Origin: Rhodosorus marinus CCMP1338
Lineage: Eukaryota > Plantae > Rhodophyta
Assembly (NCBI GenBank): GCA_029953675.1
Contig: JAMWBK010000003.1
Span: 1,240,001 to 1,304,000, forward strand
Direction of reading: 5' to 3'
Length of the DNA stretch: 64,000 nt
A program made the translations under genes and the position numbers. Of this stretch, positions 1 through 64,000 are shown piece by piece (position 1 is the first letter of the stretch; every line of letters starts with the position of its first letter). The notes below the pieces were generated by a model. The model was not told the origin of the DNA, searched no databases, and worked only from the letters and a program-made list of their open reading frames with translations.

Positions 1-2
1 AT

Positions 3-1244
3 CTCAGCGTTGGACTTGCGATATTCCTGCTTATCGTGGATATGGTTGGTACGGGAGTGCTGAGCGTGCCCAACTCGTTCGCGACACTAGGATGGATACC
101 GGGACATCTTACTCTTGCGTTCTGCTGGATAATCTCGATGTTGGCGGGTGTACTGCTGTGGTACCTGCGATACAAGAAGTACGAAGTGCATTCGTACCCG
201 CAGATGTTCAGCGCTGCCTTCGGGAAGAAGGGGTTGGTGTACGCACGATGCAACATGTACCCGCTCCTGTTCTTGTACACCTCCGCGTTCAGCTACACAC
301 AGGCTCAAGCATGGAGCGCACTTTTTGCTGGATCCCCCGTATCGCTCAAGGAGTGGATGGTAATCGCTGGGTTCGTCTCTCTTGTTGTGCTGCAACTCAG
401 GAGCTTCAAGGCAATGGCGCTCACGTCTATGATCGCCATTGTGACTATCATTGTCCCCGTTGGAATTTCCTTCTTCGTGTTTGCGGACATGGTGAAGGAT
501 CCGGTGGCGTATCCGGTCGGGCCACGCGTGCTGTTTTCGTACTACGGAACATCGGATTGCGTAGTCGCCGCCATGGATATTCTGTACGCTTTTGCCGGTG
601 CCGTCGTGTTCCTGGAGATTATGAGCACGATGAAATGCGTCAAGAATTTTCCATACGCCTTGATTGTTTCTCAGACCTTCGCGTACCTGTTCTACGTGAC
701 TGCTGGTTCTGTAGTGTACGGCCTTGCGGGGGATGCGACGTGGCTGAAATCCCCGTTCACGAACTCGCTTCAGCCGGGAGCTGCTTCGATCGTGGCCAAT
801 GCCTGTATTGTCATTCATGCGTCCATTGCGATCATCGTGACCGGTCAAGTGCTGATTTATGCTTTCCAGAGGGCCGCTGAGCCGTTTGTTAAGCGCATGT
901 TTCTTGGCAGTGACAACGCTCCATACAAGGTTGCACCACTGACGTGCAACAAACCGGCGGCGTTGATGTGGTGGTTGTTGTGGTCGTTCATTGTAATATT
1001 GTTTGCAACCCTTACGAATATTATAATTCCATCTTTCCAGATCTTTCTGGCTCTAATTTCTTCTCTGATTGGCTCCCAGACCACGCTGCTTTGGCCTGCA
1101 ATCATTGATATTCATGCGTTTGCCAAAGTGAGAACGGGAAAGCAACACCTTCTAACTGCGTTTAGCGCGGTATTAGTCACTCTAGGAATTGTAGCTATTG
1201 TATTGGGGCTGTTTGGTGACATTGTTGTTATTATTCAAGAATAG
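3..1244 (+). CDS. Amino acid/auxin permease (AAAP, Aa_trans) family transporter, copy 1; 5' end lies outside the window
   Basis: Frame is open from base 3 to TAG at 1244. It has about 10-11 hydrophobic segments, a TM1 motif DMVGTGVLSVP and AMDILYAFAG...FLEIMS. It is a clear paralog of the ORFs at 6855 and 10860. Confidence 0.9.
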   Translation, partial: LSVGLAIFLLIVDMVGTGVLSVPNSFATLGWIPGHLTLAFCWIISMLAGVLLWYLRYKKYEVHSYPQMFSAAFGKKGLVYARCNMYPLLFLYTSAFSYTQAQAWSALFAGSPVSLKEWMVIAGFVSLVVLQLRSFKAMALTSMIAIVTIIVPVGISFFVFADMVKDPVAYPVGPRVLFSYYGTSDCVVAAMDILYAFAGAVVFLEIMSTMKCVKNFPYALIVSQTFAYLFYVTAGSVVYGLAGDATWLKSPFTNSLQPGAASIVANACIVIHASIAIIVTGQVLIYAFQRAAEPFVKRMFLGSDNAPYKVAPLTCNKPAALMWWLLWSFIVILFATLTNIIIPSFQIFLALISSLIGSQTTLLWPAIIDIHAFAKVRTGKQHLLTAFSAVLVTLGIVAIVLGLFGDIVVIIQE

Positions 1245-2399
1245 GTGTTCATAGATTTTCAAATAAATAAGATATACTAGGCTATAGACTGTCTAATAAA
1301 TAGGGTTGAGACAAGTGGGTCTCTGGTTTTTCGCTGTTTACCACGCAGAAGCGGGTAAACCCACGAAAACAACGGGGCTCAGGAGGGGCCCAGGGATTAA
1401 GTAAAGTCCAGTCCATATAAGTGGGCAATAGGCGATTCCAGTGCTCCCTCCAAAATTCGGTGGGTGGGTAATGAAAAAGTTCACTCACGACTATCACGGC
1501 TCAAGGGTAGAGGGAGGGTTTTCGATTTTCAGAAACGCCCTTTGAGTCGAGCGCGGCCGAGCACGTCCAACAGCGAGGGAAGCTTGGGCGATTGGAAAAC
1601 GGTCCGTTGATAGGATGGGGAAGCAGTTCTGCGGAGGTGGTGAACTAGAGGATAAGGGATCCACAGAGTATGGGTAGAAGAGCTACTTGAGCTCGACTCG
1701 GGCTTGGGAGCATTCCCCAGATTGCAGATGATTAAGTTTCTTGGAGAAAGTGGAATCATCGTTCTTTTCACAAGAATTGGAATGCCAAGGGAGAGTCATG
1801 AAATCGAAGCGGATGCAATCAAGTCCGAACTTGTGAAAATCAAGCCTTTGTGGACCCTTCTTCCATGGACAAGTTTCTGGAGTTCTTTTCTTTGCCTAGA
1901 AGGTATTTATCATCAGTTTATTCAGGGTATTCAATAAAAGCATGACTCCTTAGCTTGTGTGTTTCAAGTTGCACAAGCTTCGGATGCCTTTCTACGAAGT
2001 ATCTGAAATAAAGCGTTCAGCAAGGTCTTCATTAGTCGGAAGAAGCTTTCCGGTTCTGAGCTTGTCCTTTTTTGAACTGGAAATCTGCCTCGTGCGCTCT
2101 TCTGCTTCTTCCGATACTTAGAACACATCTTCGTTGTGATTATGTTCTTGCTCAGTACCGCTGCCCTGCCATGAAGCCTCCAGATGTGATCCTGCTGCTT
2201 GGAAAGGTTCTCACTGGAAACAGTGCTGAGAGGGAGGGAGAATTGTGGATGTCAAGACGGTCTCCTTCACCCGCTCAGCTTCCGCCTCGAAGGAGCTCCA
2301 ATCTTCGGTCGATGTGTCTGCTTCTTTGAACAGCATCCTCAGTTTCGCAACTCCCGCGACTGACAAACAGCCCTGGTGGTTCCCCACTTCACTGTTTCA

Positions 2400-3105
2400 A
2401 TCATAAAAATTCGCTGCGCCTACGATCTGTTCCGAATTGCTGTGTATGTGCGGGCCGCTGATGACCACACACGTTCGCATTCGGCAACATGCGCGCATCT
2501 ACCTATCAAGGTGATGGCCAGATTACTAAGTTCTGGAGCAAATTCAAACCGGAGCTCCCGGAACCCGATCATCTGGCAGATGACATCGTCTCGCCAGAGC
2601 GTCGGCTTGTCAAAGGCCTCCGTCCGCTCGCAGTATTCTGCGAGCTGATTCCGGAGTTTTACTACCGATCAGCTCCGGGATATCCCTCCTTTTCGGTAGC
2701 TGATATCCTAAGATCTTAAGGAAACTCGGCAAACACTGTGCAACTAGCCCGGGTACGAGTTCTCAAACCTACCTTCTCACCTCTGGGTCTTCAACCAGCC
2801 GAAAAGGTAGGTTCTGTACTGCTATAAGCCTTGAAAATTCTGCTTGCTTTCGTTTCTTAGTCGGTGGACAAAAGCCAGTTATGTCCGCTCCCTCGCGCTT
2901 TCCGCTTTTAGAAGCGACGCTTGAATGGCGTGACTCCGGACTTGAACCGGATCTAAAGCTGCCTGCGGGAGCGTCAGCTGCGATCGTGTACTGGTTGCAC
3001 TTCTGCAGGTGCCTCTTCAGGCGTTCAACTTTGTTGAACCGGTAAGTCGCAATGCTTCCAGTTCAGCTTGCCCTTGACCTCGTCGTACTGCAGGTGTTAC
3101 CACGC
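2400..3105 (-). mobile_element. Internally deleted, decayed hAT-family transposase
   Basis: Minus-strand translation across stops and a frameshift gives three hAT segments. BED finger remnant: W*HLQYDEVKGKLNWKHC...RLKRHLQKC (3102-2997). Hermes-like DNA-binding motif: LIAVQNLPFRLVEDP (~2830-2784). Dimerisation domain: LRNQLAEY...W...APELSNLAITLIGRCAHVAECERVWSSAARTYTAIRNR (2670-2420). The catalytic core between the last two is missing. Confidence 0.75.
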
Positions 3106-3199
3106 TAGCACCCTGAAGTTGCAACGCAGCGCATTGTCCTTTCCAAGGGGGCGGCACTCCTACCTGGAGCGGCACCACATAAAAACACACAAGTGCAAA

Positions 3200-3292
3200 A
3201 AAAGTGAGAAAGTGTAAAGTAGAAAGCGTAAAAAGCGAAAAAAGTGTAAAAAGTGTAAAAGTGTAAAGTGCCAAAGGTGTAAAACGCTATAA
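3200..3292. repeat. Cluster of short AA(A)GTGTAAA-like repeats, possibly hAT subterminal motifs
   Basis: About 8 degenerate copies (aagtgagaa, aagtgtaaa, aagcgtaaa, aagtgtaaa x3, aggtgtaaa) lie just 5' of the BED-finger remnant. Confidence 0.6.
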
Positions 3293-3450
3293 ACAGAGAA
3301 AAATGTTTCTTTGCGTGAGGCTGAATGAGTAGCCACGCGAAAGCCGACAAGGTCCGAATAGCGATGGAAACGTCCTCAGATGACGCTTCTCCTGGTTATC
3401 AAATTATTCGTAATTTTAACTTTTTCTCGCACCCAATAATTCCCAAATTG

Positions 3451-5030
3451 CAAATCTCTCTTCCTTCTTCCTCCTTTTTAACTCTCCTCGAGCTAACCCA
3501 GAAAGATGTCACGGTCTGAGGTTCGAAGATAGTCCCTCTGCGCGATCCATTAGAGCACCCACATGTTCAGTCAGAGTCAGCTTTAGGTGGTAATCGCGGA
3601 TATGATTTATTCATCCAGGACGTCGAAGGACGCCTTTTTTCATATAGGAAACAGTTTCATCGCTTCTCCGTGGCAGGTTTATGTCTCGTTCGACTCTCAT
3701 GTTTTCTGTCATTCTCCGAGTAACAAGCGGAGAGTTGGAAAGTCACGCTGGTAAATTAGGTTTATATCCCAAATCTCTCTTCCTTCTTCCTCCTTTTTAA
3801 CTCTCCTCGAGCCAACCCAGAAAGATGTCACGGTCTGAGGTTCGAAGATAGTCCCTCTGCGCGATCCATTAGAGCACCCACATGTTCAGTCAGAGTCAGC
3901 TTTAGGTGGTAAGCGCGGATATGATTTATTCATCCAGAACGTCAAAGGACGCCTTTTCTCATATAGGAAACAGTTTCATCGCTTCTCCGCGGCAGGTTTA
4001 TGTCTCGTTCGACTCTCATGTTTTCTGTCATTCTCCGAGTAACAAAAGGAGAGTTGGAAAGTCACGCTGGTAAATTAGGTTTATATCCCAAATCTCTCTT
4101 CCTTCTTCCTCCTTTTTAACTCTCCTCGAGCCAACCCAGAAAGATGTCACGGTCTGAGGTTCGAAGATAGTCCCTCTGCGCGATCCATTAGAGCACCCAC
4201 ATGTTCAGTCAGAGTCAGCTTTAGGTGGTAATCGCGGATATGATTTATTCATCCAGGACGTCGAAGGACGCCTTTTTTCATATAGGAAACAGTTTCATCG
4301 CTTCTCCGTGGCAGGTTTATGTCTCGTTCGACTCTCATGTTTTCTGTCATTCTCCGAGTAACAAGCGGAGAGTTGGAAAGTCACGCTGGTAAATTAGGTT
4401 TATATCCCAAATCTCTCTTCCTTCTTCCTCCTTTTTAACTCTCCTCGAGCCAACCCAGAAAGATGTCACGGTCTGAGGTTCGAAGATAGTCCCTCTGCGC
4501 GATCCATTAGAGCACCCACATGTTCAGTCAGAGTCAGCTTTAGGTGGTAATCGCGGATATGATTTATTCATCCAGGACGTCAAAGGACGCCTTTTCTCAT
4601 ATAGGAAACAGTTTCATCGCTTCTCCGCGGCAGGTTTATGTCTCGTTCGACTCTCATGTTTCCTGTCATTCTCCGAGTAACAAAAGGAGAGTTGGAAAGT
4701 CACGCTGGTAAATTAGGTTTATATCTCAAATCTCTCTTCCTTCTTCCTCCTTTTTAACTCTCCTCGAGCTAACCCAGAAAGATGTCACGGTCTGAGGTTC
4801 GAAGGTAGTCCCTCTGCGCGATCCATTAGAGCACCCACATGTTCAGTCAGAGTCAGCTTTAGGTGGTAATCGCGGATATGATTTATTCATCCAGAACGTC
4901 AAAGGACGCCTTTTTTCATATAGGAAACAGTTTCATCGCTTCTCCGTGGCAGGTTTTTGTCTCGTACGACTCTCATGTTTTCTGTCATTCTCCGAGTAAC
5001 AAGCGGAGAGTTGGAAAGTCACGCTGGTAA
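3451..5030. repeat. Tandem array of a 319-bp unit, ~5 copies
   Basis: Units start with caaatctctcttcc at 3451, 3770, 4089, 4408 and 4727. Copies differ at only a few positions and the last copy is truncated at about 5030. Confidence 0.98.
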
Positions 5031-5480
5031 CTCCTAACCGAGACGAGAGAAGACGATACCTATCGCTGTTGAGTGCATGGCGAGCCTACTGGAGAACAGA
5101 TCAAATTCCTGTCAAGCTCTCAGAAGCGACGTTCCTTCCATTGTCGAGTGTTAGTAACCGTTGAATAAAATTGTTGTTGATCCGTGGAAGCTTGGGATGT
5201 TCCGCAAGCTAGTTGTTTTCGCACCCATCGACCATTGCCAGGAAATTCTTTTCTCTGATTTTTTCAAGCCAAACCAATCCAAAACGTTGGTACATTTTTT
5301 GGTCGAGTAGCAAGATTGTTCGTCAGTGCGACAGATCGCAGTTGAAGCTTTGGAGTCAGCTTCGGGCCGGCCGTCCCCGCCGTGGAATAAAGATTTCAAG
5401 CATGGATTGGCCAAGCATATTGCATATTGTTATCAGCATCCAAGCAGAGTGGGCCAGTACGATTCGCTGCATGAAGCCGT
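5031..5480 (-). mobile_element. Degenerate ORF remnant, possibly hAT transposase core, contiguous with the array
   Basis: Minus strand gives LDADNNMQYAWPIHA*NL, which resembles the hAT D-N-A-x-N-M / CxxH-LNL region. It also gives FLAMVDG...IQRLLTLD...HALNSDR with several stops. Motif match is weak. Confidence 0.35.
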
Positions 5481-5949
5481 TCTATGAAAACCGCGCCGGA
5501 CAGATACATCCATCTTGACCAATTGTAAAGAGTTCGCTCTCCCCCTCCTTCTTTCACTTTCCTCGGGGTCCCTGACTGAGATCGGTTCTTGCCTTTGCGG
5601 GAGGCTCTGCTCTAGCAGTAGCTCCATCTCCGATTTGGCCCAGATACTGTGAGCTAACACTGTAAAACCCAACAAAAAAAACAACAAACCAAACTCCATC
5701 GCACGTCTCTTAAAACCGAAAATCGATGATGAATGCCAAATGTGAAATATAAAATTTTCAATGTTCAGTATTGTCCAATACAACAGCATTTTATTAATAG
5801 TACCCAATCACGAGCTGAACTCTGAGACTGTAAAGTGTGTTTTTTCAAACTAAAAACTCCTATTCCTATTAATATTCGCGAGCATAGCAATTTTTAAAGA
5901 TAAACTATGTTCGTGCGACGAAGTATGTGCGTACTTTGGAGACTTCAAC

Positions 5950-6130
5950 CTTGCGGGAGAATTGCCGTCAACGACTGATCCACAAAATGGTGGCAAAAAT
6001 CAACTTTTTCTTATAACCCGCAAACGGTAAGCGAAAGTCCACCCCTCTTTTTTCTCTTAGAAGGTTGGACGCGCCTTTGATTGTGTGTGCCTATCGGAGT
6101 CAACCCTATCCTGAAACCATTTAGTGCGCA
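5950..6130. repeat. Dispersed repeat homologous to 14170-14490
   Basis: Colinear shared blocks gcaaaaatcaact, ggta(a)gcgaaagtccaccc, cttagaag(g/c)ttgga, agtcaa(cc/t)cta and catttagtg. Confidence 0.75.
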
Positions 6131-6171
6131 TGGTTTTTTGTCTTGGAATACTGATTGATTAAAAGCGATTT

Positions 6172-6416
6172 CTGCTCTGCCAGTACGAGACGTCGCAAGG
6201 AGTTGAAATATGTGAGGGCTTTTGGCTTCCCCAGGGATTCGTGCTTCGGCTCTAGCTCATCGCCTAGCACATCTTGTGATTGACTGCTTTGGGTTTGTGG
6301 ATTCCGTTGGTTGCGTTGGCTTCGGGAAGTGTCCTGCCAACAAACTGACCGCCTGTCCTCGTCAATTTTTTCCCTCCGTGTCGTTTCTTTCAGTCTCTGA
6401 TTAAAAAAAATTCATT
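6172..6416 (+). mobile_element. 5'-truncated, internally deleted 3' end of a CRE-like RLE retrotransposon
   Basis: Near-matches 13477-13950 and 18163-18585 (gccagtacgagacgtcgcaaggagttgaa...ctctagctcatcgc...LVIDCFG). Ends tttctttcagtctctgattaa followed by ttcatt. Confidence 0.85.
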
Positions 6417-6725
6417 AAATTCTTTCTCTTGTCCTACATAGACGAACTGACGTCAGAACACTTTTGGGGTGGACAATTCAGGGGTTCCTGATTTGTCCGT
6501 TTCCGCTGTACGTTGATCTGTCCTTGGTTGGTTTAACTTAGCAACATGGCCGTACTACGCAGAGGGAACGTGACTACGTACTTCTGACATTTTTCTTTGT
6601 CTTCTATTTGATTTTTCTTCTTCAGTCACGTCCCGCCAAGCTTGGAGGATTGAGAGCCAATTCATGCGACAGCGGAGTTTTTTGCACTGGAGGTGCTGGG
6701 TGTTCTGTGCTTGTGAAGTTGGAGG

Positions 6726-6736
6726 TATAATATAAA
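6726..6736 (+). promoter_or_regulatory. Putative TATA box of transporter copy 2 (paralogous TATAAA at 10736-10741)
   Basis: TATAATATAAA lies about 120 nt upstream of the ATG. The TATAAA core is conserved in the duplicate exactly where high identity begins. Confidence 0.5.
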
Positions 6737-8653
6737 GGATCCAGGACCAGTTGACAGTTGGGAAGGCACGACTAGTGACAGGGCTCAGTGCGGTGTTCAT
6801 TTGGTACTTTGATCAAACTAGTCACTGAGTTGAATGTAGGAAAGACTTGTAAGTATGACAGATTCGTGTGTGGTAGCAACTTCGACTATGGCGGAGGCTT
6901 TGGTTGTCGAGGCATCAACCGAAGACAAGGATGAGTCGAAGCAAAACGTGACAGATGTCAACTCGAACGTGGATAACAGCGCATCTCTCGGTTCAGACAT
7001 GAGTGGGAACATGGACATCGAAGCAGATGAGAAAGAAGGCGATGTGCAGGACAGTGAAGGTGGACACGGAGAGGACTTATCCATTCTCCTTGCGTTTTTC
7101 CTTGTCATCGTGGAGATGGTGGGAAACGGAGTTCTGTCGTTTCCCAATTCATTCGCAACGTTGGGATGGATCCCTGCGCATCTTATTAACGTGTTAGTCG
7201 CAGTGCTTACGATTTGTTCGGGTCTCGCTTTGCATAGGCTACGAACGACCCGCTTTAGTTCCGCGACGAGTTACCCTCAGCTGTTTTTGGGAGTGTTCGG
7301 GAAGAAAGGACTAGTTTTTTCAAGGTGCAATACATACCCGCTTTTGTTCCTGATGGCCTCTGCATTTAACTACACGCAGTCGTCGGCATGGAGCTCTCTT
7401 TTCGCTGGGTCAAGTTTAAGTCTTAAGGAATGGATGGTGATCGCCGGGGCGGTTTCGCTGCTGGTTCTACAAGCGAGGAGCTTCAAGGCCATGGCGTGGA
7501 CGTCGGTCATAGCTATAATGACCATCATTATACCGATTTTCATTTCGTTCGTTGTGATTGGGGACATGGTGAGGAACCCGGATCTGTACCCGGTTGGAAA
7601 CCACGTGCTTTTCTCAGAGTACAGTGTGAGCACCTGCATGGTTGCAGCTATGGATATTGTGTACGCATATTCGGGAATTGTGATCTTCCTCGAGATTATG
7701 AGCTCGATGAAGTACGTGGAGCGATTCAAGTACGTTCTGATCTTGTCCCAGACGTCATGCTGCCTGCTATACGCGCTAGTGGGTTCCGTAGTGTACGGCT
7801 TGGCGGGAGATGCGAACTGGCTACAATCGCCCTACATCGACTCACTTCAGCCTGGTGCGGCGAAGACAGTGAGCATGGTTTGCATCATCATCCATGCGGC
7901 CATTGGAATGCTTCTTGGGGGAAATATTTTCACATACGCTGCACAGCGAGCAATTGAGCCGAGCTTCAAGAGGCTCATCTTCGGAAAGAAGAACGCTCCT
8001 TACAAGGTGGCGCCCCTGACTGCGTTCAAGCCCGCGGCAATGCTATGGTGGTTGTTGTGGACGACAATTCTCATTTTCTTCGTTGTCCTGGTCAACGTGG
8101 CGATTCCGTCTTTCCAGACGTATCTCGGGTTCATTTCGTCGATCCTCGTATCGCAGACCTGCTTCATTTGGCCGGGACTACTGGACCTTAAAGTTTTCCT
8201 GAAGAAGCGAGAGGGCAGGAAGCAGCTACTATCTGCCATAAGTGTGTTCCTGATAGTGATTGGATTCGTTTCCCTTACCTTGGGTCTCTGGGGTGACATT
8301 ACTGAGATCGTAAAATTGTCCAGATGATCAAGCATCTCATGATGACGTGGCTTTGTATTTTGATAATGCGGAAAACTAGTAAGTAGTGACATTTCTTATT
8401 TAATGAGAATAAATCCTGAGTTCTTTTCTTCTATGCATCGGACCCAAATACCATCGGAAGCGACCCAAAACCACCAAACCAAAATATATGGGTTGGTGGT
8501 TTTACTATCGACCCATATATTGTCGTAGTTGAAATTCTAGGATAGGGTATGCTTAAAACAAAACTTCGTTATGGAGCAAAGTTTTCGAAGCACCCGTTCG
8601 GAGAAGTCATTGGACCTCGACGAGAAGCCCGAAGATCGCATTTTACGGAACTG
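6731..8653 (+). repeat. Near-identical duplicated segment, copy A (partner 10736-12656)
   Basis: Offset 4005 bp and about 97.5% identity by eye across 5' leader, CDS and ~330 bp of 3' flank. Confidence 0.97.
6855..8327 (+). CDS. AAAP-family amino acid transporter, copy 2 (490 aa, intronless)
   Basis: Intact ORF with an acidic N-terminal extension, EMVGNGVLSFP TM1 motif and about 11 TM segments. The exact start codon is uncertain. Confidence 0.92.
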   Translation: MTDSCVVATSTMAEALVVEASTEDKDESKQNVTDVNSNVDNSASLGSDMSGNMDIEADEKEGDVQDSEGGHGEDLSILLAFFLVIVEMVGNGVLSFPNSFATLGWIPAHLINVLVAVLTICSGLALHRLRTTRFSSATSYPQLFLGVFGKKGLVFSRCNTYPLLFLMASAFNYTQSSAWSSLFAGSSLSLKEWMVIAGAVSLLVLQARSFKAMAWTSVIAIMTIIIPIFISFVVIGDMVRNPDLYPVGNHVLFSEYSVSTCMVAAMDIVYAYSGIVIFLEIMSSMKYVERFKYVLILSQTSCCLLYALVGSVVYGLAGDANWLQSPYIDSLQPGAAKTVSMVCIIIHAAIGMLLGGNIFTYAAQRAIEPSFKRLIFGKKNAPYKVAPLTAFKPAAMLWWLLWTTILIFFVVLVNVAIPSFQTYLGFISSILVSQTCFIWPGLLDLKVFLKKREGRKQLLSAISVFLIVIGFVSLTLGLWGDITEIVKLSR

Positions 8654-8701
8654 AGCATAACTAACGTGAATATCTGATGAACAACCTCTGCTAAAGTACG
8701 C

Positions 8702-9165
8702 CAATGGATTGCTGATGAGAGTGAGTGACGCCCCAGCGGTACAGCGGGTGGCGGATCTCGTTGTGACTGACCTCAATGCGCGTCGCAGTGAGTACATTGA
8801 CCTCTCCATCCCTTGTCCTCAGGCGACCAGGTACCTGCCTGCGTCGGCTGGGCGTCGAGGAGCTGCAGCTCGGTCCATGCGGCAAGTGAAACATTCGCAG
8901 TACGCGGCAGCGATGTCAAGCCCTACCTTTCGCGATTCGGCGGTGACATACCAGTTCGTCCCCTCATTATTGAGTGCTTTGGCTTGAAAGATAGTGTAGG
9001 TTCTCGCTGGCTGCGAGCTCTGTTTCGCAACGACCCAGGGCGTTTAGATAGTCTGCTCACGGAGCTTTCTTTGACCCTGTGGCGCTCCAATTCTGCTTTG
9101 TTTGTGGACGCGCGTCATCAGCGTCTTGTCTCTCGCTTCTCAGGGTAGTTGGCCTCTGAATAAAC
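8702..9165 (+). mobile_element. 5'-truncated CRE-like retrotransposon RLE domain plus 3' end (subfamily 2)
   Basis: QRVADLVV...YIDLSIPCP...VKHSQY then, after a frameshift, PLIIECFG...RWLRALF...LSLTLWRSNSAL. This is the RxxD...D...K RLE signature. Ends ctctgaataa. Confidence 0.85.
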
Positions 9166-9171
9166 GGATCT

Positions 9172-9265
9172 AATGTGAAACTCTTTCCTAAGAAGGCTAG
9201 CTCATCTGGCATCATGATCGTGTCGGAACATATGCCCGTTTACTAGACTGGTCTCCAAACCTTTG
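9172..9265 (+). repeat. Unidentified dispersed repeat with codon-level conservation (also 12882-12955 and 19345-19430)
   Basis: HDRVG(T/A)Y(A/G)RLxxxxPNL frame. Four synonymous third-position differences separate the 9.2-kb and 19.4-kb copies. Confidence 0.7.
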
Positions 9266-9659
9266 TTTATTTAGTAGGAGTTGCCGTCCGCGGGCAGGTA
9301 TGCTGAGAAAAACCCCATAAAACCAAAAAAAGGAATTAAACCAAATTCATTAAATAAACTAGTTTCGCTCAATTTATCACAAGTGGAGGTTTTACTGTTA
9401 GGAAATGGTCTGGTCAAGCTGCATATCGACCACGGTCCGACGACTAGGATTGCGGACTACGTATCCAAGACTTGTTATGCTAGCTGAAAGAGTTGAGTTG
9501 ATATCCTAGCACATGTCCCGGAAACGTGTTGATGGAATCTATGAAATGCGCAGACCGTAGATAAGAAACAGACGTGTCAAATCGAGACAACCTGTGTAGA
9601 CTCTGAGAAGACTGGCTTTATTAGCATAGCCTACAGCGCTACGCAAACCGTGAAAAGGA

Positions 9660-10099
9660 ACTAAGAACTAGGCAGGGAAGCGTGCAAACCCAGGCGCCGA
9701 TGGCGCCTCGGCGAGCATGCTGCTCGAATATCGCCACAGAGAGACACTTAAGCGCCGCAAAAGTTCCAAGTATTCAACAGGATGCTCAGTGAAACATTTC
9801 CGCAACCACTCCAAACCCGACTTCTCCACGTGACCAAAGCTTTCCACAATGAAAGGCTGGAACCGGTGGGAGCGACCCTCAGCGCGAGGCAGGCTGGCCA
9901 TACTCTCAGCATACCGTCGTTCCTTCACGCGGCGGAGGGCCGAAGCAGCTGCTCCCCGGCGGCGGGCGGCAGCCGTGAGATGGGCGCTTGCCACAGGGCA
10001 TGTAATCGCGAGGTCAACATATGCTGACCGTCTGGCGGCAGCATCGGAGACGAGGAGATCTGCGATACAGCGGGGCGGTGCCCTAGTCAGCAAATTCAC
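9660..10099 (-). mobile_element. 5'-truncated CRE-like retrotransposon RLE domain (subfamily 2)
   Basis: Uninterrupted 143-codon frame RCIADLLV...YVDLAITCP...VKERRY...FIVESFG...LSVSLWRYSSSML. Confidence 0.88.
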
Positions 10100-10100
10100 T

Positions 10101-10140
10101 CAATCCGCTGCAGGCTTTTTTCTTTCAATCTCTGAATGAG
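10101..10140 (+). mobile_element. Isolated ~40-bp 3' tail of the CRE-like element
   Basis: caggcttttttctttcaatctctgaatga matches the family terminus. Confidence 0.65.
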
Positions 10141-10735
10141 GTTACATTTCATCCAATTCGAAAACATAAGTTTTTATACGAAAAAAACAACAATTGAAGG
10201 GGGGGTGGGGTCAACATATCAACCTTCATAAACCCCCAAGGTTTTCAACATGAAGCACTGTCCAATCAAATGGCCTTCTATTTTTGGAACCCGCCCAGGC
10301 GGAGAATTGTTTGCCCCTGACACTTGCGATGCGAATGCCTCTGCTATTCTTAGCCAACTGAAATGCGAGGAGATTGTTTATCGCAAATATTCACCATGGG
10401 CCTGCCGACCCAACCCCAAAGCGTTTTGTTCCAAGGCGGGCACTTCCCACCTGACCCAGTGGAATTCCGCTCTGTTTATTGTACGGTTTACTGAAACGCC
10501 AGGAAATCGTTTATCGTAAATATTTTCCGTGAGTTTGCAGTGGTCAAGATTGGACGGATTGATTAGTTGACATTCGTTTCCCCCCAACCCTTCACTCTAG
10601 TCATAGAAGAAAGGCTGACGCGAGGTGCCTCCCTCCCACTGGTAGATGATGTCACCAGTTGTCATCAATTGAATAGCGTTGTGGTTGTTGTGTTGTGGCG
10701 AGGGGAGTTTCTGTCTGTGGAAGATGGAGGCATGG

Positions 10736-12656
10736 TATAAAGGATCCAGGACCAGTTGACAGTTGGGAAGGCACGACTAGTGACAGGGCTCAGTGCGGTG
10801 TTCATTTGGTACTTTGATCAAACTAGTCACTGAGTTGAATGTAGGAAAGACTTGTAAGTATGACAGATTCGTGTGTGGTAGCAACTTCGACTATAGAGGA
10901 GGCTTTTGTTGTCGAGGTATCAACCGAAGACAAGGATGAGTCGAAGCAAAACGTGACAGATGCCGACTCGAACGTGGATGAGAGCGCATCTATCAGTTCA
11001 GACGTGAGTGGGAACACGGACATCGAAGCAGATGAGAAAGAAGGCGATGTGCAGGACAGTGAAGGTGGACACGGAGAGGACTTATCCATTCTCCTTGCGT
11101 TTTTCCTTCTCACCGTGGACATGGTGGGAAACGGAGTTCTGTCGTTTCCCAATTCAGTCGCAACGTTGGGATGGATCCCTGCGCATCTTATTAACGTGTT
11201 AGTCGCAGTGCTTTCGATTTGTTCGGGTCTCGTTTTGTATCGGCTACGAACGACCCGCTTTAGTTCCGCGACGAGTTACCCTCAGCTGTTTTTGGGAGTG
11301 TTCGGGAAGAAAGGACTAGTTTTTTCAAGGTGCAATACATACCCGCTCATGTTCCTGATGGCCTCTGCATATAACTACACGCAGTCGTCGGCATGGAGCT
11401 CTCTTTTCGCTGGGTCAAGTTTAAGTCTTAAGGAATGGATGGTGATCGCCGGGGCGGTTTCGCTGCTGGTTCTACAAGCGAGGAGCTTCAAGGCCATGGC
11501 GTGGACGTCGGTCATAGCTATAATGACCATCATCATACCGATTTTCATTTCGTTCGTTGTGATTGGGGACATGGTGAGGAACCCGGATCTGTACCCGGTT
11601 GGAAACCACGTGCTTTTCTCAGAGTACAGTCTGAGCGCCTGCATGGTTGCAGCTATGGATATTGTGTACGCATATTCGGGAATTGTGATCTTCCTCGAGA
11701 TTATGAGCTCGATGAAGTATGTGGAGCGATTCAAGTACGCTCTGATCTTGACCGAGACGTCATGCTGCCTGCTATACGCGCTAGTGGGTTCCGTAGTGTA
11801 CGGCTTGGCGGGAGATGCGAACTGGCTACAATCGCCCTACATCGACTCACTTCAGCCTGGTGCGGCGAAGACAGTGAGCATGGTTTGCATCATCATCCAT
11901 GCGGCCATTGGAATGCTTCTTGGGGGAAATATTTTCACATACGCTGCACAGCGAGCAATTGAGCCGAGCTTCAAGAGGCTCATCTTCGGAAAGAAGAACG
12001 CTCCTTACAAGGTGGCGCCCCTGACTGTGTCCAAACCCGCAGCAATGCTATGGTGGTTGTTGTGGACGACAATTCTCATTTTCTTCGTTGTCCTGGTCAA
12101 CGTGGCGATTCCGTCTTTCCAGACGTATCTCGGGTTCGTTTCGTCGATCCTCGTATCGCAGACCTGCTTCATTTGGCCGGGACTACTGGACCTTAAAGTT
12201 TTCCTGAAGAAGCGAGAGGGCAAGAAGCAGCTACTATCTGCCATAAGTGTGTTCCTGATAGTGATTGGATTCGTTTCCCTTACCTTGGGTCTCTGGGGTA
12301 ACATTACTGAGATCGTAAAATTGTCCAGATGATCAAGCATCTCATGATGACGTGGCTTTGTATTTTGATAATGCGGAAAACTAGTAAGTATTGACATTGC
12401 TTATTTAATGAGAATAAATCCTGGGTTCTTTTCTTCTATGCATCGGACCCAAATACCATCGGAAGCGACCCAAAACCACCAAACCAAAATACATGGGTTG
12501 GTGGTTTTACTATCGACCCATATATTGTCGCAGTTGAAATTCTAGGATAGGGTATGCTTAAAACAAAACTTCGTTATGGAGCAAAGTTTTCGAAGCACCC
12601 GTTCGGAAGTCATTAGACCTCGACGAGAAGCCGGAAGATCGCATTTTGCGGAACTG
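10736..12656 (+). repeat. Near-identical duplicated segment, copy B (partner 6731-8653)
   Basis: Direct sequence comparison with copy A. Confidence 0.97.
10860..12332 (+). CDS. AAAP-family amino acid transporter, copy 3 (490 aa, intronless)
   Basis: Intact ORF with 30 amino-acid differences from copy 2 by manual count. Confidence 0.92.
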   Translation: MTDSCVVATSTIEEAFVVEVSTEDKDESKQNVTDADSNVDESASISSDVSGNTDIEADEKEGDVQDSEGGHGEDLSILLAFFLLTVDMVGNGVLSFPNSVATLGWIPAHLINVLVAVLSICSGLVLYRLRTTRFSSATSYPQLFLGVFGKKGLVFSRCNTYPLMFLMASAYNYTQSSAWSSLFAGSSLSLKEWMVIAGAVSLLVLQARSFKAMAWTSVIAIMTIIIPIFISFVVIGDMVRNPDLYPVGNHVLFSEYSLSACMVAAMDIVYAYSGIVIFLEIMSSMKYVERFKYALILTETSCCLLYALVGSVVYGLAGDANWLQSPYIDSLQPGAAKTVSMVCIIIHAAIGMLLGGNIFTYAAQRAIEPSFKRLIFGKKNAPYKVAPLTVSKPAAMLWWLLWTTILIFFVVLVNVAIPSFQTYLGFVSSILVSQTCFIWPGLLDLKVFLKKREGKKQLLSAISVFLIVIGFVSLTLGLWGNITEIVKLSR

Positions 12657-13084
12657 CATGAATTTGATTAACCGAACGGAGGCATAACTGACGTAAACGG
12701 CTGATGACCAGTGACCGCTCAGCCTGGCATGAGCGTGTTCTCTCGTGGTTTTCGCACCTTGTCGCCTCCTACCCGGACGGTTCCCTTCCCCTTTGTCGTC
12801 AGAGCACGGCCGTACGGCTCCCTCAGCTGATGAACCACCTCTGCGAAGAACGCACATTTATTGTGAAAAGAGCAAGTCGGGAATGTGAAACTCCTTCCTA
12901 AGAACACTAGCCCATCTAGTATGATCGCACAGGAGCATATCCCGGTTTACTAGTTGTTGCAGGCAGTGGAATTGGGTGACCGTACTTCACCAAGACCTTT
13001 GCTTAGTTACCAGTGGGATTGAGCAAGAGAGCCCTTCCACAATCTATTTACTGACGCCAACAGGCATGTGACCTTGGACATCAG

Positions 13085-13127
13085 TAGTCTCTTTCTGCCC
13101 TCGGCTGTTTTTTGAGTCTCCGAATAA
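13085..13127 (+). mobile_element. Isolated short 3' tail of the CRE-like element
   Basis: ccctcggctgttttttgagtctccgaataa. Confidence 0.55.
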
Positions 13128-13476
13128 CCTCGTTAAAATATGCACTTAGCAGAAAAATCAACAGGAACAGTTCAGTTGGAAGCTAACAACAAAAGTTCTT
13201 AAATCATCAGTCCAACTGCTACAAAAACGTAACCACTTGAATGAATTTGTTGCACCAACTAAGGCCCTCCGCAAGGATGGGAATCGTTGGTGTTGTTTGG
13301 CCATGGTATCTAATTGCCAGACGGTCGCGAAGACTGGCCACGAAGTAAACCGTTGCCAAGCCCTAGATTCTACGTAACTCAACAAGTTCATCTCAAAATA
13401 TGCTCCAATAATGCTTTTCTGCCCCAGCTTTTCGATAGAGGCAAAGAAGGGGTACACACCCACACACAAACTGACT

Positions 13477-13950
13477 GAATGAATTGGTTCAATCATTGAA
13501 ACTATTTAATCGGAGACTGAAAAAAAAGACCCGAGCGAAAAAAAGACTAATGCGCGACGAAGATCGCGCGCCTCCAACATCACAGCAGCGTTCATAAGCC
13601 ACAGCAAGAAATGTAAACTGGTAAGCAACGAGGACAGACGGTCAGGGTGTTCGCGGGACAATTCCCGAAGCCAACGAGAACCAACGGAATCCATAAACCC
13701 AAAGCACTCAATCACCAGATGTCGTACCAGGCGATGAGCTAGAGCCGAAGCGCGAATCCCTGGAGAAGACAAAGCCACGGCATATTCAACTCTTTGCGAC
13801 GTCTCATACTGGCAGCGGCAAATCCACGGCGCTCTCCCACAGCCGGGAAATGTCGACTCACCTGAGGACTAGGAACGCAAGATCAACGTACCTCGTAGGC
13901 AGCTATCGTCACAGGTGACCACGAGGTCAAGCGACGCGGTGCTGACCTAA
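13477..13950 (-). mobile_element. 5'-truncated CRE-like RLE domain plus 3' end (subfamily 1)
   Basis: Minus strand DLVVTC...LVIECFG...RWLREL...FSVSD*, followed by an attcattc-type tail. Colinear with 18163-18585. Confidence 0.88.
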
Positions 13951-14262
13951 GATAATTGAAAATGAATTTATTTAATATAATTAGGGTTGCCAAAGGTTGG
14001 TAAGTGGAATTTTATTATTACGGTAAGTGTTGATTGTGAAAACGACCCCAATTTCCAGGGTTTTGCAGTAATTAGAGGTAAAACCGGTAAAATCGGTAAA
14101 ATCGATTGTTGTTTCAAAATCGGCTCTAACGACCTCAAAAGCGAGGAAAATGAGAAAATTATAGCCACAGAGTATTATCGGCAACCTACCGACCCACCTA
14201 GTAGCAGCAAAAATCAACTCCTTTCACATCACCAAAATTACAATCTTTGTATACCCGATTGA

Positions 14263-14406
14263 ATTTCTTGTTGTGGCGCATTGAACGCTGCGTTGCTAAA
14301 CCATTCGTTCGCTATTGGAGGCGCGCAACCTTCGCGGCGCTCAGTCTTTTTTTTTCCTCTCGGGGTTTTTTCTTTCAGTCTCCGATTAAACAATTCATTC
14401 ATTCAT
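14263..14406 (+). mobile_element. 144-bp 3' tail of the CRE-like element inserted into the dispersed repeat
   Basis: Ends ggggttttttctttcagtctccgattaaacaattcattcattcatc. The flanks match the uninterrupted copy at ~6010-6030. Confidence 0.88.
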
Positions 14407-14789
14407 CGGTAGCGAAAGTCCACCCTTTTTCTTAGAAGCTTGGAAGCCTTCTTACAGGTTTGCCTGATCTTAGTCAATCTACTCATTTAGTGGAGGTGCT
14501 TTAGCACGTATCCTAAAGCCCGGGAGCGAGGTAAGACACGAGGGCGTACTGAGACCTATCTGGGAAACTCTGTCGAGGAACAACTTCTAGCAGGTTTACT
14601 CGAGACACACCGGGTTTCTTCCAAAGAGTTTTCTTGGGAATTTACTTGTATGGTGGTTTTATTCATGTGGTTTAGATGCGCAAGGCGCTGCCGTGCATGG
14701 AAGCGACTGTGGATTAAGAACTTTTGACTTTGGCTGGCTGAGTTGTTTTATTGCTTGACGGGTTTCTCACGTGGGTGAGTGAAAAAATT

Positions 14790-16480
14790 GTATCTGGTAG
14801 TTAAAGTGCGATTTGAAAGACTTCGCAGCGTCTCCTTCAACCTTTTCCGACGTGGACTTGCTACCCGAATTCGAGGCATTTTTAGACCGTCCAGAGTTGG
14901 CCAGGTTCCGCATCGACCTGACGCTCCGTGAGTCTGATCTGGAGGATTTGCTCCGGACCTCCCGGCGTGGACGCTGCCCTGGACCCTCTGGGCTACGAAC
15001 GGAATTCCTGCAGGCCTTGAGCAAGCCTGGCCAGAGCGCACTGGTGAAGATCCTGAATACGCTGTTCCAGGGTGCAGGGGGTGCGTCTGCTCCTTGGGAC
15101 CATCTGCGACGGGCACAGCTTTGCTTGCTAACGAAACCCGACCACGAGCCGGCACACCCGCGTCTCCGGCCGATCGGCATGGTCGAGAGTCTACGGAAGC
15201 TCGCCGGAGGTGGCTATGCCAGCGCCTACGCCAGCGAGTCACCGCTTTCATGGCGCCTTGGCAGGTAGGGGCGGGATTTTTTTTTCCGGGGGTTGCGAAC
15301 TGGTCACTCATGCGATCGAGCTCGAGCGAGCCAGTAGGCCGGATTGGGGCGTTTTGGTGGTTGACTTCCGTAACGCGTTCAAAAGCGTCTCGCGGACGAA
15401 TGCTTTGGAGGTGATTCGAAGGGTATTCCCGGAGGCGTGGCCGTTCCTATCCGGGGGGAGCCTCCCTTACTTGACAACGCAGGGCTCTGTTTTTTGCAGC
15501 ACGTACTGGTGTTCAACAGTGTGATCCGTGTGGGCCTGTCCTTCACGCTGTGCCTTGCAGCTCATGCTACAGCGATTGGCGGCTGAGGTGCCGGATCTTC
15601 GCATCTGTGCCTACCACGACGACGTGACGTTGCTGGGCACCCCTGAGCACTTGGCTCGGGGATTGACCCAGATCGAAGCAATCGCACGTGGAGTAGGTCT
15701 AACCGTGGAACCCGAAAAATGCCGTTTTCTCGGCCCGCGTGAAGTTTCGAGGGGCTCCCTGCCACCTAGTCTCCGAGCCTTTGGTGAACATGCGGGGCTC
15801 GAGCACCATGGCGTCGGTTTGGGGAGTGGCAACTTTGTCCAAGATTCTTGCGAACGAGTTTTAGCCGCGCAATAAGCAGCTCACCGACGCCATTGAGCGC
15901 CTACCGGACAGCATGCTCCAATCGGCTTGCCTGCTCTCCCGCTTTTGTGCCGGCCCCGGACTGAATTCCTGGCTGCGAAGCCTTCCACCGCACTGGGGCT
16001 CGTGGATGGCAGCCAAGGCGGACGAGGCGACGCTGAAGCACTAGGGGACGCTATTGGATGAACCCCTGGATGTGGAAGCGGCTCCTGACAGGGACCTAAT
16101 TCGTGGCCAGATTGCCCTACCTTTACGATTAGGCGGATTTGGAGTGGCCGACCGTGGACTCGTATGCTCGGCTGCGGCGGTCGCCTGCTCGGCTACCGCG
16201 CTTCGCACCTTGGTGAGTTTTCGGATGCGAAGTGCTTGCCTTTTGGCTAGAGCACTGACTAGCGAAAACCCCGTGACCCTTCCGCGGCCGCTTTTGAGTA
16301 TCTATGATGCTCTGCATCAGGCGTTCAGTAAGTGCAATGCAGTGCCGGACGAGAGCCGATCCAGATTTCGCTCCTGGAAGGAGCTGTTATGGGGACGAAC
16401 TGAGGAGCTCGAGGACTCTCCCATCGACAGAGTACTCGCCGACGAGGGGGAAGCTAGCCCCGGGTCAGTTTCCACCGGGG
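14790..16480 (+). mobile_element. Frameshifted reverse transcriptase of a CRE-clade non-LTR retrotransposon
   Basis: Motifs in order across frameshifts: PGPSGLR, LRPIGMVESLRKLA, VVDFRNAFKSVSR, GVQQCDPCGP (QGDP box), AYHDDVTL (YxDD), GLTVEPEKC, LLSRFCAGP...WLRSLPP, LPLRLGGFG. Confidence 0.92.
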
Positions 16481-16539
16481 TTTTTCCCCGGCAGTAAGCC
16501 GTTGGGGTTCCTGTTTCATGATCGGGCTGGTAGAAGTCT

Positions 16540-17290
16540 TTTCCACCCTGGGTCCCGTAGCTTCGTATGACAGAGCCCCGTCAAAGACTACAATCGCTCA
16601 CATGCTGCGGCATACGGACAGAATCCTGTCAATGCAACCCCAAGTTCGCGATCCCCCAGCGTTTTCTTTCGTGGAGGGACCTAAACTTGAACAGATCACG
16701 GATTATGTGGTCGCACCAGAAAGATTCGGAAGGAAACGGCCCAATCTTCAGATGATATTCCTTGATGTGATCACGGAGATCCTCTCTCCAGGAACTTTCG
16801 CTTGTTGCTTGCTCGCTAAACAATTCTTGCTACGGATTCTCCGCGACCAAGCAAACACGTTGTTAATCGCGTGGCGACATGACCACTCCCCTCAGGCGGA
16901 GATCAAGCATCCAAGAAATGTATTATACTGGACGAAGTGCGTTCCTCACCCGCTTCTCTACTGCGTTTGAAATGGCGCGCGATACTGGTTGACTTTCTCC
17001 GCATCCTTGCAATTCTTGCAGATTTGGCCTACCGCGTTTGTACCCTCAATTCAAGCCCGGAATCGAAGTTTGTGAACCCTTCAAATGAGGTGTTTGTTCG
17101 AGGCAGACCCCCGATTCCGTTGCAGAACACCTGTTTTTTTTCATTCGGGTGAGACCTTCGATTCCGCAACAACAGAGAAGAATCCAATTGCTGGTTTTTT
17201 ACCCCCATACACACCGCTTTTCTATATAAAACAATCATTTTTTCCCGAATCGCTGCAATATCCTCGATTCCAGCTCGTGCTCTGGTGCTT
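16540..17290 (-). mobile_element. Decayed hAT-family transposase C-terminal half
   Basis: RPNLQEL...AVEKRVRNALRP...LDLRLRG...LRDHIKEYHLK...FW, then after a frameshift RELGVALTGFCPYAAACERL*S...HTKLR. Aligns with the 2670-2420 dimerisation domain. Confidence 0.75.
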
Positions 17291-18162
17291 ATTTTCAGGT
17301 AGTTACCAGGTGATCTATTGCATCTTGAAGGTGCGAGCGCTCCTCCGTGGAGCCTGGAGGCATGTTCGGAAGCTTCTCGGTCCAGCTCTCCCTACTCTGC
17401 CGAGGGCCTGCTCGGCTCCGGGTCCCCACCGGTCTCACCTGCCATCCCGAACCTCAGCAACCCTTCAGAACTCCAAAATTAAACAATGAACCACCCACAA
17501 AGCGAAAATCTCCGCCACTCACTCCCACTAACAACCAATCGCAACACACCACTGGACACCAGTCCCCATAAATAATCAAGAGATGTAATCTCACGATCAA
17601 TGCAAATGTTTATCTCTCAAAAGGCCCTCTTTAACAGGGTATTTGACCTAGAGCGCAAAATAACCACTATAAACGGTCTCCAATGACAAAGACCATCGCG
17701 GGGACGAAACCCTCTGACTGTATGCCAAAGGTATGTGCAGGGATGAAACCCGCCATCTTAACCAAACCCCAAAGAGACTCTGTTCGTTTAGTCTATTCCC
17801 TGCTGTTCTTCTGTTTCCCTCTCTACTTCCCAGTAAACTCTAAACCCCGGGGTTTACTAATATCCCTGATCTCACCTCTGTGGAGGGGTTTAAAGACTTC
17901 ACATCCTCCCGCGAGGTGAACATGACCCCAATGCTTATTTCCTGAACGAAAATTGAAGGAGTTAGGGGTTAAAGCTGATCTTGGTCAATGTTATCCGCTG
18001 CGCTTGGGTTCGGTTTTCGTCGCCACCCACTAAACATTTCGTTTGTTCTTCGGTCCGTTTAAGCGCTCAATCGAAAAGTCGAAGCAGGAAAGCCATCATT
18101 AGTTTTTGGCCAAAATGTTGAATTACGTAGAATTTCCGAATGACATGCCTTAAACTAAAAGT

Positions 18163-18585
18163 GGTCACCTGTGAAGATAGCCGGCATACGACGTACGTTG
18201 ATCTTGCTGTTCCTAATCCTCACGCTAGTCGCTATTTGCCGGCCGCGGTTGAGACGTGGATTTGCTGCTGCCAGTATGAGACGTCGCAAAGAGTTGAAAT
18301 ACGCCGGGGCTTTGTATTCCCCAGGGATTCGTGCTTCGGCTCTAGCTCATCGCAAAGTGCCTCTGGTCATTGAGAGCTTTGGTTTGTGGATTCCGTTGGT
18401 CCTCGGTGGCTTCGGGAATAGTTCCGCGAACACCCTGCATGTCTGTCCTCGTTTACGCGTTTAGGTTTCTTGCTGTGGCGCATGAATGCTGCTTTGATGT
18501 TGGAGGCGCGGGGTCTTCGCCGCGCATAGTCCCCTCAGGGTTTTTTCTTTCATTCTCCGATTAAACAAATTCATTCAAATTCATA
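18163..18585 (+). mobile_element. 5'-truncated CRE-like RLE domain plus 3' end (subfamily 1)
   Basis: TYVDLAVPNPHASRYLPA...RRKELKY...PLVIESFG...FFLSFSD*, followed by aaattcattcaaattcat. Confidence 0.9.
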
Positions 18586-18619
18586 ATTAAGAAAAAACTT
18601 GCGGGTTCGAGTCGCGGTT

Positions 18620-18680
18620 GTCATGTTGGTGTTTTCCCCTCGGGTTTTTTTCTTTGCAGTCTCCGATGAACCATTCGTTC
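18620..18680 (+). mobile_element. Second short CRE-like 3' tail, tandem to the previous one
   Basis: cccctcgggtttttttctttgcagtctccgatgaaccattcgttcg. Confidence 0.7.
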
Positions 18681-20429
18681 GATGAAACAAACATTCAGTC
18701 AAACTAGAAGCCCAGGACGGGTTCTCATGCTGGGCACAGTATTGCTTGGTTCGCGCTTGAATTACGGGTGCTCCGTGGGGCCCGAGGCTGGCAGAATTGG
18801 TAAGTTCAGTCAATATCGGGGGGTGACTTCGGGTCAATCATTATTTCGTGTATTTTCTTAGCAATGGTTAGGACCATGTGGTCATCGAAAAAATGAGCCT
18901 TGTTTCCGTTGGTCGTAAAAAAAGCGGACTTCTGTTATCACGTGGGGGGGTCGGAATTTTACCTTGACGTGGGTTTTCAATCTGCGGTAAGTGTTTCCAT
19001 TTTCTGGATCAGTGGCTTTTCGTTGTTTTCGGGGTTTATTTTGCCGCGATTTTGATAAATGAATACTGATAAATACCATAAACATCTGATGCCGAGTCCT
19101 CGAAATTTAACTCGTTTTCTACGTTTTCAGGTTCGGGGGTTTTTTAGATGTATTTACTGACCGATGGACACCGTTAGAGAACGTTAGAGACGACACGATC
19201 GGGAAGGTCAATGCTTCATAGATTCTGAGTTTCTCATAAAACTTCTATGCAGCCTTTAGAGTTTTCCACGTTTTATGCTAGAACTTTCACTTCTTTTTTT
19301 ATCCGCATTTACGTAGTAGTACCCCTCGACTTGGCGAGCCGCCCCTTGCCTCCTTCCGAAGAAGATGATCTCAGCTACCATGATCGTGTAGGAGCATATG
19401 GCCGTTTGTCGCACAGGTTTCCGAATCTTGGTGGGATCGTGCGGTCAGACCGAACTTCCACGGAGGCGTTCATGGACTAAAATCCTCTGGATACTGCTTA
19501 CCAATTCTCCTCATGTGTCCAATGTTCTGGAGAACAGCATGGATATGCCGATCTCTCTGGCGTCCGGCTTGTTCCATTCAACTACATCTGACGCTATTTG
19601 TCCGTACTAACGTCACACCGACTGTGCTGAGTTTTCCTTGTAACAATTCTAGTTCTTCAAAAGATGGCTAGGCACGTATCACTTGCTAATCAACAATTAC
19701 TGACTCCCACGAACTGCTCCGTACAACGTATCTAGTCCTCTACCCCTACTGCTTAAGCATTTGAAGAACCACACTCAGCAGGTCCAGTGCACGGTAGTCG
19801 ACGGTGTGAAACGGGACAAAACCCTTCCCGCTTACGAGCTGGGCTGAGCATTTGTTAGTAAACGACAACGAGCATTCCATTGAGACGTTCGATCGAGACA
19901 ATACTGGAGGTTTCAATATGGAAAGACGCATATTTCGACGGTCCAGTACCTTTTCTCAGGAACGCAGGTCCCAAACGAGGCCAAGCAGGAATTGATTGAC
20001 CTATCCGCAAATTCGTGGCAGTTGATTTGTTTCATGAAACGTACTTCTAAAGGTACAACGTTGAGGGTAGCCTCGAAGATGTTGCAGGCGTATTGACATG
20101 TGAACTCTTCAAGTGGAGCGTGTTCCAATTTGTTTGAAAGTGCCAGGCACAAGTGCCAAATTTCACCTGGAGGAATGTGAGCGTTTCGAGCGGCTCCCTG
20201 TACGTAGGACTCGGTCTCTTGACACGATTTTACGTCTGTGCAGAACGAGCGCGGCAGCTTTTTCCTCCGCCGAGAATCGCAACGTCCACCGTGGATTCTA
20301 TTCCCAGGATTCGGGATGCTAAACTTTCCCATGTGCCACACACTGCATAGACCGTGTCAAGTCTTGCGAGCCGACTAAGCGAACTATGGCTGTAGTCGTT
20401 CTACTGCTTGTTTCCAGAATTTTGTCAAA

Positions 20430-20552
20430 TCAGAAGCGGCGCTTCGTTTTTTGTGGCGTATGATCGCGGTTTTGAAATTGGAAGGTGCGTGATCTTCGCC
20501 TTCTCAGTAGAGCTTGTTCCAATCGGTGTTTTTTTTCAGTCTCCGAATGAAT
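20430..20552 (+). mobile_element. Degenerate CRE-like 3' tail
   Basis: tgtggcgtatga...ttggaaggtgcgtgatcttcgcc...tcggtgttttttttcagtctccgaatga. Confidence 0.75.
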
Positions 20553-22043
20553 ATCTCCTTCGTCGAAAGTGGAGGTAATTCCAGGAAAATGCCAGCTTAC
20601 GGTATAAAATCTTCATCCTGATAGACCTGTAAGCGGTTCCCCGTGTTCTGTCGGGTGTTGGAAATTGAGCTCATGCGACACCGGGCTACTTAGTCAACGT
20701 TTCGCTCAACCTTGAACGATTACGTTGACCAATGACGTACACCTAAACTTCATTCCCACATCAAGTGTACACGCCAGTGTCGGTGACAAGCGCGGTTAAT
20801 TTAGTCCAAATCATTCCCCGATCGTGGTACCCATGCCAGACTGACAACCTTTACTGGTAAAACGACAACCTCAAGTGGCTATCAGTATTCCCTCTCCGAA
20901 TCGCTGCAGCTCAAATGCTTTTTTCCATTAAATTTTATGCACGCACGTTCTCCAGTCAAACTCCCAACGCTCGAAAAATATGTATACACAAACATATCAC
21001 TTATTTTTATGGTATGTTCGGAGCGCCGCTTATATTTACCTATAATGGAAATATTTATATACTTATTACAGATACAATTAGTCGTGTACCATATCGTTTC
21101 GCTACTCATATTTCGGCGTGTAATCCAAACAGCAAACGGATCGGCAACATTTGCAAGCGCCAGGTCTCTATTTTTTATTAGTAGAAAATTTTAAAAACAG
21201 GGGCTCTCTGTTGAACTGTATTTCACCCATGAGAGGTAGCTTGGGAGGTGGTACGCGGATTGCTGACAGAAACGGAATCAGGAGAACCCCCCGTGCGGCT
21301 TTTCGGGAAGGAACCGAGAGTTCTAACAAATAGAAATAGATAGAGAACATAGCAAGATGGTTTATTAGTTTTTCCTATCCATTTGTCAGAAATATTGAGC
21401 TGCCTTTTTTAGAAAACGAATTAGGAATCGAACCTGTTTTTCTTAAAAGAGCAGTCGGTCAGACAGGGTTTTTTCTATGTATGGGCCTAGTTTGAGGGTA
21501 GGGCAAACTAGACACTGTGATCTTGCTCAGCTGACCCATAAACCCCGAACCCGTCCCACCCCTTCCCCCTATCATGCCGTCCAAAACCCATCCCTATCAC
21601 CGATCGGAACAATTCCTTTGATGGCGTTGGACCAGGATTTTGGTATTTGGCGATGATACTCCCAGTAAAGCCTCAGATTTTCTAAGTGATCGATGTGCCA
21701 GAATATGACAACGTAAAGTGCACGCAGCTGTCTGAGAAATTAGGAATATGATTTCTACGAGGCTGCCAGGATTTCGTAGAAAGGGTAGAGCTCGTTGCGG
21801 GTTCCTCTGGTGGGCAGAGACGCTGAGGATAAATTAAGCGGGTGACAGTCGGATTCCTGACTAGCCAGTTGGAGGACGACCTGTGCACACTTGCTCGTCG
21901 TTGGGTGCAAAACGAGCTTCCTCGGGATTGTAAGTTGCGCTAAAGAGGTTCAAGGTACAATGGTATCTGCTTTTGCGGGGCTTTGCAGCGCGCTTGTTTG
22001 AGGGGTATGAGGAAAGTCTTTCAAGCTGGCGCTGTGCGTGAAT

Positions 22044-22517
22044 ATGTCTGCTGAGTCTTCGGGCCCGCGCTCGAATGATCCGGAAACTAAGCGTTTGAAT
22101 AGGAGAAGGCGGAGATTGATTTTGAACAACAAGCGCGAGGGAATCACAGTCGAGTCCCCTGAGTTCACAGCAGGGCCAGAGACGACAGAGGTGAGCACAA
22201 CATATGGCAATCGGTTAACGCGCCATAAACGCTGCTTCCCTTCCCTTCCTACTCGTGAAGCGGGACTTCCCGGTCCAGGTCAGGGTCAAGCGTAAAGGCT
22301 GATCTCGTTGTTTCTGGGGCTTCACTTGCCTCAGGTCTCAGAAAGAACACTCAAAATAAGAGAAAGCGCGAATACAGCGCGGCAGAAGGCCAGGGAAAAA
22401 ATGAGGAGACTGGAACGGGAGAACGAGGAGCTCGAGGTCAGAGCGTCGAACCTCAGACTGGAAAACTTTGCGCTGGAACAGGAGATCTTGCTTCTGCAAC
22501 GTGGGACAAGCCACTAA
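22044..22517 (+). CDS. bZIP-domain protein with a non-canonical basic region; exons 22044-22190, probable micro-exon 22261-22278, 22335-22517
   Basis: KIRESANTARQKAREKMRRL followed by five heptad leucines (L-ERENEE-L-EVRASN-L-RLENFA-L-EQEILL-L). Phase-0 GT-AG junctions. Confidence 0.75.
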
Positions 22518-25500
22518 AGCATGCCGGATTACTTCATGTTGATCTTCAATGGAGACCATAAGAAACCGCCGCAACGCTCCATTTGTGAGTTTCAGAAAGT
22601 AGGAATGTAATTATTGTCAACTGCCTATGTCTATTGTTATTCTCTGCAAATAGGACTATGTCGCAATACGTTGGAACCTCTGTAAAACGACTAAGAACAC
22701 TGTTCTTTAGCAAATAACCGCAGTTGAATCGTGCTTTGCGTTCTCAGTCTCGGACTTCGAGACATACCGGTAGTCTGCGCTCTTAGAATCTTGCTCCCTC
22801 CTACCATAGGGTGCCTGGCTTCGCGGAATTGTTGTTATGCGAGGGCCTAGGCGGGCTCTTGCCTTGAGAGGTTCATTGAAGATGAATTCTTTTGTTTGGT
22901 TCGATTCGGGTGAGCTGGCACTGGGACAGGAAGGACTGCCCTAGCTACGGAAGGACTTCTCGAAACTGCTTGCTCATAGTGCGGTGGAGATTTGCGGCTA
23001 TTATCGATCGCACCCAGTAGATTTGGGAACCTTCACCTCGCGATGATACCATTCTTCGTACTTCGGTCAAACTGCGGAGGTACACCCCCCGTGGACATGA
23101 GGCACCTTCGGCACTAAAAACATGATGACTAAGCAGTAAATTCAAGCTAGAACTCTTCCCAATCATCGATAACCCCAAAAGAATTAGTTGCGACAACAAT
23201 CGACCCCGGCTCCGCCCCCCTCCCTCAAAAAAAAAAAAATACTTTTCCGTGAAAGAGCAACCGCTCCATCTCTCGGGATTCAACCACTCATGTTGCGCCA
23301 TATGTTACACTTCTTCCAGCCAACCAATAGTGTCTGTTCATTTCTGTCGACTTGCCCGATGTCGCCTCAGAGCTTGAATAAATTACTTCTTTTTTACTTG
23401 GAAGACACTGCCTTGCGCAACCATTTTGGCTTGGAGATTCAATTATGTTAGTAAATCAAATCAGAGTCAAGGACATAAACAATTGTCAAACGACAGCAGG
23501 AGACAAAAGAACCGCTTCCTGGGATATCACACCTTTTAATTATCGGGTACTTTGGAGACTCGGCCGGTTGGAGGAGGGATTAGTTCTTCCGCTAGCGGGT
23601 TGATCATGTTTTGCTTGCGATGGGTTTCCTTTCAGCCGCGCTGATCGCAAAATCGAGTTCTGATAGGGAATTCAGCCATTTCCACGAAATTCGAGCAGGT
23701 CTGGTGGCCCCGCGCCGAGGCGGAATATTGAGACAAGGACAATTGCAAGGAAAAGTACATTTATCAGGGAGAAATTGCTCCCAGAGTACTAAACTACTGA
23801 AGACGCATGATACGTGCTTCAACCGAGAATGCGGCGTTCATGTGCCGCACCTGCAGCTCACAGCCGTGCCCAGGGCGGAACGCACAGCCAGGCACTCAAG
23901 GAAGCAGTCTTTGAGCCGAGCACCTCCCTGAATATTGAAAAGGCGTTGTTAAGAGGCATCTCTTGCAAAAGCCTCTCAAACCGTCTCTTCTCGCTTCCGC
24001 AAGAGCGGTCCACGTCCTGTAGCGAGATAATAGTTGATCTGGTACATAATATAGTTCACTGTTGTCTTAGAATAAAAACATTAGCCCATGGTTTTACTAG
24101 TTTTCGTTCAAGCCCTCTCAGATTCGTTGGTCATGAGGACTGGAACCTCTTAATACCTGAATCGAGTGAAGTTGGGCAAAGCCCTTAAAAAACCCCTTCA
24201 GACTAAACAAAACGATATCGCTGGCTTCTTTGTTCAATCAAAATATTCTCTCGTGGCAAATGGAAAAACCTGGCAAAAAACTTGTTATTCAAAAGCCGCT
24301 AAGCACCGACCTTTCTCACCCGAACCATACAAGATTAAAACCCTCTTCCCCGCTCGTCATTCGGAAGGTCTTCGCGTTGGAGCGAGAGGTCTAAGCAACG
24401 TTCGGTCACTCTTCTCAAAGTAGTAAGGCTCTGCGAAAACCAGGATTTCTTTGATTGAAAAAAAAATGACCCCCAACAGAGCTATTGACTGAAACAGTTC
24501 GTCATCGGGGGCTATTTTATGCATCCTTTTTTTGTGGAGTTGCTGTTACTACGTAGGCGATGCTGGGACACTCACGGGACGGAAGGCGCGACAAGGACTG
24601 GATACGTATGGAGGGATGCGTTCAATTCAATTGTGCTGACCCTAACCAGCTCAGCAACCTCTGTGTTTGGGGTTAGTTGATAGAATTAGTGTTGCGCTGC
24701 ATTAGGCAGTTGCCGAGTAAAGTTTACAGTTACAGGTATGGTGACTTCCATTCCTTTTCGCGGAAGCTGTATGTGCGGCGGCTTCTCTATTACGATAGTA
24801 TCGACCGGCTATATTTAAGTCGGTTTCATGTTGGTTTTCATGTATTCGATGGTGTTGAAAAAGACGGCACTTCATGCTTTTCCCTAAGACTTTCATTCCA
24901 GGTTGGTTTTCTTATAAATGGAAAAGACCGCATATTGTACTTTTCCAAAACTTCCTCAATGGGCGTTTATCAGGGCCTACGGCCCAGTGCGTTCAAACGT
25001 TTTTACATCTTGATTTCCCGGAACTTCTTCGTTCATTCCCTCCTTTTACTGCACTGACGGTTTGCGGAGAAAGAGTTGAACATCAATTTCCGGTTCTGCA
25101 GTCTGAAGAGGCTGCATTCTGGAGGAAATGTCGGAATTGGGGAGAGGTGACTTACAGCAGCCTTTTTATTTGCGTCGCTTTGTATTCCGCACGGCCACGC
25201 TCTCATCCCTCTCTTGTAGATTGGAACTCTAGGTCCTTGAAAACAGCTATCTCCATCACACTTATCGTTTATGAGTCTTCGTGATCACTTTAAGCAATCA
25301 AACCTCTCGCTACGTAGTAGGGTTGCCCTGAAGCCGCTATTCTTTAATGGATCGTTCAAAAAAAATAAACAGCAAAGTTTATAGTTGTGGCTTCAGGGAA
25401 CGTAAGTGCCTCGCATCGTAAGTCGTTCTGCAAAGCCACACAACGTAACCATTTTCCTCGTACTCACAAACCCATCGAAGATCCGCCTTTGAGGGCGCGA

Positions 25501-26757
25501 AGTATTTCTCTTCAATTAGTTCTTCACACCAACATGTACTCTCCCTGTGTGAGAGCGTAGCACTTTCCCACGTCGAATAGTTGGCAAACTATAGGAATCA
25601 CGGTCTCCCGTTTAACCGTTTCTTCAAGTGGGCTTGTTTCATGTGTTAAACGTGCCATCTCGCGAGCGAGGTTTCGGCACACAAAATCGTTCGTTCCTCC
25701 TCTGGCCTCCACCAGAAGCAGAAGCCACTTCAGCCAAAACCGGTAGCACTGGATGCTGACCTACGGTAGACCGGAAGGTCAGATTCGCTCGATGGCGCAC
25801 CTGCAGCGGAGTACTGCACTGCACATCTCAACGAACAGGACACTAGCAACCCTGGGAGACAACGCTCATTTCCTCTTTGCTCTGATTGATAGCAACCAAG
25901 GTAGCCAGATTGCTGGTCGTGTACAGTTCTACGTCAGGCTACAAATACCACTACCACCAAAGAATTTCTCTACCAAAGCGATGCCTAACAACTGAAGACG
26001 CAGCCCCGCTTGCCTCTCACCGCGAACAGTAGTTTTCCCATGCACCCGCTCCAAAACCCGCAATCTCCGCTACGCCCGACCGTTCCAAAACAAATATTCG
26101 GACAGCCTGTTGAGCATTACTTTCAAAACCCTAATTTGACGTCCACTTCTCACATTTCGAGGATTTTTGACCCCCACAAACATTAGAATTGCAATAAAAC
26201 GATTTTCCATCGAGTGGCAGTTCTCAGCACAGTCTCGGTTGGCTCGCACGTTGCCAAAACGTCGCTCTTCACTCTAACGACTGGTGCCGACCTGCAAGCT
26301 GTGCCCCATGTATATTCTCGTGTTACATTAGAAGGATACTCACGAGGGCGCCTTTTGCCGAGTGGAAGACGATTCATAAACTCGTGGCTCGCTCATTACT
26401 AGAGGGATTCCTCCTCCGCAGTGTGGCAACGTTGCTCACGCTGCGTAAGATCTTACTTAGAAAAAGTGGGTCCGCAATGCCCAGGTAGACGTGGTAGACC
26501 TCAAGCCGATTGAGACCCGAGAACAAGCGCTAGAACCGAGATTGGCTTGCTCACCTCTTCTAACCCCGTCAACCTCCCACGGTATGGACGAGGCGGATGA
26601 TAGTGATCATTGAAAGGAAGCGCTGGGAAGACAAAAAACTTTTGCGATTGGAATAGGAACGAACCTCTCGAGGCTGTTTTTCGTCTGGGACAAGCTCGAG
26701 ATACATAGGCTTTTATCTAAATTGCAGTTGACCAGAAACACGGTAGAGGGAGGATCG

Positions 26758-28590
26758 ATGACTGCCTTTGTGCCAGTGTTGCAAGTGATCAGTAGAAATA
26801 GGCACTTGGGAGCGGAGCAACTCAGGGAGAATTTGAACTACGCAGAGGGTGTGAGCAATAGGAGGAGGGGGCAAGTTCAGTGTGCGAGCGAAAATTCTTG
26901 GCTGCAGAGGAGAAGAAAGAGGAGGAGTTTAGAGAAAAGATCTGAAACTAAGGTTGCCGTTTGTGGAGGAGGCAGTTTTGGTACTGCGATTGCCTTCCTG
27001 TTGGCGAATAACGGATACCCTGTTCAGATACTCGTAAGCACATGGATCCGCGTCTGTCTTGTGCAATTCGTATGGACTTCTTCGCACGGTCCCGTTTTCT
27101 ATGCTTAATCGTTCGCGCTTGTCTTGTGACACGTTAATAGGTCAGAAAGACTTGGGTTCGAGATGAGATCAACGTCGAAAGGCGCAATCCAAAGTACTTC
27201 ACAGAATTTGTCTTGCCCGATAATGTCACGGTAATTTCTCCCGCCACAGCGGGTCATGACAAATGACAGGTTTGCACAATACGGAGTTGTGCTAATTGCC
27301 GGTTTGGACTTTTCTGTTTCAGGCAACAATTGATGCCGAGGAAGCCCTGACCGATGCAAAGCTGATAGTCCACGCTGTCCCTGTTCAGCAGTCGCGCAGT
27401 TTCTTCGAAGCCAATACCGAGTACTTCCCAGCTGATGCTCCCGTTCTATGCACGTCGAAAGGACTTGAAGTTACCTCCCTCAAGTTCATGTGTGAGCTTC
27501 TGCCAGAGCTGGTAAGAGATCGTTCACCAGAAGTGGCGGACTCGACATTGATTATGCTCAGCTTTCGCTTCTTTTGCCGGAACTACTCTTGCAATAGCTC
27601 CCACGAACCAAATCATTTGCGTATCTGTCCGGGCCGAGCTTTGCCAGGGAGATGATGGATCAGCTACCCACTGCTGTGGTCGTCGCGTCAGATGATGTCG
27701 ATCTAGCCCTTCGAATCGCGGATATGATGTCGTCCCCATTTTTCAAGGTAGGGATTCGTGGCCAAAGATTATGACAGCGCCTAGGTGCAGCACGAGCACA
27801 CCTGGTCGGACGAGCAAGCCGCTGATCCCTTCGAAACGAATTTTGAAGGTTTTTACATCAAGTGATACGATCGGTGTTGAAGTCGCTGGTGCGGTGAAGA
27901 ATGTCATCGCCATCGCCGCGGGAATTTGCGAGGGGCTAGGGTTGGGTACCAACTCTATGGCCGCTTTGGTGACGAGGGGCTGCTCTGAGGTGGGCGCTGC
28001 CGTTCATTTCAGTGTCTCACGGTGAAATCCACTCGAATTGAGAGACGAGCGCTGAGAAAGTGGTATTTGTCCTATCCAATCCCTCTTGGCTGCTTTTTGG
28101 AATCTAGATGCGCCGTCTCGCTCTCAACATGGGAGCTTCGCCGATAACCTTAAGCGGCTTGTCTGGCGTGGGAGATACGTTTCTCACTTGCTTTGGCCCC
28201 CTTTCTAGAAATCGAAACGTTGGTGTCAGACTCGGAAAAGGCGAAACGTTGGACAGTATACTTTCGTCGTCGAGACAGGTGAGGCCCACAGTAGATGATT
28301 GCTTTCTCAGTCATTGGGACTTTGTTTAAGCGATTTGCCGACTCCCCACCGGGTGCGTTTTTGCTAAGGTTGCTGAGGGCGTCACGACTGCCGAAGCTCT
28401 GGTAGGAATGTTACTGAATCAGTACAACGGAGTCTCACAGCAAGACAACAAGGAGATTAACGTCTACGCAACGCGCGCAGCTGCTCGATATCCGATTCTC
28501 TTTGGCGTGAGGGCTATTCTGGAAGGACGAATTACTCCTCAGGAGGGAGTTGAAGCACTTCTCGCAATGCCCCCAAGAGAGGAAAACTAA
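26758..28590 (+). CDS. GPDH: NAD(P)+-dependent glycerol-3-phosphate dehydrogenase (GpsA type), probably plastid-targeted; 7 exons (26758-27033, 27141-27230, 27323-27511, 27598-27747, 27849-27989, 28108-28278, 28369-28590)
   Basis: Motifs [40 protein letters not shown]...SRNR and VAEGVTT. All exons join in phase 0. N-terminal MTAFV extension of about 60 aa. Confidence 0.93.
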
Positions 28591-29273
28591 CGTAATTATC
28601 AAGAGCAATCCCCCTCATACGGGGGTTAATAAAGTGTTTGGATCTCTTCCAGCTTAATCCGCCGCATTTGAAGGAAGTAAGGAATGCGCGGAGCAACCGT
28701 CCAGTTAGAAAACAGTTCACAGCCCACGGATAGCACTTGCGGTTCACCAAAGAACTGTGCGAACGCTTACCGAGATGTTTCGAGGAGGTATTGACCAGCT
28801 CAAAACATTGAATGCCTTGCTCTTGAGGACTGCCTCGCTGAAACGTGCAGAAAGAGAAACAGGAATATCAGTACCATGCGCTGGGGTAGTCAGGGTAAGT
28901 GGGTTTTGGCTGAATCAATGCAACTCTTCCGAGTTCATCAAGATATCATCGCAGCGGGTAATGAGAGAAGCTCGCACGGGGAACTGGTACTAGAAGAGAG
29001 GCCTTTCAGAAAGTTCTTGAGTGTCGTGTGCTCGCTGTAGGGGAATACTGTGGGACGCGAGATCCGCCTTTTTACAAAAAGTAACCTTTACTTTTCTATC
29101 CTTCCCTCGTAGGCGGCTAGTAACAGCTAGTATAAAGCATGAAATTTCCATGCAAACAAACGTAGCCTAGATTTATAAAACATGCGGTCATCTCACACCG
29201 ACCAAAAAAATTTAACGCTCTCCGCGTTCTGCGTTTCCGCTTTCAAATAACATCGAACAAGGACGCAGTGAAG

Positions 29274-30590
29274 TTAGGATATTACGCAGCATCCTCTCTT
29301 CTCCTTCACAGCTGTTTCTGGTGCGGCCGCCGGCGCAGCATCCGTCTCCGTAGGATAGTTTTTCGGGTCCGGTTTTCCTTCAACGCGGAAAAGAAGAAAG
29401 CGGGTGTCCTACAAGTCAGCTAACCTAGCGCCTAGGTCTTCCTAGTTCAAGAGAGGAAGGCAAAGCGATCGCGGCATACCTTTGACGCTTCGAAAGTTGA
29501 CCTCATTCCCACCCTCCCCGGTGAGGGGATGGACTTTGCTGACTCTCCACACCCCGTCGACGATGAACTTGAATTCGTGGTCACCAATCGGTACAGGTGT
29601 TACGACAGACCAGAATCCACTGACTGCAACACGGGAAACGTGACAGCGGATTAAAAAAAAATTATCGGAATGGACTGATCAGAAATTTCAACGGCTTCGA
29701 TATTGCGTGATATGCACGACAGAAACGTCCTGCAACTAAATTGGAAGTCCATGAGCCGTACCGCCTTCGCAGTACATCTGTATAGGCAGAAAGTTGTTCC
29801 AATCTCCGCACAGCTTCACGTCACGAGCTGCTCCCTCCGGCCAGACAAACTCTGTCTGCACGAGAAGTATGTCCTCGGTGTTGTCATCCCCTATTGCGGT
29901 CATTGGATCCATTTCCGCTGAATCAACTTCGGACAGAAAGCGATGGAAACAGGAAGGTCAGCGCAAACATACAACTAAGCTAGGCTGGAAGTACGCACCT
30001 CCAGCAGCTGTAGCAGCCTTTCCCTCCGCGATGATATCCGCCATCCCTTCGTCTTTCTCCTCAACGGCTTCTATCGAATGGAACGCATTTTTCTGTTAGA
30101 AATCAAGCAACCAGTCGCGTGAACTCCAACTGTTTTCGTTCGGACCAGTCCTACCGCTGAGATCGGCTGGGGGGGGCAAATCCTCAACAACCGGCTGTGG
30201 GGCAACTTTTCCTTCAGCAACATCATGGACCTCGGCCATCGTTCCTTCCTCCTCTGTCACAGCCTCCAAATACGCCTCAGGAGCAACATCGGAAGTTTCT
30301 ACAGGATTTTTTTCTATGTTATCCACCGCTGAAGGCTCAACCACGGCGGGAACCACCTCATCCGCCACTTCCACAGTGTCAGCCACCACTTCCTCCATTG
30401 GCCCATCGTTCACCTGTTTCAGAGCCTCTATACCAGCGGAAGATTCTTGCGCGACAGCAGCGTCGACGTCCACTGGTTCAAAGGCCTCTACGACTGGAGG
30501 TTCTTCCACAGGCGCAACCACTTCCTCTTCCATCACCTCCGTAGTATGCACTACTTCCACGACGGGGGCAGCCTCCACTTCCGCCTCCAT
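29274..30590 (-). CDS. Acidic V/E/A-rich protein with a CBM48 (AMPK-beta-like glucan-binding) domain and C-terminal CaaX; exons 30590-30155, 30070-29999, 29917-29762, 29623-29480, 29377-29274
   Basis: TEFVWPEGAARDVKLCGDWNNF...FWSVVTPVPIGDHEFKFIVDGVW. All junctions are phase-1 GT-AG and sum to 912 nt. Ends KEKRGCCVIS*. The start may lie in an upstream exon. Confidence 0.8.
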
Positions 30591-31492
30591 GTAAACCTCC
30601 TTTACCGACGCACCAAACAAATGAACCAGAACCGTTCCTTTCAGTCAGCAAGATACCCCAGAAAGAAATTGCTTCTCCGAGCTCAATCTACTTCCTGTCA
30701 AACTTCAGAAACGTTTACAATCACGAAACTGTTCTTGCCCGCCCCCCGCCCCCAAAAAAACAAAGGTTCAAGACCCCTTCTAAACAGTATGCTTCGAATT
30801 GCCCCGATCAAAGGACTTCCGCAGACACTCTCGTCAGCTGCTCCCTAGTAGCTCCTTCATAATCCCCTTTTCCCACTCCTCGAAACCCCACAAACTCCGC
30901 AACAGAGCCCAACACCAACAAAAGATACAAAACGACAACCCCTTATTGAAATACCTCAGCAAAAGATAATTTATCTTTCAAAAGAAAAATAGACCGAACG
31001 CAGATTAAACCTTCCCGCAGGAAACCCCCCATACCATATTGAAATCAATGAACGCAATCAGATTTGGGTGTTTTTTAAAAAATCGTCGTTCTGAAATAGG
31101 ACAGTCTGTTAGAAAAAAAAGATAATTTTAAATAAATAGAATTCCAATTGACATGACAGACTGCCACTTTCGAGAATCGAGTTTCATGCTTTTTTGGCGG
31201 TCGAAGGATATCAAACACCCCGAAATCATCGACTAGACCAACACCAACAAGTCAAGGGCGATGCGCTTTATGTCACTGGCGGTCATGGCCGTGATGAGCG
31301 TGAAAGTCTGTTAGCAAACGAGCAAGAGCGACGCGTACACGGTATTGGAATTGCTCGGGGAGCCAAGATCGCAGTTGCGGTAAGTTCAATTTATTCTCTT
31401 CCAATTCTCGATCGCGGAAAAGGGATCGTCATTCAATAGAAGGTGGAAAATTCTTGGTTTCGCTTGGCTTCAGCATTCTAAGCACATTTCTG

Positions 31493-32236
31493 TTACAAGG
31501 GAGTGGGCATGGAGTCGGGCAAAGGCGTATTTGGATCTTCCTGTACTTTTTCGAGCACAAATGAAAGCTCCGAGAGCTTTGATCTCAATGACCTCCTGCC
31601 CCAGTGCGTATCTTCCTCACAAAGCTTCCCCTCCAGTTTGGACATTCGTTCCCGAATGGCTCTTATTTTCCGGTATGGCCATCGAGATATACCCGCCCGC
31701 CGGCAACGGCGTTTCAATAGTGTGACCGAGATTCGGAGTCTTCTCGCGGCTTCGGCTCTAGGCAGATGAAAGTAATCCCTGAGGTAGCCGTACTTGGGAA
31801 CCGACCAACCGGCACCCGCTTTCACTTCCCGATGATCGCAGTCCACTTGATGCATGGTATTGGCAGCCTGCGGCTGCGTTGTAAACCCAGTCGAGCCCGT
31901 CGACCTCATCTGGTCGTTCGAGAAATCATCCACACTAAGGGATTCGAGCGTCGACCCACCGTTCGGGATTTGGTTGAACAGAACTTCCCAGAAGGATTCA
32001 GTTTTCTGAATGACGGGGTCGCGATCATCGAGCAAGCAGCCTGATGACAACGAAAACTCCTCGGCGATTGATGTATCTGACGTCTGATCAGAATCGACGA
32101 GTTGATTGTTCAAGTCTGTTTCGATAATGCCATATGCCTCTTGGAAGGACCCGTCTCGTTCACAGAGGAAACCGAATACATCTGCGTCCTTGCACGCCGC
32201 TTCAGCGGGAGGGAAACTGTAATCAAGGAAGCTCAT
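31493..32236 (-). CDS. RWP-RK domain transcription factor (RKD-like, single exon)
   Basis: YFHLPRAEAARRLRISVTLLKRRCRRAGISRWPYRKI with an acidic N-terminal region. Confidence 0.9.
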   Translation of the reverse strand: MSFLDYSFPPAEAACKDADVFGFLCERDGSFQEAYGIIETDLNNQLVDSDQTSDTSIAEEFSLSSGCLLDDRDPVIQKTESFWEVLFNQIPNGGSTLESLSVDDFSNDQMRSTGSTGFTTQPQAANTMHQVDCDHREVKAGAGWSVPKYGYLRDYFHLPRAEAARRLRISVTLLKRRCRRAGISRWPYRKIRAIRERMSKLEGKLCEEDTHWGRRSLRSKLSELSFVLEKVQEDPNTPLPDSMPTPL

Positions 32237-33594
32237 ACCCTACAACAAGCCCAGTTCAATTCAATTCCCTTTCAGAAATTACTGTTGTGACGTCGCTCAC
32301 AAGCTTTTCGATTCTCTCTGACTATGGCAAACGGTCGCCGCAGTTCCCCAGGTTCGTTCTGTTCACAACCCTTTACCAGTCGCGAACTCTATCATGGCTG
32401 GGCTTGCGGCTGGTGTTATAAATGTTTACGGGATAATCGCAACAGCGATGAAGCATACAGCGGGGCTGACGCCCTGCCACTTCATTCCCTTGAACTATGC
32501 ACTCCAGCAGTAGTATTGCGGAAACAGCAAATTCCATAGTCCGTTGAAGGCTGCTGAGCAGATTACACGGGTTGTTGTTTCCCAAGAGGAAACCCCGCTG
32601 CGTGATCTGCTTGACTGTTGACGGAGGTGGCTTTCCCCTTTTAGAAACCAACGTATTAAAAAAAAGCCCCGCCAGGTGGAAAATTCAGAGCTATAAACGA
32701 AGGGAAGGACCGTTTTCCAAACAGCAGGCACTGCAAGTTTTGTTGAACTGACAGGGAAACGAGCACCCGTTCGGCCGACCAAGGGCTTGTGACCTGAATT
32801 CGGCATCATAATCGAAAGTACTGAGCGTCCTGTCAAAGCGCTTCTCTGCCGCAGACATCGTTTGGTCTTTTTTTTTTCTGGTTTCCCGATAGACCCATTG
32901 CATTAGTTCACTCATTAGTGTCAGAAGTGCTCCTGGCATTGATGCTCTGGCATTCTTTGATGAGCTAGTGGCGACCCGAAAACATCTACTCTGGCGTTGG
33001 GTAAGGTGTTGTCTGTCCATTCCCGAACCTGGCTTTCCTAGGTCGGCGGATCGGTGATTATTTTTAACGCACGAGTGCTATTATTAGACAATGACTTGTG
33101 AAGTGAAATTCATCCGCCCTACCAATACTAGCATTGGTATACCCTGCACACGTTCCGGGAAGCGGCCTTTGGACCTGCCAACAGTTCAACATGATCACTA
33201 TTCTTCTGCCTTTCCGCGGTTCATTCTTATTAAAAAGCTGTCAGAATGCTCTTAGACATGCGGGAGCGAGATTCAACTGACAATGTACTCATGGTCGATT
33301 CTCACTGCTTGGGAATTCCGTTTGCAATGAGAAGACCCGAACCATCACCCCCTCGGCTGCAAGCAATGTTGTTTTTCTTTTAGGAATGCATTCACAGAAA
33401 ATTGAAAAAATAAAAAAACAGGGCAGCCGTTGAAAGGGTTTTGCAAGGCTTTGTTGCCAATCAACGTCGAGGTTGGGGATTTTTTTTGAAACATAAACGA
33501 ATAGAGCGAATACTTTCAAGGAATGGGGATGGTGTAAATTGTGCGCGCGAGTCGTTTGTATTTACTGATAATTCATAGCTCGAATTCGATCTCT

Positions 33595-36357
33595 CTACCA
33601 AAGGCATGCGTGGGCTGCTGCTAGTCTGGCAGCGGGAATCCTGTAAGGGGAACATGAAACATAGTCTAGACCCATCTTGTGACAAAGAACAATGCTGGAT
33701 GGATCTCCTCCGTGCTCGCCACATATTCCGATCTGAAGTGCTGGGTTAGCTTCTCGCCCGTCGTTTGTCGCCATATGTACAAGCTTTCCAACCCCTTTCT
33801 CGTCCAGTGACTGGAAAGGATTCTTCATAAGGATATTCTTATTCACATAGTCCTGGAGAAATCTGCGCTCAGCATCGTCTCGGCTCATCCCGAAGGACAT
33901 CTGAGTAAGGTCGTTTGTACCAAACGAGAAGAAGTCTGCGCTCCGCGCAATTTCATCCGCAGTTACTGCTGCTCGTGGAGTTTCAATCATGGTTCCAATC
34001 TTGTACGAGAGATCCTTCATGTTGTTCAGTTCGAGTACCTCATCTGCATACAACTCACACTGGTGTCGGACCATCTCCAACTCCTTGCTAACGGAGATAA
34101 GCGGTATCATGATCTCGGGCAGCACGCTCATTCCCTCTCTCCGCACGTTGCAGGCTGCTCCAATGATGGCCTTGACTTGCATCTTAATAAGCTCAGGGTA
34201 GAGAATGCTTACGCGAACGCCACGAAGACCCATCATGGGATTTGACTCATGCAGGCTCTCAACTTGCGCCAGGAGCTCCCGCGTTTCCTCAAGTTGCCGG
34301 CGAAGTCCATTGCTGGATACTTCCATCTTGGCCACACTACTTACGAGCGCATCTCTATCTGGCAGGAACTCGTGCAGAGGTGGATCCAAAAGTCGAATGA
34401 TCACGGGAAAACCGCTCATCGCCCGATAGATAGCTTCAAAGTCCGCAGTCTGAATTGGAAGGAGATCATCCAACGCAGCCGCTCTCTGCTTGGTGTCCTG
34501 CGATAGAATGAACTTGCGCATAAGAGGTAGTCGTTCGCTACCGAAAAACATGTGTTCCGTTCTGCACAAGCCAATCCCAACTGCTCCAAACGCTCTAGCC
34601 TTGGCAGAGTCCACACCGCTGTCACCGTTACTGAAAACTTTTAGGCCGCGCATCTTCTTGTTGTTGCGAGTGTAGTTCTCCGCAGCAATCTCGTCGCTCC
34701 AATCCAGTATCATCTGTAAGTCCTCCTCATGCTCAAAGTTGGCATCGACAGTCGATATCGGCCCTTGGAACACCTCCCCAACGGACGCATTAAGTGAAAT
34801 CACGTCACCCTCGTGTACAACAGTGCCTTGAGCAGTTGTAAAGCATCTCTTCTCCGTGTCAATGACGATGGTGGACGCAGAGCAAATACAAGGAATTCCA
34901 AACTGCCTCGCCACTACCGCGGCATGTGATGTAGCGCCACCCTCTGCCGTGAGTACGCCCTTCGAAGCGAAGAATCCAGGCACATCGTCAGGTTTCGTAA
35001 ACTGGCGTACCAAGATCACGTCCTTTCCCTGACTGTGAAGTTCCTCCGCCGTCTTTGAATCGAGTGCAACTTGTCCCACTGCCCCGCCAGGGCTTGCATT
35101 CACTCCGCTCGCAAGCATAAGCGATTTCCTTCTTGCCTCTTCCATTTCCCTCTCGTCGAGTTGGGGCATAAGCAAGACATCCACATCTCCAGTCTGGACA
35201 CGCTTGACAGCCTCCTCTTTGCTGATCAATCCCTCCCGTACCATGTCCTTCGCAATTCTGACTTGGGCTCGAGCAGTTCTTTTGCCATCACGAGTCTGCA
35301 ACATGAAAAGTTTGCCCTCCTGGACAGTGAACTCTATATCCTGCATGTTTCTGAAGACCTGCTCGAGATTATTACCCACGCGGAGCAATTCCTCGTAAGC
35401 CTGCGCAAACCGGCCTTTAAGCTCATGTACGTTGAAGCACGAGCGAATTCCAGCGACAACATCCTCGCCCTGAGCATTGGGAAGAAAATCTCCAAACATT
35501 CTGTTCTCCCCCGTAGTAGGGTTCCGAGTGAAGGCAACGCCCGTGCAGCTTGTGTCGCCCATGTTGCCAAAGACCATGGATTGAATGTTACATGCAGTGC
35601 CGAGCTCGTGCGGAATGCCCGTTGCGTTCCTATACGCGCGTGCCCTCTCGCTGTTCCAAGAGGAGAACACTGCTGTGATGGCCATCTTCATCTGTACCAA
35701 AGGGTTCTGCGGCAGATCTGATCCAGTTTGCTCTTTCAGAATTGTCCGATAAATTGAAACGATCGCCTTCCAATCATCCACTGTCATGTCGAGGTCTGAC
35801 TCGTACCCAGCCTTTGCCTTGTAGGTCTTTAGTTGTTCTTCGAACAGGTCATCGGCCACACCCATGACAATTGCCCCAAAGCCCTGGATAAGCCTCCTAT
35901 AGGAATCGTACGCGAATCTAGGATTCGTCGCCTTTGCCAGAGACACAACGTTCGCATCGGTTAATCCGGTATTCAGTAGAGTATCCATCATTCCTGGCAT
36001 TGAAAACTTTGCTCCTGATCGACAGGACACCAGCAGAGGATCGACGTCTGCTCCGAACTTCTTCCCCATCCTAGTCTCCACCTTCCGCAGAGCATCCAGG
36101 ACACTGGTCCATACCTGTTCGGAGATGGAGTCCTGCTTCAAATAATCAAGGCATGCCTCTGTCGTAACGGTAAAACCGTAAGGGACCGGCAGGCCCTCAG
36201 AAGCCATTTTCCCCAGGTTTGCTCCTTTTCCTCCGAGCAATTCGCGCACGGCATCCCAGGAACCTCCAACGTTTCTTTCGGCACGCGCTACGTCATCGAA
36301 GAGGTAGACGTACCGATCATTGTTCAAACTTTTCTCATCCATTTCTGCTGATCGCAT
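33595..36357 (-). CDS. PPDK: Pyruvate, phosphate dikinase (intronless, no obvious transit peptide)
   Basis: LGGKGANL, SGAKFSMPGMMDT, GEDVVAGIR, DIEFT, GGATSHAAVVAR (regulatory Thr and catalytic His), GIGLCRTEHMF, FSFGTNDLTQ and CGEHGG. 920 aa. Confidence 0.98.
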   Translation of the reverse strand: MRSAEMDEKSLNNDRYVYLFDDVARAERNVGGSWDAVRELLGGKGANLGKMASEGLPVPYGFTVTTEACLDYLKQDSISEQVWTSVLDALRKVETRMGKKFGADVDPLLVSCRSGAKFSMPGMMDTLLNTGLTDANVVSLAKATNPRFAYDSYRRLIQGFGAIVMGVADDLFEEQLKTYKAKAGYESDLDMTVDDWKAIVSIYRTILKEQTGSDLPQNPLVQMKMAITAVFSSWNSERARAYRNATGIPHELGTACNIQSMVFGNMGDTSCTGVAFTRNPTTGENRMFGDFLPNAQGEDVVAGIRSCFNVHELKGRFAQAYEELLRVGNNLEQVFRNMQDIEFTVQEGKLFMLQTRDGKRTARAQVRIAKDMVREGLISKEEAVKRVQTGDVDVLLMPQLDEREMEEARRKSLMLASGVNASPGGAVGQVALDSKTAEELHSQGKDVILVRQFTKPDDVPGFFASKGVLTAEGGATSHAAVVARQFGIPCICSASTIVIDTEKRCFTTAQGTVVHEGDVISLNASVGEVFQGPISTVDANFEHEEDLQMILDWSDEIAAENYTRNNKKMRGLKVFSNGDSGVDSAKARAFGAVGIGLCRTEHMFFGSERLPLMRKFILSQDTKQRAAALDDLLPIQTADFEAIYRAMSGFPVIIRLLDPPLHEFLPDRDALVSSVAKMEVSSNGLRRQLEETRELLAQVESLHESNPMMGLRGVRVSILYPELIKMQVKAIIGAACNVRREGMSVLPEIMIPLISVSKELEMVRHQCELYADEVLELNNMKDLSYKIGTMIETPRAAVTADEIARSADFFSFGTNDLTQMSFGMSRDDAERRFLQDYVNKNILMKNPFQSLDEKGVGKLVHMATNDGREANPALQIGICGEHGGDPSSIVLCHKMGLDYVSCSPYRIPAARLAAAHACLW

Positions 36358-38305
36358 AACTATGTCTCTTCATTCATCCCCACCATCAGCTGGCGCCATT
36401 GTCTGTGCTCGGCATTGCGGACCTTTTTATACTATTCCATTCTGTGCGGAGCGGAAAAACCGGTCCTACCGTCTGGCGTATTCAAAATGTAAGATAAATG
36501 CATTGCAAACCGGACATTCAGGCTCAGCAATACCCTAAGAAAACCCCACCACGAGCCCCCAGAAAGCGGCAACTCTTTCAGCTCCCAACGGATGAATTTT
36601 CTATGAATCACTTGGTGGAAAAAAAAAGTAGGGTTGTTCACTCAATCGAGCCCTCAAGATGGTCCCAAATGGTTCTTTGGAAATCTCAGATGGCTTCCAC
36701 GGCCATTGGTTCACATTCGGTATCCAAACTAACCAATGGAGTTAGCTCCGGGTAAATATTTCCAAAATGAAGGTATTTATTTTCATTTAAAAACGTACTT
36801 TTTGCAAAATATAGCAAAATTTCTGCCAATAACTTGTAAAATATTATTGATAATATCTTGATTTTGGAGATACATCTTTTCTTTTTGTGAGCAGAAAGCC
36901 ATGCTTGCTATTTTTCATCCTTTTTTTCAAAGCGGTGGTCACCTCTTCCTCTTCTTTTTTGTTTTGTTTTTTAAACCTTTTGGTGCTAGACAGGGGGGGG
37001 CTGGGGATGGGCCTACGGACGGCTTTACTCCGTTTTCGAGTACACTATGCCCGCTTTTTGGTAGGGATGAAGTACGCCCAGAGTTGAGAGAATGTTCTAG
37101 CGGTGGATTCTCATTCAGTGGGGGGATGGAAGTTTAGATTTGCTGCAGCGTATCCTCTTGACTGGGGAGAGCGCTTTTCCTTTTTTTCTTTTGTACAGCT
37201 TTGAAATACGGACTGAATTCAGCCATTGATCGATAGCCGCGTATGTAGGGTTCAAGTTTGTGAATGGTGCAGGCAGACCTGTGAGTTAATGATTCCCATC
37301 TGAGATTGCGCATTACAGGTTGATGCAGCGCACCAGCCTGCATCGAACGCTTGCCGACCTGTAGCTTGAACGCCGAGGAACTAGCGGTTTATTGTCCCCC
37401 TGTTGCACTCTAGCGGGCTTGACAGCTGTTGCCCTCGGGTTTCGCAAGAGACCCATCAGGGGTTCCCAAGTCCCTGTGGAAGCCCTGTGGAAGGAGGCTG
37501 CAGTGCGGCTTTCGCATCAGGGTTCGATGGCCGCTTGGCGTGGGGATATCTACATGGTCAACACCTCTCCGGTTTGCAGTTATTCCTGTTGACCAAACCT
37601 CTGTATTGCTCCTAGTTTTTTACTTGGCTCGGAATCCGCAGATTTTAATCGAAACGCGTTCTTACTCAGCGTTCCAGTTCTGTGATTGGTTTGAAGTTAT
37701 CGAGTTTCGCAAAATTTAGGTAAAATCTAGAATGATGAACAAATGCGTACGAAAGATGTAATTTTTTTTTGGAAGAAAATGATTTGCTGAGCAGGCGGAG
37801 TGTGGCTGGCAGGTGACCTGCTCTCAGGTGGCCCACCTGCTTCCTAAGCCTGGCTGGTTGAGATTTTGTCGTTGCTCACTCTTCACGCGACATAAAGAAA
37901 AACGCAGTTTCTTAGCTTGTGGAGTGGGTATGTTGCTCAGCTGTTCGAGAACAAGTTGATGCCGTGCTGGACTCTAGAACTAGAGTACTTCCCCGGATTG
38001 TGTGAAAGTTCCTGTTGACTGAGGTTGATGTCGTGGCAGGGGACTTCTATAAGGTTGGTTGGGGAGATCTACATTGATCCAGCTGATTACTTCTTCTGCG
38101 CTTCCAGCGTAATCTTTGGCCTTCTTCCCTGTTGTCCACCAAGCAGAGGAAACGGCAGATCGTTCTCACGTTTCAACTTGTCGGTCCCGCTGCGGACGGA
38201 ACGAGGATTACCAAAAAAAATTTCGTTTGTTTGTACAAAACGTAATGGGAACTGTACACCCCCACACGCTGTTTAGTCTGATTGCGTAATAGATACGGAA
38301 CATAA

Positions 38306-39536
38306 TTATTGAGCTAGTCCACTGAATCTCCTCAATTGCTCCTCCTGGCTTTCCACATCTTCTGCTTCCTCTTCGGCTTCCTCTTCGGCTTCTTCGCCGG
38401 CTTCGACTTCCTCCTCGTCGAGCTCTGCTTCGCCATTGTCCGTTTTCATTTCCGCTTCCCCGTCAAACTCTGGAGGTGTGGTTGGATCTGGCGAAAAGAG
38501 GTCCCCGACAGGGATTCGCTCCACATGTTCATGTTGCAGGGCCGATTTCGAAGGGAAGAGACAGATTTTCCTGTCAGATGTAACGATGTTGCCATGAACT
38601 CTCCACAAGCTGTCCGCATTGTTATCTGCAGTTCCCACTAACGCCATAGATACAGCAGAGGTGAAGTCCTGGGTAGACAGCAACGGCTTCTCCTCTGGTT
38701 GGTCCTCCTCAAGACGCATTTTCGCCAGTTTCATCATTTCCTCGTATACTCTTGTAATAACCTGCTCGGAAAAACAACAAGGAAGACACAACAAGATGCT
38801 TAGAGTCCCTATCGAATTCGGAGATACAGAGAATAATCACAACAGTTCGAGCGCCCAAAAAGAATCAGGAAGTTCTCACCCTATGGCCTGGAGCAGATGC
38901 GAGCACAACCATGGACAAGTTGTCATAGTCCTCGTAACCGCAAGCAAAATTACACTCCACTGGAATCCATTCTTCGATTGGACTCTTCGGCATAATGTTA
39001 ATATCACTGAACACTCCTCCGTGGTAATACAGGACAGTCACTTTCAGGAACAGCTCGCGCTCCTCAATCGACGTCAGTGCGTCGTACACGAGCAAGTCAT
39101 CATCCGACATGTCCTTCTCGATCATGTCCCTAGCTGCATTGAAGTCCAAAATTCGAAATTGCCATGCGGCGTTCATTGATTTCCATGCTACCACCGCGTC
39201 CAGGACCTTCGGAATCTCGAACGGATTCCTGCTGTTATTGGCCAGGAAACTCTCCCAAATCATTGTGGGCATGTCACCGTGCATAAAAGCCTTCCCTGGT
39301 CGCCTTTGCGCTTGTCCGAAACTCGTCAGAACCTTTGTTGCTGGCGACAGCATCAGGAAGATTAGCAGCACCGAAAAAACTGCGAAAAGCCAAAGGGCGT
39401 GCTCCAATCTCGACTGACTCGACGTGCGCTTCTTTCCGAAGGGTGGTATAGCCCCATTCAGAACGCCACGCTTTCGCTCCGGAAGCATACCCTCCTCTTC
39501 TACAACATGGGCTTCTCTCCTTTCCGGTTTCGACAT
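38306..39536 (-). CDS. Type II membrane GT32 (DXD sugar-binding/OCH1-like) glycosyltransferase-like protein with an acidic tail; exons 39536-38880 and 38761-38306
   Basis: N-terminal TM (ALWLFAVFSVLLIFLML), then PTMIWES, WKSMNAAWQF, VLYYHGGVFSDINI and LASAPGH. Phase-0 intron of 118 nt. Confidence 0.78.
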
Positions 39537-42500
39537 CTCCACTTAACCGCAATCGAACTATAGTCGAACCACGGTCGACTCGCTATCAAGCGACTGTCTT
39601 CGCTTTACACCTCCAAGTCCCACCTTCTACGCTCAGCAGGGATTCAATCTTCCCAAGCATTCACACAAACAAAACAACACCAACGCTCACGTCACAATGG
39701 CAGGCTTCTGAAAAACCTCACCTTCGCGATTCATAAAAAACCACCATTAGCTTTTCGACAAAATCGAATTCCTCTTAAATACCAACAGCAGCTCAGACCT
39801 CGGAACGCTCAAGCAGCAGACCTCGCATTCGAAAATGGCCAGACATGGAAATCTTTTCCGCCCCCCTAGAGTCCTAGCGATAGTAGCGATGGGAGACTAG
39901 TCACAACGTCACGCGGAGGTCCTAGGTTTCACGCTTTTCTGGTGAGGTCGATGGGGCACCGCAGGTATCATGAATCGCTATTCAGCGACCAAAACCTTAA
40001 ACACGTGGTTTTTCAAACCTGCACTCTATGAATATATCCAAAAAACGAACCAAGCAAAAAATGACAAATGGCCACGCAAAATATATATATAACGACTGAA
40101 CTTCAGTCATTGTAATTGGGACAGGTGTATGGTCTTCACGTATTGAGATAACGGTATGTGTATTGATTTCGATATTGGGATGCGATGTGTTCCCCACAGC
40201 TATGGATGGAAGCCCCGAGCACCAGGGACGCGTATGTACGCAGCAACGCAAATAAACCTCAATCGACGGTTTTGAGTTGATTCAGAAGCTCCTTGAAGAG
40301 GAAGATCGGCGCGCTAGTAGGTAAAGGCCATTTACTTCGGTGTCCATCATGATGCTTTCTCGTACATTTTTCGTTTGCCCGCCCCAGCATACCACAGCCA
40401 GTCAGTCTTGGCCTTACCAAACGGAGGACTTACCATAAAGCAGCTCGTGAAGTACGAATGCAGGGTTCATGAATTTTAAAGTCCTGTTTTGCATGTCGCC
40501 TCGATGAGCGTTAGGAACTCATAGGTACATTTTCGAAATGGACATCTCACCGAGCCCTAGCCTTGGCTGCCGATATGCGTTCCGCTGGGTTAACCTTCCA
40601 AACTCACCAGTGAAACACTGCTCTCATTTCAGTTCCGTTTTTGGTTTATCTACCCCGACCACTTGAATTCGAAGTAGAGGCAATAATATATATGTCCCGA
40701 AGGAAAGCGTATACCACACTACTGAGAACACTGAAAATGCAAATGTTGATTCGAGTAGGCCATGGACCAGAGGGCGACGAGAAAGGCTCAGAAAGTAGTC
40801 AGTGTGAAACAGTCTACTGTTGCACATCACAGTCGGATTTCCAAAGATGCGAACCCACGGAAGTCCCGCTTTCACTCTTTGGCTCGCTTTCTGACACTTG
40901 CGTGTTTGCTTGGACCCTGCATCATGACAAGTCAACGAACAGGTCGCCAGCCCATTTTCAAGTGTTTCTTTTACGGAAACCACTCAGGATTTGCTTGCTT
41001 GTTTGCCATCGTAACCATGACACATGACCGGTGTTGGGTTTACACATTCTAAGAACGAGCCGAACGGATTTTTTTGGGAGAATCGGAATTCGAACAATGA
41101 TAATATCAGTTTTTTAAAGGTCGGCCAAACGGCAAATAAGCGCGCGTCCTCAAACTCGATGTATCAATGAACTTTATCAAATTGGGAGCGGCGGCCATCT
41201 CTTGTTCATCCTTCTCGTGTGGGACTCATATAACTTGGAAAGCTGAAAAGCGTTTTCAAAAAAGGGCCAGCCGCCACGCGCCCAGTCCCTTCTCCGGTTG
41301 AATCTCTCGACGAGGGCTTTCATAAAACGTCCAATAAAAGAGCAAGTCCTCAAAACCAATGGAAAAGTGGAACACAAACAATGGGGCTCATCCTGACGAA
41401 ACTCTTTCAAAAAAAATAAATTCTGCAGTGGTTTGCTATCGTACAGATTTTTTTTCAAAGTTTTTCATTCAAAAACCTGAAATTACTTCGTTTATTCCAT
41501 ATTATGTGTACTACTACGGATGCTCGTACTAACCTTTTTATCGGATGAAATGTGACAGCCGTGGCTTGAACCGGGCAAACTGGGTGTTGACAATCTATCT
41601 ATTTCGGGCAATTTTGACCGCTGACACTATATATACTTTTTAGCGGCCCTCTCTTATTTGTTTTGAAAAAAGGAGGTCCAGTCTATCAAGGGAAATGGGA
41701 TGGGTAGAGACTCTATTCAACTATTCAACCTTTCTTTTTCTTTGAGAATATGGCGATAATTGAGTTCATGGGATTGGTTTATCATCAAAAAGATGTTTTC
41801 TTCAAGAATATGGGACGTAGGTTGGGGAACGGGCAATACTGATGTAATTCGGGACTGCAGTTCAGTGACGGCGTTTGCCCACGTACAGGCTCGCAAATCT
41901 CCTCGGAACAGGGTTGGAATTGAGGATTTCTCTTCGTTTCTGGTTGTACACGATGAGGGCCCCACGAAGGCGCCGTACATTCAGCACCGCGCCCTCAAAT
42001 GCACATGCATAAATATACATGCACAGTCAAGCAGTAGAGTTCGTTCGCCTTCCGGGAGAGCGCCCATGGTAGTTGATGAACCAAGGCGATCAGGTTAGGA
42101 GGCGGGGATGTGGATATACTAGAATGTATGATCGTGTGAAGGGTTATGAAGACACTGTTTGCTTTCTTCCGTCCATGAGCAAGTACGAGTCGTCGTTGAC
42201 AAGGTACTCCGAGGACTGGAATAGCTTCGAGGAAAATGACGATGACTACTTTCGTATTCCTCCTCCCGTACCCCGGAGGCGAAAGGTTGTTGAAGAGGTA
42301 TGCAGAGCCTTTTCAGGTTGGTCTGGGGCTCTGCGTATAGGCAGGGCGGTGGTAACACCCCGTCAACAACGGGACTCACAACGTGGCAAATGCTGCAGTT
42401 GTGAAAGCAAGAGAGGCTAGCATGTTCTGCGAGAGCATTCGAGGAAATGGACAACACATGCGCTCACGGCAAAGCCGGAGGGCTGGCAGCGCGTAAGCCC

Positions 42501-43025
42501 TACCAACGGTAGGTGTACAGATCGACGTTTGAAGCAAATGCAAATGATATAGCTTCTGGCAGAGCAGTTTCCGATAAGCTCTGGGTATGATGGTAGAAAC
42601 GTGAACACAACTGACGTATTGTTTAATAAAATTGGGCCCATCAGGGCATTACCCTCAACATCGACAACGCGGGGACCATCCGCTCCCTCGTGTTCTCGCG
42701 GTCTCCACTCGGAAGTATTTTCATCTCTGTAGCGTTCTCGGTAATGATTCTCAAGATGTCAGACAATCAAACGGGTTTTATGGAACTTCCACCAACTGCA
42801 AACTCTACATAGGTTCTAGTTGGCAATCAAAAGACTACTCAGATTGTGCCTTTCGGTTCAATATTGTACAAGGCGCGGGTCATACGATAGATTGCACATC
42901 TACCCATTGGAGATGCTCCTAAATAATGCAAGTCCGAAGAGTCCGAAGCAGGCTGCAACGTTCCCGTTGACCATCGCATCCAAAGAGCAATCACGATATT
43001 GAATAAGTCGAACGGAGGAGACGAT

Positions 43026-43832
43026 CTACCGCCTTCTAAAAAGACCTCCGCTCTTCTTCGTACTTCCACCTGACGTTTTAGACTTTGAAGAGCCTTTCGC
43101 TGACCCAGCGGCTGACCCTGTCGCTGAACCAGTTGTTGAACCTGCGGTCAAAGGAAAAAGGCCATTTCGAATTTTGTGAGCTGTGACCTCCAGGGGCGCG
43201 CGGCGTGCCCAGTCCCATTTTCGGTTGATTCTCGGTGCTCAGTCCATACCAGTGTCAGAGGCTCTGCTCGCAGCCCGCGAGGTTTTCGAGAGCGGAATCG
43301 ATCCTGCCGGCGGGTCCGCAATTGTCTTCTGGGACTCGATTCGCGGCTCCGGCAGAACGACCCTAACATTGTTAAGGCTCGTTTCGTCTATCCCTATCGT
43401 GGGGTGCCGGTTGCTGTGTTTCCATTCGCCATCAACAATAAACTTAAACTCATGAGCACCTGGAGGCACTGGAGTGACTACAGACCACATTCCACCTGCA
43501 AGCAAACGAACAAGGGGGAGCGTTCCGCGTGATGAGACGTCACATGCCTCATTGCACGCTAATAGAGGCCTTCTAAGCGTGAGTGAACTAACCTCCTTCG
43601 TGAAACATTTGGATCGCTCTCCAATCAGTCCAGTCTCCCGACAGTTGAACATCGTCTCGGGCCCCATCGCAATATACAAATTCGACTTTGACCCCATCCT
43701 CCCTGTGGTTCGAAGAGTTCCGGAAATGGTTCAGGGAATGGCTAATCTTAGTCAAAAGCACATTTTCAAAACCCGCCTTTTGACCACAATTCTGCTTTAC
43801 CTTCGGCCTTTCGTAGGTTGTGGCTTGAACAT
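43026..43832 (-). CDS. Small stand-alone CBM48 protein (167 aa); exons 43832-43801, 43702-43593, 43495-43250, 43141-43026
   Basis: VEFVYCDGARDDVQLSGDWTDW...MWSVVTPVPPGAHEFKFIVDGEW. Exons sum to 504 nt in frame. G/S/T-rich tail ending KKSGGLFRRR*. Confidence 0.82.
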
Positions 43833-44593
43833 TGCTCAGATTTTAAGTCTCCACGCACCCCAACAAGTCTCGATTCAATCGCTCCGCTCCTGTGACAGAA
43901 GCGGTCACACTCCGTCGACCAACACGTCCGAGCCTCCAAATGACCTCCTCAACCCAGCAGACGTAGCTTAACCAGCTATAACCCTACAGGCCGGTCGAAA
44001 AAAGTCGGACACCAGTGAACTGAGCCCATACATCAAAACAGTGAAACTTCGCTTTGGGCGCTTCGGGCCCCCCACTACCTCCACCTCCACTCTTCTCGTA
44101 AGGCCATTTTAAATGGACTTCAAGAGCGGGTCAGTGAAGGGGTGGGGTTGATTCGGCTGTGAATGAACTCTTCACTAAAATTTGAAATTAATAAAACGGG
44201 AACAGGTTGAGGTACATCACTCCTAACCCCTCGACTCTTTTGTGGAACCCTAAATTTCGAACCAACGATCTTTTTTGCCTGGGGACTTGTGAGGGTGGCT
44301 GTGGCTCTTCTGAGCCTTCCCCCCGTTCTAGTTTAGAAGCTTGACTGTGAAATAAGACAAATAAGACGATACTTGAGTTTCTAAAGTTTTGGAACAGGTT
44401 CGGTGGGCTATTTCTTCCTATTTAGTTGTTTTTAATTGAGGAACTGAATGGCGGGGCTGCAATATGGGCTCTTGTGCTCGTCGTGGATAACTTTATCAGC
44501 GCTCTTTGCCGATATAAAATCGTCCTTGGCACAAGGTCTCTCATCCTGGGCTTCCATTTCCATTTTTCTGACCGACGAGGAGTGGAGCAAGAT

Positions 44594-44775
44594 TAGCCAC
44601 AGCACATGCGATCCCTGCCGACTTCAAATGACCTGTCGCCGAAGCATGTCCTAGAGCAGAATCGGCGTGTCGTCGGCAAGGTTTCTCATTCAGCGCTCCC
44701 ATTTCTACTTTGCTTACGGACGAGTAGACTACGACTAGCCACAGCGCATGCGATCCCTGCAGACTTAAAGTGATT
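44594..44775. repeat. Two ~40-bp direct repeats spaced 142 bp
   Basis: tagccacagc(a/g)catgcgatccctgc(c/a)gactt(c/a)aa(a/g)tga at 44594 and 44736. Confidence 0.85.
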
Positions 44776-45183
44776 TCTCACTGCAGCATAGAGCAGCCTC
44801 AGGGTGGCTCGCCGGAATGTGTATCAGCGTCCTGTAATTCTAGGCGAAACTAATCTGTGCAAATCAGCAAACCTGTTGATCTCGAACTTGGCGAAGGGTT
44901 GCCTGTCTCAGCATGAGCAGGGGCTCAATGACAACCCCGTCGCCAGCGCTGTTGCAAAGCAGTGAAGGGTTCCTTTCACCAGGGGGCTCCAACAGCTGCA
45001 AGCCCGCCGTGCAGAAGCACATTCTTCTCTGCGAGAAAGGCTTTCCAAAGATTGGCTCGTTTGGATTGTTGAGATAAGGCCATAGAGTTCTGGGCAAGTT
45101 GACGAGCTGCTGGAGGGAACGTGGAATCCAAATGCGTTTGGACTGCAGACCTGATAGCCTTGTCGGAAGTTTAGGATGTAGCA

Positions 45184-48023
45184 ATGATTAATGAAGTAGA
45201 TTCCGGGGATGTAAGTCCGGCGAACGTGGTGAGAATTCTTGTTTCAACTGACAACCACCTCGGATATGCGGAAAAGCATGGAACGAGAGGGGTGGACTCC
45301 TTTCTTGCGTTTGAGGAAGTGCTCAGGACAGCAAAAGAGCAGCGCGCAGACTTCCTTCTGCTCGGAGGGGATCTGTTCCACGACAATAAGCCGTCCCGGA
45401 ACACAACGTTTAGGTGCATGTCTCTACTCCGAAAGTACTGCTTCGGGGATGATCCGGTTTCTGTACACTTTTGCTCGGATCCAGGGAAGGTGTTCGATGG
45501 CGATAACCAAACCGTCAACTACATGGATCCGTTCCTGAGCATTTCGCTGCCCATATTCACGATCCATGGGAATCACGATGATCCAACTGGCTCGCTCGGA
45601 CCTAGGCAGCTTTCAAGTGTGGACCTTCTCCACTCAGCTGGAATGCTAAATTATTTCGGAAAGGTCTACGATAGCAAGAGCATATCCATCGAGCCCATTC
45701 TCTTGCGAAAGGGCAGTTCCTGCATAGCCCTGTACGGCCTTGGCAACGTGAGGGATGAGCGTCTCTATACAACTTGGAAGGACGAGAACAATGTGCAGTG
45801 GAAGCGTCCGCAGGTGGGAAGTACATGGAACACGTAGCTCAATGATCCAGGTGGAGCTCACCTTGGAGAATCGCTCAAACGTTTCGGTTGTGGACACGTT
45901 GCCAGGCAGTGGACGCTGTAAACCCAGAGGCCTGGTTTAACATCTTTGTGCTGCATCAAAATCGAGTCCAGCGGGGAACCACGCACCATGTTACAGAGTC
46001 TATGCTTCCGTCTTGGCTGGATTTTGTAATCTGGGGACACGAGCATGAGTGTCGTATTGATTTGGAAGGTGGTACCGATGGCCCCGTCATAACGCAGCCA
46101 GGCTCGACCGTTGCAACCTCTATGATAGAGGGGGAATCAAAAGGTGGGGTCGTTAGCGACGGGACAAGAGACCAACCTACCTTAGGTCTTGAGAGTGCTA
46201 GCAGTCCGTGATGACGTCCTCATTCATACAGACGCTTCTCGTAGACGGATTCCCAACAAATCCGCTCAAATAGAACTGTGCCTTTCTCACGCGATACTGA
46301 AACCTTCTATCCCTTCGACTCGCAGAGAAATGCGTGGGCCTGCTCGAGGTCTTCCAGGATCAGTTTAAGTGGACCAAGTTGCCCCTCAAGAACGTTCGCA
46401 AGTTTCACATTGACGATGTTGTTCTCTCCGAACAGTCATCACTACATCCAGCGAAACCGATGGAAGTATGAACACCCCACGCGTTGATGTCATGTCCACC
46501 CTCAGTCCCACTTTTGCTTTTTGCTCGATACGAATGGTTCCAAGCTCTGTGTTGCACTCCTATTCTAAATCACGTCCTTCTGTGCGTACGAAAGGTTGAG
46601 GCGTTCCTTCGAGCTAAAGTGGAGCAAATGCTCATTGACGCCGAGACTGAATTTGACCGTAGCGGACCGATACTGGATGACAGACTTAGACAACCTCTCA
46701 TCAGACTTCGCGTGGATTACTCGGGCGGGTTTGAGATTGTGTCACCGCAACGGTTCGGACAGGAGTATATTGGCCGTATTGCAAACTCTTCTGACATTCT
46801 TCTGTTTCATAAGCGGAAAACATCACCCACACCGTACGAATCAGCAATTGCTTTCAGATTTTTTGCAATTTCGCCGAGCAAAGTCTTTGGGCTCACTAGG
46901 TCAACTCTGCAACACTCCGCACTACTTTATCTGGCATGCAGGCGAAGGCAGTTCATCAAGGGAATGCTGAGCGACGTTCAAAGTGCTGGCAACGACCAGG
47001 AAGACGTTCAGGTGCCGGATCTCGTTCGGCAGTTCTTGGAAAAGCAAGAAAATTTGGAAATACTGCCAGTTTCCGGCTTGAACAGGTATTCCTTCATCCG
47101 CGGAAGTCAATCTGTAGCCTTGTCTGTACTAGAATCTGGTGGACATCAGGTGCAGTGTTTGGGTGTTCAGACTTGCTTTCTGATCAAAAGGTTTTCGATG
47201 GAAACGCACTCCTAGTGCTGTGGATCGCTTCGTCACAAAGACTGAGCCCCATGCTATTGTAGACTATGTGGAGTCACAGCTGAAGGAGGCGCAGAAGGTG
47301 GTTAAAAAGGAGCGAGAGGACGCTCCGACGTTGGACGCTAGTGAAATTACATATATTTGCGAGCGGCTGGTACGATCCACTGAGGTGTCTCCAACTCCGA
47401 GGTACGTCCGAGTTTGCTGAGAACGCTGCGGAAATAGTAATTCCACCAATGTCGCTGGTTTTGAGGGTTAGACGATGATCGCTAGTGCAAGTTTCCGAGT
47501 AGAAGTTCCTGCGCTGATTCCATGCACTGGATTTCTCCCTATACACTGCTGCGTTGTTATTGTAATTTTTAGATTGTCCCCAGCTGGAACAGGAGTGGAC
47601 GCTCTGATGGACACAGCGCCGGTCGCCGCAGATGAGCAGTGCAGCTCCGAGGCTGAGTCACCCCATACAACTAGAAGAAGTTCGCGTCAAACCACCCGAA
47701 AAGCGTCAATTGCTAGAGTTCGGAGCGGGAAGGCCAGTCAAAGGCACGACGTCGGGAAACCGCAATCGAGGCGAGCCCCAGCGTCCCGTACGCCTGGTCG
47801 AGCTCGCTCGAGAGCTTCGGAGCTAGCACTGGAAACAGAGACTGCGAGAGAGGAGAGCGAGACTAGGAGGGAAGATGATAGCGAGGGTTCTTCCGGCGAT
47901 GAAGCCGTGGATAACGCACGGGGATCTAGGAAACGAGGACCGAAGGGGTTCAAGTCCTCAAGGTCTGCGCGCCGGAGGAATGCCGGTTCTGGGTCATTAC
48001 ACAGTCGCTATGATATTGACTAG
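45184..48023 (+). CDS. MRE11: MRE11 double-strand break repair nuclease (multi-exon; later exon boundaries approximate)
   Basis: Phosphoesterase motifs TDNHLG, GGDLFH, IHGNHDD, LHQN and WGHEH. Capping domain PLIRLRVDYSGG...PQRFG...IAN..DILLFHK. Basic/acidic C-terminal tail. Confidence 0.95.
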
Positions 48024-48210
48024 CTACGAACGGAACGACAAATCCAGCGCCATGGACTAGTCGTACTGAGAGCGTAAGAAGCAAAACCGACACAGAGCGT
48101 TGTATACAACGATATATCCTTCCAAACAAGACAGCGCTTTCCCTATGAAATCCACTGCACTTCGTCAACGATCATGCTACTACGTTGTACTCATTGAACA
48201 AAATTAAAAG

Positions 48211-50564
48211 CTATGCAGCCGGATCTACTATGGCTGCGGCAATCCCCCCAAGCCCAGCTTTGGCACCATCGGCAAGATCGAAGTCTTCTGTCATCATAGC
48301 AATGAACTCTGCATAGTCAATCTGTCCATCGTTATTCTTGTCGCTTTCAGCAATCATCTGCTTGGCGGCCTCCTCGGTAACATGCATGTCCCCCAGTGCC
48401 GCCATGACCTGTTCAAAAACATTCATTGCGGGCTCCTACGTTAAGGCCTCGGTCTACAAATCTCAACCTCGTATGGCTTGAGTGGAGCAGGGCAAACCTC
48501 ATCAACGGAAATGTTCCCGTCACCGTTGCGATCGAGTTTGGCGAAAGCCATTTTGATATTTTCCAGGGTTCTTACTCGGCTGAGGTCAATAGTAGCTGCA
48601 AGAAACTCCTCATAGTCGATCTCACCGTTTTCTACGTTGGTAGAAAAGTTCAGAAATTAATTGGGTTCATAACGGAGCATGATCTCGCAATGCCTAGCGT
48701 TGGGTTCGGTCACAAACTCACCGTCAACATCGTACGCGCTCCATATCCTTTGGAGTTCTTCCTCATCAATTTCAAGCTGGAGTCTGTCCAGGACCTTTCT
48801 CATCTCGGCCAAGGAAAGGAGGCCAGAATTATCTTCGTCCGCCCTTTCAAAGGCCTGAGGAAACGAACGCGTCATGGAATTTCAGTTCTCCTCTTCGATC
48901 ATTGCTGAGCTTCATGGCTTCCGAGCCAGTTCTTTCTCAAAAAACCTGATCAACTTCGGTGGAACTTTGAGCTAGTAAAGCGTACCTTCTTCACCTTCTC
49001 GATGTCCTCTAGGGGAAGGTTAGTCGCCATCATTTGGATTGCCCTCTTCTTGAGCTTGTTCATTTCCGTAAAAGTTTTGAGATTCTCAAATACTGATTGA
49101 ACCAATGGGGACGTCGGTGCTCCATTGGGAGCAAGCCAAGGGTGTTCTGCGGTTCATTGTTGGCGAACGCAGAAATCTCCTCAGCGAAACAGCTTTCGGG
49201 TCTGTTAGGTTCAGTGCAGCCGCTTACCAAGAAGTTCTGCTGCTGTAGGTCTAAAGTATGGATCGTAAGTTAACATCTTGTTTACAATGTCTTTTGCGCT
49301 TTCGCTGATCGCTTCCCATGCCGGGTGTTTCATATCGTACTTTCCAGCTAAAGTCGCGTCAAGTATTTTTTGTAGCGTTTTTCCATGGAATGGCAGTCTT
49401 CCCGATAGCATAACGTAAGTTATCACGCCTAGCAACAACAGCAATCTTCAGGTAATCAATGCAACGCCTTGGCGAAAGAGGCGGGAGCGCACCTGTCGAC
49501 CAGATATCACATTTCTCGTCATAGAATTTTCTCAGCACTTCAGGGGCTATATACAGGGGAGTTCCGCAGGGTAGATTAAACTTATTCCCCTGCGTGTAAA
49601 ATGCAGCTAGGCCGAAGTCCGTTGCCTTCAGAACCTCGCCAGTTTCGTCGAAAAGGAAGTTTTCCGGTTTCAAATCCCTGTGTACCACCCCTACGGGAAG
49701 CGCAGGCGTCCTCATCTAAGCTCGCTGAAACCCTGAACTCGTTTCTTCTCCAGGGTATCTTGATATGCACATACCAGTCTCATTGAAAAACTTTATCGCT
49801 TCCAGCATCACACGGCAGCGCTTTGCCGCGTCTGCCTCGGAATAGCGTCCTGATCATGTTTGAAATGAAGAATTTCAGATCTAAGACTGGGCTGGCAAAA
49901 CCGCTTTAGCATTATCCACCGGCAGTGGATGAGATTTTTCGGTGACCTACCTTGTTTGATAAGGCTGTTAAACATGTCCCCTCCAGTGCAGAGTTCAAGC
50001 GCTACATAGACGTTCTCCCCGTCCTCGAAATAATCCATGATCTCAACGACGTGTGGGTGTCCGTTGAGAACTTGCATTACTCTGATCTCATTCCTTACTG
50101 CGATCTTGTCCTTATCATTGAGTATTTTAGCTGTGGAAAGAAATTCACGAAGTACCGCACGTAAGACAATAAGACTGGGTTTGTGGGGTCAACTTGGTCC
50201 GTACATGTTTTGAACACGCTTACACTTAGGCAACCTCTTCAGGGCCACAAGCTTTTTGTTCTTCTTGTCATAGGCTTCGTATACAACCCCAAAGCCTCCT
50301 TCTCCAAGCTTCTTGTGGATATCATACTCGTCGAGATTCCGACCAGTGGTCTCTTTCAGAACCTGCGACATTATCAGTGGTTGGTGTATACGCTTGTCAC
50401 TCGATCAAATCTGGTAGTAACGAGACGTTTTGCTCGGCAGTTTCTCTTACTCTCCTTTGTACTCTTTGCGGACTTTTTGGAGTAGGCGGCCTCAAGTTCT
50501 CCTGAACTCCTGTAGCGGAGTTTGCAGCGTCCCCCTCCTCACTCTTTGATCCGATGCATCCCAT
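48211..50564 (-). CDS. Calcium-dependent protein kinase (CDPK) 1, multi-exon
   Basis: N-terminal MGCIGSK. Kinase motifs [20 protein letters not shown] and GTPLYIAPE. Junction MNKLKKRA. Four EF-hands: DEDNSG, DVDENG, DRNGDG, DKNNDG. Confidence 0.93.
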
Positions 50565-51545
50565 GCTTAGGATTCAGAAGTTCTTCCTCGCAAGATCGAT
50601 TCCGCTGGCGTAAGATCAATCACTTGCTAGACCTGATGCGTTGGCGTATCCCAGCAGAATTCATCGGCCTGCGCAAGAGTTGTTTTGAATGTGATGATTC
50701 CCATGTAGCAGAGACAATAAACTGTTTAACGTAGCTTCAAGAAACCCGAGACTAGCGTAAATCTTGCTCGGCCCTCTATCCGAGCGCGGATTAATTTTCA
50801 TTTTTGGTTCTTTGACTCCAATGCTGTGCAGATTATGACGTGAGCCCAGTATTATCGAACTTTTGAAAGTTCGATAATACTCAAATTTTGTAATTTTTTA
50901 TTTTTTGCCTCGTTTTCTGTTCATCTTCGGTTAACAGAAGATTCCCACACGCAGGGCTTAGTTGTGAGCCATACCAAGGGTCGCAAGAGGGAATCTCCGA
51001 TGTATGGGAACTCATGGAGTGCATAGCTGCGACCAATCCTTCTTGGGTTGTCTATTGGAGCGACTAGCTCCTGCTTAGCTCAAACTGTAGTGCAAGGATG
51101 AAAGCGACGCGGAATTCTTCTTCGCTAGGCAGGAATTCGAACAAACTCATCAAAGTACAAACACAAAGATTGGCCCGGTCAACTTGTTCATTAATTGTTC
51201 CCCTGAGTCCTCGAACAACGCGAACCCTATTCACTGGCATGCTTTCATACCCAAGGAGCCTCAATCGAATGCCTTATCTTGAGACCAGCACCCTCATACA
51301 GGGCATATAAATTTGGCCCTCCTCATAAATTACATATCAGTTTAATCAGAGGCTAAGGTCCTCGAATAAGGTACCCCAGGCCACAGGCAAGAGCGCGTTT
51401 CCAGATCAAAAGCCGCGTTTACAGAACCAGAGTTCCAGCATAGCAGAGAGTCAGACTCAAACAGGCACACTCCTGATAACAGCGTTGCCGGGGAAGCCTC
51501 TTCATCCGCTTGCTGTGGTTAGCATGGAACTCCTGTAGGCTGGGT

Positions 51546-51581
51546 TAACCTCGCCATTAAGTTCAGATAATGGCGAGGTTA
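51546..51581. repeat. Perfect 14-bp inverted repeat with an 8-nt loop
   Basis: taacctcgccatta-agttcaga-taatggcgaggtta. Confidence 0.95.
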
Positions 51582-52145
51582 GAAATTGGGTCCCGTTTGG
51601 AGTAGGCAACTGGCCAGTTCACGTTCCGAACGGTTGTTGAAAGTTGAAACCTTGCCGAGCTGTTGCTGTTCCCTGCCCGGTTGAGCTGCAGGCCCCCACT
51701 TTTGCGCGAATGTCCTGGTCCTTAAACACGCTCGTCTTGTTCCAATGGTTCAGGACTTTATGAGCAAGAGCGGTTTATGCCTCCGAATTCTGCTTATGTT
51801 TTAAGCTGACCGTCAACAACCTACGAAACCAGATACGATTTATCAGTGCCTGCGACATCCACCCTGCTGAACTGCTTATGCTGTGACTTTTAACGCTGAG
51901 CCAAGAGCGCTCTTGTCACACAGTCAAACGTAACATATTGTTGGAGGGGGAGGACCCATCGGTTTGTAGAATCCTGGAGAAAATTAATAGGTATATACTT
52001 TTTGCGTACCATAAGTCTGAGGTATATTTCAAATATCAGTTCAATTTATTTCGCGGTTTTTCTGACATACCAGAGAGGCGGGCTAGTCTTAAGGTTGTCG
52101 CAGCGGTGGGTACAAAAAACTAAATACCAACAAATATACCTCTAT

Positions 52146-52264
52146 CTATTTGTCGCCTATGAACGCTGCTTTGATGTTGGCGGCGCGGTATCTTCTCCGC
52201 TTCGTCTTTTTTTTCCCCTCGAGGTTTTTTTCTTTCAGCCTCCGATTAAGCAAAATTCATTCAT
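52146..52264 (+). mobile_element. CRE-like 3' tail (subfamily 1)
   Basis: cctatgaacgctgctttgatgttggcggcgcg...ttttctttcagcctccgattaagcaaaattcattcat. Confidence 0.85.
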
Positions 52265-52429
52265 GCTTATATCGGACATGACCCGATTCCGAGGATTTGG
52301 CGATAGTCATCGGCGCATATTTTCAAAATCCTGGCGATTGACCAAAAAAGCGGCGAAAACTAGACACCGATCAGAAAATCATGAACACCGACCACGCCAA
52401 ACGTCACTCTTTTCGCCACCACCACCTCA

Positions 52430-52860
52430 AATGGTACGAAAGTCCCTTTTTGTTGCCGAGCGGGCATGGAAGGGCTTTTCCGCTGTAAAACGAGGTGTAT
52501 TCCAGTACTTTCCAGGTATTGATTGATCATATCTGGCGTTCTGCGATATTGACTGAACTTGTGTGTGGCAATGCATACAATTCTTGCAGATTCGGCCCCT
52601 CAGGAGTACACTCAATTCCAGCCCGAATCGAGCACTATTGGTGCGGAATGAGAAGCCGTCCTGAGCTCTCAAACAGCTGTTTATTCTTGTCCGACTCTTG
52701 ACTCCGGTGCGAGCTGGGGCATATATTCTCGAACACTCTGTAAAGCTTAGTTTGTTCCCTTGAACTACATACACACACAAACCTTGTTGATAGAAAAACT
52801 GCGTTGCACTCGCAATCGGTATTGATTCATTCATAGATGCATCCCGATTCCAGCTCGCCT
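52430..52860 (-). mobile_element. Decayed hAT remnant related to 16540-17290
   Basis: Shares caattcttgcagatt(c/t)ggcc...ctcaattc(c/a)agcccg and cgattccagctcg with 17010-17280. Translation includes GPNLQELY. Confidence 0.65.
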
Positions 52861-53269
52861 AGGGGGTATTCAGGGATAAATACTAGTAGATTGAAAATAC
52901 CTATAGGTGGTATTTATTTTCTTCGTGACAACCTTTGTTTTCTAAACAGATTCCGCTCATGTAGAGAAGTGTCATTGAAGAAACTTTGGACCCAGATTTT
53001 ATAGTGTGATACGTATAAATAGCAGAGGTAGAAACAGAGCCGAACGAGACTATCGTATTGTTTATAGTTATTATGCATCAGACCTTGGTCGCAGGAATTC
53101 GACACTACCAAACTAGATGCTGGGACTGTTCAACGAGGCTGCAAAATAGATGCAAGCGACGCTGACTTGTAGTATTCGTGGATGCTTTGTGGGCTTTGGT
53201 GGGGAGCTTGTTTTCGTTTGCATAGCGTTCTGTAACTATTTTTTTCGGGTTCGTCTATATTCTACAGGT

Positions 53270-53913
53270 ATGTTCAACATAACCGAGTCCAAAACCTTCA
53301 ATGAGGCATTGGAAATGTCTTTCAAGAAAATTGATAAGGACAAGTCCGGGCAGGTAAATAGCAGGGAGCTCTCTTCTGGATTGAACTTCATATACGCGTA
53401 AGCACTCAAGCATGAAACCTCCAGTCTAGTTTTGTACGGTCCGTTTTACTAACGAACTGAGTCACTGCCGTGAATAAACCTTGTCGCCAACCGATTTTCC
53501 AAATCCGCGAAACTGATCCGTGCCTAATACTGAACGCAGCCAGCTAGGCAAGCGGCTCCCGGGGAAACTGGCAACTCCGCCAACGGCGGCTCAGGTTGAA
53601 GAGAGTTTCCGGGTGAGTTGGTATGGCATGAATTCTATGAAGTGGGAAACCATCACCATTCTGAGCTACTCTTCCCCACGCCTGGCGTAGAAATTTGACC
53701 GCGACTCTAATGGGGAGTTGGACTACGAGGAGTATAAGGGTTTTATGGTACACTGGTACGCACCATTTGCGGTTTTCCAAAACGAACGAGAAAATGCGTT
53801 GTGTTCGTCACATCCTAGCAACAATCTTGACGTGTGACTCCTGAAGGCTTGTTTGCGCCTTTCACATTCATACCAGGTTCAAGGATTTGTTCAAGCGCAG
53901 CCTGCACGTCTGA
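53270..53913 (+). pseudogene. Two-EF-hand protein, copy A; apparently frameshifted and C-terminally short
   Basis: Same exon layout as copy B, with loops DKDKSGQVNSRE and DRDSNGELDYEE. Exon 2 changes frame at ccccgggg (53558-53565) relative to copy B. The last exon ends FKDLFKRSLHV*. Confidence 0.6.
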
Positions 53914-55348
53914 GTAGTATCCTAGAACTTGAAAAAGGGAGGGCTACCAGAGACGCAGCCCGACGTTGATGGAGATAGTCTCCGATATGGACCAATTGGA
54001 CAATCCACGGGTCCCCGTTTTATTCTTTTGAACGAAGATGGCACCATGGTAGCCGGTTTAACCTGACAGTTCCCCTTAGAAAGTTATAGACCCCAGTGGT
54101 GGCGCTGGGTAGGCAGCTGCCCAGTAAAGGTTACGGCTACAATACGTGCGGAATGCATGGATGTGCTGAATCGACGAATGGGTTGAGAGCCATTGAGTGC
54201 TCATCAATAGTGGCCAATCAATTGTTCCCAGTCTTGCAACCCCTACCTCGCTACAACGTTCCTGGCATACCATAGCAAACGGCAATAGACAAATGAAGGG
54301 AGAAGGTCAAGCTACTACGGTTCGCATTATTTTTTTATCCCGAAAAATCGACACTGCGTAGATCCTCAGATTCGACTCCAACTGAACTGCGAAGCACACC
54401 TCAAAGGTCTCAAACGCGAAAGCGACGGAATTACATAGTCTGGTACTTTCTTGTAGCAATTAAACAAAAGGAACCGTGAAGGAACGCAGTTTAGCAGTGC
54501 GACCAAATTGGCGTCGCGAACAGAGCAAACGCTACGGCTCACTTTCCAGTTCCGTTGAACCAAAATCGGAACCGATTAGGTTCACAGCAAGCCTGACAGC
54601 CAGTTCAACGAGTCAAGAGCTCTTGCTTCTTCAGAAGGGGGGGGGGGGATCCAGGCTCTCCGCAAACACGACCTGCACCTCCTGCAGCTTTCTATGAGGG
54701 CTAATGTTCCCGTCCTACCGAAACATCTGCCGCCTCGTTCAGCACATGGAAATAACCGCCGAAGCCAATCCAGAGCGTGGAAAACACCCCATCAGCGACT
54801 TCCATCGCTGGCCTGCCCTGAAATCAATAGGAAAAGCTGCGCAGTTTGCGAGACCGATTAACGGCTCAAGTCAATCACTGTGAAACTTGCTCGTGTGGTG
54901 TACAATCGCGCAATCGCAAAATTTCAATTGATGGAGTAATTGTTGTATTGAATCAGCAATATTCATCGGAAATAAAGAACCTCAATATATCTGTCCAAGG
55001 GATCGCTGATTTTTGCTTGTTTGAGGAGCGAATCTCTGCTATGTCAGCTATTTTTATCTGCTATTGCCAGAGATCGTAAAACTTCCGTCAGCCTCGCGCG
55101 AATCGCATTGAAGAACATCCGATATCCCTTTTGCCCTTGCGCAACAGAAGCTGTCGTTGGGAGATCGCAACAGAAGCTGTCGTGTCGTGGGGAGATCGTG
55201 GGTCAGACCAGCAGCAGGGCGAGGTTGGAAACGAGTTTGAAGGGGTATTTTGGGACGAGGTTGAGACGAGACGAGCAAGGGAGTTTCAGCGCAGAGCTTT
55301 ATTCTGATTAGCGAGATTTCGCTCGTTCCATTCGAGTGCGGATCAATT

Positions 55349-56147
55349 ATGCTCAACATTGTTGACTCCGATTTCTTCAATAAGGCAGTGGAGCTGTCTT
55401 TCAAGAAAATTGATAAGGATAAGTCGGGGAAGATAAATCCCGATGAACTCTCGGCGGGGATGGTCTACATGTACTTGTAAGGTCCTAGTCATGAAATCTG
55501 TGGCCCCGTATTGTAAGGGATCGAGTTCACTAAGCGCCTCTGACTTGTAAGTTGCTCCTTTCTCCTGCTTCTTTACTCGGAAACTGTTGCTGCAGCCAAC
55601 TGAGCAAGCGGCTCCCCGGAATTGCAGATCCTCCTACTGTATCCCAAGTTGAGGAGAGCTTTAAGGTGAGTTGGAAAGAACTGCCAATCAGGGTTGAGTA
55701 GTCAACATCGAGGCTCCGCTGATATTCCCGTCCTGCACGCGATTGATAGAAATTTGACCGCGACGCAAGTGGAGACCTCGACTACAATGAGTACAAAGGG
55801 TTTGTCGTACAATGGTATGCGTTATACGAACATCCTGCAGTGCCCTGCGATCTAAGGATGGCTATTTCCGTTCTAGATATCACAAAGCTAGTGAGGGTAT
55901 CCTGAACGAACTATCCTTGCTTTTTCACTGACTACATAGGTTCCGCGACAACGGGATATACTTCACGGGTATGGTAGCAGCCAACATGCTCATAAATTTC
56001 ATTTTTATCCCGATGATAGCTGAGTCGATTCACGGGAAACTGGCTCTCAAGACCGCTGTGAACCATATCCCGAAGAAAGTCTTCACCCTCATATTCGCGG
56101 TTGTTTCTAAAGTATCCTTCAAAATGCTGCGTCGTATCGGTCAATAA
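55349..56147 (+). CDS. Two-EF-hand calcium-binding protein with a hydrophobic C-terminus, copy B (156 aa); exons 55349-55476, 55596-55665, 55750-55814, 55940-56147
   Basis: Loops DKDKSGKINPDE and DRDASGDLDYNE, linker KRLPGIADPPT. Exons sum to 471 nt in frame. Confidence 0.82.
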
Positions 56148-56278
56148 ATGTACGCTGGCTCGTTGTGGACCGGAGATTGGAATCTGATGGCATGCAAGAT
56201 CATCCTTCGTGCCTTTTCGCCGACACCTACGTGAGAGTAGGTGTCGGCGCAAACGACACCGCGCTCGGTTCCGATTGG

Positions 56279-56969
56279 CTAGCTAGCGATTTTAGCGGAT
56301 CCCAGCCTCGCCAGTTTCAAGAATGGTAATCCTTCACCGTATTCCAGTATGGAGACGGCGCACAGGCACACTGGTAGCATCTCGAAGAGAACCACCAATT
56401 TTGGTCTCTAAAGGTTGGCCGCGATGGGGATAGGTCCACTTCGTAGAACATCTCTCCGACGTACTGGGGTTGACTCTTTGGCGACATTCGTTCACCATGC
56501 TCGCAAGGGTCTGTATAATCTCGCTTCTCTTTAGCGCGGAGTGCCTTCGAGTATTGAGCACAACGGCAACTGACTTGGGCTCTTGATCGCGTCCGAAGTG
56601 GGCCCTGAAAGAGTCGTCCAGGCCGATTCGAATGGCCGGACACTGCACACATCACACGTGATTTCTACTGTGGTTATCCTGTGCACAAGAAGTATGCTTG
56701 TTTACGAACTAGCTGCTGATCCGTGTCCGCGCAGCTGATGTGAGCGCGAAGAGACCGAAGAAAAAGAAGCACCCGTCTCACACGGCTCAAGCCAGGCATC
56801 TCCAGAACTAGTCGAGCTGGAAACATCTTCTGCTGCTTTTTCGGAGGACCTCTATCGCTTACTTGGTTGCACTGATATCTCAGCGAAAACAACAAGAAAC
56901 AAAGAATCCATGGCAGTGTTTCTTCAAAATCTTCATGTCCACGCCAAGGGCTTCGTCTTGGTCGCTCAT
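56279..56969 (-). pseudogene. THUMP-domain (Tan1/THUMPD1-like) pseudogene
   Basis: GFFVSC, VAVVLNTRRHSALKRSEIIQTLASMV, EVDL and PKLVVLFEML...AVSIL fall in different frames. In-frame TGA at 56882-56880. Confidence 0.65.
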
Positions 56970-57773
56970 CTGAGCCTGTCGGCGAGCGCAACATTTTTGT
57001 TTTGCTATCGAATGTCTTCTTCACCAAGTCATTGCGAAAACAGCCACCGTCGAATCTCGCTAGGCGAGGTACGTATAAGGACCGTCCCTCTTCAGATTCT
57101 ACACTCGCAGTTAAGTGAAATAAACGATGCCAGATGCTTCACTTGAACAAGCGATGTCGGGTAACTCGTTCAAGGGGCAGGGCTGGTTCCAACCCGCTAC
57201 ATCAAATTCTGGTCGTCGTGAGGCATTGGAACGAGCTTAGACACAAGCAACGTACGGACTACCGTACTACCTTTAACAAAGTCATTCAAGTAGCTAAGCG
57301 GTGTCCATTCCACGGGTTTCCCTGAGTCGGCCAGAGTTTTCCTTCCAGGCCCTACACAGGCCTCGAAGGTCTCGTAAAACGGGCGCTATATATGCAAATA
57401 GAAATTGAACGCTTTAAAGCTCTCCCCACTGAACTGAAGACTGGTTAGCAGTGAGAGGGCATTGCAAAGTCCTGAGCATTTTCAGATTGCATGAGCATCG
57501 TGAGAGCTAAGAGTCGTTCCGTCATGTGGCGTGTTGCTAACCCGCTCATTGTTTCCGGTTGGAACGGTGTGTAAAGGGTAGCAGCGCATGAGCGAGGGGA
57601 AAGTTCAGGGTGGAACATGAGTGGACAGGCTGTTGACTAAGGACTTGTGGAGGAGGCCCTTTATTTTCTTGCTTCATTTTCCTTTTGAGATATAGTGTTG
57701 AGCAGCCGCGGGTTGGAAGTACGTGTACTGTCAGTAATAACCTGCGTTTTAGGTTTTTGTTTCGGTTGTTCTT

Positions 57774-60270
57774 ATGGGATGTTGTGCTTCTAGGGGTGGC
57801 GTGGGCACAAAAGCGCAGAATAGCAATATGGAACCAGTAACTGCGGACTCTGAGAATGCCGCTCAAGGCTGTGAAGACAATGATGTGGAACGGCTGGGCG
57901 CAGAGCATGCCCTGAAGAAGAGGGGATACACGGTAATAGCCCCACGTAACCTTAAAACTCAATGAGTTGTGGTTGAAGGCGATTACAGTTACGGGAAATA
58001 TCGCTCCTGGGATTGCTGGCCGTTGGTATTAGGGAGACTGACACGCTGTGCTTAAACTTCTATCTTGAATGCAGGGAGTGATATTGGAAAGCCCCGACGA
58101 GGGCAACTTCTCGAAATTGTACGAGGTAAAGCAAACGCTGGGAAAGGGCTCGTTCGGTATTGTTGCAGAATGCATCCATCGGGAAAGTGGTGACCGTCGC
58201 GCTGTAAAGGTTCTTCGTAAAAGTGAGCCTCCAAGCATAAACCGACCGCTTGAGCTTGGCATATAAACACTTCCCTGGAACAGATTTGTTCAGTATTATT
58301 GACACCGTCCCGACTTTCTTCACAGGAGCAATATTGACCGATAGGGATGCTGACCGGATTAGGAGAGAAATCGATATCATGAGGAGCATCAAAGAACATC
58401 GGCATATTGTCAGAACGTATGGAGCCTATGAGGATGAAAAACATGTCTACATTGTGCTGGAGCTGTGCACCGGAGGTGACATGTTCCATCGACTTATCAA
58501 GATCAGGGCATACTCCGAGAAAGATGCAGCCCAGATCTGTAGGGAAGCTCTGAGCGCACTAGCGCACATCCATGAGGCAGGTACTGTGGACGGACAATCC
58601 ACAGCTCTGTGGCTCGGCGCCCCGTTTAAACCTGGTTATTGTTCGATTGCACCCGTTAGGTGTTGTTTATCGAGACTTGAAGCCAGACAATTTCTTGTTT
58701 GATACGGACGAAGATACAACCTCATCTCTGAAGGCGGCCGATTTTGGACTATCTTCTTTCATCGTGGAAGGGGAGTATTTGCAATCAACTTGTGGGACCC
58801 CGATGTACATAGCGCCAGAGGTGATCACAAAAAAATATAACACAAAGGCGGACATTTGGTCACTAGGTATGTTTATGCACTCCATCTCGGGCTCCGAGAA
58901 GCTTCCTATGCTTCTGGGTATCCGAGTCAAGCTCTTCTCAACTTCATTCCGCCCCGCAGGTGTTACGCTGTACATTATGCTCTCCGGGAAGGTTCCTTTC
59001 TGGGGGAATACTATGCAGAAGACCTTTGAGAGCGTTCGAAGAGGTCGCTACCACTTCGACGATCCAGTGTGGGAGTCGGTCACTGAGCACGCAAAGGACT
59101 GTGTTAAGAGAATGCTGACGTTCAAACCGGAGCAGAGGCCCGACGCTAGGACTCTTCTCAGTATGTTCAACGTATTCAAAGACCAGATTTGCAATCCAAT
59201 TTTCACGGAGTCGGCTCGATGTTTTTCCGTAGTACGGAATCGTGACATCGACAAGTCTATGACCTTGGCTTACATCGTTTTCTTTTGCTACAACCCACCG
59301 ATAGAGGATCCTTGGATTGTTGATCATGGACTGGCAGCGGCGAAGCCGCTGGTTGAAACAGTGTTCCTTAACTTGCGTCAGTTCCGAAACATGAACAAGT
59401 TGCAGAAGAGGGCTGCGCAGATTATGGCTACGAATTTGAAGCTAGAGGAGATTAAGAACGTGAAGAAGGCTTTTCGTGAATTGGACAGGGATCAGTCTGG
59501 CTGTATTTCAATGTCTGAGATGCATACGGCTCTGTCGAGAGCAGATCTAACTATCTCCGAGGACGATTTAGAAAACCTGTTCCAGGTCTACGATGTTGAT
59601 GGTAGGCCGAAGAGAAACAAGTCGCCCGCCTATGTTTTACTTCGGTTGTTTTGTGAGATAGTGGTAGCTTGCCAAGGCTGCTATGAGGCTCAACCCAAAT
59701 CGAATGTTCGGATCGTAGGTGACGGGATGATTAATTATCTCGAGTTCCTGGCCGCCACAACAAAAATGAATAGGGTGCTGACGATGGAGAACATGCGGTT
59801 TGCTTTTGAGGAACTGGACAAGGATGGCAATGGAACCCTCAGCGCTTCGGAGGTAAGTCGCTGTGACGTTGGCGCTAGCATGGAAGATGAGTACCTACGA
59901 CTCAATAGACAGCTGGGCCGTTAGATCGTGATCCTTGTCTGTCCTTTGTCAAAGTTTTTTGCTTTTGTGGCCTGACGACTCTGCTGAAGTATATGCTGAA
60001 AGTTCTACCTCACGTCTCGTTTGGCTTTACGTCAACTAGATCAAGATACATATGACGGACATGAACCTCACTGAAGAAGAAATGGATGAAATGATTCGGG
60101 AAGCAGACAGCAACAACGACGGTGAAGTAGACTACGAGGAGTTTGTATTCTTGATGACGGAGAAGATTCAACTAGAAAATGTACGTGACGATCTGATTGG
60201 AATGGACATCGACGTGGATGAAGAGACAACAGATGGTTATTTGAGTATGATGCTCAACAGACAATCATGA
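57774..60270 (+). CDS. Calcium-dependent protein kinase (CDPK) 2, multi-exon
   Basis: N-terminal MGCCAS. Kinase motifs [20 protein letters not shown] and GTPMYIAPE. Junction [10 protein letters not shown]-hands DRDQSG, DVDGDG, DKDGNG, DSNNDG. Confidence 0.93.
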
Positions 60271-60645
60271 AACAAGCGCGTGAAAGATGCCCATATCCAA
60301 ACGAACACCCGATATTTACAACGGAAATATCATTCCTGTGAAGAATCCTTTGCTTCCTAGTGGCTTGTATCCGGTAGTCTAGGTCGCGCAGAAGCCCTAA
60401 TCATACTAGTAAACGGGGTTTTTGTCAGACATGAGCCCCGTCCACCGTGAACTAGTCATAAAAGGTTCTCGCACTGCTTGATAAAGAGTACTTTTATTTC
60501 CTCGCTGAATTTGATATTCTCGCAAAAACAATATCTCGCTTAGCCCACTCGTACTGACAGGTGAAAATCTTCAAAGGAGCAGTGCGCAGTGTACATTGCG
60601 CTTTCCTGTCTCCTGTAAAGTCAGCTTGAGAAGCGAAGCCAATGT

Positions 60646-62856
60646 CTAATCAACCTGCTCCATAGAAGATACTTCTGGATTCTCAAGCGCGGGCAAGTCT
60701 TCCTCTGTCGGCTTCATTTCCTCTTCTTCATCGTCCTCGCCGATGCTCAGACCCAGCTTAATCATTCGGTGAATTCTCGCTGAGAAGATGTTCGGTTCGT
60801 CGAGCGAGAATCCAGATGTCAAAAGGGCTGTATCAAACAACAAATTCACGAGATCCTTGTCGGTCTTGTCGCTCTTGTCTCCTTCTGTGCGCTTCACAAG
60901 TTCTTTGATGATCGGGTTATGAGGGTTAACTTCCATGGTCTTCCTAGAGGTCATGTAAGCGCTGAGGGAGCTGTCCCTAAGCGCTTGCGCCTTCATGATC
61001 CTTTCCATATTTGCACTCCATCCGTATTCACCAGTGACAAGGATGCATGGCGAATCAACGAGTCTGTCGGACACCACGACCTTCTCGACTTTGTCGCCGA
61101 GGATTTCCTTCATGACCTTGCATAGATTTTCACACTTGGTCTTCTCCTCTTCCTTGCGCTTCTTCACCTCCTCATCGTCCTCCTCTTCAATCTCCATACC
61201 TTCCTTAGAAGCACACACAAGCTTCTTGGAGTCGTATTCCTTCAGCTGCTGCACGCAATACTCGTCGATTGGTTCAGTCATAAACAGCACTTCGTATCCC
61301 TTCTGCTTCAACCGTTCCAAGAAAGGCGAGTTCTCGACGGCTGCTTTGCTCTCGCCTGTGATGTAGTAAATGTGCTTCTGCTTCTCGGGCATGCGTGACA
61401 CGTATTCCTTCAAGGAAGTGAACTCGTCCGGAGATTTCGAAGAGTTGTAACGAAGGAGCTCCGCTAACTTTTCCCGATTCTGAGCGTCCTCGTGGATGCC
61501 CAATTTAACATTCTTTGAAAATTGTTCGTAGAACGTCTTGTAATCCTCCTTGTTCTCAGCCAACTCAGAGAACATTTCCAAGCACTTTTTCACAATGTTC
61601 TTCCTGATCACCTTGAGGATCTTATTCTGCTGAAGCATTTCGCGAGAGATGGTCAGGGGCAGATCCTCTGAATCGACAATACCTTTTATGAAGTTCAGCC
61701 ACTCCGGAATAATCTCCTCACAGTTGTCCATGATAAAGACTTTCTTAACGTAAAGTTTGATGTTGTTCAGTTTCTTCTTTGGCTCAAACAGATCAAAAGG
61801 AGCGCGCTTGGGAGCGAAGAGCAAAGCAGTGAACTCCAATTGCCCTTCGACGGAGAAATGCTTCACCGAGAGAAAGTCCTCCCAATCGTTGGTCAAAGAC
61901 TTGTAGAAGGCTGCGTAGTCTTCCTTGGACACGTCACTGGGCTTTCGCGTCCACACTGGTTTCTGCTTGTTGAGTAGTTCCCACTCGTGTACAGTCTCCT
62001 TCACAGTCTTCTTCTTCTTTTCCTCTTCATCGGGCTTCTCCTCGGTGACATCCTCGACCTTCACTTCGTCAGTGTCCATATCCTCATCTTCCTTCTTTTC
62101 CTCTTCGGTCTTTTCAGCGCCTGCTTCTGCTTCCTTCTTCTCCTCACTCTTCTCGGCGTCATCTTCCATGGCCTCGTCGTCTTCAACCTCCTTCTCAACA
62201 ATCTTCTCAATCCAGAGGTTGATTGGGTACTGAATGAACTGCGAGTGTTTCTTTACAAGTTCTTTCAGTCGCCTCTCTTCAAAATATTCCTTCTGATCTT
62301 CCTTCAAGTACAGGCAAATTGAAGTTCCACGTCCAAGAGGTTCTCCTTCATCCACCTTAATCGTGAATGAACCTCCCGCAGATGACTCCCACACATACTG
62401 CTCATCATCGTTATGCTTGGTCCTGACGATCACCTTGTCCGCTACCAGGTAAGCTGAGTAAAAGCCCACGCCGAATTGTCCAATCATACTGATGTCTGCG
62501 CCGGCTGTAACGGCTTCCATAAAGGCCCTAGTCCCGGACCTCGCGATCGTTCCAAGATTGCTGACAAGGTCCTTCTTCGTCATTCCCACACCAGAATCCC
62601 GGATGGTCACAGTTCGATTCTCCTTGTCAGGGGTGATGTTGATCTCCAATTCACCCTTACTATCCAGGGCGCTCTTGTCCGTGAGCGATTCATAGCGGAT
62701 CTTATCCAGTGCGTCCGAAGAATTCGAAATCAGCTCTCGCAAGAAGATCTCCTTATTGCTGTAGAAGGTGTTGATTATCAAGCTCATCAACTGGTTGATC
62801 TCAGCTTGAAACTGGTATGTCTCAACGCCATCGGCGCTAGAAGTAGCCGTTGCCAT
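60646..62856 (-). CDS. HSP90: Cytosolic heat shock protein 90 (intronless)
   Basis: [43 protein letters not shown] and [16 protein letters not shown]. Ends MEQVD. First in-frame ATG is at 62856. Confidence 0.99.
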
Positions 62857-63051
62857 CCTGTCCAATTCCAAAACACACTTAACAAGGGCAAACTCAAGAA
62901 ACAAACGAATCACTCACCAACTATGCTCTACAATGCTCCCTCCACCTTACCAAGCTGCGTGCAGCTCGATGCCACAAGGATCAGCATAATAAATGCAACC
63001 GTGGCAGTAGTATTTGCCGAAACCCCGCGCTAGTCCGCTGGTCCGGAGAGG

Positions 63052-63098
63052 GTTCCCGAAGTTTCCAGAAAATGAAATTCCAAAGAAGCTTCGAGAGA
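63052..63098. promoter_or_regulatory. Heat-shock elements upstream of HSP90
   Basis: Perfect nTTCnnGAAnnTTCnnGAAn (gTTCccGAAgtTTCcaGAAa, 63052-63071) plus aGAAgcTTCg at 63084-63093, about 200 bp upstream of the ATG. Confidence 0.85.
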
Positions 63099-64000
63099 CG
63101 AACGACGATGGTACGCGAAGATGTCAACAACGTAACAAGGCCTCGTACCTCTCGCAAATCCGAATCTTAAACCCCTGGCTACAGTGAGCTAATATCAGCG
63201 TTTTAGCAGACTCGCTTCCATCTCCCCCTCTCAGAAGAAATACGAAAACAATATTTTACAGTATAATAAATATAATTAGAGGGCTTCGCTCATTCATCTT
63301 TTTGCGTGACGGTCGCTTCGCAGGAGCATCAAGCGCTCGGACCTTCGTCCTCTCTCCTTAACCCACCCCTTTCTCAATCTGAAAATCTTGTCATTACTTT
63401 GAGTTTGACCTACCCCCTTGCAACGAACCGATTCGACAAGGATATTTTTAAGCTCAAGCTGGTTCGCCCCCGGTTCTCCCTTCCCCCCCCCAATGGACAA
63501 CCAAGTTTTATGGACAGAAGAATGCGAATGGAATGGACGGCGCATTCTCGCGTGTCTCCTTCGGCGTATTCTATCAACGATCAGAAAACCAAAACACCGT
63601 ACCCCCCCTGGGGGTACGAGTGAACGAGGCTAGAAGTTTCCAGACGGGTTAAGGTTGTCCAAATTCTTACGGGCCATATGCGTGAGACAACGCTATCTTC
63701 TTTCCGGAAATTGCTTTCGCATGATTTTTCAAATTTTACTCAATATTAAGTTGGTTATAAATTTCTATATTTTGAGGGCATTCCATGGCTAGTAAGTGCC
63801 CCATGATTTACTGATGCGGAGGGACTCCGCGAAAGTGCGAGAATTTGGAGAATCAAAAGCAACTCGACTTAGCGGATAGTGTTTTTCAATTATAATCTAA
63901 CAATTTTTACCGCATATCAAACAGAGAAATTTCCCGCCCTGTGGAGATAACGGAAATTTGTTGACTCGGGAAGATCGACGCTCTGCTATGCCAGCACGGT

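What the first reader, a model, noticed from the sequence alone, without database searches (positions are those of the whole stretch)
29274..30590. Candidate prenylated glucan-binding tether: acidic linker + CBM48 + CaaX box
Seen: five exons splice in frame to about 303 aa. The protein has a long V/E/A/P-rich, disordered-looking region, one CBM48 and the C-terminus KEKRGCCVIS*. No kinase, phosphatase or AMPK-beta ASC domain is evident. Established: CBM48 binds glycogen/starch; CVIS fits the CaaX prenylation consensus; an adjacent Cys and a basic patch are typical second membrane signals; red-algal floridean starch is cytosolic. Inference: this could anchor storage-glucan granules, or their initiation, to a membrane. 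I do not recognise this architecture. An upstream AG (~29409) would instead give the non-lipidated end GHPLSSFPR*, so alternative splicing could switch anchoring on or off.
Basis: partly seen in the sequence, partly recalled or inferred. Interest (0 to 1): 0.75.

Follow-up and report, generated by a model that had tools for sequence, protein, structure and literature searches.

The report
Lipid-anchored starch-binding protein of red algae
This is a real, transcribed gene of the red alga Rhodosorus marinus. Its protein joins a starch/glycogen-binding module to a conserved C-terminal lipid-anchor signal, and it belongs to an undescribed family found across red algae that probably holds cytosolic storage glucan against a membrane.

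Summary
On the minus strand, five exons (30590-30155, 30070-29999, 29926-29762, 29623-29480, 29377-29274) give a 306-aa protein identical to Rhodosorus marinus NDN08_003141. It has an acidic disordered N-terminus, one CBM48 (residues 190-272) and the end KEKRGCCVIS.

A cDNA from another strain is spliced at all four junctions, including 29480|29377. No transcript uses the 29409 acceptor, which lies 7 nt after the only branch-point motif. Intron-retained isoforms exist for three of the four introns.

The refutation test "orthologs lack the CaaX" fails. Four Rhodosorus versions read CVIS, CIIS, CVVS and CMIS. Of 50 closest single-CBM relatives, 21 end in CaaX (17 as CC-a-a-X) and 17 end in a C-terminal transmembrane-like segment. 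Named members are all red algae (Bangiopsis, Pyropia, Galdieria, Porphyridium and others).

The conserved core is CBM48, a tether of about 33 residues, and a basic CCaaX. The acidic region is a lineage-specific N-terminal add-on, not the linker.

Prenylation, glucan binding and the target membrane are all inferred, not shown. I found no paper on the family. The closest precedents are yeast Atg45, Stbd1, PTST2-MFP1 and myristoylated AMPK-beta. Verdict: a new variant of a known kind.

The parts
29274..30590 (-). Whole coding span of the gene (R. marinus NDN08_003141), 306 codons plus stop in five exons
   Evidence: Splice model and translation. 100% identity and coverage to KAJ8906651.1. cDNA L002 of another strain aligns exon by exon.
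30155..30590 (-). Exon 1: start codon and most of the acidic, disordered N-terminal extension
   Evidence: Composition and net charge -48. pLDDT about 50. dN/dS 0.50 against strain L002.
29999..30070 (-). Exon 2: end of the acidic region
29762..29926 (-). Exon 3: end of the disordered region and first half of the CBM48
29480..29623 (-). Exon 4: second half of the CBM48
   Evidence: 92% nucleotide identity to the other strain.
29481..29867 (-). CBM48 / AMPK1_CBM module, residues 190-272, interrupted by intron 3
   Evidence: Pfam PF16561 E 4.9e-12. AMPK-beta1 CBM is the best PDB sequence match. AF2 pLDDT >90, and Foldseek gives TM 0.89, rmsd 1.9 A to AMPK-beta2 CBM 4yee. dN/dS 0.06. F215/K243/W250 align with beta1 W100/K126/W133, and invariant N267 lies next to the N150 column.
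29378..29479 (-). Intron 4 (102 nt). It holds the CTGAC branch motif at 29419-29415, the unused AG at 29410-29409 and the used AG at 29379-29378. It is retained in some transcripts.
   Evidence: Branch-motif distances. Exact junction in cDNA L002. Retained in L003, L004, P0002, P0003 and P0018, with tails in different frames in different strains.
29292..29377 (-). Exon 5, first part: flexible Pro/Ala-rich tether (residues 273-301) ending in the basic patch KEKRG
   Evidence: Tether length is conserved in the family, median 33 residues.
29277..29291 (-). CCVIS: Cys302 (candidate S-acylation site) and the CaaX box Cys303-Val-Ile-Ser306. The stop codon is at 29274-29276.
   Evidence: Variants CIIS, CVVS and CMIS in other strains or alleles. 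CC-a-a-X in 17 of 50 relatives.
29040..29273 (-). 3' UTR (at least this far)
   Evidence: cDNA L002 aligns down to 29040.
30591..30711 (-). 5' UTR (approximate). No upstream coding exon.
   Evidence: cDNA contigs of other strains align from 30687 (L002) and 30711 (L003). There is an in-frame stop 7 codons upstream of the ATG in L002.

Best explanation
The locus encodes a cytosolic, non-catalytic adaptor protein. Its CBM48 module binds alpha-1,4/1,6-glucan, meaning floridean starch or its soluble precursors, which in red algae are cytosolic. Its C-terminus, KEKRG-C-CVIS, is a Ras2-type 'CCaaX' signal. By inference, Cys303 is farnesylated (X = Ser), -VIS is removed, the new end is methylated, and Cys302 is then S-acylated, with the basic patch helping membrane binding. 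That would hold the CBM48 on a tether of about 30 residues, at most roughly 10 nm from the cytosolic face of a membrane, so that glucan is captured, positioned or nucleated there. The 188-residue acidic N-terminal region is a lineage-specific extension of unknown role. The gene is one of two Rhodosorus paralogues of a family found across red algae, whose conserved core is CBM48 + tether of about 33 residues + basic CCaaX.

Shown: the gene model, its expression and splicing, the CBM48 fold, conservation of the CaaX, and the family's distribution. Inferred: lipidation, glucan binding, which membrane, and the physiological role.
For: Gene model and identity. All four splice junctions, including 29480|29377, are confirmed in cDNA L002.

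CBM48: Pfam 46.3 bits, AMPK-beta and SEX4 CBMs in the PDB, AF2 pLDDT >90 with TM 0.89 to AMPK-beta2 CBM. The equivalents of the aromatic platform and Lys are kept: F215, K243, W250. In 31 family members those columns read W 28/31, K 27/31 and W 30/31. dN/dS is 0.06.

CaaX under selection: CVIS, CIIS, CVVS and CMIS occur in four Rhodosorus versions, all with invariant KEK[RK]GCC. The last 10 residues have dN/dS about 0.1, against 0.55 for the whole tail (small counts).

Family: in a search of 1.84 billion representatives, 21 of 50 closest single-CBM proteins end in CaaX, 17 of them as CC-a-a-X, and 17 more end in a hydrophobic transmembrane-like C-terminus. Two independent kinds of C-terminal membrane anchor on related modules point to the membrane as the functional point. 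Named CaaX members are R. marinus (two paralogues), Bangiopsis, Pyropia yezoensis, P. vietnamensis and Galdieria phlegrea.

Geometry: tether length is conserved (median 33 residues), the 12 residues before the Cys are usually basic, and the N-terminal extension varies from 3 to 356 residues.

Topology: there is no transit- or signal-like N-terminus (it starts MEAEVEA and is acidic), which fits a cytosolic protein. Floridean starch being cytosolic is established knowledge, also stated in PMC2955755.
Against: There is no direct evidence of prenylation, acylation, membrane association or glucan binding.

In this paralogue the residue equivalent to AMPK-beta1 W100 is Phe, although it is Trp in 28 of 31 relatives. 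The loop around beta1 L146-N150 aligns ambiguously.

I could not check the presence of farnesyltransferase, RCE1, ICMT or DHHC enzymes in Rhodosorus with these tools.

Orthologues in Florideophyceae and Porphyridiophyceae (Agarophyton, Porphyridium aerugineum, Timspurckia) have no CaaX and end in RKKKGGGFFSKK-like tails. A lipid anchor is therefore not indispensable to the family, though that tail could itself bind membranes.

Transcripts that retain the last intron and would encode an anchor-less protein occur in at least three strains.

CBM48 modules can also serve protein contacts or regulation, as in AMPK-beta.
Confidence: 0.5

Rival explanations
1. The protein is a receptor for glucan turnover (glycophagy or starch delivery to a lytic compartment) rather than for granule positioning or initiation. 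It would work like yeast Atg45 (CBM48 + AIM + C-terminal membrane-binding helix) or mammalian Stbd1 (membrane anchor + AIM + CBM20), coating a membrane that engulfs glucan.
For: Atg45 has the same order of parts and tethers glycogen to isolation membranes (PMC11145338). An AIM-like FEPV flanked by acidic residues at 37-40 is conserved in three Rhodosorus strains within an otherwise fast-evolving region.
Against: The AIM-like motif is absent from most family members, many of which have almost no N-terminal extension, and none has one in the tether. Pro inside an AIM core is unusual (own knowledge). A constitutive lipid anchor is not how known autophagy receptors work.
Confidence: 0.15
2. The protein is a membrane-anchored regulatory or scaffold protein. 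In this reading the CBM48 senses soluble sugars or oligosaccharides, or binds partner proteins such as a kinase or glucan-metabolising enzymes, rather than tethering granules. This matches the proposal for the cytosolic CBM48 of red-algal cellulose synthase, and the protein-contact roles of the AMPK-beta CBM.
For: Red-algal CESA carries a cytosolic CBM48 on a plasma-membrane enzyme, with a proposed role in sensing carbohydrate status (PMC2955755). W100 is replaced by Phe in this paralogue. Farnesyl plus palmitoyl ends of the Ras2 type usually target the plasma membrane (own knowledge). Yeast Crp1, a CBM48 protein, sits with Gsy2 at the cell periphery.
Against: The glucan-contact aromatic and Lys positions are conserved across the family. 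No further domain or conserved motif that could signal is present.
Confidence: 0.2
3. Anchoring is switched by RNA processing. In the reader's form, acceptor 29409 gives ...GHPLSSFPR*. In the modified form, regulated retention of intron 4 gives a soluble ...VKGMPRSLCLPLLN* protein.
For: Intron-4-retaining transcripts with introns 1-3 removed are assembled in at least three strains (P0002/P0011, P0003, P0018). The stop then lies in the last exon, so such mRNAs should escape nonsense-mediated decay (inference).
Against: No transcript has the 29409 junction. That AG is 7 nt from the only CTRAY motif, and introns 1 and 3 likewise skip AGs 3-4 nt after their branch motifs. Retention isoforms are also assembled for introns 2 and 3, so this looks like general incomplete splicing. 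The retained-intron tails differ in frame and sequence between strains, so they are not conserved as protein.
Confidence: 0.1
4. The CaaX-like ending is not modified, and the protein is a soluble CBM48 protein.
For: No biochemical data exist. Some orthologues lack the motif.
Against: Cys-Cys and the last residue are conserved while the middle residues vary only among aliphatic residues, and 21 of 50 relatives carry the motif where well under 1% would be expected by chance (own estimate). A parallel clade has transmembrane-like C-termini.
Confidence: 0.07

Closest known systems
Yeast Atg45 (Yil024c), glycophagy receptor; paralogous CBM48-only proteins Crp1 and Mdg1 (PMC11145338)
   Same: Small non-catalytic protein with one PF16561 CBM48, a short linker and a C-terminal element that binds membranes. 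It brings glycogen to a membrane surface. Crp1 co-localises with glycogen synthase at the cell periphery.
   Different: Atg45 binds membranes through an amphipathic helix plus an Atg8-interacting motif, not a lipid anchor. It is restricted to Saccharomycetaceae. No detectable orthology was seen: it is not among the listed best 150 of 700 hits. The red-algal core has no conserved AIM.
AMPK / SNF1 / SnRK1 beta subunits
   Same: The CBM48 is of the same Pfam family and fold, and these are the best PDB matches. The beta subunits are lipidated (N-myristoylated) and membrane-associated (own knowledge).
   Different: No ASC/AMPKBI domain is present, so the protein cannot bridge the alpha and gamma subunits. 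There is no Gly2. The lipid signal is at the opposite end and of a different type.
Plant PTST1/2/3 and the PTST2-MFP1 system (PMC10801857)
   Same: Non-catalytic CBM48 adaptors for starch. Through membrane-associated MFP1, the site of granule initiation is fixed at a membrane.
   Different: PTSTs are plastidial and have coiled coils, and the membrane link is through a partner protein. Here no helices are predicted, the protein is cytosolic and the anchor is intrinsic.
Mammalian Stbd1 (PMC5358331, PMC7648618)
   Same: Membrane anchor + disordered region + glucan-binding module. It tethers glycogen to ER membranes and is lipid-modified (N-myristoyl).
   Different: It has a CBM20, not a CBM48, and an N-terminal transmembrane anchor. 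The order of parts is the mirror image.
Red-algal cellulose synthase with N-terminal CBM48 (Griffithsia, Pyropia; PMC2955755)
   Same: A CBM48 held at the cytosolic face of a membrane in red algae, where starch is cytosolic.
   Different: There the module is part of a large polytopic enzyme. Its glucan-binding residues are partly substituted.
Ras2-type CCaaX ends (farnesyl + palmitoyl); farnesylated phosphorylase kinase alpha/beta (both from own knowledge, not checked here)
   Same: A Cys directly before a CaaX box ending in Ser, preceded by basic residues. Phosphorylase kinase is a prenylated protein of glycogen metabolism.
   Different: Those are GTPases or a kinase. None carries a CBM48.

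Membership tests
CBM48 / Pfam AMPK1_CBM (PF16561) | Profile match above the curated threshold | tested here: met
   46.3 bits against a cut-off of 26.8, residues 192-272.
CBM48 / Pfam AMPK1_CBM (PF16561) | Beta-sandwich fold of the AMPK-beta CBM | tested here: met
   AF2 pLDDT >90 over 190-270. Foldseek 4yee_A TM (target) 0.89, rmsd 1.9 A.
CBM48 / Pfam AMPK1_CBM (PF16561) | Glucan-contact residues (rat beta1 W100, K126, W133, N150; list from own knowledge) | tested here: inconclusive
   F215 (Trp in 28/31 relatives), K243 and W250 are kept. Invariant N267 aligns one column from N150 in an ambiguous loop.
CBM48 / Pfam AMPK1_CBM (PF16561) | Actual binding of alpha-glucan | not testable with these tools
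   Needs a pull-down or ITC with recombinant module.
AMPK/SnRK1 beta subunit | C-terminal ASC/AMPKBI domain (PF04739) that binds the alpha and gamma subunits | tested here: not met
   No hit at E <= 1. Only 34 residues follow the CBM.
AMPK/SnRK1 beta subunit | N-terminal Gly2 myristoylation site | tested here: not met
   The N-terminus is MEAEVEA.
CaaX prenylation substrates | Cys at -4, hydrophobic a2, and X that fits FTase (S, M, Q, A, C) | tested here: met
   C-V-I-S*.
CaaX prenylation substrates | Motif conserved in orthologues while a1/a2 drift among allowed residues | tested here: met
   CVIS, CIIS, CVVS and CMIS in Rhodosorus. CTIS, CSIS, CVIS and CLIS in other species. 21 of 50 relatives carry it.
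CaaX prenylation substrates | Cytosolic exposure of the C-terminus, and presence of FTase, RCE1 and ICMT in the organism | not tested
   No targeting peptide is evident. The enzymes could not be searched in the Rhodosorus genome with these tools, and the literature searches gave nothing specific.
CaaX prenylation substrates | Covalent isoprenoid on the Cys | not testable with these tools
   Needs metabolic labelling, mass spectrometry or an in-vitro FTase assay.
PTST (Protein Targeting To Starch) | Coiled-coil region plus plastid targeting | tested here: not met
   No helices of 4 or more residues are predicted outside the CBM. The acidic N-terminus is not a transit peptide (sequence).
Stbd1 | CBM20 and an N-terminal hydrophobic anchor | tested here: not met
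   No CBM20 hit. The N-terminus is acidic.
Atg45-like glycophagy receptor | Atg8-interacting motif between the CBM48 and the C-terminal membrane-binding element | tested here: not met
   No [WFY]xx[LIV] in the tether of any of the 11 members examined. Only an N-terminal FEPV specific to Rhodosorus.

The most novel reading that the evidence does not exclude
Red algae, the lineage that makes starch in the cytosol, may use a dedicated, phylum-wide set of C-terminally membrane-anchored CBM48 proteins. One clade ends in CCaaX or in a basic-aromatic tail, and a second clade ends in a tail-anchor helix. These proteins would decide where on which membrane floridean starch granules are started or parked. 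That would be a cytosolic counterpart of the plastidial MFP1-PTST2 system, evolved independently and with an intrinsic lipid anchor.
Probability: 0.3. Interest if true: 0.8.

Novelty: new variant of a known kind. Interest (0 to 1): 0.62.

Why it matters
How starch granules are initiated and positioned is understood only for plastids of green plants. For the cytosolic floridean starch of red algae, I know of no positioning or initiation factor, and the searches here found none. This family gives a concrete, small and easily mutated candidate: one Cys-to-Ser change should release it from the membrane. It also offers a natural comparative series (CaaX, basic-aromatic tail, transmembrane tail) for testing whether membrane attachment of a glucan-binding module matters. 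It would also add a new class of substrate to the short list of known prenylated proteins in algae. For red seaweeds grown as crops (Pyropia/Neopyropia) it concerns carbon storage.

Tried and rejected
- **AMPK/SnRK1 beta subunit:** rejected, because there is no ASC domain and no Gly2.
- **PTST-like or Stbd1-like membership:** rejected on domain content.
the translation is verified, but no transcript has it and it is too close to the branch motif.
- **Encoding-contig look-ups for P0002 and P0003:** found nothing. The cDNA evidence came from cluster members P0015, P0011 and P0017 instead.
- **Second word-index homologue search with the CBM + tail:** only 12 candidates. The exhaustive representative search was the one that revealed the family.
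- **Large multi-CBM hits in that search:** they are amylase, GH57, caspase or unassigned proteins, not cellulose synthases, and tell nothing about this gene.
- **Placing unnamed Logan contigs taxonomically from their neighbours:** failed, so I cannot say whether the CaaX clade extends beyond red algae.
- **Literature searches:** CBM48 with prenylation, farnesyl or floridean starch found no description of the family. Searches for farnesyltransferase in red algae found nothing usable.
- **Genomic neighbours:** glycerol-3-phosphate dehydrogenase, an RWP-RK protein and PPDK give no functional hint.
Full report
**1. What is in the sequence**

The gene lies on the minus strand. Its five exons are 30590-30155, 30070-29999, 29926-29762, 29623-29480 and 29377-29274. 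All introns are GT..AG, and the exons join in frame to 921 nt, giving 306 aa ending KEKRGCCVIS*.

The protein is identical over its full length to KAJ8906651.1, 'hypothetical protein NDN08_003141' of the red alga Rhodosorus marinus. The published chromosome-level assembly is of strain CCMP1338 and was annotated with BRAKER1 trained on RNA-seq (PMC10250338).

**2. Is the model, and in particular the CaaX exon, real?**

It is. Transcriptome assemblies of other R. marinus strains (MMETSP0011, MMETSP0315 and their JGI re-assemblies) contain the orthologue in many isoforms.

- The cDNA contig L002 aligns to the window in five blocks whose ends coincide with the four predicted junctions. At nucleotide level it reads ...GTCAAAG|GAAAAC..., which is 29480 joined to 29377.
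- The fully spliced ORFs end KEKKGCCIIS (P0009) and KEKRGCCVVS (P0015).
- A largely unspliced contig from the same sample as L002 (L004) carries a fourth version, KEKRGCCMIS.
- None of about 20 transcript-derived ORFs ends GHPLSSFPR or an equivalent, so there is no evidence for the 29409 acceptor.
- The only CTRAY branch-point motif of intron 4 (CTGAC, 29419-29415) lies 38 nt before the used acceptor, with a pyrimidine run between them. The 29409 AG is only 7 nt after the branch adenosine.
- Introns 1 and 3 of the same gene likewise skip AGs that lie 3-4 nt after their branch motifs. That AGs so close to a branch point are not used is established splicing knowledge.

Isoforms that retain intron 4 do exist and would give anchor-less proteins. 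In the window the end would be ...VKGMPRSLCLPLLN*. However:

- Isoforms retaining intron 2 or intron 3 also exist.
- The retained-intron tails differ in frame and sequence between strains: GIPRSLPSVSFPGLGRPRRYFS, GMPRSLSLLALD and GIAPFGFLSWTRKT. They therefore evolve as non-coding DNA.

Whether retention of the last intron is regulated cannot be decided without read counts.

**3. The parts**

- **Acidic N-terminus.** Residues 1-188 are E/V/A/D/P-rich with net charge -48. AlphaFold2 predicts them as disordered. They evolve fast (dN/dS 0.50 between strains) and carry a repeat expansion in one strain (P0009).
- **CBM48.** Residues 190-272 are an AMPK-beta-type CBM48.
  - Pfam PF16561 gives E 4.9e-12.
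  - The AMPK-beta1/2 CBMs and the SEX4 CBM are the best PDB sequence matches.
  - pLDDT is above 90, and Foldseek gives TM 0.89 and rmsd 1.9 A to the AMPK-beta2 CBM.
  - dN/dS is 0.06.
  - The positions that stack on and contact glucan in rat beta1 (W100, K126, W133; list from my own knowledge) are F215, K243 and W250 here. In a 31-member family alignment those columns read W 28/31, K 27/31 and W 30/31.
  - An invariant Asn (N267) lies next to the N150 column, in a loop whose alignment is ambiguous.
- **No other domain.** No kinase, phosphatase or ASC/AMPKBI domain is present.
- **Tail.** Residues 273-301 are a Pro/Ala-rich tail ending in KEKRG. Then come Cys302 and the CaaX box C303-V-I-S306.

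**4. The family, which is the main new result**

An exhaustive HMMER search of 1.84 billion representative proteins with residues 167-306 gave 700 hits at E <= 1e-3. I looked at the C-termini of the 50 best proteins with a single CBM48.

| C-terminal type | Count among 50 |
|---|---|
| CaaX box, preceded by a second Cys (CCTIS, CCSIS, CCVIS, CCIIS, CCVVS, CCLIS, CCVIM and others) | 17 |
| CaaX box without the second Cys | 4 |
| Hydrophobic, transmembrane-like C-terminus | 17 |
| Other: fragments, intron-retention products, or a basic tail ending GGFFSKK/GLFxK | 12 |

By my own rough estimate, well under 1% of proteins would end in CaaX by chance.

Every member that carries a source name is a red alga.

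- **CaaX type:** R. marinus (the window gene plus a second paralogue, P0184, 227 aa, CCSIS), Bangiopsis sp., Pyropia yezoensis, Pyropia vietnamensis and Galdieria phlegrea.
- **Basic-aromatic tail:** Agarophyton chilense, Porphyridium aerugineum and Timspurckia.
- **Transmembrane type:** Galdieria sulphuraria Gasu_29330, Porphyridium purpureum FVE85_4990 and Erythrolobus madagascarensis.

A rough neighbour-joining tree of the CBM region gives three findings:

- The window gene and one unnamed relative (P0021, CCTIS) form a divergent branch beside the 'canonical' CaaX clade.
- The basic-tail proteins fall inside that larger group.
- The transmembrane proteins form a separate clade.

Across 34 CaaX members, the distance from the end of the CBM to the Cys is fairly constant: median 33 residues, 13-44 in 33 of the 34 (the motif anchor failed for P0033). 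The 12 residues before the Cys are usually basic. The N-terminal extension varies from 3 to 356 residues and is acidic in some members and proline-rich in others.

The conserved unit is therefore CBM48 + tether + basic CCaaX. The acidic region of the Rhodosorus protein is an add-on at the far end, not the linker.

**5. Most likely mechanism**

The ending fits a farnesyltransferase substrate: X = Ser and a2 = Ile (specificity rules from established knowledge). The Cys directly before the box, together with nearby basic residues, is the arrangement of yeast Ras2-type ends, which are farnesylated and then palmitoylated (own knowledge). The protein has no targeting peptide, so it should meet both the cytosolic prenylation machinery and the cytosolic starch of red algae.

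I therefore read it as a lipid-anchored glucan-binding adaptor. It would hold its CBM48 within roughly 10 nm of a membrane (about 30 disordered residues) and thereby capture, position or seed floridean starch there.

- **Shown:** gene model, expression, fold, selection on the CaaX, and family distribution.
- **Inferred:** the lipid modifications, glucan binding, the identity of the membrane, and the physiological role.

I give about 0.7 that it is lipidated and membrane-bound, about 0.6 that the module binds alpha-glucan, and about 0.5 for the combined adaptor reading. The specific claim of granule initiation or positioning rates lower, about 0.3.

**6. Rivals**

- **(a) Turnover receptor in the manner of yeast Atg45.**
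  - Atg45 has a CBM48, an Atg8-interacting motif and a C-terminal amphipathic helix that binds membranes, and it brings glycogen to isolation membranes (PMC11145338).
  - The order of parts is strikingly similar.
  - Against it, the red-algal core has no conserved AIM. Only Rhodosorus has an AIM-like FEPV, at residues 37-40.
- **(b) Membrane-bound sensor or scaffold.** In this reading the CBM48 binds small sugars or proteins, as proposed for the cytosolic CBM48 of red-algal cellulose synthase (PMC2955755).
- **(c) RNA-processing switch.** The 29409 version is unsupported, and the intron-retention version remains open.
- **(d) Unmodified, soluble protein.** This is unlikely given the conservation pattern.

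**7. Comparison with what is known**

The protein is a member of CBM48/PF16561.

It is not:

- an AMPK-beta subunit (no ASC domain, no Gly2);
- a PTST (no coiled coil, not plastidial);
- Stbd1 (no CBM20).

The same logic, a glucan-binding module tied to a membrane, is known in:

- Atg45;
- Stbd1 (PMC5358331);
- PTST2 acting through MFP1 (PMC10801857);
- myristoylated AMPK-beta (own knowledge).

I found no paper that mentions a CBM48 together with prenylation or farnesylation, or that describes this family in red algae. That library does not hold most subscription-journal papers. The gene itself is annotated only as hypothetical.

I rate it a new variant of a known kind: a new anchor type, a new lineage-wide family, and a cytosolic starch system where no such factor is known.

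**8. Limits**

- The taxonomic reach of the unnamed members is unknown, and the attempts to place them failed.
- The prenylation enzymes of Rhodosorus were not checked.
- The tree is a quick distance tree.
- dN/dS values for the 10-residue end rest on three substitutions.
- The AMPK-beta1 residue list, the Ras2 comparison and the phosphorylase-kinase comparison come from memory.

Noticed in passing
P0078 (Galdieria sulphuraria Gasu_29330), P0159 (Porphyridium purpureum FVE85_4990), P0137 (Erythrolobus) and about 14 unnamed relatives: This is a second red-algal clade of small CBM48 proteins, ending in a C-terminal transmembrane-like segment instead of CaaX. In these proteins the equivalents of AMPK-beta1 K126 and W133 are replaced (REFCYLVDG..., no Trp), so they may not bind glucan.
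   Followed up: partly
P0199 (Agarophyton chilense), P0006 (Porphyridium aerugineum), P0196 (Timspurckia), P0197-P0211: Orthologues in Florideophyceae and Porphyridiophyceae replace the CaaX by a Ser/Arg-rich stretch (RRDSRASSASVDS) followed by RKKKGGGFFSKK. This could be a non-lipid, possibly phosphorylation-controlled membrane-binding tail.
   Followed up: no
L002 versus L004 (both from JGI sample 3300016967): The same strain sample holds two versions of the gene. They are 99-100% identical in exons 3-4 but only 89% identical in exon 5 plus the 3' UTR, and they end CVVS versus CMIS. They could be alleles, recent copies or chimeric assembly.
   Followed up: partly
window 29378-30154 (introns 2-4) and transcripts P0002-P0019: Isoforms retaining intron 2, 3 or 4, singly and in combination, are assembled in at least three strains. 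Retention of intron 1 was not seen. Incomplete splicing seems common for this gene.
   Followed up: partly
window 30470-30485 (residues 36-41, AFEPVD): An Atg8-interacting-motif-like FEPV flanked by acidic residues is conserved in three Rhodosorus strains inside an otherwise fast-evolving region. It is absent from other family members.
   Followed up: partly
P0009 (MMETSP0011 strain), region corresponding to window ~30330-30380: There is a repeat expansion (VGADPVE / VVADPVE units) in the acidic region of one strain relative to the window sequence.
   Followed up: no
window 26722-28800 (+), 31493-32236 (-), 33595-36357 (-): The neighbours are a convergent NAD-dependent glycerol-3-phosphate dehydrogenase, an RWP-RK domain protein (Pfam E 5.7e-20) and a pyruvate phosphate dikinase (920-aa single ORF). 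I saw no functional link to the CBM48 gene.
   Followed up: partly
P0166 versus P0022 (Bangiopsis sp. CCMP1999): The EukProt model of the Bangiopsis orthologue diverges just before the CaaX (QRKKKDAAQFHDQ..., 352 aa), whereas the MMETSP ORF ends QRKKRGCCTIS. This is probably a frameshifted or unspliced transcript.
   Followed up: no
P0023 (Logan contig L007, 2591-3250): This relative has two tandem CBM48 modules and the ending KPKCCALC. Its organism is unknown.
   Followed up: no
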